A stretch of 64,000 bases of DNA from Klebsormidium nitens (lineage: Eukaryota; Plantae; Klebsormidiophyceae). Position 1 is the stretch's first letter. Each line of letters opens with the position of its first letter. The DNA is taken from the NCBI GenBank assembly GCA_000708835.1, contig DF237375.1:1-64000 (forward strand), in the 5' to 3' direction. The position numbers and the translations under genes are program-made. The notes under the pieces are model-generated. The model did not search any database, was not told the DNA's origin, and saw only the letters and a program-made list of their open reading frames with translations. Shown here piece after piece: positions 1 to 64,000 of the stretch.

Positions 1-3000
1 AAGGAGACTGCCTGAGCCCTACCCTTTTCTGCCTAGTGATAAATATGTACAACAAATGGGCCAATAATCAAACATTGGGATACAAAATGAGTGCTCCGGC
101 CAATTCTTCCTTACAATCGTTAAGGATAGCGACAAACTCGTACATGGATGATATGGCTATGTTTGGAGAAACATTTGATGACGTTCAGACGCTACTAGCT
201 TTATTCGAGCGCTTTCTGTCATACTACGGTATGTCGCTCAATAGTTCCAAGTGTGCGTATCAGTTTCAGGAACCAGATGGCATATTCTTACCACGACAAC
301 CACAAACTAAATGGGGAAAGATCCCAATCTACGGCCCGAAACAAAGCTACAAATATCTTGGTTACTTTATCAACATCAATCTTGACTTTGCCACTCAGCA
401 TAAAGAAATGACCAAGCGATTGAACAAAGCATGTGCCAATCTTTTCAGTGAGCACAGGATAAATGTTCAGGAAGCTGTCACGTACGTAAAGTCGGACCTT
501 GCCTCTGTGTTACGCTATCGCATGTACCTTATTGCGTTTCCTCAATCAAACCTCGAAACATTTGACGCACGACTTGCATCCGCCGTTAAACGCCTCGCGC
601 AACTTGCTCACTCCACACCCACAGACATGCTCATAGATCAAGGCCTAATAAACGTGTATCAAATGCAAGGTACCATTCGCACAGAATTCCTAACTGGTGC
701 TCTTGAGTCTGCAGACGAGCAATGTCGTTTGAGCTCACGAATCATGCATTCACGCTTATCATTAAAATTGGCGTCAAAAGAATTTGGCGGAGTCTCCCCT
801 CTGTCAAAAGTTGGGTTGTCCATACAGTCGAGCTCGGACGACGAGCTGAGATTAATAGATAAACTTATGCCGCCGCTTTTCCGCGGAATCCGCCGACATT
901 TAATCAGATCTAATACCTCTATCTCTACATCCTTCAACTACAAAGTACAATATGATAGTCGCGAAATTGATAGAACTCTTGTCCCACTTGCTTTCAATGC
1001 CTTGCTAAATCATGGAAAACACTCGCTTAGAAATTGCACTTTCGACCGCGCGAATGTGCTTTTTGATAGCCTAACAACTTGTCCATACATGTCCCTTGAT
1101 GAGATCTCCCCTCTGTTTATTACAAGATTTGATGGCTTGGAAACCTGGGAGACGATGAAAGGTTTAAGCTACTCAAATCCCCAAAACATGCTCGAAATAT
1201 CCGGGTATAAAGCAATATTTGAGCCTATCCCATTCCTTACAAAACCACATGATGCCTTGCCTCTTTCAAAGCTGTACACTTCTCTACTTGCTGAACTTGT
1301 CGCTCAATTTGTATTCCACTTACTTCAACAACATCAGCGCGATCCAGACTATACCATTGAAACGAAAAAATATGGGGCATATTTGCAAAGCACACCGTGT
1401 CTGCGTCCATTGCTGTGGTAGATGGAAGCTGCTCGGATAAGGCTATCTCACCAGTATCCGCGGGATTCTCGGTCGTCTTTCCCAACTCGGGCTTAAAACA
1501 AGGTTTTGCAGCAGCAGTACGTTGAGAAGATGCTTATTTTTATAAGGGCAGAATCCCGGGTGCTCAAACCATTGAGCGTGCCGAGGGCTTTGCAATTCTC
1601 GGCGCACTATTACTCGCTGATGTTAACTGTCCCTTAACAATCTACACCGATTGTCAAAAACTAGTCACTGATATTCGGCAATTCCAACATCGCCTGGGCC
1701 TAGAATTCATGAGATTGCAAAATTGTCAAACCGATCAATTTTGCTGCGTATACTTCATGAAATTCAAACACGCAAGGATACAACCCGAGTAGTATATTTG
1801 CAAAACCATGTTAAGAAAGGAAGTCACGGTGCACAGAGCGGCATATCAAAGTTTGTCCAGATTACACAAATTCAGCCAGCTGGCCGATTATGAAGCAAGT
1901 CTTACTCTGTCTCTTCCTCGACCCTCCATACCAGATGAAAGGATGTTCCATTCAAACACTGTTTTAAACAAACATAGTCACTCGTCACCTGATACGCCTC
2001 CGTTATCGGAAAAAAACAGCCTGTGGAAAATGTATAACAAGCTTTTTCAGGATTCATGCCAACATTACAAATATAAAGGAAAATGGCATTTATATATGCT
2101 CTCTCCGAGTATCTGGTGGCAAGAGGCATCCTTTTCAACTCTTCATCAAAAGCGCGGTAAAGAATCATTGAAACGATTTATCATTCAAATTCTTGGTAGA
2201 ACGCTCCCAACAAATCATCGAATGAATCTCACACGCTCGCGATTATATCCCAATCGTCAATGTCAATTTTGTCAGGCAGACGATGAAAACATCGAGCACA
2301 TATTTTTTCAATGTCCACATTTTGCGGCGTCTCATATAGCAATCCAAGATGAAACAATTGCAAATGTACAAACAATCCTGAGTCAACTCAAAAAATCTGC
2401 ATTTTCGGCTGGCCATACGTTTCCAACTAAACAAACAGTGACGGAACAGGTCTCCAGCTTATTGTTCCCCGTCCATGTTGATCCAGAGGATTACCGATTA
2501 TTCAGCGCTGCCCAGATTCCAATACAGTTTTGCACTTGGCTCAGTAGTTTCCTCCATGACAAGAAATGCATTCTTAAAATAGGCTGTAGTATCCACGAGC
2601 ACTTAGCATACTCATATCAAAAGTTATGGCAACTTCGCTGTTCAAAAATGGCAATTGGAAAAGTCGACTTTCGAGCAAGACTTTCAACTTTTGCACGCCC
2701 GGTGCCTCTTCACGAGCTAAATGACGATGATTTTGCGGCTAATCTAAATAACCTTAACAATGTAGCTTTAAAAAATCCACTTAAAGTTGGAAAGAAAAGG
2801 AGAAAGAAAACGACGATCCGCGCTCAAATGCAGTTCAACTCCGCTGCAAATATGAAGCCTTCGACACCTTGTAAACCTGTCTTTCCAGTTACTTCTATTG
2901 ATCAAAAGCGCAAACGACAAACTTCAAATTCTCAACAAAATGATTTACAATCATCGTTTTTGCCACGGGGTCCAAAAATGTTGCGCCTTCAAAAAAGTTT

Positions 3001-3796
3001 GTCAACTTTCCAACAACTGCAACAAACTTCCTTTTTACCTTTGAACAACATTTTCAATGAGACCTTTACGCGGCTTAGCATCGAACCTGACGGCAATTGC
3101 CTCTTTCGATCAATATGCGTTGCGCAGGGTTTGCCAGGACTACAACATATGTCTTTGCGACAAAGATGTGTCCGTCAAATAGCGTTATCCTAGGACAGAT
3201 ATTCGATCCACGCAAATTTTTGTCATAAACCCGACCAGCCAGACGCTCTCTCATTGGACGCCAACATTGTTGAATTATTTTCAAACGCTCAAATGTATTG
3301 CAACTACATGAGTCAAAACGGCAAATGGGGTACCCAGCTTGAAATAAACGTGCTAGCTCAAATACTGCAACTACCAATTTTGATTTGGAAATTGGAAACA
3401 AGGAAACCAATGGATATTATTAATTATGATCCGCAAACCAACAAATCCGCAAATATGATCCATATTATTCACTGCAATGGAAACCATTATGAGGCCCTCA
3501 TTTACTCCGGTGGTCGTACAACTAATGAACGATTAACGCGAGAACTTGCTCAGCAACAAGTCAATGATCGCTCCTTGATCCAAATTCCAAGTCACGACGA
3601 GCTCCCACAACAATCGAACTCGCAAACCAAAAGGAACAAACGCGTCCACAACTCAAAAGTTTCCAATGACCAACAACCAAAGAGGTTTCGTCTGTCTATA
3701 ATGGACAGCATAACTGCCAAGAGAATCAGAGCTTTTCCGGGACTAGAACGATCAATGGTCCATCAGAAAAGAACTCAGAATGACTTTACTGGATGA
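1..3796 (+). mobile_element. Decayed non-LTR retrotransposon (LINE) ORF2: reverse transcriptase, RNase H, CCHC zinc finger, OTU cysteine protease; 5' part lies outside the window
   Basis: ORF 36-1421 has RT motifs SYMDDM, LNSSKC, YKYLGY. Frame-shifted RNase H from 1412: AVVDGSCS, QTIERAEGFAIL, IYTDCQ, LADYEA, with in-frame TGA at 1523. ORF 1808-3193 has CQFCQADDENIEHIFFQC and the LWQLR C-terminal motif. OTU motifs EPDGNCLFRS (Cys 3098), WGTQLE and NHYEAL (His 3485) are split by one in-frame TAG at 3191. Intronless and visibly more AT-rich than the flanking genes. Confidence 0.9.
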
Positions 3797-5095
3797 TGAA
3801 GACTTTCGCATTCTCAAACGTCTTGCCCGAGATGGCTGCAATACCTTGACCAGGAGACCGCAGAAACGACGTAAGGTAACATGAGGCGGAGAGGAGGCTC
3901 AAGTAGCCTCCCGAGCCTCTGACTTTTTCTATTTCTTTTGCGCATCTATATTCTTGACACTTGAGTATGATGTTTCGACGTCGGAAAGAGTGGAAGGATA
4001 TAGCGCTCGAATATGTGTGTCAAAAAAAAAAATGCATTTTATGCATGGCGAAGTGTCGCGAAGAACAAGCCAGACATTGCATCTGCATCGTCCGATAGAA
4101 GCCACTTCTTGAAATCGGCCGGTGATGCTTAGCCTAAGCGTCTTGCAGAGAATGTGACGACTATCATTCACTCTGGAACTGCCAAGTCATCATGTCCTAC
4201 CCCCACTTCCAAAATTTCGAACTCAAAAGAACGAAGTCGAGGCGAGAACAAAGTGTGAAAAAACTCCTTGAAAGGCCAATGAGCGGCAAGCTTTTACTGG
4301 GTAGCGCCGTTTCCCGGTACGGTACCTGGACCATTGGGTGCCGGTGTTTGGAACGGGACGGCATATGTACCGGCTCTTGCTTGTTTACACAGGCTCGGAA
4401 CCGCCTTCGCGTCATCCATCATCATCATGGCCGAACGCAGGCTCTTCCTTGAACTTGAAGTTCTGCAAGGTTGTCTCCTCCTTCGCTTGCTTGGCGGAGT
4501 TGCGCATGCTGAGAGACCAGTAATCCAAGGGTCTGACGGGTGGGGCACACACCAGGCTATCGGAGGCAACACTTTCTGATCCTCAGACTTCTGATGGCTC
4601 CAAGCGAGCAACCCCTGTGTCTGCCCTGCTCAATGACGAGCCGATGGCACGGTCTTTCAGCCCCACTCGAAGAAGACTGCCCGGGAAAGGCTGACGCAGT
4701 TTGCTGCAGGCCCACCGCTGAGCTAAGCGAGGGTGGCGCCGAGGGCAACAGGCAAGCCCGCCGTACTGTCTCCGATGATGGATTGCATCGTTTATGCCCT
4801 ATTTATCCAGATTCTGTTTTTTAGTTGTGAAGTGGGGTAGTCAGCGGGAGGGTGGGCTCGGGATTTGATAAAGGTCCTTGGGCAGGGAGTGCTCTTGCTG
4901 TCACCTTTGTGGCATCCGTTTTGGTCCTCAGAAAGCGCTGCGAGATTGGAGTTGGTTTGCAATCGTTCTATATTCGAATGGAGACCTGCTTGTTTGTCGA
5001 CTATCCTGTTCAATCTTTGTCTTACTCCTCAATATGAGTCTGTCTCTGATATTTTAAGCCCCTGTAAAACGAGTCTTCTTCCTGCTTCATCTTAA

Positions 5096-6563
5096 ATGCA
5101 CTCTCGTGTTTGCAGTTCTCCCCCGCTTAACCACCTTCCGTGCTCTTCGGACCCGCTCGATCAGCAACGTCAGTCCCCAGAAACCCCCTGGAAGGACAGC
5201 CAAACCCCTCAATCCGACTCCGCCCTCCTCCCTGGAGACCTCGGCCTCGACGCCGACCTCTGGCGCGAGATCTTCTCGCACCTCCCTCTGGATGCCCTCC
5301 CCGCAGCGGCGGGAGTGTGCAAAGTCTGGAGCGGAGTCATAAGCGACCCCCAAGTTTGGGCCGCGTCGTTTGTGCACCGCTGGAAGTTGAGGAAAGTGCA
5401 CGGAGAACCGGTGTCCCGGGCGTTTTGGCGAGGGGGGCTCGGGCAGTTTGTGGTGGCGCACAGGCTGGAGCCGCAGGATTCGGTGGTGTCGCTGGCGATC
5501 AAGTTTGGGGTTGAGGTGAGGAATGTGGGGAGAGAATGTAAAAGGACGATGTATTGCACTGCAGGATGGGTGAGAGAATAGGAACATTTGGAAGGAAAAT
5601 GATCGTGTTGTTTCCTACATGGGCTCACGAGTTGGCTTCCAACGTGGGCTCTGTCACGAGAATGAGCGGAGTGCAGGCTTGTTGTCCCAGGAGACTCCAC
5701 TGCTCGACCCGCAGCTAGTTGTATCACAGGTCTTGGGATGAAGATGCGCCAAACAGTGCGAGTTGACCAGACGGATGAAAACGGGGAGGACCTAAACTAA
5801 TTGCGGGAAGAAAAAGTGAGAAATCCCCGGAGAGGCTACTTTTCAAGGCTAGTGACAGTGTAGATGGGGAACATTCTCTCGTTGCTATTGCCATCTCTTG
5901 AGACCCCTTTTGCTTTTCAAATAGCATTTCGTTTGGTTGCACTGAATGGTGACCCCGTCTGCAGCCTCTCTTTCAGTGCAGGTTCGCAAGCAACCCGGGC
6001 CGCAATGAAGTGATATTCTGTCAAAAGTGAACGCACATTTGACCAATATCGAGGTTTGCGAGGTGTTTGTCTTGCGTCCCCTCGTTGCTATTCTTGATTG
6101 AAAGGGAGGACTCATTCTATCAGGTGGCTTTCTTTTTCAGGTGACTGCTGTGAAGCGACAGAACAACATCATCAGCGAGCATTCAATTCACGTTCGGGAA
6201 CGGCTGCTCATCCCGGTCCCTGACGCCAAGTTCCTCGAGGGGAAGGACTGCTTTGTCGAGACCGACAACTACTCCCGTCGCGAAGTCGCCGTTCTCTACG
6301 TAAGGGGATCCCCCCGGGGCCAAGAGTCGTTGCAAACCGAGGCAGCCGAGGGGGGCAAAAACGCTGGGGCACTGGCTCGGTCGAAAGAGCGGTTCCGAGA
6401 GAAGATGGTGCAAACGCTGAGGAAAGGGATCAAAGTCGACGATGCGACTGCCAGATACTACCTGGCGCAGAGCGGGTGGGATCTGAGGGGGGCATATGCC
6501 GCGTTCCAGGTGGATACGGCCTGGGAGAGTCAGCGGCAGCCGCGGTGGCTGGGGCGGTCGTGA
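5096..6563 (+). CDS. F-box + LysM domain protein with C-terminal UBA-like helix bundle (At1g55000-like family)
   Basis: Exons 5096-5515 and 6141-6563, joined in phase 0 by a GT-AG intron. F-box DLWREIFSHLPLDALPAAAGVCKVW; LysM split by the intron HRLEPQDSVVSLAIKFGVE|VTAVKRQNNI...LLIP; UBA-like DDATARYYLAQSGWDLRGA. Confidence 0.88.
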
Positions 6564-7816
6564 TAGGTTGGTTGAACAATTGCGTAAACCAGAAGGCTCG
6601 GTTCGCGAGAACGGGTTGTCCAAGGTGTTGGGGGCCTACATTGAGAAGCGGCCCATAAACCTGTTGAGGGCTTTGATGAGATTGAAACCCTGCTTTCGAG
6701 CAGGTATAGGACGAGAAATCACCCCTCGGCCGCGCAAGTGTACATGTTCGCATCGTTAAATAGCTGGTCTGCTGTGCAGTAACTCTAGACTGGGTGCTTT
6801 AATTGTTCATAGCGTAGACCAAGCCCCGCTGACAGCCGTGTACAGTCTCCTGCAACTATCGGCGACACTGCGCCTGTACACTACGATAGGGCTCACCGTG
6901 ACAGCAACGTACAAGTTGTACACTACAAAGCAGGAAGGGCAGGTTGGACTACACGATTGCGTGCATAGCTCTCGAAATAGGATATCAGCCTGGCATGGAT
7001 TATCAAGCTACAGTAGTATGCAGCTTGTCTCGAGTTGCTTTTGTTTGACGGGTTTGCGTGGGATTAGCGCTTTGGTGAAGTTACCTTGTAGGGTTAATAA
7101 GCACACGTGCAGACTCGGGTTAGGCAATCTAAACCATGCACCCCGACTCTCAAGTTCATCATTACACAAAACACCAAGTATAACGATATATGTATCGTAC
7201 TGATCATGTTGAGGGCCGTATAAGTATACTGGCCTAGCTGCATGCAACAGATTCTTTCTGGGCCCCGCGTTGCTCATGCAAATTCTGCCTGTAGTAAAAG
7301 TCTCCGCACTTACTTGATGGATACCATCTTCCAGAATCTGGCACGGCCGGCCTGCTGTGCCCAGCCGCCTCTGTTCACCATAAGTTTGCAATCATTGCAG
7401 CGGTGAACTTAATAAACGGCTAGCTGGCACATGTGAATCAATATACCAATTGCGCAATGATCGTGCGGGAGCGCCTATAGGCCGGTCTGTAGGGCTAATC
7501 ACGTTGACTTGATATGTTGATAGGATTCTGAGCGCAATTACGGCCACCAGCTCCAACGTGTAGACTGTGTGATGTGTGTGTCACGAAGGCACGGATGGAA
7601 AAAGACTGCATGGCAGGCGGCAATCAAATCAACCAGTGAAAACCGTGTGGATCACACCTGCATTTGGCTCAAGGTACTGATACGGACAAAGCACGCAAAG
7701 TATTCCGACGATGCAGCACAGATCGCATGGTATGCCGTCAATATCAACTTCAATGCTCATGACAGGAATCGATCAAAACTCCAACTCGGTCACTATCTCT
7801 TCAGCCGCAACTTGAC

Positions 7817-10449
7817 CTAGACTTTCAGGCGCACCAGGTGCGATCGCGGCACCTGAATGTATTTCTCAACCTTCTCAACTTTCACATACGCTTGTCTACA
7901 ACCTGGACACCTCCCGTCATCCAAAGCAATCCTGTGGTGGCAGAACAAGCACAACCGGAACCCGCACGGGCACGGCACAAACGAAGTATCCGTCAAATCG
8001 AGCTCCTCTGTACAAATCGGACACGTCGCGGGCGCCGCGGACGACCCCCACATCGTCCTGCTTATTGTTGCCTCCCACATGGACCCCGTGTGATTGTGCG
8101 GCACTACTGGAAAGCTGTTGAACTTCTCGAGGCGCGGGAGTGTGCCGGGGCGGTGCGAGTCATCTTGCCGCCACGCGCCCCCGGCCCCCGCCCTATGGTG
8201 ATGCCGCGCGCACGCGTCTGGGACCTCGGGCGCTAACCTCCGGGTCAGGTATCCGTTTTGCGTGCGCGGGGACGCCCCCTCGCTCGCCGTGGAAACCCCG
8301 CTTTCGTCCCCCGCAAGGTGACTGTGCGACCCGTTCTCGCTCGCTACCCCAGTTTCCGAACCCGACTCAGGGACCACAACCCCAAGCGCCTCCGCCGCCG
8401 CTTCCCAGTCGTCAGCATCCCCCCCACCCTCGTTACTCTCGGGCCCCTCTTGCGGCCGCACACCCTTCTTCATTTTCGCCTTCTGAGCCTTCTGCTGCGG
8501 CGCTTGACTAGTCGCAGCATCCTTCGGCGCAGCCTCCTCATCGTGCAACGACCGGAGGGCGGGCTGCGTTTGCCATCGCCGCAAAACCGGCTTTTCCCCC
8601 CCATGATGATACCCGTTGCTGCTGTCTTTACTGTGCCCGTTGCTATCCGACCCTGAACCGTTACTATGCCCCTTTGACTCCGTACAAAACGAAACAGCTT
8701 TCGAGGCAGTCCCATTCCCACTTGTATTGCTCGGCGTAGTGCTTTCCGCAGGAAAGCTCTCGTCTATGGTCGTTTCCCCCGCGCAAGGGTGAGAGACATC
8801 GCCGTTGCTGGACACTTGACTAGGAGGACTCTTTCTCCCTGAGACTGTGCCCAAAAATAGAAGGCCTAGTCAGAAGCTGCTGCATTCGACATTGTTGCGT
8901 CCAGATGAAAAGAAAGAGCAACAACCAACGTGTAATGAACCAAAATCCCAAGTTGTCTCTTTTTCCTCCTTTAGAGAAAAGTACCAGCGCAAGAGCTTCT
9001 GCAAATTATTGCTGAGTGAATGACTGCAGACCAGCAGCCTGGAAGAATACTAAATGTTTCGTTTTCAATCGCTTAGTACAAGGAAGGTTCCAACCTTTAG
9101 TTGATCAGAAATCCCGGGGCCTCAGAGATGGAAGGCTAACGTTTCAAGTGCCACGTCACTTCTTGCAACCCACAAAATAAAACCGGAAGTGCAACAACAT
9201 AAGACCAAACTGTCATTCACAAATTAGCCTGACATCAAATCGAGAAATTCTCGCAGTGTTTCACTTGTGCACAATCCCCTCAATCAAAGATTCTGCCACC
9301 GGCGCACAAAACCCTTGCTATTCCCTGTCCCAAAAGGACATCTCCACTGTCTACAAGGGCTTTCAAAATGTCGATCAAGCAAGAAACCACTGACCTTGTG
9401 AAAGCCACTGCTCCCTTCGTGCATCCAGTTTGCTCTGCTTCAGTTTAGCCATCTTACTGGCCTGCACACAACGCGCCATAGAACAATCACGCCAAATCAA
9501 ATACTAGACTCTGGAACTGCCACGTAATTTGAGCTGTTTGAAAAACCGGGGCAAAAACCGGCCCATGTAGCAGCGCATGAAACTAGGACTATTTCTGTCC
9601 CACTCAAAAAAGCAGCTTCTGTGACAGTCGCGAACCCTTTTATTACCCTTGGCCTGCTTCTCCTAGCAGTTTTGGCTGCAGCGCGGATGGTGGTAGAGTT
9701 GTCTGACATGTGGTCTAGAGCGAATCGGCTGATAACTATATTCAATGCCAGAAGGAGAAACCCTAAATGGAAATGGAAACTTGAACTTGCCAGAAAACCT
9801 GCATAACTTCCGGGCATGAGCTCCAACAGATGTCCACTCAAGATCTGCGTCAAAGAGTTTGACCTGACTGAAGACGAGCTGCAGGTGTTTCACCTGCTGT
9901 GTTCTGAGCTGTCTAAACACCATCTTCATCTAAGTTTTAAGTTCCAAACTGAAGAGCATAAGAAAGATAAGCTTCCTTCAACTTGTAATTCAAAACCACA
10001 GCTGAAAAGACAAAGAAGTTGAAAGTTCAGGCCAATTCGCAAGCGCCATTACCAATGAGTATCTTCAAGATACTCATTTGAAGGCCCAAGGACTCGGATA
10101 CCTTGCCCTAAACCACCACTAAACCCCTGATACCAGTTTTGAAGGACCGCCAAGAGGCTACTTTAAGCTTTCCTTTAGCTTCTACACTCTAGTTTTTATG
10201 TATTCTGGGAGCACCAAAAGGGCTTCAAGCCCAAACCCCGGGCTGAATGTCGAGCACACTGCTTAAAAGCCCCCTTACCTTCTTCCTCTTCGGACTCTCC
10301 TTGACCCCCACTTTCAGATGGTTTGCTTGTGCATCCACCGCAGAGACAAGAGCATGGTTCCCATTTGCTTTGCCATTGCTCCCTGCATGCTGCAGATCTG
10401 ATGGACTGGGAGGTTCCTGGCCCCCCTCTGGAAGGATAAACCCTGCCAT
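7817..10449 (-). CDS. RING-type E3 ligase with C-terminal NOT4-like C4C4 RING (plant At3g48070/At5g62910-like family)
   Basis: Exons 10449-10279, 9461-9395 (ASKMAKLKQSKLDARREQWLSQ, the family's N-terminal motif) and ~8838-7817, phases compatible. RING CPICTEELDLTDTSFVPCPCGFRLCLFCHHRIALDDGRCPGCRQAY. Confidence 0.85.
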
Positions 10450-11049
10450 CTTTGCAGGCTACATTGATGCCCAGCGCGTTTGCTTTACAGCAAACCTTGC
10501 GCTCCCGTCTGCTTTCACAACGTTCAAAGAACCGTCTTTCCAGCGGCGCCTCCGAAACCCTCTCCTCTCAAAACTCTCTTCCAGATTCCTGCCCGCTTAA
10601 CAGCCAAACCCTTAGAGAGAGCTTACAAAATCCACGTCCACACCTGAGAGAGAGTCACACAACAAGAGAAAGCGCCACAAAGCTACGAAGATCCAATGAG
10701 CCTTGTGCTGCGAAAAAGATTTGTCTTCCCAAGCAAGGCGTTTCAGAAGCTTCGAAAGCGTGGCCCCATCATCGAGCTCCTTGCACCGTGGATATCTTTC
10801 AAGACCGTATCGAGCGGTTCAGCTTAGCTGGTAATGTTCGAGTCGGGGCGTATCTTCGACCGTCGATGCTGACCTTCTTTTCGCCTCACTGGTTGGCCAC
10901 GTCAACTCGGTAGTCCCTCATCCGACGGCTCCAATTGCAGGTGGACCTTCGTCATCGGACGGTCGTGACTCGCTCTAGTCCAGGGTATCGCGTAGTTCTT
11001 CCGACCAGGAAGCTGAAACGTCGCGCTTTACGATGCGACGACCGCCTGC

Positions 11050-11585
11050 GGTAGACCCTACGAACCCACAACCTTCAAATTTACCCGGGCGCGATCGCCG
11101 CGGTCGCGTAAGTTTCACTCGGTAAATTTTTGCTGCACCGTAGACTGGCGACACTTAAGCAGAATTCCGGCAGATTGTCTTCGAATCCAGTCTGCGTTTC
11201 AGACCTGCAAGAAGTGCCCTGTCCCCCGGTCGAGCGGGTCAGACCATAGCAGGCCTATGTTTGGCGGCAAGTCCGCCCGGTGGGTGCATTGGACCTGGGG
11301 GTCGACGGAGAACTCCTCTAGGCTTCAGAAGTCCCCGGTAGATACCTTAGCTTGTGAACCTTACCGGGCGGACTTGCGGCCAAAAACAGGCCTGCTATGG
11401 TCTGACTGGCCTACCCGGGGGACCAGGGCATCCCTTACAGGTCTGAAACGCAGACTGGATTCCAGGACAAAGTGCCGAAATTCTGCTAAGTGTCGCCAGT
11501 TTATAGTGCGACAAAATTTCACTGAGTGTATTCGCGCGGCTCTGCCCGGGTCAATTTTGAAGGTTGTGGGTTCGTAGGGTCTACC
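11050..11585. mobile_element. Non-autonomous foldback element / MITE with ~230-bp imperfect inverted arms
   Basis: GGTAGACCCTACGAACCCACAACCTTCAAA at 11050 is the reverse complement of the end at 11585. Complementarity continues inward to GCAAGTCCGCCCGGT (~11281 vs ~11363), leaving an ~80-bp spacer. No coding capacity. Confidence 0.82.
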
Positions 11586-12905
11586 ACAACGTGCAGAGTC
11601 CAGACCCTCAATTTCCGATGATAAAGTTTTTGAGCTGTGAAGGAGCCTTTGCGGTGATCGACACGAAGTAGGTACACCTGTGCACCACCTGTGGGTGTAG
11701 ATTTGTTTTCAAATACCGGTATATGAGTCAGCTTGTACTGCAGATTTGCACTGGCACGTGAAACCATAAACTTTGGTCCCATCTACAACACTCTTCTACA
11801 GATCCTCATGAAGCAAAACTGGTACAATGGCAAACTTGTACGTAGAGATCTGCTAGGAGGTTTTGGGACCGGTTTCCCAATTGGCAATCTGTTTGAACGT
11901 GCCACAGCCCACCGGCTCACCGGCATTCCAATGGGATTCCAATCGGTCAAAGAAGTGCAGTCACAAACTCGTTATATCTTGTCAGTGCAAGCGAATAAGC
12001 TACTCAATCTCACCTCAATCTGGTATGATAAGAAACGGCCGCCTGCTGAAGCCGCCGGTCTTCCTGACGTTTCTGAGAAACGTTTTATGGTTTTATGGTT
12101 GCGTGTCATCTTGGCCGTCGTGCGTCACCATTTCGTCCGAGGTCCTGGATGCTAGACGTCGACTACCGTTCTATAGAGAATTGAAGAACATGAGCATGTC
12201 ATTTCAGTTTCCGACACTAACGACAAAATCGACACTTAAAACCTTTGATAATCCACCTGAGATCGAAGAGGCTTACGTTTGTAACCGCGCATATGTTGCA
12301 TACTGTCAGTTCAATCATAGGCGTCAGCTTCACTGCTTCTGGTGCACGTTGACTTGGTCGAACACTTATCCCCATTGCTCCTTGAAGAGGCTGTACGCTT
12401 TTCCGACGAATTGAGTCAAAAAGATTACTGGGTCGTCTTTCAAGGCTCCCAAGAAACTTTGAAACAGTATTGGTAGTCCCTCGACGGGGTCAGATTCAAG
12501 TTTGCATCATTGGGATCCAACTTCAGAGAATCAAACCTTTGTCCGTTGCAGTTCTGCATGTTTCGATGGAAAGAGTTAGCCCCGTCTTGAATTGCAAGAA
12601 AATCTCGGTAGGGTCACCTTTGAGAATCGACCGTTACACGCTGAGAAGTGAGGGGTGCACGTCTGCAGACACAATCAAACTTGAGGTCGCAAGACCACAC
12701 CTCTTAAGGTTCAAACCCAAACCGGGGGCGCTTCCACCGTTTCCTTCATGCGTCCTTATCTTTTAGAGAAGCGCCCATCAATGGCAAATGAGTACGTTCC
12801 TTTGATGTTCTTTTTGGGAAGGGCCCTTCAATAAGATGGGCTCCAGCAAGAGGGATGTCATAGGGGACTAAAGTTTGGGGTTTAGGGAGCGAACGGTTCA
12901 GAAAC

Positions 12906-14046
12906 ATGGGGCTTGCGATGCGGGGCTGTGAGCGGATGTCCGTTCTCGTGGGACTTGGGTTCCTGTTCGCAGTAGTTAACGCATACGCTGCCGCGGGGGC
13001 GGTGCGATTGGCGGGCCCGGAAACGGTGGGCGGTATGAGGAACGTAGTAAGCCTTTGATGGAGCCCGTGCAATGCTGACGGAATTATTTTCCTTTTTTGA
13101 ATAATAAGTTGTAAACACCGCTTATCCACAGAGTAACATACGCCGATTGCTAGGTCGAGTACATGTCTGTCAACACTAGGTCAAGATCAGAACGGAATGC
13201 GTTTCCGGAAACGAATGGACGGATGGTAACGGATTTTGCAGTGCTCTCCCATCTTCGCCTTTCGATTCGGCAGGTGTTCACGGCTGGATGATCCGCCAAT
13301 CATCTAAAAGGTGCGCTGCTAACAGAGCGATCTGATCCGTGTTTCATTCAGGTGTATACACTGACTGTCGGACCGTCAGGGCTTCAAGGCACCCTAGGTT
13401 AGTCGAGCTTTCTCCAACATACACTCCGAACCGGAAGCAAAATAGCTTTCTGAATCGTCGGAAGGTTGCTTTTTGCGACTTCCACACAGAAGTTGGCTTG
13501 TGCAATAGCTGCGCAGCATACAATGAATCACACTTTCGAGAGCAGCGAACTTCAGTAGAAAAGATGAGAAGGGGCGGCAAAACCTCGGTAGCATCCTCGT
13601 CATGCTGCTCGTGAAAGTCGCCTGAGTCTGACGTCGAAATCTTCGAGTCGTGTTTTTTCCAAGGTGCTCCTGCGTCTTTTGATAAAGCGACATCTGCCTA
13701 CCAGTCAGGTGGCAGGTGGTCGCCTCTTTTTTACGAGTTGCCGAGTTCTGAGCTGGTTTCAAGTAGAGTACGGGTGGCTGTTGAGCGGGTCTCGAGCAGC
13801 CCTCGTCTACAGCCCTTCATCAAATTGAGCAGCCCTCTTTGACCGTTCACCTCTTTCCTCATTTGCATGCCTGATCCCTTCCCCACCCGTTGAAAAAGCA
13901 CAAGAACCAGAAGCAGGCTCTGTTTTGCGGCAGGTAAACCTGATTTTTCTTTCGCAGATATCAACGGGTTGGCACCCAGCACAGCTGACGTCACGCTGAC
14001 GCTGGCGCCAACCACGTGTTGCACCCCGGCGGGGAGCGGTTGCCAG
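12906..14046 (+). CDS. Putative signal-peptide-bearing 5' exons of a secreted or membrane protein, possibly the 5' end of the gene at 15392-18839
   Basis: Phase-compatible GT-AG chain 12906-13032, 13242-13273, 13352-13397, 13958-14046 gives MGLAMRGCERMSVLVGLGFLFAVVNAYAAAG...DINGLAPSTADVTLTLAPTTCCTPAGSGCQ. The link to downstream exons is not resolved. Confidence 0.4.
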
Positions 14047-15391
14047 GTGGGCTGTCCCGAGCATGCGCAACCAATACCATTAGCAGAGTCACTCCTCATC
14101 TTCAATTCAAGTCGGTCAGATTGAGCCACAGATGTCACATCACGTCTGCTTGCTTATAATCCAAGCCGCCTGCAGCTGGGGACATGATCGAAGCCGGGCG
14201 TATTGTTGGACTCCAAAGCTAATAATATTCCGCAGGCGCCCACTCGTCGAAGTCGCCAAATCAACAGGCTGAGCCGCCCTGTCATGGAGACCGTTTCGTG
14301 TCCGAATTGCGGCCGCCTTGTGAGTTTATCTCGTATTCAACGATCAACCCCTTTGAACTGAAAGGGCAGTCATACAACCTGGAACATAGTAGGTTAACCA
14401 CCCTTCTGCGAGGCGGTTAAAGCCTCGTCAGACACTCCTTACGCTCTTTCCGTTCCGTTTTGTAGGCAGTCACCGTCTTCGGTCGCACGGATGGAGAGGA
14501 GAGATCCTCAGCCATCGGTTCCGCTGTAGGGTGGCGCTTTGGGCTTTCCGCTGAGCAAGTGAGAACGGACGGAACCCAGCGGAACTCCTGATTCAGCCGT
14601 TCCGTTCTTCGTTAAGATACATGAAATCCATTTCTCCTTGTCTTCTGGGGCTGGCTAGCCCATGTCGGCTAAAGAATTTCTGGTCAATTCTGCGAGTACG
14701 AGCCCTCAAACTTGATCTCGAGGAAGTTGATTGCGGCTGCCGACTAAAGCGCTGAATCTTCTGTTTAGATTGCACAATGTCAAGCGCTTTAAATCGACGT
14801 CATAGGACCGCTGTATAGAAGTCACAAACAATACTTCGCATCCGAGTAGCTCGGCCTGTGCGCTGAAAGATTGATTTTGACTCCATCGGACGCATCTCTT
14901 GCAGGACCTTGTCGCGTCTAACACGTGGTGCGATCTCCGCTTGAGCGCCGGGAGCGGCGTTCCGTCTCAGTTCCGCCTATACTTGAACAACTCCGTCGCG
15001 GAACGGCCGGCCCCGACCAGATCAGCTAGCCTATCAGGAACAGGTAAACACGAACAGCTTGGAACGTGAGATCAAGCTATTTTAGGACAGTATTGCAGGA
15101 ACTCGTTGCAGTCAGACAAAGAGCCAGGCTTTCTTTGTTACGTGAATCCGGGGATGATGATGGTCAGAAACAGCAAAGCGGAACAGTTGTCCATTCTATA
15201 AAGAGTTGTCAAGTAACGCTGAAGGTACAAACTGAGCTCGATAGGAACGTCCCGAACCCAGAAACCGGAACGCTTTACTTGGTCCGAGCCTCGAAAAGGT
15301 TCTGATGCCCGGATCTGATCCTGTATGAAACAATGGGCTCGAAAAACACGAGTGTTCATCGCGTCGAAGTTTTGCGCTCTCCTCCGTGCAG

Positions 15392-18300
15392 TATCATGTC
15401 CAGCTGGCACCTTTGTAGTGGTTTACCTGGGCAACCCGTCGTGCCAGCAGAACTGCACAATCGACCAGACCTTTGTGAGTGCCCCTCGAATTTCCCCTGT
15501 CTCATTCGAGCCCCTCTTTTGGCAACAGCGCAATGTCACGAGATGTTCAATCTAGCATTTCAGCTTTATGGGTCTTTTCTTCAATGCAGGAGAACGTTCT
15601 CGAGGCAGTAGTAACGGGTCAGAGGTTTTCTCAAGGATTTACTCTTTTGTTATGAACGGCGGTTTCTATTATTGGGAGAAGCAGAAAACTTCTGGCTACA
15701 AGCAATCAAACCACATCCAGATGAACGTTTTTCCGAGCAAACGCACTACATCCAGGTCGAAGGTAACGACAACTAAACAGCCCAAAAAAGCAGAGCCCAA
15801 GAATACCCCATTCTAGGCTTCAAGACCCCGAAAGCCAAAACTTGCCCGTTCTGACAAACCCGATTCCGTTAACTCAGGTGAACGACGGTGTGAACCGGCC
15901 GAGCTGCGTCCAAGTTGACTGCGCCAAGAAGTATGCGAGCAAGCCGGTGTATGATCCGGTGACGCAGCTTTGCATAGCCACCACCGCCACCGACTGCCTC
16001 CTGGTGAGAATACGCTCCGTGTACCACGATCGCACGGTCCGAAGGCTTCTGGTGGCAATTAACGGTTGATTGCTTCTCCGCTTTGATCATGTTGCAGTTT
16101 CAAGATATTGACCATATTTGTACGAAGGACTAGAGGGCCCGGCCAGCGTAAACGCTGAACGGTGGAGATGTTTCAGAACCCATCAATGTCTAGACACACC
16201 AACTAACATGAGCTCTGGATCTGGAAGTTGATAAAGTTGATTTGACACGTGTCCCCGCCGTCGCTTGCTGACCAGTGAGCTTCTCTCGCAGAACTGCAAT
16301 ACCCCTTCGGGCAGCAGCGGCGGGGGCGTTCTGGTGGCGGGGCCCAGCGCGGTGAGTGTCCTCAAGAAAATGACCATGTTGTTTTAGTTAAGCGGGAATC
16401 TTAGAGGTCAGCTAGGATGTCTCATCGTAGCAATCGCTTACCAGTCCTGACCAAGATGTTATCTTTCAAATTTTAGTCGATTTGACAACTTTAGACCGTG
16501 CGTAATATAAGAGCCGCTCCGCCATCTGCATTTGCTTCTGGTTAGTGACCCGTGATTATCAAACCCTGGGTTACCCGACCTCAAATGCAAGTTTTGGCCG
16601 TCCCTAATCGTCCGCACAACCAGAGCAATCCGGGCTCTCATTTGCCACCGCGGACCTCTTACCGCAAACAACACCAGCTGCTTTTGCGGTTGCTATGGTA
16701 TAACAACGGTTGTAAACCCGGTTCTCGCTAACTATCCGCAGAACCAGACCGTTTCTGCCCCCAACTGTCACCACGGCACCCCCACAGCGGACAACTCCAG
16801 CTGCGTTTGCGATTTGGGTTACCAAACCGCGGCGGGTCAGGACTTCAGCAAGTACCAGTGGTGCACGGTGGTCGCCGTGGTCAACGCTAACCCGAGCGGG
16901 TCAGGCAGCAACGGCTCCAGTTATGTCGTAACCCAGGCGGCGAGCAACAGCACATCGACGGCGGTAGGTTTGATTTCACCAGATCTTAGAAAGAAGCAAT
17001 TTCGAAGGTCAGGTGGCGACTAACACTGCGTATTCATCGCATCTCTGTCGCCGGAGAATCGCGTCCGGTTCAACCTCTTGGAACAGCAAGTACGTTAAGT
17101 ACGATAAAAGACCTCGTAGGATTTGAGATGTTAAAGAAAGACGCCGTTGAGACAGCCCGCTCCCAAAGTCTACCATTTGACGAGTAACAAAAGATCGTGA
17201 GAGGCAAAGATGTCAAGACGTCGAAGCCGAGTCACTCTCCGTACGCTATGTGCAAAAGGAAGCATTCTCACCGTTCAATTGGCCCTCAAACTTTGGCCAC
17301 GGGCAAATGAAGTAATCAAACCCTCCTTTCAATTTCGTTGCGACCCGGCGCCCTTCGCTTTTCCCATCATCTCAATTTCAATGAACGTGTGTGAAGATCC
17401 ACAGTCGTTATTTCCACCTTAGGGCCCTTCGCTTTTAGCAATTTCTCAATTGTAGATACGATAGCTCGATTACCACGTGACATGTAGAATAATTGCACAG
17501 GCGATCCTGGGGGGCGCACTTGGCGGCAGCGCTTTCCTCTGCTGCACGTGCGGGTGCTGCTGGTACTGGCGCCGGCGGCGCGCGCGCGCGCGCGAGTCGG
17601 AGGACGAGGAGCGCGAGCGGCCGCGCAGGAAGAAGCGCGGAAAGAAGGACGGAAAGAAGGGCGAAAAGAAAGAGCGGAAGAGGAGAGGCAGCGAATCGGA
17701 TGGCGAGGTGAAAAGGATATGATGCGAAAGTGGCGAAACTGACAGTTTACAATTTGGGCCGGTCAAAGTGGATTGAATTATCGTGCCTTGTTGAGTGCAT
17801 AGTCTACAAAGCGGTAATCTTTTTACATCCGCGGATCTGGGGGTTGCTGAGAGTTCAAAGTAACCAACTCGCCAAGGATCGTCACTTCATTGACAAGAGT
17901 TTCCGGAGCTACTGAGATCAACGTACAACAGTTGCAAATCATGCATGCTCGTAAACGCTGATGCAGGAGTCGAGAATCTACAAAATACAAAGCATTAATC
18001 CATATGAGGAAACGTTCGGTCGTATCTGCTTGATTGAAACTTGAGGAGAGCGTGGTGTGGACCGCTACGTCGAACGAAGCCTGGTGTGAACCTAGTTTCT
18101 TTTCCTTCGAGTGAAAACGGGGCCATCCCATTCTGTGCCAGATCGAGACGGGTTCCTTAACCCCCACATACTTCGTAATTCTCCCCGACCTTTCATTCAT
18201 CCTCGAACGCGGTCAAAGACGAAGTCATCAAACTGCTGCAGAGATCATATTTCTCGCTTCCGTTGCTCACAGGAGCCGCCCGCGCCTTCCCCCGGGCCAT

Positions 18301-18839
18301 CATCGCCGAGCAGCGGCACGGCCATGCTGAGCCCCCCGGTCTCTCCACCCGGGCAGTGGAACGTCCCCCCCCAAATGATGTATCCTCCGTACGGTGACCC
18401 CCGTTTCTCCATGGGGGGGTTCCCGCGGCATTCTGTCATGGGCGGCCCTACCCCCCTGATGCCGATGATGGGCGGTACAGCTTACCCGGGGTATCCGCAG
18501 CAGCCGGTTGGTACCGTCATGGGACCGTCGGGGGAGGTTTACCTGGAGCAGAACCCGTACCTCGTGCAAGACTTTCGTATGGGCGCCCCGAGCGTGATCG
18601 GGGGGATGCGCGCAAGCGGCGCCAGCGTTTTCCCGGGAGATATGCGCGCAAGCGGCGCCAGCGTTTTCCCGGGAGATATGCGCACGAGCGGCGCTGGCGT
18701 TTTCCCAGGGGACATGCGCGCGAGCGTGATGGGGCTTCCCCCGGGGGGAATGCGCGCGAGCGGCGGGAGCGTTTTTCCGGGCGGGGGAGCGTATCCGATC
18801 CAAATGGGACTTAACATGTACGAACCGTATCGGGGATGA
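15392..18839 (+). CDS. Single-pass type I membrane protein: Cys-rich/EGF-like ectodomain, TM helix, Cys cluster, basic stretch, Pro/Gly/Met-rich tail
   Basis: Exons 15392-15474, 15878-16003, 16292-16351, 16742-16963, 17501-17707, 18273-18839; all five junctions are phase 0 and GT-AG. EGF-like CHHGTPTADNSSCVCDLGY...QWC; TM AILGGALGGSAFLCCTCGCCWYW followed by RRRR. Start codon not located. Confidence 0.7.
16611..16700 (+). pseudogene. Intronic decayed duplicate (pseudo-exon) of the acceptor and start of exon 16742
   Basis: ctaatcgtccgcaC|aaccagagc...tgccaccgcgga...aacaacaccagctgcttttgc aligns with ctaactatccgcaG|aaccagacc...tgtcaccacggc...gacaactccagctgcgtttgc. Acceptor CAG changed to CAC, plus a 1-bp indel. 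Confidence 0.65.
18600..18780 (+). repeat. Coding 36-bp tandem repeat, 12-aa unit GDMRASGASVFP, about 5 copies
   Basis: gggagatatgcgcgcaagcggcgccagcgttttccc and variants repeated in frame in the last exon. Confidence 0.85.
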
Positions 18840-20239
18840 GCTGAAACATGACTTCCACGCTCAACGAGAGTTTTCAGTCTCCAATTGTAACACCAGAACA
18901 ACCTGAATTGATTCGATCAGCGACAGGCGCAACAGGTGACGTATGTGAACCGTCTCAGCTATTTCTACTGCAGTAGGCCGAGAGTTCCTGAAATCTCCGA
19001 TCCGGATGTAGAATCACTATTCGAGCGATTATGTTGTCGGCCTGTTTGCTTTCCCCGATAGGCGCGCTCGCCGACTTCAAATGGGGTTGAGAGACTGCCA
19101 CAAGTCTCTAAGCAAGTAGACTCATGAAACGAGCACCGTTGATCTGAAGCCGCACGTCCCTTTTGGTAGAAGTGTTGCTTTGTCAATTGACCGAATGTCT
19201 GGACTTCTTTGACGATCGGCTGGGTGGCCCGCCATGCATGGATCGGAAGCGACTGTCGAAGCTCAATTGTCAATTTGGCCCGTTGTCGGTACCTTTTGCT
19301 AGCGAATTATTTTTGCCTATTATTTCCAACTCGTCAAGAAAAAACTGAGACCGTGTAAAGCGTTGATTTTTACCGACCTGAATTGTACGGGTTTGGGAAA
19401 CCCCTTTTTGACAAAATTGTACGTAATCTGAACATTCGAAGGCACTTGTCCGCCTCGCTTATATATCTGTGCTTGCCAGTATAGGTATAACATATGGTAC
19501 ACACTTTATCATGGTCTACATGGCGACCAACGGCCGGCGCCTAACAGAACGTTTTCACACTTACAGATGTGCAGATGTAAAGCCGGTAGCAATTTAATTG
19601 GTAATCGAGAGATACGTTGCGCTTCTCCATGTTCTTCCAAAAGTTACAAATATGTTCGCAAACCCGTACAAGACAGCGATATCAATCCCATTGGAAGCAC
19701 GTCATCACTCGTCTTGCGGAACGTGCGTCTGTCCGAGCATGGGATTACATTGTTCATGCAAATGCCGCAAATCGAACTGTCGACCTATGCACGAGCTTCG
19801 CTAACGCGTGCCCGGTTACCAACGAACAGAGGCACAACATAGCCATGGCGACTTGCCACAAATGATGGTTTCCGCCTTAAAGTTGGTTTGGAGCTGAATG
19901 AAGACACCGAAAATTTGATTGCAGATGCGAGCTTTCAGCGCCCGATGATGCGTTCGGGACGCCATCGTGTGCGACATGCAATTCATATATTCATGCCAAC
20001 TGATGCATGCGTTTCAGTAGACGTTTGTTTGTCCACTGCATACCTTTGACCGCATACGCCCCTCAATGCTGTTGCACTTTCGGCCGATAACCTGCGCTCT
20101 ACTCCGTCCACTAAACCGAACCTCGCGATTTTCGCACAATAAACTCCTCAAGGGGCAAAACAGTAGACTCGAGTCCGCGTCACCTCCCATCACATATCCG
20201 CTTCCTTAAAACCCCCCAGCCTGGCACTCAAACCCACTC

Positions 20240-23200
20240 TCATCTCCCCGACTCCATCGCCGATCCCCCTTGAGCGGCCGCCTGCTGCGCCTGCGCGGTC
20301 GCGACCTCCGTCTGCGCGGCCGTCAGCAGCTGCGCGGCCGCGTCGGCCGCCATGCCCGTCGCCGCCGCGCGCGCCATAAACGCCTGGTGCTCGGCGGGCC
20401 CCCCGGCCGCGGCTTGCAGCGCCGATTGCCGGGCGTCTGCCAGGGCCTGGGGGCTGAGAGCGGCGCCCAGGGGAGGCGTACCGGGGACAACTGGAGTTGG
20501 AACGGGCGTTGGAGCAACGACAACTTGCGGCTGCGTGGAAGGAAACGAAAGTAAAGTGTCAACGATGTTTTGAAGAAGCGGCCCGTAGTCTGCACAGTAG
20601 AGCGCCCAGATGAGACAATCCGGGGAGCAATCGGGGCTGAGACGGGCGTCGGGGCGATGACAACTTCTTCGATCAGCGGCCTTCGCTAACATGAAAGAAC
20701 CAGTTAAAAGACCTTTCTAAACTTGCTGCGGCCCTTATTGCCCACCGCTCATCGAGCAACTAATTACTAAATCGAACTGTTTTGGCTTCATTTTCCAAAT
20801 GTTTCAAAGAACGGGTGCTGAGATTGTTTTCAGTGCTGCGTTGACCTCGTAACTTGCCCCAGTCTATCCGCAGTCGGAATCCTAGCTCAGCATCGACGAC
20901 ATTGATCGTGTGGGATTGTTTTCTGTCAGGGTGAAGATTTCGCCTGTTGTTAAAACTTGATGAAGAAGTACAATTCTCCCCGAACTTGTGAAGAGCGACT
21001 GAAATACAAACCACCCAACCATTCAAAACGGGCTTTGCCCCGCGAACAACTAGGTTCGAGAATCTTCCTCACCTGCTGCGGCTTCCCTTCCCCACAACCG
21101 ACTGCGCCGCTTGGGCTGCCAACAAGGACAACTAGAGCGAGACCTTTCTCACCTGCTGCGGCATCCCCGCGACCACCGACTGCGCCGCTTGCGCTGCCAG
21201 CGCCTGCTGCGCCGCCGTCTTCGCCATCTGCTCCTCGGACGTCTTCGCGGCCGCGTCGCGCGTCGCGGCCGCCTGCTCCGAAATGGCGCTCGCGGCCGCC
21301 TCCTTGGCCGCGGTCTGAGCGGCTTCCGAAGCCGCCTGGATCAGAAACGAAGCCCCAGTTACGTTTCAGTCAAACCCGCGCTGAATTGAAGAATTTTTAG
21401 GACTTAAATGAATCCATGTCAAAGACACTCTAGGCGGAGGTCGAAAAGGCGCCAAGAGGACTGTGAAGATACAGTGAACGACGAAAGGCGAAGCTAGTCT
21501 CGCGGTCTGAGCGGCTTCCGAGGCCGCCTGGATCAGAAACGGGCTCCGGTAAGCTAAGGGGTCGGGATCGCGGAGTTTCGTATCTAGGATAAAATCTAAG
21601 CGCGCCTCCTCTAGAGGTCGAGGAAAGCATTTTGATCGGGAAAAACCGAACAGAGAAGCGGAAGCAAGTCTCCTCCTTGGCCGCGGTCTGCGCGGCTTCC
21701 GAGGCCGCTTGATAAAAAAACGGGTCCCCAGCTAAATTAGAAGGCTTAAAAATAAAGACTTTCGAGACTCAAGCGCGCCTCTGGTGGAGGTCGATAGTTG
21801 CGTCATCAACACATCCAAAGACCAGAAGACCAAAAAGGATTACGGTAAGCAAGACGCAGACGGTTAATCCGAAATACCTCAAGGCGCTCCGGTCAAAAAC
21901 GATTTTCGAACCGAGACAAGGAAGAGACTGACTGTTTCTCAGAAATATAAAGACCTGTGAGCACATTTTTCTGCCAAGCAATTAAAAGCGACGCCAGTAT
22001 CTAAAGCCGCCTTTGACGCCTCGTCTGACAACAAACATTTTCGGGTCGAGAGTTGGGTCCAGGATAAAAACTTCCTGTTCTGAAGTGACTACTGCGAGAG
22101 CAAGCTTTTGGAAGATCTTGCGTCATTTGAAGAGCGTGTCGAGAGGACGGAAATCCAACGCGCCCTCCCATCAGTCGCGATCGAGTTGCTTCTGCTGCCG
22201 CTGGAGCAAAATGGTGCTCACAAATGTCGGGCTAAAACAACGTACAAAAGCTTCATTATTTGTAACTTCGCTCGACTGAAAACCTGTTTTGAGAAACGGG
22301 TCTGAAGGAACGAAGACACGAAGGTAATCTTTGGCCACGAATTGAGCTGCCCATCCTCGAGGCCGTTTGAAATCCAAGAGGCACACGCTTCGCTTCGCAT
22401 GAAATAAAGGAGCATAAGCAGAAAATTAGAAATGCTCCATGACGTGAGCGAAGCCCATTGACATAGCCAGTGGCCGAAGCCGTTTCTGGAACCGCAGTCA
22501 GAGGTCCAGAGCAGGGGTGCCAACACTTTATGTCTGGCACGAAGTGGATATTAAGACGTTCAATCAAGCCCAGCGTCAAGAGACCAGAGCAAAGCTTTGT
22601 GGCCATGTTTTGGACCAGTCTTTATGAGGTGCCTCATTCTGAAACCTTTCCCTGAGTTGCAACCATGGAGAGAAAAGACTTTGAACAGAAGGGGAAAGCC
22701 GAAATCGAAAAGTCACAGGGGGGGGGCTCTCCGATTCAATCGGTGCGGATCAACTTCATGTGGAGTATGCTCTTTCCCAAGGACCCAAAAACTCCCACCA
22801 CAGATAACCAAATTCTAATGAACCGAGTGTCTCGATCTGTGCATAAAAGCATCCAACTTGTGCACAAATCCTGAAAATGCATTTTCAAGAAACAACGGTG
22901 GATGTTTCCCGATTTTAGGAGAGATTTCTATAACAACATAGCGCAGGTTACAATTACGGAATACTTGACACTCCTCACAGAATGACACCTCCAATCTAAC
23001 CCCAAAACGAGCTCATAGTCAAAACCCCACATTGTATGACGGTATTCCTCAATACGACCTCCTCAGCTTGCAACATCACCGCAGCAGGTGATGCCGTAGA
23101 AGGTAAGAGCTTTGGTGCATTATAAATATTCGATTGCGAACTCCTCTCACTTGAGAATCCGGCGACAAGTTTCATTGTCTCCAACTATCTTGGACCAACA

Positions 23201-23940
23201 GCACACCAACGCTTTCAAATCTTTCAGCTACAAGTAACTTTATCTCTCAAAGGATCGCACCTGCTTTTTGGTGTTCTCCTCCTTTGGCAACTCTTACAAA
23301 AATTGCAATAAAAGGATCAACCATATTGAAGACAAACTGACACCATGAAAATGCGCGCTTCGCACCAACCACCAACCAGTCCTGCAATTCGTTCTTATCT
23401 CAACGTGCATGCAAATGTGAGTACTGTTCAGGCCCTTGGAAAGCCCATATCGAACCAGAAAGCAAAAGGGAGACAACAAACCCAATTTTGTCAGCATAAA
23501 TGAAGCGTTCTTATAGACATTAAGTGGCTCTCTTGCTCAGCTCACACCCAAACCCGAAACCCAGACCCAGACCCAGACCCAGACCTGGAATTAGATCCAA
23601 AGTTGCTCACCTGCACCGCCGCCTGTTGCTTGACCTGCGTCTCCTGCGCTGCCTTCATCCCCAGCTCCTGCGCCGCTTGCTGCTTCTGCGCCGCTAGCAT
23701 AGCCATTTCCTGAGCCTGCTTTTGCGCCTGAACCGCTGCCATGGACGCCTTCTGCGCCTGTTCTTGCAGAGACAGGGGCCTGGGTTCTCCCTGCTGCTCA
23801 CCCCCCCCCTGCTGGCCCTGCTGCTGACCCCCCCCTTCTTGGCCCTGCTGCTGACCCCCCCCCTGCTGCTGCTGCTGTTCACCCCCCTGTTCCGGGGGAG
23901 CCTGCTTCTTGACGGCCGGTCCTTGCCCCTGGGATGCCAT
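20240..23940 (-). CDS. Orphan low-complexity Gln/Gly/Ala-rich protein (~267 aa), no recognised domain
   Basis: Exons 23940-23611 (MASQGQG...QQQGGG repeats...KQQAAVQ), 21335-21153 (AASEAAQTAAKEAAA...GMPQQ) and 20530-20240. All phase 0 with good GT/AG sites and coding-like GC content. Confidence 0.65.
21068..21730 (-). repeat. Degenerate intronic duplicates of both splice junctions of exon 21335-21153
   Basis: cgcggtctgagcggcttccga..gccgcctggatcagaaac recurs at 21309, 21501 and 21682 (period ~190 bp). The donor end ctcacctgctgcgg...ccgactgcgccgcttg is duplicated at ~21068-21125. Confidence 0.8.
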
Positions 23941-25684
23941 TGCTAGAAAAGGTGCTGAATGAATGTGGACTTGGAGTCTTGCTGTCAGGCAGCTGCCAAA
24001 GTGCATGCACGAGTGACTCTAGCTGAATATGAATCTCAGTCTCTAAACGTATCAAGCTGTGCAATTTCGATGTGCTTCAGCTTTCAAACGGTTCAAAAGC
24101 TGCCCAACAAGTTTCTGCCTCTGGAAGCTCGACCTTCTTCCACTTTGCGAAAACGAGTCAGCCTTCTTTCTGCCAGTCCCTTTTCCAACGATTTGTCGGG
24201 AAAACAAGCGGTCTTCCTTCGACCCGTCCGTTTCACTGGAAAGCGGGTGAACCAGGTTCCGTGTGCAATGCTCTAATACGGGGTTTGACGCGCCAGGAAG
24301 ACACAGCGCTCTCGTGTGCGTACGAAGGCAAGGAATCCTCTCGGAGAAGTACGAACTCATCAGCGCCTCAGGTTCGACGATTGGAAAGCGCAATCTGAAC
24401 TCAAGGCCTCTGGCAGCAAGCTGCGAAAGCTAGATTGCACGGCAAGCAGCTGAGCAAATAACAGCCAGCAGCTCGAAGCCGCAGTGGACAGTTCGATACC
24501 CGCTGGTTATGATCTTCGATAATCTTAGCTGCAGATCCGCCACATTCGACTCGAGTGGTCAAATGAAGCAGCGAAATTGGCAAGCTAGGTAGCCTGAACG
24601 GCTCAGCTGCGCGCTCAGTGTGCATGCAAGCTGCAGTGTCGGCGCGACGTACGCTGGGCAACGAGGGACCACGTTGCATGATTGACACGAGTGAAACCGG
24701 TGCATTATACAGGCGCGGCGCGCCGGCCGGTCGGAGCCCGGTCGGAGCTGCCGGTTTGTCACGGTCGACTTCGATACGGTCTGACTGGTCACCGGGCGTG
24801 CCGTCGTGAGGAACGGCACTCCGACCGACGACAAGTCTGGGAAGCCGGCCCTACCGTAGCTCGCGGACAGGCAGATTGCAAGCTCCAAAGCTGAAAAGCT
24901 ACTAGGTAGCTAGAGCTGATTAAGCTTTGTTTCCGGATTGCATGGATTGACTGATCATTCGCTGGCCGCGGTGGCACGATGCCGATGCAAGATCTTAATT
25001 TGCATACCGTCTCGTCGTACAGTTGGTCAGCTACTCCATGATACATCTGGCTTGCAGATCTCGAAGTGCCAGCTAGGTGTTCTTTCTTTTTTCTTAATTA
25101 CTCTAAGACGATAAACGTGCACATATGCATAGATTCCCTATTAGTATGATTTGTATTTACTGGAGGCCTGCATGGAGATCATATATGTTTGCAAATGCTG
25201 GAGCGGCAGACAATATGACTGGAGCCGTGCGGGCGCCGCGGGCCACTGCCATACTATCCAAACATGCCATCATGAATACTGATATGTTACCGCCGCGATA
25301 ATAAGGCCACAACCTGATGTTATCGACACAAGTGATCGATTGGCTATCCGTCTAGTCCGATAGACAAGCGAACCGCTCGCGAACGAGAAATGGATTCCCA
25401 AACAAATGAGCCTTGCGATGGCGAGAAACTGACCAACATTCGAAGTCAATAAACCAATTGGCAAAGCATGCGTGCAAACAGTACCTGATATGCCTCGGAA
25501 AGCGAGTGAAAATGGGTGCAATCAATGCAAGTTGCTGCGCGACGACCCAGAGCTGAACTTACAGGTAGTGCTTACAAAATTTTAGAAATTGGAGGCAAGC
25601 TCGCCCGGCATCATATAATGCGCCGGGGTTCTATCTATGTCGCATAAAAGGCCGTTGTCCGGTTTTCCTTGGTGTTAGCCAAAC

Positions 25685-28600
25685 TCAGAGATGCCCTTTG
25701 GAAAGAGCTGCCGCCACTTTGACTAGGAGTGTAGGTTTCCTCTCGCCCGCTTCAAACGTGCTTTGGCTCACATGTGCGCTTTGCTCAAATAGCCGGTCCC
25801 GTTCATGTCTCAACTGCTCTCGCAGCTCCGCATGGCTCGTCAGCAGCCAGAGCTGGCACTCGAGGTCCTTATCTAGCGACCGGAAACCAAAGTTCGGGCT
25901 CCCAATGGTCGTCAGGCATGGAGCCGACGAGGAGCCTCCCTTAGGCGAGACATTCCCGTTCTGTGAGGCGCTTCCGTTTTGCGACACACTTCCGTGCTGC
26001 AAAACGCTTCCGTTCTGCGACATGTGTCCGGTCCGCGACACGCTTCCGTTCTGCAAAGCGCGTCCGTTTTCTGAGGCACGCCCGTCCTCTGCAGCCAGTG
26101 AAAGCCACAGCCCCTTTGCGTGGAACGTCCACCCCTCCCGGCTGTATTCAAAGATCTCCAGCCCCGCCTGGTGGTCTCCCCCCGCCCTCTCATACAGCCG
26201 CTGCTCCATGAGAGAGTACGCCCCGGGGATCAGCCCCGAGGGCCCTCTACTGCCGTAAAAGCCGTTGGCTGTTGGGGCAGCTGTGACTATTTTCACGCGG
26301 AGCGACTCGTGCAGCGCCTCTAACAGGGCCTCCTCGTACGGCGCCGCAAGATTGAAGTACGCGCTGGCCAGATGCACTAACGAATGACGTGGAAGGCGCC
26401 GGAAGAAGCTCAGAGTCGCGCGTTCGTCTTGCCGGACGCCGAGCGGCCCCATCTGGACGGTCGGCAGAACCCACGTATCCGCAGCCGTCCGATCGAGCAG
26501 AAGACCTCCTGAAGCCGTCCAATCTGACTCCAGGCGTTCTCGTAAGGACTTCTTCGATGGGGAAACGCTATGCTCGCCTGGAGGGGTGAGAGGCTCCTTG
26601 CTGACATCGGCGGCCGTTTTGACGAAGTCCCGAACGGCGTTCCCCGCGGTTTGTTTGAAGCGTTCAGGGTCCGTGATAGGGTCTACGCCGCAAGGGGGGG
26701 GGCCGAGCGTGCCGTCGGGTTCTAGCGGGTAGGAGAAGTGGGAGACGGTGTCAACGAGACCGGTGAGGTAGGACGCGAGGGCGGGGCAGTCCTTTAAAAG
26801 CATGTAGCGGTCCTGAAAAGAACACCAGGGAAGTACGTCAGAACTGCAATTGCATATAGCGGCCCTGAAAGGAAGAACGTTGGTAATACGTGAGAACTGA
26901 TAGCATGTAGCACTGCAGGAGGGGTAACATGTGAGGGTTGACCGAGAATGAGCCAAAGATGTGATATGGGGGCGTTCTTCACTGAGAGCTTTACTTTGCA
27001 AGGTCCCAGTGGAAGTGATTGACTATTCTTCTTTTTCTTTCTCTAGGACGACAGAAATGACAAGATTTGGCAAAAGGATCGCTGTTGTTTATTACCAAGG
27101 TGCTTGGTTCCTTTTCGACGACCCTTCAGCAAAGCGAACTAACTCTGGTTGCCAGAAATGAACAACCTGATTCGCGTACCCTTGTGAGCGAGTAGGAGGG
27201 ACGAAGTCGAAATGACCCCCAACTCTACGGTTCACGATCTAGAAGCAGGAGATTAAGCGAGAGACATCATCGGCATGTTTCAAATGGATCGAGCCGCAAG
27301 CTACCAGTACACACGGTATTTCAAAAGAAAGAGCGGAAGTAAAAAAAGGCGAATCTGTGGAAGGGAGATTCAGGAGAGTCTGCCCTTTGAAAGCATTATG
27401 TTTCGACTCTGAGCGGGAGGCACAACATTCTGCATTTCGAAGGTTGTGTTGACGAAACGAAGATGTCGGATTTGCAAAAAACATGCCCGAACTAGTTCAC
27501 AAAATAAGGTCGAAACATTTCTGGTGATGCTGCAAGCATCCGCGGCATTCAGCTTCTGAAAATCTGCTGTTGAGCTTCTGAAAATGTTCTTGTCTCCGAC
27601 CTTTTGCTTCTTTCAACAGATGTAGAACACTGTTCCAATAACATCGTCGGGAAATGATTGTTGAGATACAAGAATGTCGTGCCCCGACCCTCACCTGTCG
27701 GTCAGTGAAGTAAGATGTGCTCAGGTTTGCCCCGCTCATCAGCGTGGTGTCGTCAAACACGTACGCCTTCAGGTGCATGATCCCAACAGTCTCATTGTAC
27801 CGTGCCGGCAAGAACCGCTTCCAAAAGCCGCTCAACTCGGGTGTGTGATACAGGCTGGCTTTCACCCAGCTCCCTGCTTTGCTCAGGACAGACTTGCAAA
27901 TGAGGTCAGCAGTGGATGTCGGGGTCCCATCTTTGCCCCCGGTCGGCCTCGTGCCTCGAAGCGCATCAAACAGCAACGTGACCTGGAGTTCGGGGTTTGC
28001 GGCGGCTGCTTCCCCAACCGCATCCGCCAGTCGCTGCTCCATCTCATCCGTGCCTAGATACAGAGAAGCCAGCACGATCCTGTAGCGCGCCTTTGTGATC
28101 CCTTCTAGTAGTGCTTCGAAGTATTCGCTGGGGGATGAGAGTACTTTGATATTATCCCCATTGATGGGGAAGGCGGGGGCTTGGCTTGCGAGGTCACCCA
28201 GCAGTGCGTGCATGGCCGGGTCTACTTCTGGTCTGGATGACGAGGTGAATGGTCTGACAGTGTGATTGTTGACTGCTCTTGCACTTGGAGCGAGGACTCG
28301 GAGTTTGCCACCGTTCAGACCACTCGCTTTCCTGGCCCCTTCCTGTGCACCACCGCAAAGTGTTTGCTTGTTTTGCAAGCGCTGATCAGATATGTTCCAA
28401 GAAGGACTCTGTCTTGACAACAATTGCAATGAGGAGCTTCTAATTGGAGAAACAAGGAGCTGCTTTCTGGAGCATGTCCTTGTTGATGGCTTCAAGGGGT
28501 GTCCTCCAGTGCAGAATGAGTCCGCCCTGGTGCCCCTCGCCACAGTCCAGGAGAGCAAGCGCTGTAAGCTTGGTGACTTCACAAGACTTGACAGTGCCAT
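25685..28600 (-). CDS. PGS1: CDP-diacylglycerol--glycerol-3-phosphate 3-phosphatidyltransferase, phospholipase-D-superfamily (mitochondrial) type
   Basis: Exons 28600-27695 and 26812-25685, phase 0. Motifs ASLYLG, DALRGTR, MHLKAYVFDD...SGANLSTSYFTDRQ|DRY and WTFHAKGLW...TIGSPNFGFRSLDKDLECQ. Ser/Arg-rich N-terminal presequence. Confidence 0.92.
25945..26085 (-). repeat. Coding 18-bp repeat (hexapeptide SQNGSV-like, ~7 copies) inside PGS1
   Basis: ASENGRALQNGSVSRTGHMSQNGSVLQHGSVSQNGSASQNGNVSPKGG; cttccgttctgcga recurs on the + strand. Confidence 0.75.
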
Positions 28601-29460
28601 TTGCTCTCAAAATCAAGAGCCATAGACCGTGCTACTCAGAATGCACCCTGAAGCGCCCCGGTGGAGGACCAGGTCCCTCGTTGCACCACCCTCTGGCCTT
28701 TGAAGAAATTCGTGCGAGCCTTTCTTAGCCAGCCTCAGAATGACTACCTATCTACCTATCTTAAAGTATCTATGCCTATGGCGGAAGCTGCCTGCAATTT
28801 GCAAAGCGCAACGGGCCACAACTTAGCCACCTGGCCAGAGCAGACTTTGTCAGAAAGCTCGAGTACAAATCATGTCAAATGGCACTGTTGACATCAGTCC
28901 AGCACTGGCAGCTCCCATACTCTTATACCGATTTCCTTGCTCTTATTAGCTCATATTCAACAGCTGATATAGCTGTAAAGGGCCGCATTCTGAATGCTTT
29001 TTGAAATTCTCAGCACCCGATTCAACTAGATCTCCAGCCATACGTCTTTTAGAACCAGCCTAATAAGCCTATCTCAGGCCAGAGTCCATCTATGTTTTCC
29101 CATCTATGCATTCCCGCGGGGATATATAAGCCTTTTGTTATATGCAAATCTCTCACAAGCGCACCTGTGCACCACCAGCTGCCACCATCTTGAGCAATCG
29201 TTGCAGGCTGCTGTGAAAGTGTTGGCTTGCAATTATGGTGCAATGCCGGCCAATTGTGCTCCCAGGTTGGATGCCGCTTCGTCTTTTCAACTGAATAATC
29301 TTTGCAAGTGAATCTGGCGTGGTGGTCAATGACCGCGACGAATGAAATGCACACATTCTCTGAGTCTGAGCTCAGGAGCTTTGCTTGACGAAAGCGTCCT
29401 ATTGTGAATCTCACTCATAGCAAGCAGGGGTGCCCCTTGGACCAGACCACTTCCATCACA

Positions 29461-32400
29461 ATGATCACAGGAGCTGAAAGCTTGGTTCTGGATCAAGGCT
29501 GGCTTGCTCAGAAGGCTAGCAGCATCAACGTAAGTGGGGAGGCGCTGACAGCAGATACAGGGAGAACAATTGGGGCATGGGTTCCAGCCATTGTTCCTGG
29601 AACGTAAGTTCACAATCCTCCAGAAGCCTGCCATGTGTAATGCCACCATGTCCTTGCTATCCTGAAAGAGGGGATGATATTCTGGGTTGTCCCTGGGCAA
29701 GAGGCAAGTCAGAATGTTAGGGCCTCTACTCAAGACTGCATAGTAATTGCTGCAGCCTCGGAACGAACTTCAGACTACCAATTATATGGAATTCAGCTTC
29801 AAGGTCAGCATTGAAGGCTGGGATCCTGGGGAAAACAGCTTTACATCGTGTCTTATGCCCTTGACCAGGCGACAGTGGTCATCACAAAACAACGGGACAC
29901 AGACGCCAGGCTTGCGTCCGAACTGCTTTCCGCAGAACACACAAGCAGATTGCGCACCACCTTTCATCAAGAGAATTTGTTCCAAACCCAATCAGAGTTA
30001 TGATATAGGCTGCCTTATTTAGTTACCCCTACAAAGCGGCAATATTGTTGAAGTCCCTTGAAGTACAATGAGGACATTGGCTCAAAACCGCTCTTACAGT
30101 TTCTCACTTCTATTTCGACTTCTTTCGAATTTCCAGGGTGTTGACCACTCTTGTACACAACGGCATATTCCCTGAGCCACTTTATGGCCTGAACAACCTG
30201 GAAGTTCCCGACATCTTCCATGCTGGAAGGGAGTTCTACACGTACTGGTTCCGGACAGTCTTCCAATGGCCTTACAACGCCAGACTACTGAAGGTAAGAT
30301 GAGCTTATGGCCTTCTTATGGCCTTTTTTTCTGTCCTCTACTGTTGCCAGATGTTGGATTTATGTGTTTTGAGGCACAGTGGTTTGCAAATCCCGATCTA
30401 GTTCATGCATAGAGTCATCCTTCCTTTTCAGAAGTATAAAGAGGGCCAACTCAGCGCTGGAAGATCCTCTTGCTACTTGATATTCAAAGAACCGTGTTTG
30501 GTCAATAATGCTGGGAACCAAGAGATGGGGCTGGTACAGCGGATGTGGGGTTCAATGTCCATCCTCAGCTCAGCTTGTATTGGAGACTCGAAGTATATAG
30601 AACAAGTTCAACTCTCCTTAAGGCCTGGTATGATCGAGCTGGCAGCTGACTCGATCATGGTGGCATCCAAATGGACTGTATTTGATGTCGTCACGGGCAA
30701 TCCAGTTTTTCTGGTTGCGAGGTCTTCGCTCAGTACAATCTCGCCAGTCTTACTATTCAAACCTCTTTTGCTTAATAAATCAGCCTCCTCACGTATCTCG
30801 TTTCTTTCGACAGGCAGACTCCAGGTTCTGGCTCCACTTCCGAGGGATCAACTACTCTGCGGAAGTCTTCCTGAATGGAAAACAAGTCCCCTTGGAGCAG
30901 CCGAGGGGAATGTTTCTGCGGAGGGCTCTAGATGTGACAGCGCTCGCAGAGAAGCGGAAGGAAAATCGGCTCGTGGTTTTGGTACATCCGCCGGACCACC
31001 CAGGGTGTGTAGATGTACCCGGACAAGGGGCAGATCATCAGGTGAGCTTACCCATACTTTGGACCGATGATTCTCGTACAGTCTCATCATTCGATCTTGT
31101 GCGGCTAGAAAGTGGAAGAAGTTGCGGTGCGTGTTGTGTATGCAAAGTGCCTTCTTGTCCGGATAAAGGAAGGGTTTGATCTAAAGCAAGAGTCAGGGGG
31201 TTCCAGGAGCTGGAAGCTTCGATCACCTTTTATTTCGTCTAGAATTCTTCCATTCGTGACTCCTCTGTGGTGCACCATGGCTACCATCACAAGTGAGCAG
31301 ACTGCTTAACCGTTCAAAAAATCTGTTTTTCTTGTACTCTTTTCTACAATAGCTCATAGACGTTGACGCCAAAGCTTGGAGCTTTCCAGCGGGAAGTTTG
31401 TCAAGTTACGGTAGTCAACAAGGACATTGCTATTTCATTTTCGAGAGCTGTGCCTACATCAGAACCTGCGTCTCAGAATTCAGTACATCAATCGACCATC
31501 GCCAAGGACTCGGCCTAATTGAGCATACTGTGCAGATTGCCCACGACGTCGCTGCGCAATACGTGGAAGGTTGGGACTGGATATGCCCTGTCAGGTAATT
31601 TACATATTCATTTCAAACCTTCCGCAAGAGCATCAATCAACAGATTTTGGGGATCGTGCTCAAGCCTTGACAAGGAGGTTAGGAAGAGAGCCACTTTCAG
31701 CATCTTTGTGTTGGTCTGAAATTCTGGCGTGCTGTCGAATCAAACGTTGACGCGATTTTATCAGTCATGTGCTCTCTCGTACACCGGCATCCTTGCCGCT
31801 CCGGTAATCGAGAGTCTTCCGCTCCTCGACCTCGCAGGGACCGTAACACCGGTATCTGGGATCAGGTGGACGTCGAGATCACAGGGGTGAGCACAGTCCC
31901 AAACTCCTTCCTCCAAATTCCGCCCTCCGATTCCTTGTCAGTTGGCAGCTCGTTCAGCTGATTCAAATCATAACCTTTCGGAAAAGTGGCAACTAGACAC
32001 AGTTGCAGCATCTCATCCCCGAGACTGAGAGAAAGGAAGTGAAAAGCTGTGTCCGAAGCGTTGTTAACCCGTCGCCGGTCGATCTTCCTCCGCTCACTTT
32101 GGCCTTCTGCGCAGCCCGTCGCGATCCGCAACCCGCACGTGGTTACCCGTTTCCACGACAAGGACTGCACACGCGCGGTGCTGTGCGTGTCTGCAGAGCT
32201 CGTGAACAACAGCGATCGTGATTGGAAGGGGACAGTGCACCTTTCGGTAAGAATCGCTTCCGAGACCAGTCCCCCTCCTGAAATGAAGGCAGTTCCCTTG
32301 GAATTTCTGTCACGAGCCGGCACGTTAGATAGACTGTCTGGACCTTCTCGAGAGTTGCCTGGCAAACGCAGCACCCCTGTGGCGTAATTTGATGAAGCGA

Positions 32401-35400
32401 CGACTTTCCGAACCCTGATAATTGTTCGGTTAGCCTCAAAGTAAGGACATAGTTCGTTGTGTCGAGATTGGAAATTTGAGTCTCGCAACACGTGTTAGCC
32501 AAAGGTCTGGCATAGCTTTAAGGCTGCCAGCTGAAACGAGCTTTTTTCGAGCCTCTTTGTCAAAGCTCGTACCAAGACGGTCGAAAGACTTGGGGGGGAT
32601 GCGGACACAGTCGATGCAAGTCAGGGGCACTTTGCCAGCTCGACTACCGTCAATGTTGAAAGCTGCTGGTTGGTGGTTTGAAAGGAACTGACCTACCAAA
32701 TGTTCAGAATGCTAGACCTCGTTGCACAAGCTAAGGCAGCTGGTCTGACATGGAATTTGGCGTGCTTGGCAGGTCACTCGCAAAGAGGGCGGCTTCTGCT
32801 CAGTTGAGCGTCTTCACACCGCCTCCGTCCAAGTGGAAGCCAGCAGTGCGAACGAGCACCTCCTTGCACAGGTGAGCCCAGAAATAGTCTAATCAAAAAG
32901 ATGACCAACCGTTTCTCTTCTTCAGTCCGCTCGTCCGTAAAACTTGCCTCTACATTCTGAGGCGACCTCCTAGGACATTTTCAGTAGCAGCGCCGTCACT
33001 CTGCTTCCTTGAGACAATCCCCGATTATCATGCAGCGTCAACTTTGTGTCAGAAGGCGAAATAGATGCATACTGACTGCTCTCAATACTCGCAGCTGGAC
33101 TTCGACCGCCCCGAGTTATGGTGGCCAAACGGCCTCGGCGCCCCGGCCCTATACGACCTCAGCCTCGATCTCGTACTGGACGGCTACGGCGACTCGGACT
33201 CATCCGAGGTCCGCTTCGGCTTCCGGCACGTGACCAGCTACATCGATCCGAAGCTCCAGGGCCGCCGATTTGAGGTCAACGGACGGCCCGTGTTCATCCG
33301 GGGGGGCAACTGGATCGTGTCCGATGCGATGCTGCGGCTGTCCAAAGAGCGCTACGAAGAGGAGGTGAGATGTCGCCCTCCGTTTTCTCGCTGTCGTTTT
33401 CCTTTTGCTGAGTGATGCGAGCAACACAGGTGGGCTATCCGATATTTGGCAATTTAAGAAGCGGAGAATGCAGAAGGCTGTAGAGGCGTTCGTCATACTG
33501 TGGTTGCAGAATCGAGTTGGCAGTCTCTGGTGGTAGCGAATCCGAGTTGACAATCTCTAGTGCTGTAGAAGGTTTCTTACTCAAGTCAGTCCGTGCATCC
33601 GGGTGGCGCCATGATCTTATCAAACTCCCGAGTTCCGTCTTTTGTTAGTACTAACGTTAACCCGGTTGAGGAACGCCTTCCCGTCTTGAAGCCCTGTTTC
33701 CAATGCTCTTGCCGAACAACACCGCCAACCCTAACCTTCAGCGTGCTTCGGAAGTCAAAATCGAGAACTCCATCAATCAAATGTCGACAATCTCGCAACC
33801 CTTCTTGCCAGATGCGCTTCCATGCGGAGATGGGCTTGAACATGGTGCGCGTCTGGGGGGGCGCTCTCGCCGAGCGACCCGAGTTCTACGCCGCATGCGA
33901 CGAGCACGGCCTGCTGGTGTGGCAGGAGTTCTGGATCACGGGCGACTGCAACGGCCGGTAAGCGCCCACACTTTTGCGGGAATACAACTTTCGGGGCACA
34001 ATACAAGTATGTTATCGGTACTGATTAGTTGCCCAACTGATCGCTCTCTAACTGTATCATGGCACTTGTCAGCACCATGATACAGTTCCCCGCTTTCAGA
34101 ACAAGCACGCACGCTCGTACCCGGCCCTCGACTCGTTCCACTACGGCAGCTTTTTCCCCTTGCAGACACCTCCCTGGTCTTCAGGACACCGGTGCAATCG
34201 GGCATGCCAGTGTGCTACTTTCTTGTGACTATTACACCTTCGGTCAAACCTGGCCGCTTGACCCAAGTCCGATCTCAAATACTTTGCCCGATGCGCCGAA
34301 CTCGGACCCTCGGATAATTAGGACGATACTCATCGAACGGCCCCAAATCTGCGCTTTCGGCCAAGTTCTGCGGTGGGCTCAAAGCAAAGTCAAGTCAGGC
34401 GGGCAGGTTTCACCGAACCTGCAATAGAAGCTACACTTATATGTGAAAGTTTTCGACTTTGAAGTCGCACGTTCCCCTCCCCTGCGCAGGGGCGTCCCTC
34501 CATCGGAGGCCAGCTGGCCCGACGACCACTCGCTGTTCCTGGAGTGCGCGCGCGACACGGTGAAGCTGCTGCGGAACAGCCCCAGCCTGGCGCTCTGGGT
34601 TGGCGGGAACGAGCAGATACCTCCTCCAGACATCAACGAGGTAAAAGACGTCCGTTTTGGTTCGGGGACGAAGGCAGGGGCTTGACTGACGGGGCGAGCT
34701 CACAAAGAAGATGTTGAAGATGCCCTGCTGTCGAGAGTTGGTGTCTTCGCATTCGGGCAACTTTGAACACGCAGCCTCGCTGGACGTTTGCCTGTCAACG
34801 CGCAAGGAAGAGGAGAGACAAGTAACAAGTTTCTGATGTATGGGATGTTGGTCGATCTACCCGTCTCGTTATCTTCAAGGTCGTGCAAGAAACGTTTCGG
34901 TGAGCCATATCGCGCGCTTGATGGCGCTCTCCCAACCATCGCAGCAAACAAAGACATCGGATTAGTATTCTATCGATACCCAACATCGACTCTGCACCTT
35001 GTGCGTCTCCGAAATCGGTTAAGAGAGATGAATGTTTGCAAGCGGATCAGGAACGGTACTGGGCCTCAAAACATCCGGGAGCACAGTTTAGAGCCATTTG
35101 GACAAGCGGCACCGCCTTAAATTCTTGACGCTCTTGTACACCTTTCTTGCTTGTCTTACGCACAGTAAGACATGCAGGTGGTTAAAACAAGGGTACCATC
35201 TTTGCAAATAAGCGGAGATAATGGCGGAAGACTTAGCGGTCCTCCTGAAGTTCGCGAGAACGTTCAACTAAAGTTCAATCCGTCTCTTTCTCGCAGGCCT
35301 TAGAGAAAGAGCTCCGCCTGGATGACGGCTCGGGCCCTGTCGGTTTACTGGACGGCACCCGGCAGTACTTCTGCGGCTCTTTGTGGGAGGGCTTCGCCAA

Positions 35401-38400
35401 GGGCGACGGGGCCTTCCGTGACGGGCCCTACACGATCCAAGTAAGAAAGTGGCAATCTGTGTTGGCAAACCCTGACATTCTGCCAAGGTACCGAGTCAAA
35501 TGATTTTAGGCGCAAGATACGCCTGTTTGCAGATGAGCCACATACGTATGTGTCAAGTCAAGGACGAGCGCACACGCGTGCTAGCACGGAACTAGTATCA
35601 TGGTCGAGTGTCTGAATTGGTCAAGAAATTGGTCACAATGCTAGGTCTAGATCGCTGTGGAACCTACCCTAGATTCCAGATGTTCCTGCAAAGCCTTCGC
35701 TGATTTTGCACAGTCGGCTTAACGACGTGACGTAACGCTTTCGAACATGCTGCCAGGATAAAGTTTCTTGCTTCGAACCCCACCTTTCGAACCTCAGAGA
35801 ATCGACAACGCTCAACAAAACTGCACCGGACCCATTCGAGACCTGTCCCACTTCACGAGTGGAGACTCTCCGCAGACTCAGCAGCGAACGAGTGCCTTGA
35901 CAAGCTTTCCCGCTTAGTGATTGCGTCAGCCCCACCTTCGAGAGTGACGTCAGCGAGCGCTCTGAAATGCGTGCTCGCTCGGGGTCCTCTGCAGGAACCC
36001 AGCCGCTTCTTTGAGGACGACTTCTACCCGTACGCTTTCAACCCGGAGATCGGCAACGTGGGGGTCCCGGTCGCAGGTGAGGGCTGCAATAAACCCCCCC
36101 TTTTTGGTATGTGACGTCTGATAATGCTTGCTTCCATCCCTCAGCTTCGCGGTAAAAACAGAGTACCTAGGGCTTCAGATTTCAACGCAAGTTTGTCGGG
36201 TCGCCAAAGCTGTGTCTACATCCTGACGGTCCCCGTGAGGGGCCGGCTTTTCAGGTCACCTTTTTGACTTCAAGACGTCTCGCTCGCTCTGTGCCAGCGG
36301 ACCGGTTGTTTGTAATCGCACCGTGGCGTCAGGCTGTGATGACGTCCCCGTGACGTCAGCGCTTGCTCCGCATTTGCAGAGACCATCCGTGCCACGATGG
36401 ACGAGGCGCACTGGGCGCCCCCGACGTTCCACACCCTGGACGACGGATCGATCGTCGAGACTCCGAACGAGTGCTGGGACTATCATACGTAAGTCAAGCT
36501 ACTTGTGTGGTGGTGTTTCGAGCTCTGATAAATTCGTAGAAGCATAATGATTCCCTTACTTTGATATACTTTCTTAAGGTTATTATGAGACGAAACATTT
36601 CAATCGTTCCTCGTGTCATCTTCTTGTCTCGCTCCCCTTCCCATCAGGGTCGCAGCTCGAGACGCCTGAATTTTGCCATGTCGGCAAGACTATGTATTTC
36701 TGCTTATGTTGCCTTTTTGTGAGAGATATGTACTGATTGCTGAGCCACTCTGATGCGCTGGTCTCACCATGCGCGGCCGCCGGGTTTTGTTCAGCTGGTC
36801 GGCCTGGGTATCAAACGGAGGCCAGATCCAAGCAGCCCACACCGGCTTCCATTATCCTTACTTTTCTTCCGTTCACGGTCTGCTATATAGTCCGCAGCCG
36901 CTTTGAACCAGAGGAACGATATCAGCCGTTGATAAAGGAGGCTGTGTTCAGAATCAACGGCGCTGCCCTTGCAGGTACATTCCCTACTCGCAGGCGGGCG
37001 TCGTGCGCAACCAGATTGCTCTGTACGGTATCCCCACCACGCTGGACGCTTTCTGTGATCAGGTGAGGCAGCATCATAATCTGTTGACACCTTCCTGATC
37101 CAGCTTGAACGTTGGGAAACGGCTGAAATTATGGTTGAAACATTCCTCCTCTTCAATTGTGTCATTAAGGGGACTCTACAAGAAGCGTTTCCGCTTCCAT
37201 ATCCGTTAAATGCTGCCTTTCGGCCACTATCCAGACATGGATTGGCAAATTCCTGATTCTAGCCTGGGACGACACTTTCCGGGTTCTGCACCCTTCACTT
37301 GTCACCAAAGTGCAGTTTTTTCCATCTGCTCTCCGACCACAAACAGAGCTCGACCGACGGGCTCCAACCATTCTTCGATATAGCACTTTCTTGTCCTTGG
37401 TTTTTGCCGTAGATTACAGGTTGGATCTTTCTCTTTTCTTTCTCGAGCCAGAATTTTTGAAAAGGGGACAGACGCTATCACAGCTCCCTTTTCTTCACGC
37501 TTCCTACAGGCCCAACTGGTCAATCCTGGCAAGAGTGGGCCCCAAATCGTGGCCGAAGCACTACCGGGCCTTGCTGATCACCAATTCTTTATTTCCGGCA
37601 GGCCCAGCTGGTCATGTCGTCCAAAAGAAGGCCCCTTCCCGAAAGTCGGAACGGCCGCGTTTGCCACCGCTGCAGATCTGCTTCGCCCCGAAAGCTCACC
37701 ACCATCGTCGGGCCTTGTAAAATTACAGATCTCTCGTTTCTGTAGGCCCAGCTGATCGAAGTCGTTCAGTACAGAGCCCTCCTCAAACGTCGGAAGGGTC
37801 GCGTTTGCCATCGCTGCAACTCTGCTTCGCCCCAAACTTTCACTTTCAACGTGGGCCTTCTTCCCCTCAAAAGCCTCTCGTTTTCGCAGGCCCAGGTCAA
37901 CTCCAATCAATACAGGGCCCTCTTGAGGTTTGGAACGGTTGCCCATGTCCAATACAGGGCCCTCTTCGGGCTCTAACAACGATTGCATTACGAACCTTAA
38001 TTTTCATAGTGGCCTTGTAAATTACAAACCTTCTCTCTTTTTCCGCAGCCCCGGCTGGTCAACCTAGTCCAGTACAGGGCCCTCTTCGAGGCTTGGAACG
38101 TTTGCCTGTGAACGTCACTTTATAGTGGGCCTTGTAGATCTGAAGATCTCTCTTTTTTGCAGGCCCAGTTGGTCAACTTCGTCCATCACAGAGCCCTTTT
38201 CGAGATTTGGAACGGTTGCCCGTGAACGTTTCTTTCAGAGTGGGCCTTGTAATCCGGAAGATCTCTCTTTTTCGCAGGCCCAGTTGGTCAACTTCGTCCA
38301 GTACAGGGCCCTCCTCGAGGCGTGGAACGCGCGCATGTGGCGCCGCTACAGCGGGCTGCTCATCTGGAAGACGCAGAACCCGTGGCCGGGCCTACGTGGG

Positions 38401-40048
38401 CAGCTGTACGATTGCCAGCTGGACCAGACCGCCGGGTTCTTCGGCGTGAAGTCCGCGTGCGAGCCGGTGCACGTGCAACTGGACCTTCATTCGCGAGACG
38501 TTCAGGTACGGCGGCAAGGTTTTTGCTCACTCTCGTCAACAGTTTGTCCGGACCAAGGCGTTGGCAACTCTGGAAGGAAATCTATCACGTGGGCTGCTGA
38601 CTTCGCTAAGGACTAAGGTAAAACATTAGCAAAGCCTAGTTTAGAGCTTTGTAGAGGCCTCACTCTGTTCTTGCCAACGAGCAATCAGCTTCGCCAAGAA
38701 CACCTTGAAGTCGAGCAGAGATCGAGCACCCAGCGATTTGTGACCGCTTTCAAGGCGAGCTTTAGTCAATAGTATCGAGGTTACCGTTGCAAGCTTTGGC
38801 TCTTTCATTGTCGATTCATTTTGCAGGCAATTTCTCGTGGCCTTGAACCTCAGATAAACTCTCTATATTGACCACTCAGGCAATAAGCACCGATACCTGC
38901 CTGCGTATCATGGAAGTCGACGCGCGGGCTACAATCATCCATACAAGTGCATTGCTCCTAGGATTGATGACCTGAGTTAGGGTCAGCTCTTGGAGGAATA
39001 CTGGTTCCGGAACGAACATTCGGACGGAGGCTTCGAAAATCACTCACCGTTGCTCGCTGACCGGTTGCAGGTCATCAACACAACGTTTTCGGACGTCGAC
39101 GCAATTGTTTCGGCGACCATCTACAACATGGACGGGGCCATCATTCGCCGCCTTGAGCGCGGGCGCGCTCTTTTCCCGGCAGATTCCGCTTCCGTTTCGT
39201 TCCGGCTGCGAGAGGAAACGGAACTTGACGTTCCGCCCGTGTACTTCGTCCTTCTCGAGCTCAAGAGACCGGAAGGCGGAAAGGTTTTGTCGCGGAACTT
39301 CTATTGGCTGTCCAGAAACAACGGGGATTTTCGAGCGTTGCAAGGGGGTTGGCGGAGGCGGCACGTGGATGTCCACGTGCTGGTCAGTGGGCGCTTCGTG
39401 CCGCTCCAATCTGGCGGCAGTCAACGGTCGGAACGGAAAGTTACAAGGTTTGGAGGGAATGGACCGGGGCCCGAAGTGAGCGGAATGGATGCGGAAGGAA
39501 GCGGAACGGGCGTGGGCGGAAATTATGAGGTGTTGATAGAAATCAGCAACGGGGCGGATGTAAGGGGAGAGGTTTCGAGTCTGACGGACGGATGCGCTTC
39601 TGAACTGGAGGATCGACGAGCGGGGGTGAGGTTGGTTGGGGTGGAAAAGGGGCAGGCCGATGCAGGCCAGGAATCATGGAAGCACCAAAGTGCCGTCATG
39701 AGTGACGTCATGAGCAGTGGTCAATGCGATGAAAGGCCGGACGTCCGGTGCCGTGAGGGTAGGTTAGAAAAAGACGTGAGTGCGTCTGGTGTTGCGTTTT
39801 GGTTGCATATTGGCGTCTTGAAGTCGAGCGAAGGAGTTGGTGTCGGACCTTCGGATAGCAAGTACCTGGATCCACGCGTTTCACCTGTGCATTACTCAGA
39901 CAACTATTTCTCTTTGGTTCCTGGAGAGAAGAGGTTGATCACGGTGGAGTTTACACGAAGGTTGGAGAAGGTGAACGAGCATCCGTCGATCTTGATTGAG
40001 GGTTGGAACGTACAACGGAGGGTCTTTGAGCTGAAAGCCCGTCGATGA
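29461..40048 (+). CDS. EBM: Mannosylglycoprotein endo-beta-mannosidase, glycoside hydrolase family 2 (about 16 exons)
   Basis: Exon peptides follow the plant enzyme in order: VPGT|VLTTL (29461-29603, 30137-30293), [59 protein letters not shown] (Glu ~34611), FNPEIG (Glu ~36046), [12 protein letters not shown] (38278-38505), SRNFYW and [14 protein letters not shown] (39071-40048). Confidence 0.95.
37500..38277 (+). repeat. Six tandem degenerate copies of the 3' splice site plus exon start, inside EBM intron 37063-38277
   Basis: Pyrimidine tract-YAG|gcccag(c/t)tggtcaac... copies start at 37510, 37602, 37746, 37890, 38049 and 38163; the true exon starts at 38278. Confidence 0.9.
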
Positions 40049-41320
40049 AACTGACGATTGTCGCTGTGCTGACCCTTTTCACACACGCTTTCAGCGCACT
40101 TTAAGAAAATGTGTGTCGAGTCGAGCTAGAAGTTGCAAACTGCATGCCGCCAGCTCAGACTATTCTCCAATATGGCATCTGGTTGGAAGCTCAGAAGTTG
40201 CTTCGAGCCCATAAGCTCGGTAGGCCGGGGCTGCATACGATGCGGGATGCCAGCGGCGCCTGCGGCAAGGGCGGCTGGAAAGTGCGAATAAGTACGAAAC
40301 TTGAAGCTAGACGGTTGGTGGAGGCAGCTTCACGTGTTGGGTATATAATCATCTGAGGCCATCTTTTGCAGAGCAGTGCGCATGCATGATGCTGCATGCA
40401 GCATTCCGTGCAGCGTGTATACACATGCATGTGCATCATGCAAGTTGTAACCAACGCTTCCCCATGTACACAGTATAACTGCAGCAAACATTGCAGTACC
40501 AACCTACCGTCACGGACCCTGCATGTGCGCGCGTGCGCGTACCGTCCTATACATACGTATACTTGGATATCTAATTCAAGCCTGTAGGTCATGGGATTGT
40601 AATACGTATAGCTTATATAAGTACATGCGCATGTATACCGTATGTTGCTAAGTTTCATAATTGGTGCCACGCAGGCTGGCCCACATGCTTCCGACCACGA
40701 CGATATCCGTATGTGCAGCTCAGTGCGCAAGCTTTCTAGGTACCCCGGAATCGATTGAGCATATTCATGTTGCATAGCAATGAAAAAGAACCCAGCGGAC
40801 ATTTACAACCAGTACTTGGGAATGGCGACATAAGCAGTCTGATCAGCAGCCAATGCAACGAACCCAGATAAGCTCTCGCCTAATTGCAATGTTTCTTAAT
40901 TGCATCACGATTGCTGGTAGCGATACATACGAAAGCGACAATCGTCCAACAGGCCCGGTTTAATGGTCGCCGATTCGAGTGGCGCATGCCAATCTCGGAA
41001 CATACTTTCAGTCAGAAGCTGGCCAACAACGCTCCCCTAACGAATCCATTCTAGCTGCCCCTCGGTTGGAGTTTCCTTGCGGATGACTACGCGTTGATCC
41101 CCAACATTAGATTGGACAGATCTAGGGGCGCTGGTTCAGTGATTCAGAAGCATGATACAGTTATGCTCAACAACTCAATTTCAACTCGTCAACCGTATAC
41201 CTCATCGAAACATCCCAATCTGGGAAGCTTCGAGTTGGACAAAAAGAGAAGTGCCTTTCTAAGATGGGCTTTAAGATTTCCTTTCCCATCTATATCCTTT
41301 TCACGACTTGACTTTGAACT

Positions 41321-44300
41321 CTACTTGACTTTCAGTAGCAAAACCTCGAACACAAGAGGCTCCTTGGCGTGCGAATAAAGGCTGCGTTGCGGACCAAACT
41401 GCAAGAATCAAAATCGAGTCAGACTTTACGAACTTTTGTCAACCGTTGGGGCCCTGTGGCTGGAGATTTACTATGAGCTTAGCATGTGAGAAAAACCAAG
41501 TCAAATGCAGAGCCAGTCTCTGTACGGCAGGACGAAGGCAGGTTTCCTTCAGTCCTGCAAACCTCCTTAGTGAAGCAAAACCTCTTCGAAAAGGAAACCT
41601 CTCGCTTTTCAAACGAGCACGACTTCAATGGTCAGGAAGGCTGTAGCCACATGGTGAAAACCCGTACCCTCGAGTCGAAACGCGAGAGAGAGCTTCTTGA
41701 AAGAATCAACGGACAGCTGCTACATAAGACTCAGATTACACAGGGTATCAGTTGACGCTGCCTTAAAGCGAGGATGAAAAATCGAGAAGCAGAACCAGAG
41801 TCCAACTACTGATCTCTCCCAGAAAATCGCCACCGCTTACCCCTGGTGGAATGGGTTCCAGTATTTGGTCGACATACCCAGCGGACGGCGGAATGAGCGC
41901 TCTCCGCTTACCTGAAACAACATGGGACAGGCTGGCGTGACTTACGTCCTGATTCCTGGGTGTAACGTCCACACTCCTCACGGCCTGTTCAATCGAATTC
42001 GACAGTTCACTGAGGTAGGGGATCAAGCTGTGAGATCACTTCCCCCAGAACAAGAATAGAACGCGACCTCCAGTTCCATCCACAGCTTTCTATCCATTCG
42101 GCTCATAAACAGTCTTTACGCTGCCCCACGCAATACGTTCAAAGTAAAAACTCTGGACGGGCGTTGATGCTATAAGTTGATACTTCTCCAACTATTCATG
42201 TTTTAGCGGTTCGTCTGATCTTACCTCCTGCCCGCATACCCGAAAGAACCTCTTCTAGGCCTTGGATCACCTGTAGCGGCAGACAGCGGCACCCTTTGTT
42301 TATAAGCGAGGGCGAGAGACAGTTTGTTTGGACAGATTCAAAGCCTTACCTGCTCCAAGTCGCGCCCTCTGCTTCTCTACGAAAGTTGCCAGAGTATGTT
42401 GAGGACTGTGGACGGAGCATCTTGGTTGGACTGGTGCAAGCTTGAAATCTCCAAAAAAAAAGAGGGGATGTGGGCTGGGATAGTGCCAATGACCGGTGAA
42501 ATTCTGAGCCTATTTCACTCAAGCTATTTCTCCCAACCGGGTTTCCTCAACCGAGCATAATAGGTGCGGTGCGTCTGTTGCCTGATAAGGGACCATGATA
42601 CGACTAGATTCGGCCAATCTTAGAAAACTCTCAGGGAGTCACAGGTACTCAAGGGCAGGTCTTTTATCCGTGGGTGAGATTTGGTTGATTCACAATCGAG
42701 TAGACACAAGCTGCGCATTGTCGCAGTATTGCGGTATTGCGTATGCCAGTCAGCGAACTCCCCCCAAGGCGCTGCGTGTGGCCAGATGATTGCATCCAGA
42801 AAGAAAGAAAGCACAGAGGAAAATAATAGAAAAGACAAGAAAAGCAAGAAAGAAAAAGAAAACGGATGGCGCGCGCTCACTCGGCCTTGCCCCAGCGGAA
42901 GGCTGGCCGGTGTGTTGTCCCCATCCACCGTGCTATACACGTAGTAACCGTTGGAGCGCCGGCACACGTAATGGAACGTCACCGTGTTGCCCGCCTGCGC
43001 AGCGGGGCCCGTGCCTTCTAGCAGTTCTGCGGGGGTTGTGGAGGGGGTTTAAAAAACGCGGGTGTTTGGGGGGGGGTGTTAAAAAGGTGGCGTTTAGCAG
43101 GTTCTTAAAAAAGGGGGGGGTTGGGGGGTTTTACAAAAGTGGGGTTTGAGAGGAGATTTTGAAAGGTGCGGGTTTAGAACGGGTCTTTAAAAAGTGGGGG
43201 TTACAGAGGGGCGCCCGGAGTTAGCATTGAGGACCCTGTGTATAATCGTACAACAGGAGCTACTCAACGTGTTTCTTCTTGAAGGTGCCAGGTGTCTTGT
43301 GATTGAGGCAAAGCGGTGGTCGAAGGGCACGGTTGACAAGCTAGAGAGGTAGCCTGTCTCAATCTGAGTCTAGCATGAAGTTGACCTGGCAAACGCGTGC
43401 ACCGTTCAAAAAACATTTCTGGGGAGGATCTTTACTGCCTTATTGGGGCAAAAAACGCTGAGCCTCAAGACAAAGGCAGATCAAGTGGTCTCCCTCTATT
43501 TAGAGCCCCACGCTTAATGGGCTCCCAAAGACAGCGGTATTATGAGATTGGACTATGAAAGATCTGTAGAAAGGCAAATTGGCTTTGTGCAGACTTTCAC
43601 GCGTTGGTATGTAGGTGATCCACGATGGCTCATTGACCATCAAAATCAGCAGCGAGAGCAAGCGTCTCTCTGGAAGATGTTGGTGGAGAAGCATGTATGA
43701 ATCGGCTTACCTTGAACTTTGGTGCCGCTTGGGGTCTTGAAGAAGCTGCAGGCCAAAAGGAAGAGGATTCTGAGTTGGGAGGGGGAAGGAGATAAGTATT
43801 GATCGGACATGGACGTCCTCTTGGGCTGAATTACGGAAACATGTAGACTGCATTGCTGTAGCCCCACTTAAACAGCTAGCAGGTTGACCTGGGCCTGCCT
43901 TCCGCCCTGCTAGACCCAGGGAATGGGCGCCACACTAGTAAGCGGTCGGAACTGAGCCACTCACACTTGGGGCTCAGCTTCTCGCCTGTCGTCCGGTCCA
44001 GGGAACGCAAGCGCCTCTTGAGTAGCGCCACTCCAGCTCAGAGCAGCCAACGAAGCGCCCAGCAACCCAACGGTCTGCCGCCGAGAGCACACCGCGCCCA
44101 ATGGTCCTTCAACGTCAGCATTGCTGTGACTCTGAGCTTCATTGACACTGGCGCCACAACAGATCCTCCGTGAACGAGCTGGCACAAGCCCTTGTTGTCC
44201 ACGATAACGCTCACAGCAATGATCTGCGCAGGCTACTCTATGTTGGTCGGCTCTAGAGCGCAGAGACGAGCCCGCATTCTTCACATTGCCTTTGGCATTG

Positions 44301-44428
44301 TTGCTCGGGAAACCCGTCAAGCTTGGGGCCGCCCCAGCCCAGCTCTTGCTGTGTGCAGAAGAGGAACCAGGACCAAACTGAGGCACGCTGCACTGGTGGC
44401 AACCAAGCAGCTGACGGGCAGCCGCCAT
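41321..44428 (-). CDS. FKBP17-2: Thylakoid-lumen FKBP-type immunophilin, FKBP17-2/17-3 family
   Basis: Exons 44428-43965, 43745-43711, 43026-42881, 42270-42225, 41911-41841, 41398-41321, phases compatible. Transit peptide then Tat signal SRRQTVGLLGASLAALSWSGATQEALA; family motifs FFKTPSG, HYVCRRSNGYYVYSTVD, GMRAGGKRRALIPPSAGY, FGPQRSL...EPLVFEV. Confidence 0.9.
43030..43215. repeat. Degenerate G-run/A-run tandem repeat (~30-35 bp unit) in an FKBP intron
   Basis: Alternating GGGG(G)TTT and AAAAA tracts, about 5 units, next to the acceptor at 43027. Confidence 0.6.
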
Positions 44429-45503
44429 AACGCGGAAAGCTAGAGAGGGCGCCACGAAACCCCTGCAGATCAGACTGAGCACTGTACCGGTATCCTGGTG
44501 TATGTGCATTGTGCGCTGTGGGCAAGGTAGGTTATTTTAACCAGGTTTTGACCGGCCTAGCTTGCAAACCGCGCGCTGCACGGCTGCATATTACAACCGC
44601 GCGCGCGGGGAAGGTGCGACTTGCAGGTTTGGGAAAAGACGAGACAGCGGCCGCGCTGCTAGCACTGTAGCAGCTAGGGCGCCTCCGACAGGCCCGGCCC
44701 GCCCGCTGCAGGCAATTTACCGTAGCTGCATGCCGCCTCCGCGCTGCATATGCGGCCCGGCCTGTCGCAGCCATCATATCAAACACTGAGAATGCCAAAG
44801 ATGTTCGAGTTGGAGAAGCTGTTCTGCATCATGATCAAGTCGACCGATATTTACCCTGAATTGCGCGTCTATAGTATGAAACCTGCAGTTTTGGACGGGC
44901 CATGAGGTTTTGCGCTACGTCAGTGAGCGTCGGTGTGCATTCGGAGGAAGAGTTTGATGAACCTTCTTCAACTCCACTCAGATTACTACGATCGAGGTCT
45001 TTTCAGTTCTCTATTCATTCTTGAAACGAATGAACATATATGTGATTCAAATGAAGCAGAGTTGACCGTTGTTCAGAAAGCTGTTCATATCACTGGATCG
45101 ATGCATGCCAGTGATTCGTACCATAGGGTAGAGGAATAATCAACTTCAGATCGCATACCATGCAGTGTACTGTAAAGAAACGCAACAATTGCTGGTTTTC
45201 TTTGAGAGTTCAGCAGCATCGTTGATTGTTTCAAATGAACAACAGATCCTGAAAATTTTCGATCTGATTGCAGAAAGGAGACGTCTGTCTCCACAGTTGT
45301 CCACAACCAAGAACCCTCGTCGACTCTGCGACGAGTCACTACCCAGCTAGATCTAAGCGAGAAAGAATTCTCTACGTGCTCGTTGCTCAATGATCTTCAA
45401 TGTCTTCCCTCCGAGCTCAACTGATCCACTCTATTGCCTCCCAGTGACTGATTGAATAAAAGTACATGGTGCGAGCCTGCGTGCCTCCTATCTTGATCAC
45501 TAC

Positions 45504-45565
45504 TGTAACCCTCTGGTTACTGACCGTGTAACCCTCTGGTTACAGCTCGTAAACCCTCTGGTAAC
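45504..45565. repeat. Three copies of a 17-bp mini-hairpin TGTAACCCTCTGGTTAC
   Basis: Copies at 45504, 45527 and 45549; GTAACC/GGTTAC are inverted around CTCT. Confidence 0.8.
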
Positions 45566-45989
45566 TGATCGTTGGCACTACAACCCACTGTCAAACCGCC
45601 GCTGCTGCAGAGGTTTGAAGCAACACTAATGCACAACTCTCGGAAGAAGCCTTTCGGCTATTCAATCGAACAGCCCAACTCGCTCCTTGTTCCGAAGTCC
45701 AGCCGACAGGCCGGAATGGGAACGCACACGACTCTTTAAACTACAAGGGACGCTGCTAGTTTATCTATGCGAGGCCTGGTCTTCGTTTTGGGGGGTGGAG
45801 AGTACAAAATATGCGTGCAGCGCTGGGGCCCCTCCACTGCTGTAGAAGGCGCCCTTTACCCCCCGGGTCGGACACTCAATGTCACAGGAATTCCCCTTTT
45901 TGGGCACAGCAAACAACTCGTTTTCTCCCCCCTGGCTCGTTGAGGGCACGTGTAACCCCCCCGCAATCACGTCTCTTTCCGTTCCCCCC

Positions 45990-48882
45990 TTAGCACGCGG
46001 ACGGCAAGTTATCAAACACATTGTACACGTTGCCCGTGCCCCACAGGCTGTAATCGGGGAGAGGGTAGCTGTCAGTCGTGAACGATTTCCCGTCCTTCAT
46101 GGTAATTTCCAACGCAACCCCCCCCTGGCCCCCCATTCCGGACGTGGGCGCCCACCAAGCCCCCCACCCCGCGACTTTCACGCCTGAGGTGAACCCCCCG
46201 TTGCGGGTTTTGAAGTTAACGCCGGCAATCTCGCCGACCCCCCCGACGCGAGAGATGACGACCGCCTTGGCCCACTGGTTGTAGGCCTGGGTGCGGACGA
46301 CCATGGCGTGGTCGGGGTAGTCTGCGTAAAAGGGGGGTAGGTTTTAGTTTGACGGAAGTTGCACAACGACTTGATCGAATTTGGCCGAGGTTTCAACAAA
46401 ATAAACTTTGCGACACGTCACCGTATCTTTATCATACAGGTTGATACGAACTTGCCCAGCCTTGAAACTTGAGATGAATGAGAACATCGGAAGACAACAA
46501 CAGACTGGAACACGAGTTCAAAACTTGCTGAGCTCACGCATTCTCAGAGACCATGTGATGTGAGGACCTCCGTATTCGACCTTCTCGACTCTGAAGCTTT
46601 TGGTAAAACAAACTGAACGGACTGTTTTGTTCACTAGGATAAACGAATCTTCTTACGGATTTTAAGAATCACAGTCAGACCAGAATCACTTCGCTGCAAG
46701 CCTTTACCTTGGCAAAGCCTACTCTCTGAAAGCCTGCAGAATTTATGCACCTAACATTGGCCATAGGTACTTTCTGATAAGAATCAACAGCAGGCTTCTC
46801 ACCAGGGGCGCCCATGCAAGAACAGTCCACCCTCGTCCACGTTCCGGTGAAGATCCCTCCGTGACTCCCGTCGCCCGCCTGTCCGTTGGTGAAATAGTTG
46901 AACGAAGGCAGGCACAGGTCAATGTGCCACCCGTCGCCGCCGATGTCATCCTTGTGGTCAGTGACGTCAGTGATGACGAAGCCGCGCGACTTGCCGTTGT
47001 AGGTCAGGACGCCGCAAGCGCCGCACCCGCCGAGGTAGCCAAAGTTGCCAGAGGCCGCGTGGTAAGGATCTGCGGAGAGGCAGGCAGCAAGTCAGGATTG
47101 TGACAAGGACAACTCCAAAAACCCGAAGCAATGTTCAGGTTGATATACAACCACCAAATTCTGGTCTGGGACCTGAGGTTTATGTTGGATTTGAGTCAAG
47201 AAGTCGACCATAATCAGAATTTTGCGTCAGAATCTCGCGTCAGAAACCCAGATCCAAACGGTTGACCAGTGAGACGACGAGGCTCTGGGGAGTCAAGCCA
47301 CGCCAAGGAGATCAGATTACACAGTGGCTGAGCAGGGGTCTGGATGGGGCTTCTCAAATAGACTGTTTGAAGACGTTAAGTAGAGAAGCAAGACTTGGCT
47401 GAAGAGGAGCTGAGGCTTAGTAACAGAATCAGGGAACAGAGGGGTGAGGGGGAGGTGGCAAGGTTCAGGTGAAGGGAGCATATTGTTTGGAGGCTGGGGC
47501 AATGATGATATATGATGGTGGAGAATAGAGCAGAGCTGAACAATCCTTTGAAAGTTACAGTCTGGCAAGGCTCTCAAGGACTTGATGTGTGAGGGGGGAA
47601 AATAACTTGGGGGGTTCAGCACGACTTTAGGATTGGAAGCAACTTATCTTAGTGTTATCCACGTCCAAAATTGAGCACATAAGACACTGTGCCCAAAAGG
47701 CGGGAAGATGTCAGGAGCAAAAAGACCAGCTTTGTGTGCCCGGAACACCTCAATCAAGACAAAGCTTCCGATGAGTAGTGGGACTTACAGAGAGAGGTCT
47801 CCACGAAAGGGCCGCCGCCACCGTAGGCATTCCCGTCAACATCATTACCGTAACCGCATTGGCCGTTACCTGGCACAGCACAAGACTTGATTAGAAAGTC
47901 CTCGAGCAGACGAGGTCGGTAAAAGGAGTCTTTGCGCAAATTGCGCCTTGGTCCTCAGAAGCGCAACAAAGTTGACACTTGAGATTCAGCCTAAGAAAAG
48001 CAGAAGCTGAAAGAAGTTATAAATAGAGTGTCAAATGCGGGCTGCCTTAAAAGCGGGTTGTTCAGGTCAAGGTTGCCAAGCGGACAAAAAAAACAAGATG
48101 AGCTTTTCAATCCAAGCAGCTCCCACGATGCTGAAAAGTTATGTTCCTGAACCAACTGACCTAGGAACACCTCTATGAGGACAGTAAAAAGTTCCTATTC
48201 CTGCCCCTACATTACACAGCTTTTTCTTTAAGTCCCCTCTCAAAGGTAGACAAAGCATAATCTTTCAGTGAAGATTCAACCAACAGCCTTCTGGAATCAG
48301 CTCAACCTTGACAAACAGCGAGAACCGTGGACTTTTGAAACTGCTGCTGACAGCTCTCAGTCCCTGCTTCTAAGACTTGACGTTATCCACTCAGAACCGC
48401 AGCACAACAACAGTTGCAGTCCCTTTTCCAACTAAGCTTGCTCATATACCCAGCAGCACTTGGAGCTACAGTATGTATCCACGTTTCGCCTTCTAATCGG
48501 ACAACTACTGCCCAAACTCAATCGGTTTTCAAAAGGGATTCCACCGAATAGCGGATGACCACATTCTCCGCCTTTTCCAAGCCCCCAAGATCAGAGCTGG
48601 GCTCCCACACCAAATGACCAGATTCTCACCCGTCGTGCAGTCCATGCCAGGTGAGTTGTAAAATGTCGCCGACACCTGGCTGCTCTGGCCCAGGCCCAGC
48701 GCCTTGCGCCTCGGCGCCTCCACTGTTTCATTGGAGATCTGGAACCTCCCTGACTGCGGATCAAAGGATGCAGTTGGGATCTCCTGCTTCTCGTCCCCCT
48801 GAATGAAAATGCTGTCACGGGCGGCCGAGACGGCGACCAGGGAGAGAGCCAGCAGAGCGAGGAGCTGGAGCTTGGTCGCCAT
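45990..48882 (-). CDS. Secreted expansin-like protein: DPBB domain plus C-terminal CBM63-like beta-sandwich
   Basis: Exons 48882-48630, 47869-47789, 47069-46803, 46321-45990, all phase 1. Signal peptide MATKLQLLALLALSLVAVSAA; ATFY...GQCGYG, GCGAC, FVITD, WHIDL, WTRVDC; Trp-rich second domain (GWGAWW, LWGTGNVY). Confidence 0.8.
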
Positions 48883-50634
48883 GGCTGCAGCAACGGGCAG
48901 CTGGGCGAGAGAGGAGAATGGGGAGCAAAGTGACTTTGGAGATGTGGCGAGTTTTGTGCGATCACCAGTGCTTTTGAGGGTGCACGAGACTGCAGAGCAT
49001 ACCGACAGTGTCCAAAAGCGGAGCTTTCGCTTTGGGCAGATCTCGAGTCAGCGGTAGGTACTACCTAGTACCACCTACCTGGATAGACTAGGTATAGTCG
49101 TGCTAGCTACTGTAGAGCTATTAGGTAACCCGTTACCCTTACTTTTCAAAAGGGCCCGGTGATGGTTAGGGTTAAATTGGTTATGACTTCTGATGTTACG
49201 GTAGGTGACTTTGCCAGCGAGGAGCCTGATGGGGTGCCTTCGAGACGAGACGTGGTCATGCAAGATACCCGGGCCCGGCCCCGGGGCGTCCATTTAACAC
49301 CGGCCGGAATCTCAGTGCTCTGTATAGACTGCAGTGTGCTGGCGGTGAGTCGCTCTGCACATGACAGCTAGCGGCCTCCACCAATTATTGCAGCAGTTAC
49401 GACAGATTCCCTGCTCGCGCACCTCATAAATGTATGTACGTGTCGATCAGGCATGAATAAAGACAAACCCAAAGAATCGAAGATCCATCCACAAACGACA
49501 AAAGTTGTTGCACATGGGCGCCGTTCATCTAAGCACAACAAGATCGATCCACGGCTCAGGAATCTCGTGCCTTGAGGCTTTCAGCATGTGTACATTGCTG
49601 ATTGGTCACGCGTGTTGACCATCAATGTTTTTCGGGACCAATGGGATTGTGCCGTACCGGAAAGCTGCAATCTGAGTCCGTAGATGCAGCATACTCTAGT
49701 CTCTCAGAGTGTTGCCGCGATGAAAGAAAACTGTCGACGACGGTACAGGCTCGGAGGGCCGCGCCCGAAAGCGCGAAGTGAGCAGCATAACTAGGTAGGT
49801 AGGTGAGTGCAACGTGAGGGCATGTGATTGTATGGCTTCAGAAAATCAGGTTCTCAAGATGCATACCATACAGCTGTCACTCTGGCAACTCTCGTGTGAC
49901 TTTATCGAGGCGTGTGACTTAAGATAGGCGCCCGGAGGACGGGCGGGGTAGGCCTAAGGTGGTTAGGGTGGCTTGGAGTGCGGAGCGCATGCATGATTGT
50001 CTCGGTTAGGATTTTTAGTTTGTGTACCCGGTAGCTCGAATCAAACGCCCGTTAGGTCGCACTGGCAAGCGTTGCCCGTATATAGCTATCGTGGTCGCCC
50101 TGCATCTCCGAAATGCTGGAGTGGGATTGGTATGTTAAGTACACCAAAGTACGCCGCTCTTGCTATAGCCATTTGCATATCCTAAGGGTCTGGCAAGCTG
50201 ATTAATAATCCCGCGCGGCACTAGTAAGCATCTCATTGATTTCTCGTTGAGTGTCATGCCCTGAAAATGGTGCATCCAAACGATTCTTTGTTACCAACTA
50301 CCAAGAACATTTTCGGGAGACATGCCAGGCGCCAGCACACTCGCACCAACTCAGATCTCGCAATGCAACCTTGTGCCAAACGTGGTTTCATTGAGCAATG
50401 ACAACCGGCATTCACCTCGCTGATGAGTCTTGTGGGTACAGGTGTCTGCGTATCAAGATGAATCATTCAGGGCAGTGCAAGCCCACACTTTTTCTTGCAA
50501 GGGCGGTAGCTTCTCATCCCGTCCCAGTATAGACTAGACCAACCAAACGGGGCCTTCGGCCAGCATGTCGCTGCGATCTCGGATTCGGAACGTCCTGTAT
50601 GAGGACCTTGCTACTTCAACACGGTGGACAAGAT

Positions 50635-53600
50635 TCATGTCTCCATCTCATCCTTGGACCAAGTGCCTTCGCCGTCGCCCCGAATGTGCACAACTTGCGA
50701 GTGCCATCTCTTGAGCGTGTGCCGGTGTGAGATGGTCAGAAGGCTGGTGTCAAGAGCAGCGAACTGGGCGTAGATACGCGCCTGCAAGCAGAAACTCGAG
50801 GCCTGAGCTTTGCGATTTCCAGGAATTGCCACATGATACAATGGGATAATTGGGACCTTTCGACTTACATGCAGTCAGATCTCACCACTCCTTGATGTCA
50901 CTCAGATCCTGCAATGGGGCTGAGAACTTCTCGAAGAAACTCTGAAAGGGATGCGCAATTATTTTTGACACGCGGCACACGCCGCGATATCCGAATGCAC
51001 AACCTTGGGTAAAAGCTTTCGTAAATGGCATCTCCCTTGGCCCGCACCTTCTTTGTGTATGACAATTCATGATACTGGTAGCCGTTTTCTGGCCCCCGGC
51101 TCGCATCTACACCCAAGCAAACCAGATGAATGCTGGCCTTTCCTTTGCGATACACCACAAGTGCGTTTCCGCTCGCTGAACACGTAACACAAGAAGAACG
51201 CGACATATGCGCCACTCCACGCTACAACCCACCCTCGCCAAGACGTGGGTCATGAGCGACGTCACATCAACTAGGATGGTCGCTCGCAGTCAAAGTACTA
51301 ATTTTGACATCAGAAAGAGAAAAGCCAATTGCCCTTGCCGCACGGCTCGTGAGATTTCGAAGAAAGTGCCAACCCAGAATTTGTGGATTAGTCAAGTGGG
51401 CGTAGGCATCGTACTGACGGCATCGACGGAATGTGACGGCAACCTCACCATCCCATAAATCCACTCGGTGTTTGTTGCCGTCCAATCGGACATTGAATTT
51501 CGAACCCTACGCCCACTTTGGAAAAGTGCGTACCTCCAGAGCTTCGCCGATTGCACTGGTGGCTTCGTCCAGGATCGCCAGCCGGGGTCGGTGGAAGAGC
51601 ACCCGGGCGAGGGACAGCCGCTGCTGCTCGCCCGGGGAAAGAATCGCCGGCCAGTCCTCGTCGCGCTGTAAAAAGAAAAAGATGACCTATTGAACCACTC
51701 TGGACCGGAATCCTGATTAATACCGGGCAGCTGAGAAGGTTGCTCCTTGCGGCTATCCTTCGTCTAGGGAAAGAATCGCCGGCCAGTCCTTATCGCGCTG
51801 CGGTAAAAATGATAGACCGATTTGAGAAAATGATAGACCGATTTGAGAGAAAGATAGGCCGTGTGAAGAAGAAGAGACCGTTTGAAGCACTCGGGAGGAT
51901 CTAGGGCCAAACTCTGTTTGCTAATGGGCAGCTGAGAAGGTTACTCCTTGCGGTTGTCTTTCGTTCGCGGAAGGGATTGCCGGCCAGTCCTCATCGCGCT
52001 TTGTAAAAGGAGGATAGACCTTTCGATGCATCTTGCAAAGTTTAGGACAGAACTTAAGTGATAACGGGCAGCTGAGAAGGTTGCTGAAACTTTAGATTTG
52101 CGGCTGTCCTGCATCGCTGAAAAACTGCGTCATAACGTGGTGATCGCACACACTGCCTCGCCTCGATACGATCAAGTCCGGCTGGCCTTTGCACTATTGC
52201 AAGATCTGAGAGACTGATGCGCTCGAAGCATGCAAGTTCTATTGGCGGGCGTCAAGAGTGTCAATTCTTATTTGACTTTTCGTTTTAACGGCTCTCGACG
52301 TGGACGACCGAGCCCACTGGTTTCTGTCGGGCAGCTTTGAGACCCGGCTTCTCAGTATCCACCGGAGGCCCTCGCCACTTAGGCAGAGGAAGAAAGACAA
52401 CGCAGCAAAGGAAACATATCTGACACTCAATGCAAAGCATTACAGTGGTCGATTACATATCTCCTCCTCCTCTTCCCAATAATAAAGACTGTCCTTATCC
52501 ACGGAGTTCAACTGAACCCCAGGAAGATAATCGTAGAAGAAGAGCGTACAGAGAAGACCTTATGAAGCCGAACGACATTAGGTAAAGAAAACTACGGAGT
52601 CCGACTTACCGTCCAGTTGCCGTCCACTCGATGCAAAAGGCTGTCCAGTTCCACGATCGTCAGAGCCTCCCGCATCCTGCTCTCGACGTCCTCCGTGAAG
52701 GAAGGCACTTCCCGGGGGTACGAAAGCTGGGCCGCGAGACCCCCCCGGGCCAGGAGCGGCGTTTGGGGGAGGAACAGGGTGCCACTTCCACCGGAAGGAA
52801 GACCTGTCCGTATCAAACCTGCGAAGGGACCAGGATGCACTCCTCAGAAACAGACGTCGTTCGTGATAGACGGTATGGAAGGCGGCAGCCGATGCCCACT
52901 CAAAAGAACAGACTGGCGGGGGGCTCGATCAGGTTTTCGATCCGGAGCCTCGAAAGGACTTGCAAAAAGCCGTCGAGAAACGGACTGGGCGACTTCAACC
53001 CACTTCTGCAAAGGCCATCTGCTTAGGCTGTCACGATAAGCACAAACTGCAGCTTATTCTCGCAGGGAAAGGGATCCACTAAGATAAGTGAGTCCGAACC
53101 TTTGATACATAAAACATCACAAGATTTACACTAGGTTTGATGTCCAGACCCAGTAAGATTCGGAAGCAACGCTATCCAGGGACTGCAAGAGATTTTGGCC
53201 AATGCTCAGCACGCTTGATGTGATAACTGCGATGGAGAATTTGAAATGATAGACCGAATGCCCACACCTTGAAAGACGCAAACTCCAAAACCTTAAGAAG
53301 TGGTGTGTACACATGCGGACACCCACCTTCGACCTGCGGCCACAGCCCGGCAATGGCCCGTACAAGTGTCGTCTTTCCGCAGCCGCTCGGGCCCATCAGC
53401 ATAACCCGCTCCCTAACCCCAATCCTTAGGTCGAATGCTCGCACCACCAAAACGCCCCCGGGGGTCTGCACCGTCAGGTTGCTAACCTCCAAAACAGGAG
53501 CACTAATGGCGTCGCTAACCCCATCTGCAAGCTCGGCACTTATTCCGTGAGTTGATCTGGGCGAATCGAAAGGCGGGCTCCGATCGGAAACAGATATCCT

Positions 53601-56600
53601 GGCCTTCTCGATCGCTTTGCTGAGCACGTCCAGTGGGGCGTTGGTGAAAAGCGAGGCGGGATACGTTCTCGACCCAAACCGGGGGTGGAACACGACAGGA
53701 CACGTGCCTGAGGTGCCGGTCTCGTAACCCAACAAAACTTCAGCCCCATGGACTTCGCTGTACGCTGCTGTTAGCTGATCAGAGGACTCTAACCCTAAAA
53801 CTAAACCTGCTTCTGACCCTTGTGCATCTTCGACAGTGACTATTTCGCCGTTGCTAGAGTGCGGACTGAGGTCGGCTGAGCGCAAGAGACTGCTTTGCAA
53901 CCTGGCGCTGTTGGAGGGGTGATTTGAGGCAGCGCTCGTTTCAACCAACGCTGGGTTAGAGGACAAACCAATGCCTAAACTACTGCTGAGGCTGCCGAAC
54001 GAGCTCTCATCCCCTAGCGAATCGGCCTCCTGAAACTTCCCAGCGCCTCGCCCATCCCGGCCGTTACTGCGACGGTTCCCCAAATTGACGCCAAGACTAT
54101 CTCCCAGATCCACAAGAGCCTCAGGCTTCACTCCACATCTCAACGGCTCCGCCTCCGCAAACCTTGAAGAGACCGCTAATCCGGTTCTTGGATCGACCGC
54201 TGCCGCCCAAAACCCTCCCTCGCGGAGCGCCCCGCAAACCGCGCCCTGCCAACTCAGGAACACGTCGCCTAACCGTGCCATCTCTTGAGACACGCTCAAC
54301 TCATCCCCTGCCCCTTCCAAAACGTCCGAAGACGGCCCTGAAGCTCCCGTTCCGTTTCGATCCACACTCTTGCCGCCGCCGCTAATTCTCCCCTCCCAAA
54401 GATCGACTTTTGCGCCCTGAAACGTGGGAACCACTAAAAGGGGCTGCGTCCACAGGCCCGGCGCCCCCTGCTCCAAGAAAACCTCTTGGAGGATCCCCCG
54501 CAGCTCGGGCGGCACCGTGTGAACGCTGAACTCGAGGGATCCCCCTCCGAGAGATTGCGTTAGCGGCCCTAGCAGAAGCCCGTTAGGGAATCCCTCTTGG
54601 ACGGGCGCGAAGGGGTTAGGGAGGGTTTGCGTCCAGGGGAACGGGTTTGAGAACTGGGCTAGGGGGCCTTGGTCTTTCAACCCCGGGAGGGAGGGCGTTA
54701 GGGCTACAGACTGCGCAAGGAAGTGCGCAAGCGAGTCTCTTTCTTGCGGGCCCTGTTTTTGAGAGCGGCACTTCTCATCAGGTTGGACTTTTGCTTCGGT
54801 CGCCGTGCCCCCCATCCTTTCCAGGGCCTCAAACAACCCCGCAACACGGCCGGTCACCCCCGCCACGTCAGACAGCACTTTCGCTGCATCAATCAGCTGG
54901 GTGAAGCTGTAAATCAGGGTCAGAATCGCAAACGACGCATTGCTAACCAGCTGTGCTATCGCGCCCTTGTCGACTTCTGCCCCTTTCCCGTAGATCCCGA
55001 CGAAAATAGGGAGTGCGAGGATGGCGTAGTTGAGAATTGAGCCACTGTAGTCATAGGCCTTGCTGCCTAGCTCAAGGATTGTGTGGCGGATGACGAGCGA
55101 GCGCTGGTTGGTTAGGACGTGGTTAAGGTCCAGGTTAAGGGCGGTCCGCTCGACGGGGCTGGAGGCGTACAGAGCCACTTGCTCGGCGTTGTTGCGCAAC
55201 CTGGGGCACAAAGGGGCGGGAACGGCGTCAGAATCGATAACATAAAGCACTTTGCAAAGTCAGAAACTGCATCTGATTGCACTTGTGTTGCTCAACATCA
55301 AGTTCCATTGATGACGTTGCTGAACACAGTGCTTCTGAACGCGTGCCTGGACGGCTTCTTGGCACGTTGGAACAACGTGAGACCAGGGACCGGTGCTTTG
55401 ACTGGACGGACGACGAGCTTGCTATCCATTATAGCCAGCAACATGAGAAGTGCCTCGCTTTTCTTACTGAGTTGCGGCCCTTCATCTCTTTCTGTCAGCC
55501 AGAAGGTCATCCACGCTGCTCACCTGACGTGTGCAACTCGGAAGTCCCCTTCCAGCTTCTCTTGCTTTGCCACAAGGGCCGCGATTGGGGAGATCAGGCA
55601 GCGCGCCCCCAGAGTACCGACAGAAAAGAACAGGTACACAGCGAGAGGCCCTGTCCAGCCGACGTACGACCAGACAAGCACCGTGTAGTATGCAATCATG
55701 AGCGGAGCAACAACGGTCTTGTGGAGGAGTTGAGCGAGGCCTGTTGAGAAGAGCTGGATCTCCTGCAGCAGAGAAGAGCGCAGGGTGGTGTCAGGAAAAG
55801 AAAGGGTTGTCATGAGGGTAAGACGACGATTGCCAAGAACAGGATGACCTCCTGAGACATCTTTTTGCGTACAGTGTTGTGAAGAAACAAATAGTTTGGT
55901 GTGGCCTTTGCGAAGCTCTTCGTAGGATTGAAACCTGGTCTCAAAGTGCGGTTTACAGATTGCCAGAGCGCAATGACAAATTTTGCGATTTTGATTCGTC
56001 TCACGGCCAGTTTAAGATAGTTACGAGGGCGGCCAACTGAAACCAGTTACAGTTTTTGGGACCGCCAATACTCTGCCAGATGCGACCGCCAATACTACGT
56101 ATGATTCACAAATAGGGTCCCAAATGCAAGCACTAGTGGCCTTAAAAGATTCCATCTGGGAGCCCCCTTCTTCCATCAGATAACCACCAAAATGCTCAAA
56201 CGTCAGACCCTACCTGAGCCACACGCTGATCCGGGTTATCCACCGCTCCCTCTTTCATGAGGTGAAACACGTTCGAGTCACGGCAGTATCGGCTGTGAGC
56301 GGCCAGTGTCAACCGCTTCCGCCACTGCAGCGCTAGCATCTCCGAGACTCCGAGCTTGACACCAGCGCACAGCGCGGCAGAGCTATACCAGAGCAGGGAG
56401 CGCCACATGGCGGAAGCAAAGAGCTACAAGAGGGGCAACCAATGGGGCACAGATCAGTGAGTGTTCACGTGGTGGTACTGAAGCGAGCAAGGAAGAATGC
56501 TCAGGCAAGCTCATCCAAATAGAGGAACGCTCTTGAAAGCTGTGTGGTGCTCTGATGTCTTCTCCCACTTCCAAGTTCGTCAGCTGTCCTAGGGCTGGGG

Positions 56601-57146
56601 GGGGAGCTTAGGTCATGCTGTAAGCCATTCGCTTATGAGTTAGACGATACATGCCTCGAGGGCTCTTCAATTGGCTGATCAAGAACGGAACCTTAAACTG
56701 ACTTGAATGCCAAGTCCTCTGAAACACCCATCCTCTTGAACCCTCTTGAGGTCCAAATGACACCCTCTGAACCCTAACCCTAAAATCTTGCAATCACAAA
56801 CAATGTGAGCCTCCGCAGCGCTCACCTTCACGTCATTATCCAACAAGGCCTTGTAGAACAGCCCGGGAAGCACGCCGACCTGCGCAATCACGAGCACCTC
56901 CAGGACTGAGAGGGCCGCTAAGAGCAGTGCACCCTGAGCTCCGGCAAGCACCATGAGTCGCCCCAGTCGCTGCACAAAGCGCAAGTCAACGCCGTTGTCT
57001 TGCCTAGGAGTGGCATTATCTGGAGCTCGCGCATCCTTGCTATCTTCGGAGGGCTTGGAACCAGCCAAGATCTGGTCAATGGAGATGCATTGCTCTTTGG
57101 CCCCATTCTGCAGGTGCGTGTACCCATGAAGCAAAGGTGTCTCCAT
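50635..57146 (-). CDS. ABCD4: ABCD4 (CblJ)-type half ABC transporter with an in-frame inserted MMADHC/CblD domain, ~1043 aa
   Basis: Exons 57146-56826, 56423-56214, 55762-55524, 55200-53327, 52818-52610, 51665-51534, 50781-50635, phases all compatible. ABCD4 hallmarks [54 protein letters not shown]; Walker A GPSGCGKT; Q-loop FLPQTP; signature LSPGEQQR (LSPGE as in human ABCD4); Walker B ILDEATSA; H-loop ISHR. Confidence 0.93.
51640..52125 (-). repeat. Three degenerate intronic copies of the acceptor and start of ABCD4 exon 51665
   Basis: gaatcgccggccagtcct..tcgcgctg recurs at ~51640 (true), ~51770 and ~51970, and more decayed at ~52100. Shared spacer gggcagctgagaaggtt at ~51725, ~51927, ~52066. 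Confidence 0.82.
53607..54539 (-). other. MMADHC: MMADHC/CblD (cobalamin-trafficking, nitroreductase-like fold) domain inside the ABCD4 reading frame
   Basis: Blocks [102 protein letters not shown] match, in order, human MMADHC as recalled ([20 protein letters not shown]...LRAEGYWADFIDPSSGLA...[25 protein letters not shown]). Confidence 0.85.
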
Positions 57147-57837
57147 CTTACCAGCCCCGACTACAAAGAAGAAAGGGTGGCCTTTCCTGCCAGCATTTCC
57201 AGACCATTGGCAGCTGGATCTGCAGCTTTAAAAAACTGGCCTACTTCAGGTAACGAACACCGCTTGCAGTATGAAGAGTTGGTGAATCGCTGTCATTTGG
57301 AGCTAGGTATTTAGGTACCTCCTATGCATTTGTGAGGACCTCAGCTTCAGAATGGTTTGTGCTCATACTTTGAACAGTCTTCAGCGTTCAGGCCCAGGGC
57401 GGCTTTAGGCATTAGTCCTAATGGCCTGCCATGAGGGCCTGGACCTGGGTTTAGGGTCAAGGTTGGGTGCTTGGTCAAGCATCATGCTATTATGTAAATA
57501 GCATGGTTAAAGAAGCTGCCATGCATGGCTTGAGGGCTGAACCGTTTAACCGTAAAGGGTTAACGCAAACGGAGGTTTAGAAGTAAACTAGCAGAACTTG
57601 AACTTGAAGCGAGCGCGGTCAGAAGCGAGCGCGATTCTAAAGCTCATAGCTAGTAGGGGCAAGGTGCTCAACAAAGCATTGCAACAGGCAAAAGGACAAT
57701 CACAAAGCTGTGCCAGCAGCAAGAAAGGGCGGCCGCTGCGCTGTTCACCCTTTCGCTGAGCCAAGCATCAGCCCACTGGCGATTTGATATGCCGCTGCCT
57801 TAAGTTAACAGCCGCAGCATTGTTCTGATATAGATCG
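57147..57837. promoter_or_regulatory. Probable bidirectional promoter region between ABCD4-MMADHC and MTase-RFK
   Basis: Only ~690 bp separate the divergent ATGs at 57146 (-) and 57838 (+). No specific motif identified. Confidence 0.45.
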
Positions 57838-60800
57838 ATGGCGGTGCGAGCGGCCCAGCGAGTGGGCGCCAGCAACACTGCCAAGTGGTTTGCCGACCGC
57901 ACACGAATCGCAGCCTCGCCAGTCAAAGCAGGGAATTGCTTGGTTACTGCTCTAGCTGTTGAAACAGATTGCTCAAGGGGGGTCAGTCTGTTCATCTCAG
58001 CACTTAGCAGGAAAACCACTGTCTCCAACTTGAAACAGTGTGCTTCAGTCGCCGGATTCCCAATCGTCAACCTAAGTCCACCACTCAGGGGCGTCCGCAA
58101 TAAAAGAAGGAGCTCCGCCATCCCACGAGCTTCGGCCACCGCTCTCACATCATCGAATGATGAAGCAACTCACAACAACTTACAGCAGGAGCACTACGAC
58201 AGAGACTATGCAGCCTACATCCAGGAGGTTCCACCTAAAGTCACGGAGTCCTTGGAAAAGATTGTAAATGCCGCCAGTTTGAAACCGTCTCACAAGGTGT
58301 TAGACTGCGGCTGTGGACCGGGCCGCTTGATCCCCCATATACTGGCGGCTGGAGTGGAAGATGTAGTAGCGGTTGACCTGTCTATCATGATGATTGCCCT
58401 GGTGAAAGAGCAGTTTGACAATGTGCGCTGCTGGCAAGGGGATATAGTGAATCTGCCTCCAGCGTTCGGGCCTTTTGATGCAATCTTTGTGAACGAAGTC
58501 CTGGAGAGTGTGCATTCGCAGGAGGCGGTGCTGAAAGCAGTGGCCGGATTGCTCCAACCAGGTATGATATCTACTGTTTTTGGCTTTCCTTGCTCTGCTT
58601 ACTAGACTGAGAAACCCATGGGGGGTTGGTGCAGTGGTGATGGCAAAGTGCTTGTGCGGTGCAGGTAGACAATGATAAGTACACCACCTCCTTATCGTGC
58701 TTCTATTTCAAGGGAAAGTTTATCTCTTGGACTTAAAGGAATCATCCCCTAAAACGACGTATGGTCGGACATTCAAACTTCAGACCTTCCTGTCACTGTA
58801 CCAAGGAGAAGCACCCCATCAGATGACGTCTGGTCGTACATATTGAACTCACAGACTATCCTGTCAGTCAAAACATCACGCAACAGAAGACCTGTCTGCC
58901 TGCAATGAAAGGAGAGTCGTGCCAGGGGCAGTTGCTGAGGAGCTTGTGGTGACCTCGTCATCGCCATCTCACATGCAGGGGGAGCAATCATCATCAGTCA
59001 CTCGCAAGGGCGGCGAGTATCTGAGTTCTACAAGAAAAAGAGTCCTGAGCTCCACCCCCATAGTCTGCCAGATACAGAGGAGCTGAAGAAGCTGGCGGAA
59101 GGCGCCAGTTTAGATGTAGAGGCGTTCACAGATGCTGAGGACTTCTACCTGGCTGTCCTGAGGGTGAGTATGCGCACAGGCGTCACTGTTGATTTTGCAG
59201 GAGCATGTAGCAGTTACTGAATATAATGGGGCAGTGCAGATAGAGACGATGAGCGTCTTTTGTTTGCCTGGGCTCAATCTCCCTTGACGCCCTGCTTGAG
59301 GGTTGTGAAAAGGTCGGGTGCAGGGTGCTCATAGACCCGATTTCCTTCAGGCAAAGACGGCGTTTGTGCCTCCCTAGTTTCGAACAAGGACCGGAGAGTC
59401 AAAAAGGACAAAAGCTCGTGATTGCTGCAAGCTGGATAGCACATGGCCCTTGGGCCGACTGTCATTGTCAAACTCCAGTGTCAATCTGGTGTGGATGCTT
59501 TGTCCCACCAACTCTTTACTCGCCCTGGCCATCTTGAAAACAGAACATCTTCTTTGCCCATGTGCCAAGCACGTGCCACTGCACTGGATCAAAGTGCATA
59601 CCATCTTTTAGAACACCTTGCAGGACTCTCGAGCATCAAGCGAAACGCCTAGGCGAAGGGAAGAGGCGGCAACGTCTGATTGGGAAGATGGTAAGCACCG
59701 AATAGCCTTCGTTTGGAGACACCTATTGGGGAACCGCTCTAGTTCTCGTGGTCAGGGGGGTTCGGAGAATCAAGACTAACTGTACGTTTGAACCAGATTT
59801 TTGAAAGGCCCGAGCAAAGAAGGCGTCGGCAAAAAGAGTATGTCGCATCTGCAAAGCGAGAACACCATCCTGAGGTGTAATCACGTACTTCTTGGTACGA
59901 AGCGGGTGATAGACTGGCATCGAAACAGCAGCAGAGGACCAACTCTCAACGCCACTTTGTCGTTGTTTTCAATAAACAACTACCACGTTCTTCGTCCTCC
60001 AACGCTGACACGGCTTTCACATGTGCAGATTCTTCTGCTGATGTCGGCTTGACACGACCGATTTCGATACGTTTGCATCCTTGGTGCGCGGCAGTGTTAT
60101 GCTTCCCCAAAACCTGACGTTCCTGCGTGTACAGATCCATACTACTTCGCAAAAGCGCCCCTCTACATGAAGACGCCCGTCGTGTCTGGATTCGGCCGGG
60201 GGAGCCGACAGCTTGGATTCCCAACTGGTGAGCTAATGACTCCATTCAAAGCTCCCGAAGAAACTGTAGAAGCGTTCTTACGACACATGTAGTCGAAGTT
60301 CTGGAGTCTTGCGTCTTGATTTTGCAGTTTACAGCGTTGACCAATTGCCCGTACCTAGCCTACTGAAAGCAGCAAAGTCGGTATACAATTTTTCCTTCCA
60401 CGCGAATGCACCTCTGGTTCTTTCGTACCTACAAGTAGTGTCGACAAATCAGTTCGAATTGCGGCTGACGCTTTCAGAAGGAGCCTCGACTCGAAGATTG
60501 AGTAGATTCGAAGGGCACGATTGTGTGCGGAACAGGGCCGATTGTCAGTTCCACAACCTCCTCCCTCGTCCCGATCGAATCATTGTTCCATACCCTTTAG
60601 AGCATTAGGTACAGTGTGTTCAGAACACTCTCTCGACTTTTGATAAGTCCCGTTTGATCAGTGATATCCCTCAGCAAGGTCGTGTGATGCAATCACGTCC
60701 ATCATATTCCGCTGTCCGTTTTCCTTCCGCCAGCAAACCTGGCGCCGGAGCTGCTGGTCAAGGAATTAGACGGGCTGATGAACGGGGTCTACTTCGGCTG

Positions 60801-61958
60801 GGCGCGGCTAGTGGCAGAAGGGAAGGACGACAAAGTCTACAAAATGGTCATGAACGTGGGCAACCGACCGACGTTCGCGGACGGCGCCGGACAGACGATC
60901 GTAAGTGACAAAAGGCGGCGGTTGTCTGTATCGTGCGTGGCTCATTTGAGGCGACCGGTGCAGCGCGTGTAGCTGGCACAGGTCGCCTTCGTGGCTGTCT
61001 TGGTGGATAGCAGGCTGTGAGCCTTGGTCCTTTGAAAGGGCTACACTACATTGAGAAAAGCTGGCTTCAGATACTGGCTGGCCAACACATGAGATACTGT
61101 GTGGCGGATGTGGCGTCAAGCATGAAAGCCCCGCTTTCTGAGTCTCCTTGCGTAGGATCTGCTGCCACGAGGAGGTTGATTGAGGGACGTCTATTGTTGG
61201 TTCTCCGTGTAGACACTCGACAAGGGGGACCTCGTCCGGTCATTTGTGTTTGAGGTTTCGAGAGTGGACGTATCTCGGCAAAGCACTTGCCCACGCGCCA
61301 TTCTCTTGATTTTAAGGTAGCACGTTGGCTGAATGCAGAATGCCAATCGAGGAACCTGTTCATAAGCATCCTCAAAACTTCCTTGACAGCTCAGCGGCTC
61401 AGCAGGATACCCACTATTTGTGCGTCGTCATTGCGGAGGCTGCCGTAGTGCTAACCGTGAAAGTACCCTTGACTCTGGGAGCTCACTCCTTCCATTTCAG
61501 GAAGTTCACGTTTTGAACAAGTACGAGGCGGATTTCTACGGAGATGAGTTGAGGGTCGTGGTTCTAGGCTGCATACGACCGGAGCAGAAGTTTTCGTCCG
61601 TCGGTGAGCGACCTCTCTTAGTGTTCGTACTTTTGAAACAAGTGGGCTTGTGTGAGAACGGCCGCAAGCTTTGGTAATTCCCAGACAGCTTTGCTGCTTT
61701 CAGCTTTTCTATTGGTTTGATTCCTTATTGAGAGTCAAGCTGAGCCGACTGATCCCTCTCAATAACGCCATTTTGACCCCTTCGTTGAATGCTCCTCAAG
61801 AGAACAGGCACAAACGACCTTCGTTTGATTTCATAATTGCTTTCTGTGATACAGCGGATCTAGTGAACCGGATAAAGGAGGACGTGGCCATCACGGAAGA
61901 GGCTCTCGAAGATGACAGTAAGCGACAATTTAGCCGAGACACGTTTCTACTCGGCTAG
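57838..61958 (+). CDS. RFK: Class I SAM-dependent methyltransferase fused to riboflavin kinase, with N-terminal transit-peptide-like region, ~480 aa
   Basis: Exons 57838-58561, 58979-59163, 59624-59690 (linker), 60135-60227, 60734-60900, 61501-61603, 61855-61958, phases all compatible. MTase VLDCGCGPG, VAVDLS, WQGDI, FDAIF; RFK GFGRGSRQLGFPTAN, GVYFGW, MNVGNRPTF, EVHVL, DFYG, IRPEQKF, IKEDV. Confidence 0.85.
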
Positions 61959-62795
61959 ACGTGCTATCCTTATACGTGACCACCCTCCATATGCGCAGCA
62001 TCAATGCTGCCGGACTAGATCCCAGCTTTCTGCCTGATGTAACGACTTGGTGGTAAGGTCAAATTTGGCCATGCACATCCGGATCGGAATGCTTGGGTGG
62101 GGCCTTCGCTTCATTGACAATACCGTATATGAAGCTCCGAGCATTACTAGTCCTTCCATGGTCTGACCATGATTCTTTGTGCATCTTAGGGTGATTCTCA
62201 ATTGTCAAGCATCCGACCAACATCGTGAATTTCAATTTATGTCTAAGGGGCGCTGACTCCTTGCGAACCGTCCGTCCATCATGAAGCGAACCATAACCTA
62301 TGCAACACCGTTGATTGGTTGGCGAGGCTTTGCAGCGTTCGTCGTGAAACATGCACTGATTGGTAGCCTTGCAATATGCATTTGAGGGCCGCGCATATCA
62401 CTTAGGACAACATGTGTTTCAAATGCACACCCGCGTGTAACTTGCATTCGCGAGGGGCATAAGTTGTTCATCAGAATCCGTTCCCGCAGGAGTCACTATT
62501 CAGCGCGTGTGTAGCAGCTAGTCAATCATGACTCAGCCCCAGTGTAGATTGATTGCAGGCCTGCACTGACAGCTGCATATGCCGACTCGATTATGCAAGG
62601 GCCGTACCCAACAGCTCTTAGGAGCAACCTTTGTCTGACCTCTTCAGCCTTGGAACTTTCTAAGCCATTCGCTTGTATAAGCAATTCAAATCGAAAACTC
62701 GTATCCATCATGGAGGGGTTATTGCTGACGGTTAGTCCTTCTAGTTCCTAGTGTCCACCTGCTGCTGCAGAAATGATCTTGACAGTAATGATGCT

Positions 62796-63196
62796 CTACT
62801 CCGGCTCGCAGAACTCTGCTTCTTGGGGCTCCTTGAAAGCCTTTTTGGGCCTCGTTTTTGGCAACGCCGTAGCTCTTGTCGCTCCTACGTACCAGTAAAA
62901 GTTCTCCTTGTCGCCGTCTACTGTAATCGAGTGCACCGGCAGCCAGAAGAGCAGCTTCGTTTTCATGCCTTCAATCTCGTCTAGACCTTCCACTGCCACT
63001 CTTGCCGTTATCTTCTGTGCATAGTACACTACCGAGTTGTCAGCGTACGTCACCTCACACTCACCCGGCAACTCGACTACGAATTTGCACGTGTCCTCGT
63101 TGAAGCTGAAGTTCGTCACGCCCTTGGGGAAGATCCCCCTTGGCAGACCCATGGACTCCAAGTAACCATACGCGTCTTTCTTAGAGGCGCGGGTTC
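62796..63196 (-). CDS. DUF538 family protein, last exon; upstream exon(s) not resolved
   Basis: AYGYLESMGLPRGIFPKGVTNFSFNEDTCKFVVELPGECEV...YAQKIT...IEGMKTKLLFWLPVHSI; acceptor CAG at 63197-63199. Confidence 0.8.
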
Positions 63197-64000
63197 CTGT
63201 CGAGTAGAGCGGTAATCAAAACCAAAAAAATCAAGGTTGAGAAAGCACAGCAGGCATAAGACCAGGATACACTATGAAGCCAGATCGAAAAGATGAGCCC
63301 AGACAGCACAATCAGAAAGCTGATCCAGACTCGAACTCAACCAAGATGCTAGAGGTCTAGCAGTGTTCATTTGAGCACCTGGGATGTCAAGGATCTAAAT
63401 GAACCTGGAACCAGCTAAATCCTTTGTTACGAGGCACGTGGCATGATAGAACAGAAAAGACAACGTGGGCTCGCATAGATACTTTTGAAAGAAAGAGGAT
63501 GATCTGACTTTGAGCTCTTGACAAGAGCACCTGAATGCTCTTTAGCTCCCGTTTCAGGGCCACGCAACTTCACTCACAGAACAAGAGAGGTACCGACACC
63601 CCCGACACGAACGGTTCCAGAATCAAGCGCCTCTATAACTAACAGGAGCCTGTCTAGCTGGAGCTTCGAGAAAGAATGAACGGTGACATCATGCTGTGGG
63701 GACTTACCCAGCGAAGTGAATGCTTTCCCAGCATTCTTTGCCATGTTCTGCGTATGGTACATAGAACAATCAGAGTCAGTCCGGCTTTTAGGAAGACACA
63801 GCCTTGGAGCCATCTGTCTGCAGTTGTAATCCTGCCTCCCTGACCTCATCAGCATATAATGAGGCACGGCTCTTTAACAACCATCATGTCTCGGTCAACC
63901 ATTGAATTTGATAAGCATCAAAGCTTTTGAGCACCAAATTTCAGCTGGCTTGAAAACCAGAAGCCAATAGAAGTGCTCCTGTCTTGAAGCCTAACAACAA

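What the first reader, a model, noticed from the sequence alone, without database searches (positions are those of the whole stretch)
50635..57146. ABCD4 (CblJ) B12 exporter fused with a CblD/MMADHC B12 chaperone domain in one polypeptide
Seen: a complete ABCD4-type half transporter has an ~310-aa segment (53607-54539) between its last TM helix and Walker A that carries the CblD motif blocks in order. TMD end, CblD segment and NBD start are all in one 1874-bp exon (55200-53327) with no stop, so this is not a gene-merging artefact. Established: in animals ABCD4 (with LMBRD1) exports cobalamin from lysosomes, and separate cytosolic CblC/MMACHC and CblD/MMADHC proteins pass it to methionine synthase and methylmalonyl-CoA mutase; human CblD Cys261 (in GCC) is a reported cobalt ligand. 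Here the matching site reads GTC (Cys at 53700-53702), so one Cys is kept. Inference: a Rosetta-stone fusion placing CblD on the cytosolic face where B12 exits, i.e. a channelled B12 export and hand-off module in a green alga. It would support direct ABCD4-CblD coupling. I am not aware of a description of this fusion.
Basis: partly seen in the sequence, partly recalled or inferred. Interest (0 to 1): 0.93.

Follow-up and report, generated by a model that had tools for sequence, protein, structure and literature searches.

The report
ABCD4 transporter with embedded CblD domain
This green alga's version of the vitamin B12 exporter ABCD4 carries a copy of the B12 chaperone fold CblD between its membrane part and its ATPase, an arrangement shared across green algae and apparently undescribed, which makes the unsolved B12 hand-off from transporter to chaperones testable.

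Summary
The window is Klebsormidium nitens. The minus-strand gene 50635-57146 has 7 exons and encodes 1043 aa. It is an ABCD4-type half transporter with a ~430-aa insert between TM6 and the NBD. TMD end, insert and Walker A share one 1874-bp exon. Spliced RNA contigs from four studies keep the insert and reproduce the annotated protein exactly. The insert core matches Pfam MMADHC only at the cut-off (25.5-27.9 bits against 27). However, it keeps the family's conserved residues, and its AlphaFold model matches only human or mouse CblD structures.

- **Not unique.** At least 25 cluster representatives from streptophyte and chlorophyte algae share the architecture, and their CblD domains form one clade.
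- **A paralogue.** K. nitens also encodes a canonical stand-alone CblD (181 aa, with the Cys-Cys pair).
- **Which Cys is kept.** The retained Cys aligns with human Cys-262, the position conserved family-wide. The Cys-261 ligand position is Thr.

Most likely the domain is a tethered B12 acceptor or docking module at the cytosolic exit of the transporter. This is inferred, not shown.

Nine literature searches found no description, and a published survey scored CblD and CblJ as separate proteins. No earlier scan note covers this fusion.

The parts
50635..57146 (-). Coding region of the gene (7 exons, 1043 aa plus stop). Exons: 56826-57146, 56213-56423, 55522-55761, 53325-55198, 52610-52816, 51533-51665, 50635-50780. 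Some splice cuts are ambiguous by 1-2 nt without changing the mRNA.
   Evidence: RNA contig joints, the last junction, and an exact translation match to P0001.
54804..56927 (-). Transmembrane domain, aa 74-389 (spans introns). ABC_membrane_2, six long helices.
   Evidence: PF06472 at 4.5e-51. Human ABCD4 is the best PDB sequence match. AF2 helices have pLDDT about 85-92.
53325..55198 (-). The single 1874-bp exon that holds the TMD end, the whole insert and Walker A.
   Evidence: Contiguous in spliced contigs from 4 RNA runs, with no internal joint.
53493..54785 (-). Whole insert between TM6 and the NBD, aa 396-826. It replaces the roughly 30-40-aa linker of human ABCD4.
   Evidence: Alignment to human ABCD4 stops near residue 362 and resumes near residue 402. 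blastp of fused homologues against ABCD4 shows the same gap.
54561..54734 (-). Linker block aa 413-470, conserved among Klebsormidium-type homologues (67% invariant) but modelled as disordered. Function unknown.
53586..54578 (-). CblD/MMADHC-like fold, aa 465-795. Three well-modelled blocks are interrupted by two disordered loops.
   Evidence: AF2 gives 134 residues with pLDDT >= 90. The top 8 Foldseek PDB hits are all CblD, with TM by target 0.69-0.78, and the next hit has E > 1. PF10229 match. Atlas feature search returns MMADHC clusters.
54312..54389 (-). Disordered variable loop 1, aa 528-553. By my alignment to a human MMADHC sequence recalled from memory, it sits where human CblD has loop 186-197, which contacts CblC.
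   Evidence: pLDDT < 50. Only 4% of columns are invariant among 4 close homologues. The human interface is described in PMC12501144.
53772..54164 (-). Disordered low-complexity loop 2, aa 603-733.
   Evidence: pLDDT about 25. 15% of columns are invariant.
53700..53705 (-). Thr756-Cys757 in the beta-hairpin motif G-T-C. Thr aligns with human Cys-261 (the Co ligand) and Cys with human Cys-262.
   Evidence: Ungapped HMMER alignment to 5cuz chain positions 157-158, which are residues 261-262. Cys is kept in 89 of 93 family members, and the preceding position is Cys in only 35 of 93 and in none of the 18 fused forms.
50647..53492 (-). Nucleotide-binding domain, aa 827-1040 (spans introns). Walker A 53370-53393, Q-loop 52757-52771, signature LSPGEQQRL 51615-51641, Walker B plus catalytic Glu 51558-51581, H-loop 50719-50733.
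   Evidence: PF00005 at 2.6e-17. Motif coordinates. pLDDT about 90.

Best explanation
Shown: the gene encodes an expressed ABCD4-orthologous ABC half transporter with intact ATPase motifs. The TM6-NBD linker has been replaced by a folded CblD/MMADHC-paralogue domain carrying two long disordered loops. The architecture arose once and is kept across chlorophyte and streptophyte algae, alongside a separate canonical soluble CblD. Inferred: the transporter dimer moves cobalamin from an endolysosomal or vacuolar lumen to the cytosol, as human ABCD4 does. The two tethered CblD-like domains would sit beside the cytosolic opening. There they would either capture the emerging cobalamin directly through the conserved hairpin Cys757 thiolate (a Co-S bond, as in human CblD), or dock the soluble CblD. 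The embedded domain lacks the vicinal second Cys that human CblD uses to release the cofactor. Release would therefore need an incoming thiol, most plausibly the Cys-Cys hairpin of the soluble CblD, which would then load methionine synthase (METH). The outcome would be a channelled hand-off that avoids free cytosolic B12.
For: Transcript and gene structure. ABCD4 orthology: PDB phmmer gives 321 bits for human ABCD4 against 170-180 bits for the half transporters ABCD1 and ABCD3; the best non-fused database hits are all vertebrate ABCD4, at E-94 to E-66; the top Foldseek hit is 6JBJ. Motifs are intact. CblD fold. The domain keeps the residue at 15 of the 16 positions conserved family-wide (only Gly568 departs from the family's Leu), including Cys757 and His762. 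Purifying selection: core blocks are 57-77% invariant and loops 4-15% among 4 Klebsormidium-type homologues. Breadth and single origin: (SH-aLRT 99). Stand-alone CblD in the same genomes. Human CblD binds B12 through a Cys thiolate, either vicinal Cys can coordinate in vitro, and CblD can load methionine synthase: PMC12501144 and bioRxiv 10.1101/2023.07.25.550549. K. nitens is scored as having METH in Dataset S1 of bioRxiv 10.1101/2023.06.07.544158.
Against: There are no functional data of any kind: no B12 binding, no transport, no localisation. The Cys aligning with the human ligand Cys-261 is absent. Two of 18 fused domains lack the conserved Cys (Chloropicon has His, P0082 has Ala). Human CblD alone binds aquocobalamin only weakly, about 1 uM. 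By my alignment to a human sequence recalled from memory, the loop matching the human CblC-contact loop is a variable disordered insertion here. AF2 gave no confident placement of the domain relative to TMD and NBD (pTM 0.52). The Pfam score in this protein is at the threshold.
Confidence: 0.55

Rival explanations
1. The domain is a docking or scaffold module that binds no B12. Like CblD, which reuses a nitroreductase fold for protein-protein contacts, it would recruit soluble CblD, CblC where present, or METH to the transporter. It could also dimerise under the TMDs to couple the two halves.
For: Human CblD is described as a fold repurposed for protein interaction (PMC11311337). The ligand-position Cys is missing, and the conserved Cys is absent in 2 of 18 fused forms. 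A soluble CblD coexists in the same genomes.
Against: The hairpin Cys and the flanking His-Pro are as conserved in the fused clade as in free CblD (16 of 18 and 18 of 18), which suggests the hairpin chemistry is kept.
Confidence: 0.3
2. The domain is a regulatory sensor or plug. It would gate ATPase activity or the cytosolic exit according to B12 or redox state, rather than passing the cofactor on.
For: Its position between TM6 and the NBD is where TMD-NBD coupling is transmitted. Long disordered loops are typical of regulated linkers.
Against: No regulatory motif was tested. Conservation follows the CblD chaperone residues rather than new ones.
Confidence: 0.1
3. The fusion is an annotation or assembly artefact, or a decaying relic insertion with no function.
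For: The Pfam score is borderline in K. nitens, and more than half of the insert is low-complexity.
Against: Spliced RNA contigs from 4 studies keep it. It lies within one exon with an open frame. The same architecture is present in at least 25 diverged clusters from two algal phyla. Core residues are conserved.
Confidence: 0.02

Closest known systems
Human ABCD4 (CblJ), lysosomal cobalamin transporter (PDB 6JBJ)
   Same: Half-transporter layout, PF06472 TMD plus PF00005 NBD, about 33-36% identity over TMD and NBD. It is the best sequence and fold match. All ATPase motifs are present.
   Different: The human TM6-NBD linker is about 30-40 aa, whereas here it is about 430 aa and holds a folded CblD-like domain. 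The human protein depends on the escort LMBD1, whose presence here was not tested and which a published survey scores as nearly absent from green algae.
Human MMADHC / CblD (PDB 5CV0, 6X8Z, 9MRS)
   Same: Same fold (TM by target 0.69-0.78). Same conserved core residues and the same Cys-bearing beta-hairpin followed by His-Pro.
   Different: It is embedded in a membrane transporter rather than soluble. It has no N-terminal mitochondrial extension. It has one Cys (the Cys-262 position) instead of the vicinal pair. It has two long disordered insertions, one of them at the CblC-contact loop by my alignment to a human sequence recalled from memory. It belongs to a separate paralogue clade.
K. nitens stand-alone MMADHC (KFL_004540080, P0267, 181 aa) and its green-algal orthologues
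   Same: Same family (PF10229 at 119 bits). It is 29-47% identical to the embedded domain over the conserved blocks.
   Different: It is soluble, compact and carries the canonical G-C-C-K hairpin. It groups with the stand-alone CblD of Chara, Volvox and Trebouxia rather than with the fused clade.
Mycobacterial Rv1819c / BacA-type ABC transporters (PDB 6TQE)
   Same: Same PF06472 TMD family, and linked to B12 uptake. It matches P0001 at 142 bits.
   Different: It is bacterial, has no chaperone domain, and is much more distant than ABCD4.
IcmF (MeaB G-protein chaperone fused to isobutyryl-CoA mutase). This comparison rests on my own knowledge and was not tested here.
   Same: A natural fusion of a B12 chaperone with its client machinery, which was used to infer the partnership of the separate proteins.
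   Different: It is a bacterial enzyme-chaperone fusion, not a transporter-chaperone fusion, and the families are unrelated.

Membership tests
ABCD4 (ABC subfamily D, cobalamin transporter) | Half transporter with ABC_membrane_2 (PF06472) TMD followed by an ABC_tran (PF00005) NBD | tested here: met
   PF06472 at 4.5e-51 and PF00005 at 2.6e-17
ABCD4 (ABC subfamily D, cobalamin transporter) | Closer to ABCD4 than to the peroxisomal ABCD1-3 | tested here: met
   PDB phmmer gives 321 bits for ABCD4 against 170-180 bits for the half transporters ABCD1 and ABCD3. The best non-fused hits are all vertebrate ABCD4. The top Foldseek hit is 6JBJ. No formal tree with ABCD1-3 outgroups was made.
ABCD4 (ABC subfamily D, cobalamin transporter) | Intact Walker A, Q-loop, signature, Walker B with catalytic Glu, and H-loop | tested here: met
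   All motifs were located in the spliced CDS
ABCD4 (ABC subfamily D, cobalamin transporter) | ATP-driven cobalamin transport and lysosomal or vacuolar location | not testable with these tools
   Needs reconstitution and tagging
MMADHC / CblD (PF10229) | Profile match at or above the Pfam gathering score | tested here: inconclusive
   25.5-27.9 bits against a cut-off of 27 in K. nitens. Orthologues score 31.7 (P0003), 36.6 (P0087) and 52 (Chlorokybus) bits, and Chloropicon falls below the threshold.
MMADHC / CblD (PF10229) | CblD-type nitroreductase-like fold | tested here: met
   AF2 core has pLDDT > 90. The top 8 PDB hits are all CblD at probability 1.00, and the next hit has E > 1.
MMADHC / CblD (PF10229) | Residues conserved family-wide (Q, E, F, W, D-P, G, E, Y, C, H-P, Y-P, A-P) | tested here: met
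   Kept in this protein and in 16-18 of 18 fused forms, except that Gly568 replaces the family's Leu
MMADHC / CblD (PF10229) | Vicinal Cys-261/Cys-262 pair used for the Co-S bond and disulfide release (human mechanism) | tested here: not met
   The motif is G-T-C. Thr is at the 261 position and Cys at the 262 position. No fused form has the first Cys.
MMADHC / CblD (PF10229) | Orthology to the canonical soluble CblD | tested here: not met
   The fused domains form their own clade (SH-aLRT 99). K. nitens has a separate canonical CblD, P0267.
MMADHC / CblD (PF10229) | Binds cobalamin or CblC and delivers cofactor to methionine synthase | not testable with these tools
   Biochemical assay needed

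The most novel reading that the evidence does not exclude
Green algae are scored in a published survey as mostly lacking CblC and LMBD1. In them, the transporter-embedded CblD-like domain may take the place of CblC as the first cytosolic acceptor of B12. With the soluble Cys-Cys CblD it would form a tethered CblC-CblD-like heterodimer. B12 would then pass lumen -> ABCD4 -> embedded Cys -> soluble CblD -> METH by successive thiolate exchange without ever being free. That would be a minimal, physically channelled eukaryotic B12 trafficking pathway, distinct from the animal one.
Probability: 0.25. Interest if true: 0.88.

Novelty: new variant of a known kind. Interest (0 to 1): 0.72.

Why it matters
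How cobalamin leaves ABCD4 and reaches the cytosolic chaperones without being released free is an open step in eukaryotic B12 trafficking. In humans, contact between ABCD4/LMBD1 and CblC is only predicted or shown in vitro.

A natural, ancient and conserved polypeptide ties a CblD-fold domain to the cytosolic face of ABCD4. It gives a defined construct for structural and spectroscopic tests of transporter-to-chaperone hand-off.

It also names a strong candidate gene for intracellular B12 handling in green algae, many of which depend on B12.

Finally, it corrects gene surveys. A survey of 1,663 genomes and transcriptomes scored CblD as common but CblJ as almost absent in green algae, and scored neither for K. 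nitens. This is what one would expect if the fused gene is counted once or missed.

Tried and rejected
- **Gene-merging or read-through artefact:** rejected by spliced RNA contigs and exact reconstruction of the protein.
- **Isoform that splices out the insert:** no joint lies inside exon 4 in 4 runs. Logan contigs can hide rare isoforms, so this is not excluded.
- **Peroxisomal or plastid ABCD identity:** rejected by score comparison, though no outgroup tree was made.
- **Fusion unique to Klebsormidium:** rejected.
- **The fused domain is the only CblD of the organism:** rejected.
- **Rfam scan of 50000-58500 for a riboswitch or other RNA:** nothing found.
- **Bacterial promoter/terminator scan:** irrelevant for a eukaryotic gene.
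- **Atlas search with a whole fused protein:** returned only generic ABCD clusters and no large cluster with the triple architecture.
- **Literature:** nine full-text searches found no description of the fusion. That library lacks most subscription journals, and the architecture is visible in automatic Pfam annotations of database entries.
- **Could not test:** whether K. nitens has MMACHC or LMBRD1, whether hornwort and liverwort 'CblJ' are fused, and whether Chlamydomonas has the fused form.
Full report
**Identity and gene structure.**
The window comes from Klebsormidium nitens. The long ORF in the finding is 100% identical to the annotated 1043-aa protein 'ABC transporter D family member 4' (P0001).

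ORF 53172-55250 on the minus strand runs without a stop from the last TMD helices, through about 430 extra residues, into Walker A. tblastn of P0001 on the window gave seven coding pieces.

I laid Logan contigs of four RNA runs from four different studies on 51400-57200. Each run held one contig of 3.1-3.6 kb covering all exons. Five introns were removed, with CT..AC ends on the plus strand, which is GT..AG on the gene strand. Exon 53325-55198 was unbroken, and intron depth was 0-8 against 23-103 on exons. The last junction was placed by the loose end at 50751-50780.

Joining 56826-57146, 56213-56423, 55522-55761, 53325-55198, 52610-52816, 51533-51665 and 50635-50780 translates exactly to P0001.

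**The transporter part.**
Pfam finds ABC_membrane_2 at 4.5e-51 (aa 74-323) and ABC_tran at 2.6e-17.

Several results point to ABCD4 rather than ABCD1-3:
- Against PDB sequences, human ABCD4 scores 321 bits. The half transporters ABCD1 and ABCD3 score 170-180 bits. The 326 bits of Arabidopsis ABCD1 come from four stretches of a full-size, two-half protein.
- In the 5.8-billion-protein search, every non-fused hit down to E-66 is a vertebrate ABCD4.
- The full-length AlphaFold model has human ABCD4 (6JBJ) as its top Foldseek hit.

Walker A, Q-loop, signature, Walker B with the catalytic Glu and the H-loop are all present. I did not build a tree with ABCD1-3 outgroups.

**The insert.**
PF10229 (MMADHC) is hit at 25.5-27.9 bits against a gathering score of 27, so Pfam alone is borderline for this protein. 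Orthologous inserts score higher: 31.7 bits for a Klebsormidium relative, 36.6 for P0087 and 52 for Chlorokybus.

A profile of four Klebsormidium-type inserts found 530 proteins at E <= 1e-3 among 1.84 billion representatives, mostly 170-300-aa MMADHC proteins. An Atlas feature search of aa 470-800 returned MMADHC clusters as the top 24 hits, the best scoring 0.91.

AlphaFold with a 93-sequence alignment gave 134 residues at pLDDT >= 90 and two disordered loops. Foldseek against the PDB returned only human or mouse CblD structures as significant hits: 5CV0, 6X8Z, 9MRS, 5CUZ and 5A4R, with TM by target 0.69-0.78. The next hit had E > 1.

The domain keeps the residue at 15 of the 16 positions that are at least 90% conserved in the family; only Gly568 replaces the family's Leu. 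Among four Klebsormidium-type homologues the core blocks are 57-77% invariant and the loops 4-15%. That is the pattern expected of a folded, selected domain with free loops.

**The cysteine.**
HMMER aligns the K. nitens hairpin without gaps to chain positions 148-182 of 5CUZ. Chain position plus 104 gives the residue number, checked against the full-length numbering of 9MRS. Thr756 falls on human Cys-261 and Cys757 on Cys-262.

Published work identifies Cys-261 as the axial Co ligand and Cys-262 as the vicinal thiol that displaces it during release. It also notes that B12 can coordinate to either Cys in vitro (PMC12501144; bioRxiv 10.1101/2023.07.25.550549).

In my 93-sequence alignment the second position is Cys in 89 sequences, while the first is Cys in only 35. 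None of the 18 fused forms has the first Cys. Sixteen of them keep the second, Chloropicon has His there, and the metagenomic P0082 has Ala.

**Distribution.**
Among the best 150 representatives, about 25 long proteins show an ABCD4 TMD ending near human residue 351. An insert of 180-600 aa with the MMADHC match follows, and the ABCD4 NBD resumes near residue 390-400.

The named ones are:
- Streptophytes: Chara braunii, Spirogloea muscicola, Mesotaenium endlicherianum, Closterium and Chlorokybus atmophyticus.
- Chlorophytes: Micractinium conductrix, Chlorella sp. A99, [Myrmecia] bisecta, a pedinophyte, Chloropicon primus and Tetraselmis (a fragment).

Three single-ORF calls from Klebsormidium relatives (P0002-P0004) cover the same stretch from TMD end to Walker A, so the one-exon layout is also kept there.

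In a maximum-likelihood tree of the CblD domain, the 18 fused domains plus one 218-aa fragment form one group with SH-aLRT 99. All other stand-alone proteins lie on the other side. The stand-alone CblD of Chara, Volvox and Trebouxia cluster together there.

**A second, canonical CblD.**
A profile of stand-alone green-algal CblD found KFL_004540080 of K. nitens (P0267, 181 aa; PF10229 at 119 bits) with the canonical G-C-C-K hairpin. It also found stand-alone CblD in Chlorokybus, Spirogloea, Closterium, Chara, [Myrmecia] bisecta, Micractinium, Chlorella and Ostreococcus. P0267 is 29-47% identical to the embedded domain over the conserved blocks.

The embedded domain is therefore an old paralogue. 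Because both clades contain streptophytes and chlorophytes, the duplication and fusion most likely predate their split.

**Mechanism (inferred).**
By ABCD4 topology the TM6-NBD linker is cytosolic and lies at the side of the cavity that opens to the cytosol. A homodimer would carry two such domains.

The conserved hairpin Cys, the intact ATPase and the coexisting soluble CblD and METH fit a tethered acceptor that takes B12 as it emerges and passes it on. Lacking the vicinal Cys, the embedded domain could not release the cofactor by the human disulfide route, so it would need an external thiol, most plausibly the Cys-Cys hairpin of the soluble CblD.

A pure docking role and a regulatory role remain open. 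The weak points are these:
- There is no functional evidence.
- The Cys-261 position is lost.
- Two fused forms have no Cys.
- The loop I align with the human CblC-contact loop (186-197) is a variable disordered insertion here. That alignment uses a human sequence recalled from memory.
- AlphaFold did not give a confident domain arrangement (pTM 0.52).

**Literature.**
Nine full-text searches found no description of this architecture. Reviews say only that CblC is predicted to meet ABCD4/LMBD1.

[quoted passage not shown] Its Dataset S1 gives the following:
- CblD is scored as common in green algae.
- CblJ and CblC are scored as nearly absent from green algae.
- K. nitens is scored with MetH and MetE but with neither CblD nor CblJ.

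Both CblD and a CblJ homologue exist in K. nitens, so those zeros are false negatives. The reported absence of CblC should be treated with the same caution.

The architecture is implicit in automatic Pfam annotation of public entries, so it is undescribed rather than unseen.

**Verdict.**
This is a real, ancient, lineage-wide variant of ABCD4 with an embedded CblD paralogue, and a good experimental handle on the transporter-to-chaperone step.

Noticed in passing
window 57838-58605 (+): The divergently oriented neighbour ORF (255 aa) carries a class I SAM-dependent methyltransferase domain (Methyltransf_25 at 1.1e-15). It starts about 700 bp upstream of the ABCD4-CblD start codon. No link to B12 was tested.
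   Followed up: partly
P0089 (822 aa): Another MMADHC fusion: a CblD domain followed by MmgE/PrpD N- and C-terminal domains (2-methylcitrate dehydratase family). This links a B12 chaperone fold to the B12-independent propionate pathway. The organism is unknown.
   Followed up: partly
P0124 (490 aa): A GDSL lipase/acylhydrolase domain fused upstream of a full MMADHC domain. It is unexplained and may be a gene-model merge.
   Followed up: no
P0062 (Chara braunii, 1924 aa): A second Chara copy of the fused gene has a reverse transcriptase plus RNase H block between the NBD pieces. It is probably a retroelement-disrupted copy or a merged gene model.
   Followed up: partly
P0005 (Spirogloea muscicola, 1280 aa), residues 1-440: The N-terminal 440 aa precede the ABCD4 TMD and have no Pfam match. 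They are likely a merged upstream gene model, not part of the transporter.
   Followed up: partly
window 54561-54734 (-), aa 413-470: A linker block just after TM6 is 67% invariant among Klebsormidium-type homologues yet predicted disordered. It could be a short linear binding motif.
   Followed up: no
bioRxiv 10.1101/2023.06.07.544158, Dataset S1: The published survey scores K. nitens as lacking CblD and CblJ, and green algae as almost lacking CblJ. This is contradicted here by P0001 and P0267. The fused gene probably escapes reciprocal-best-hit assignment.
   Followed up: partly
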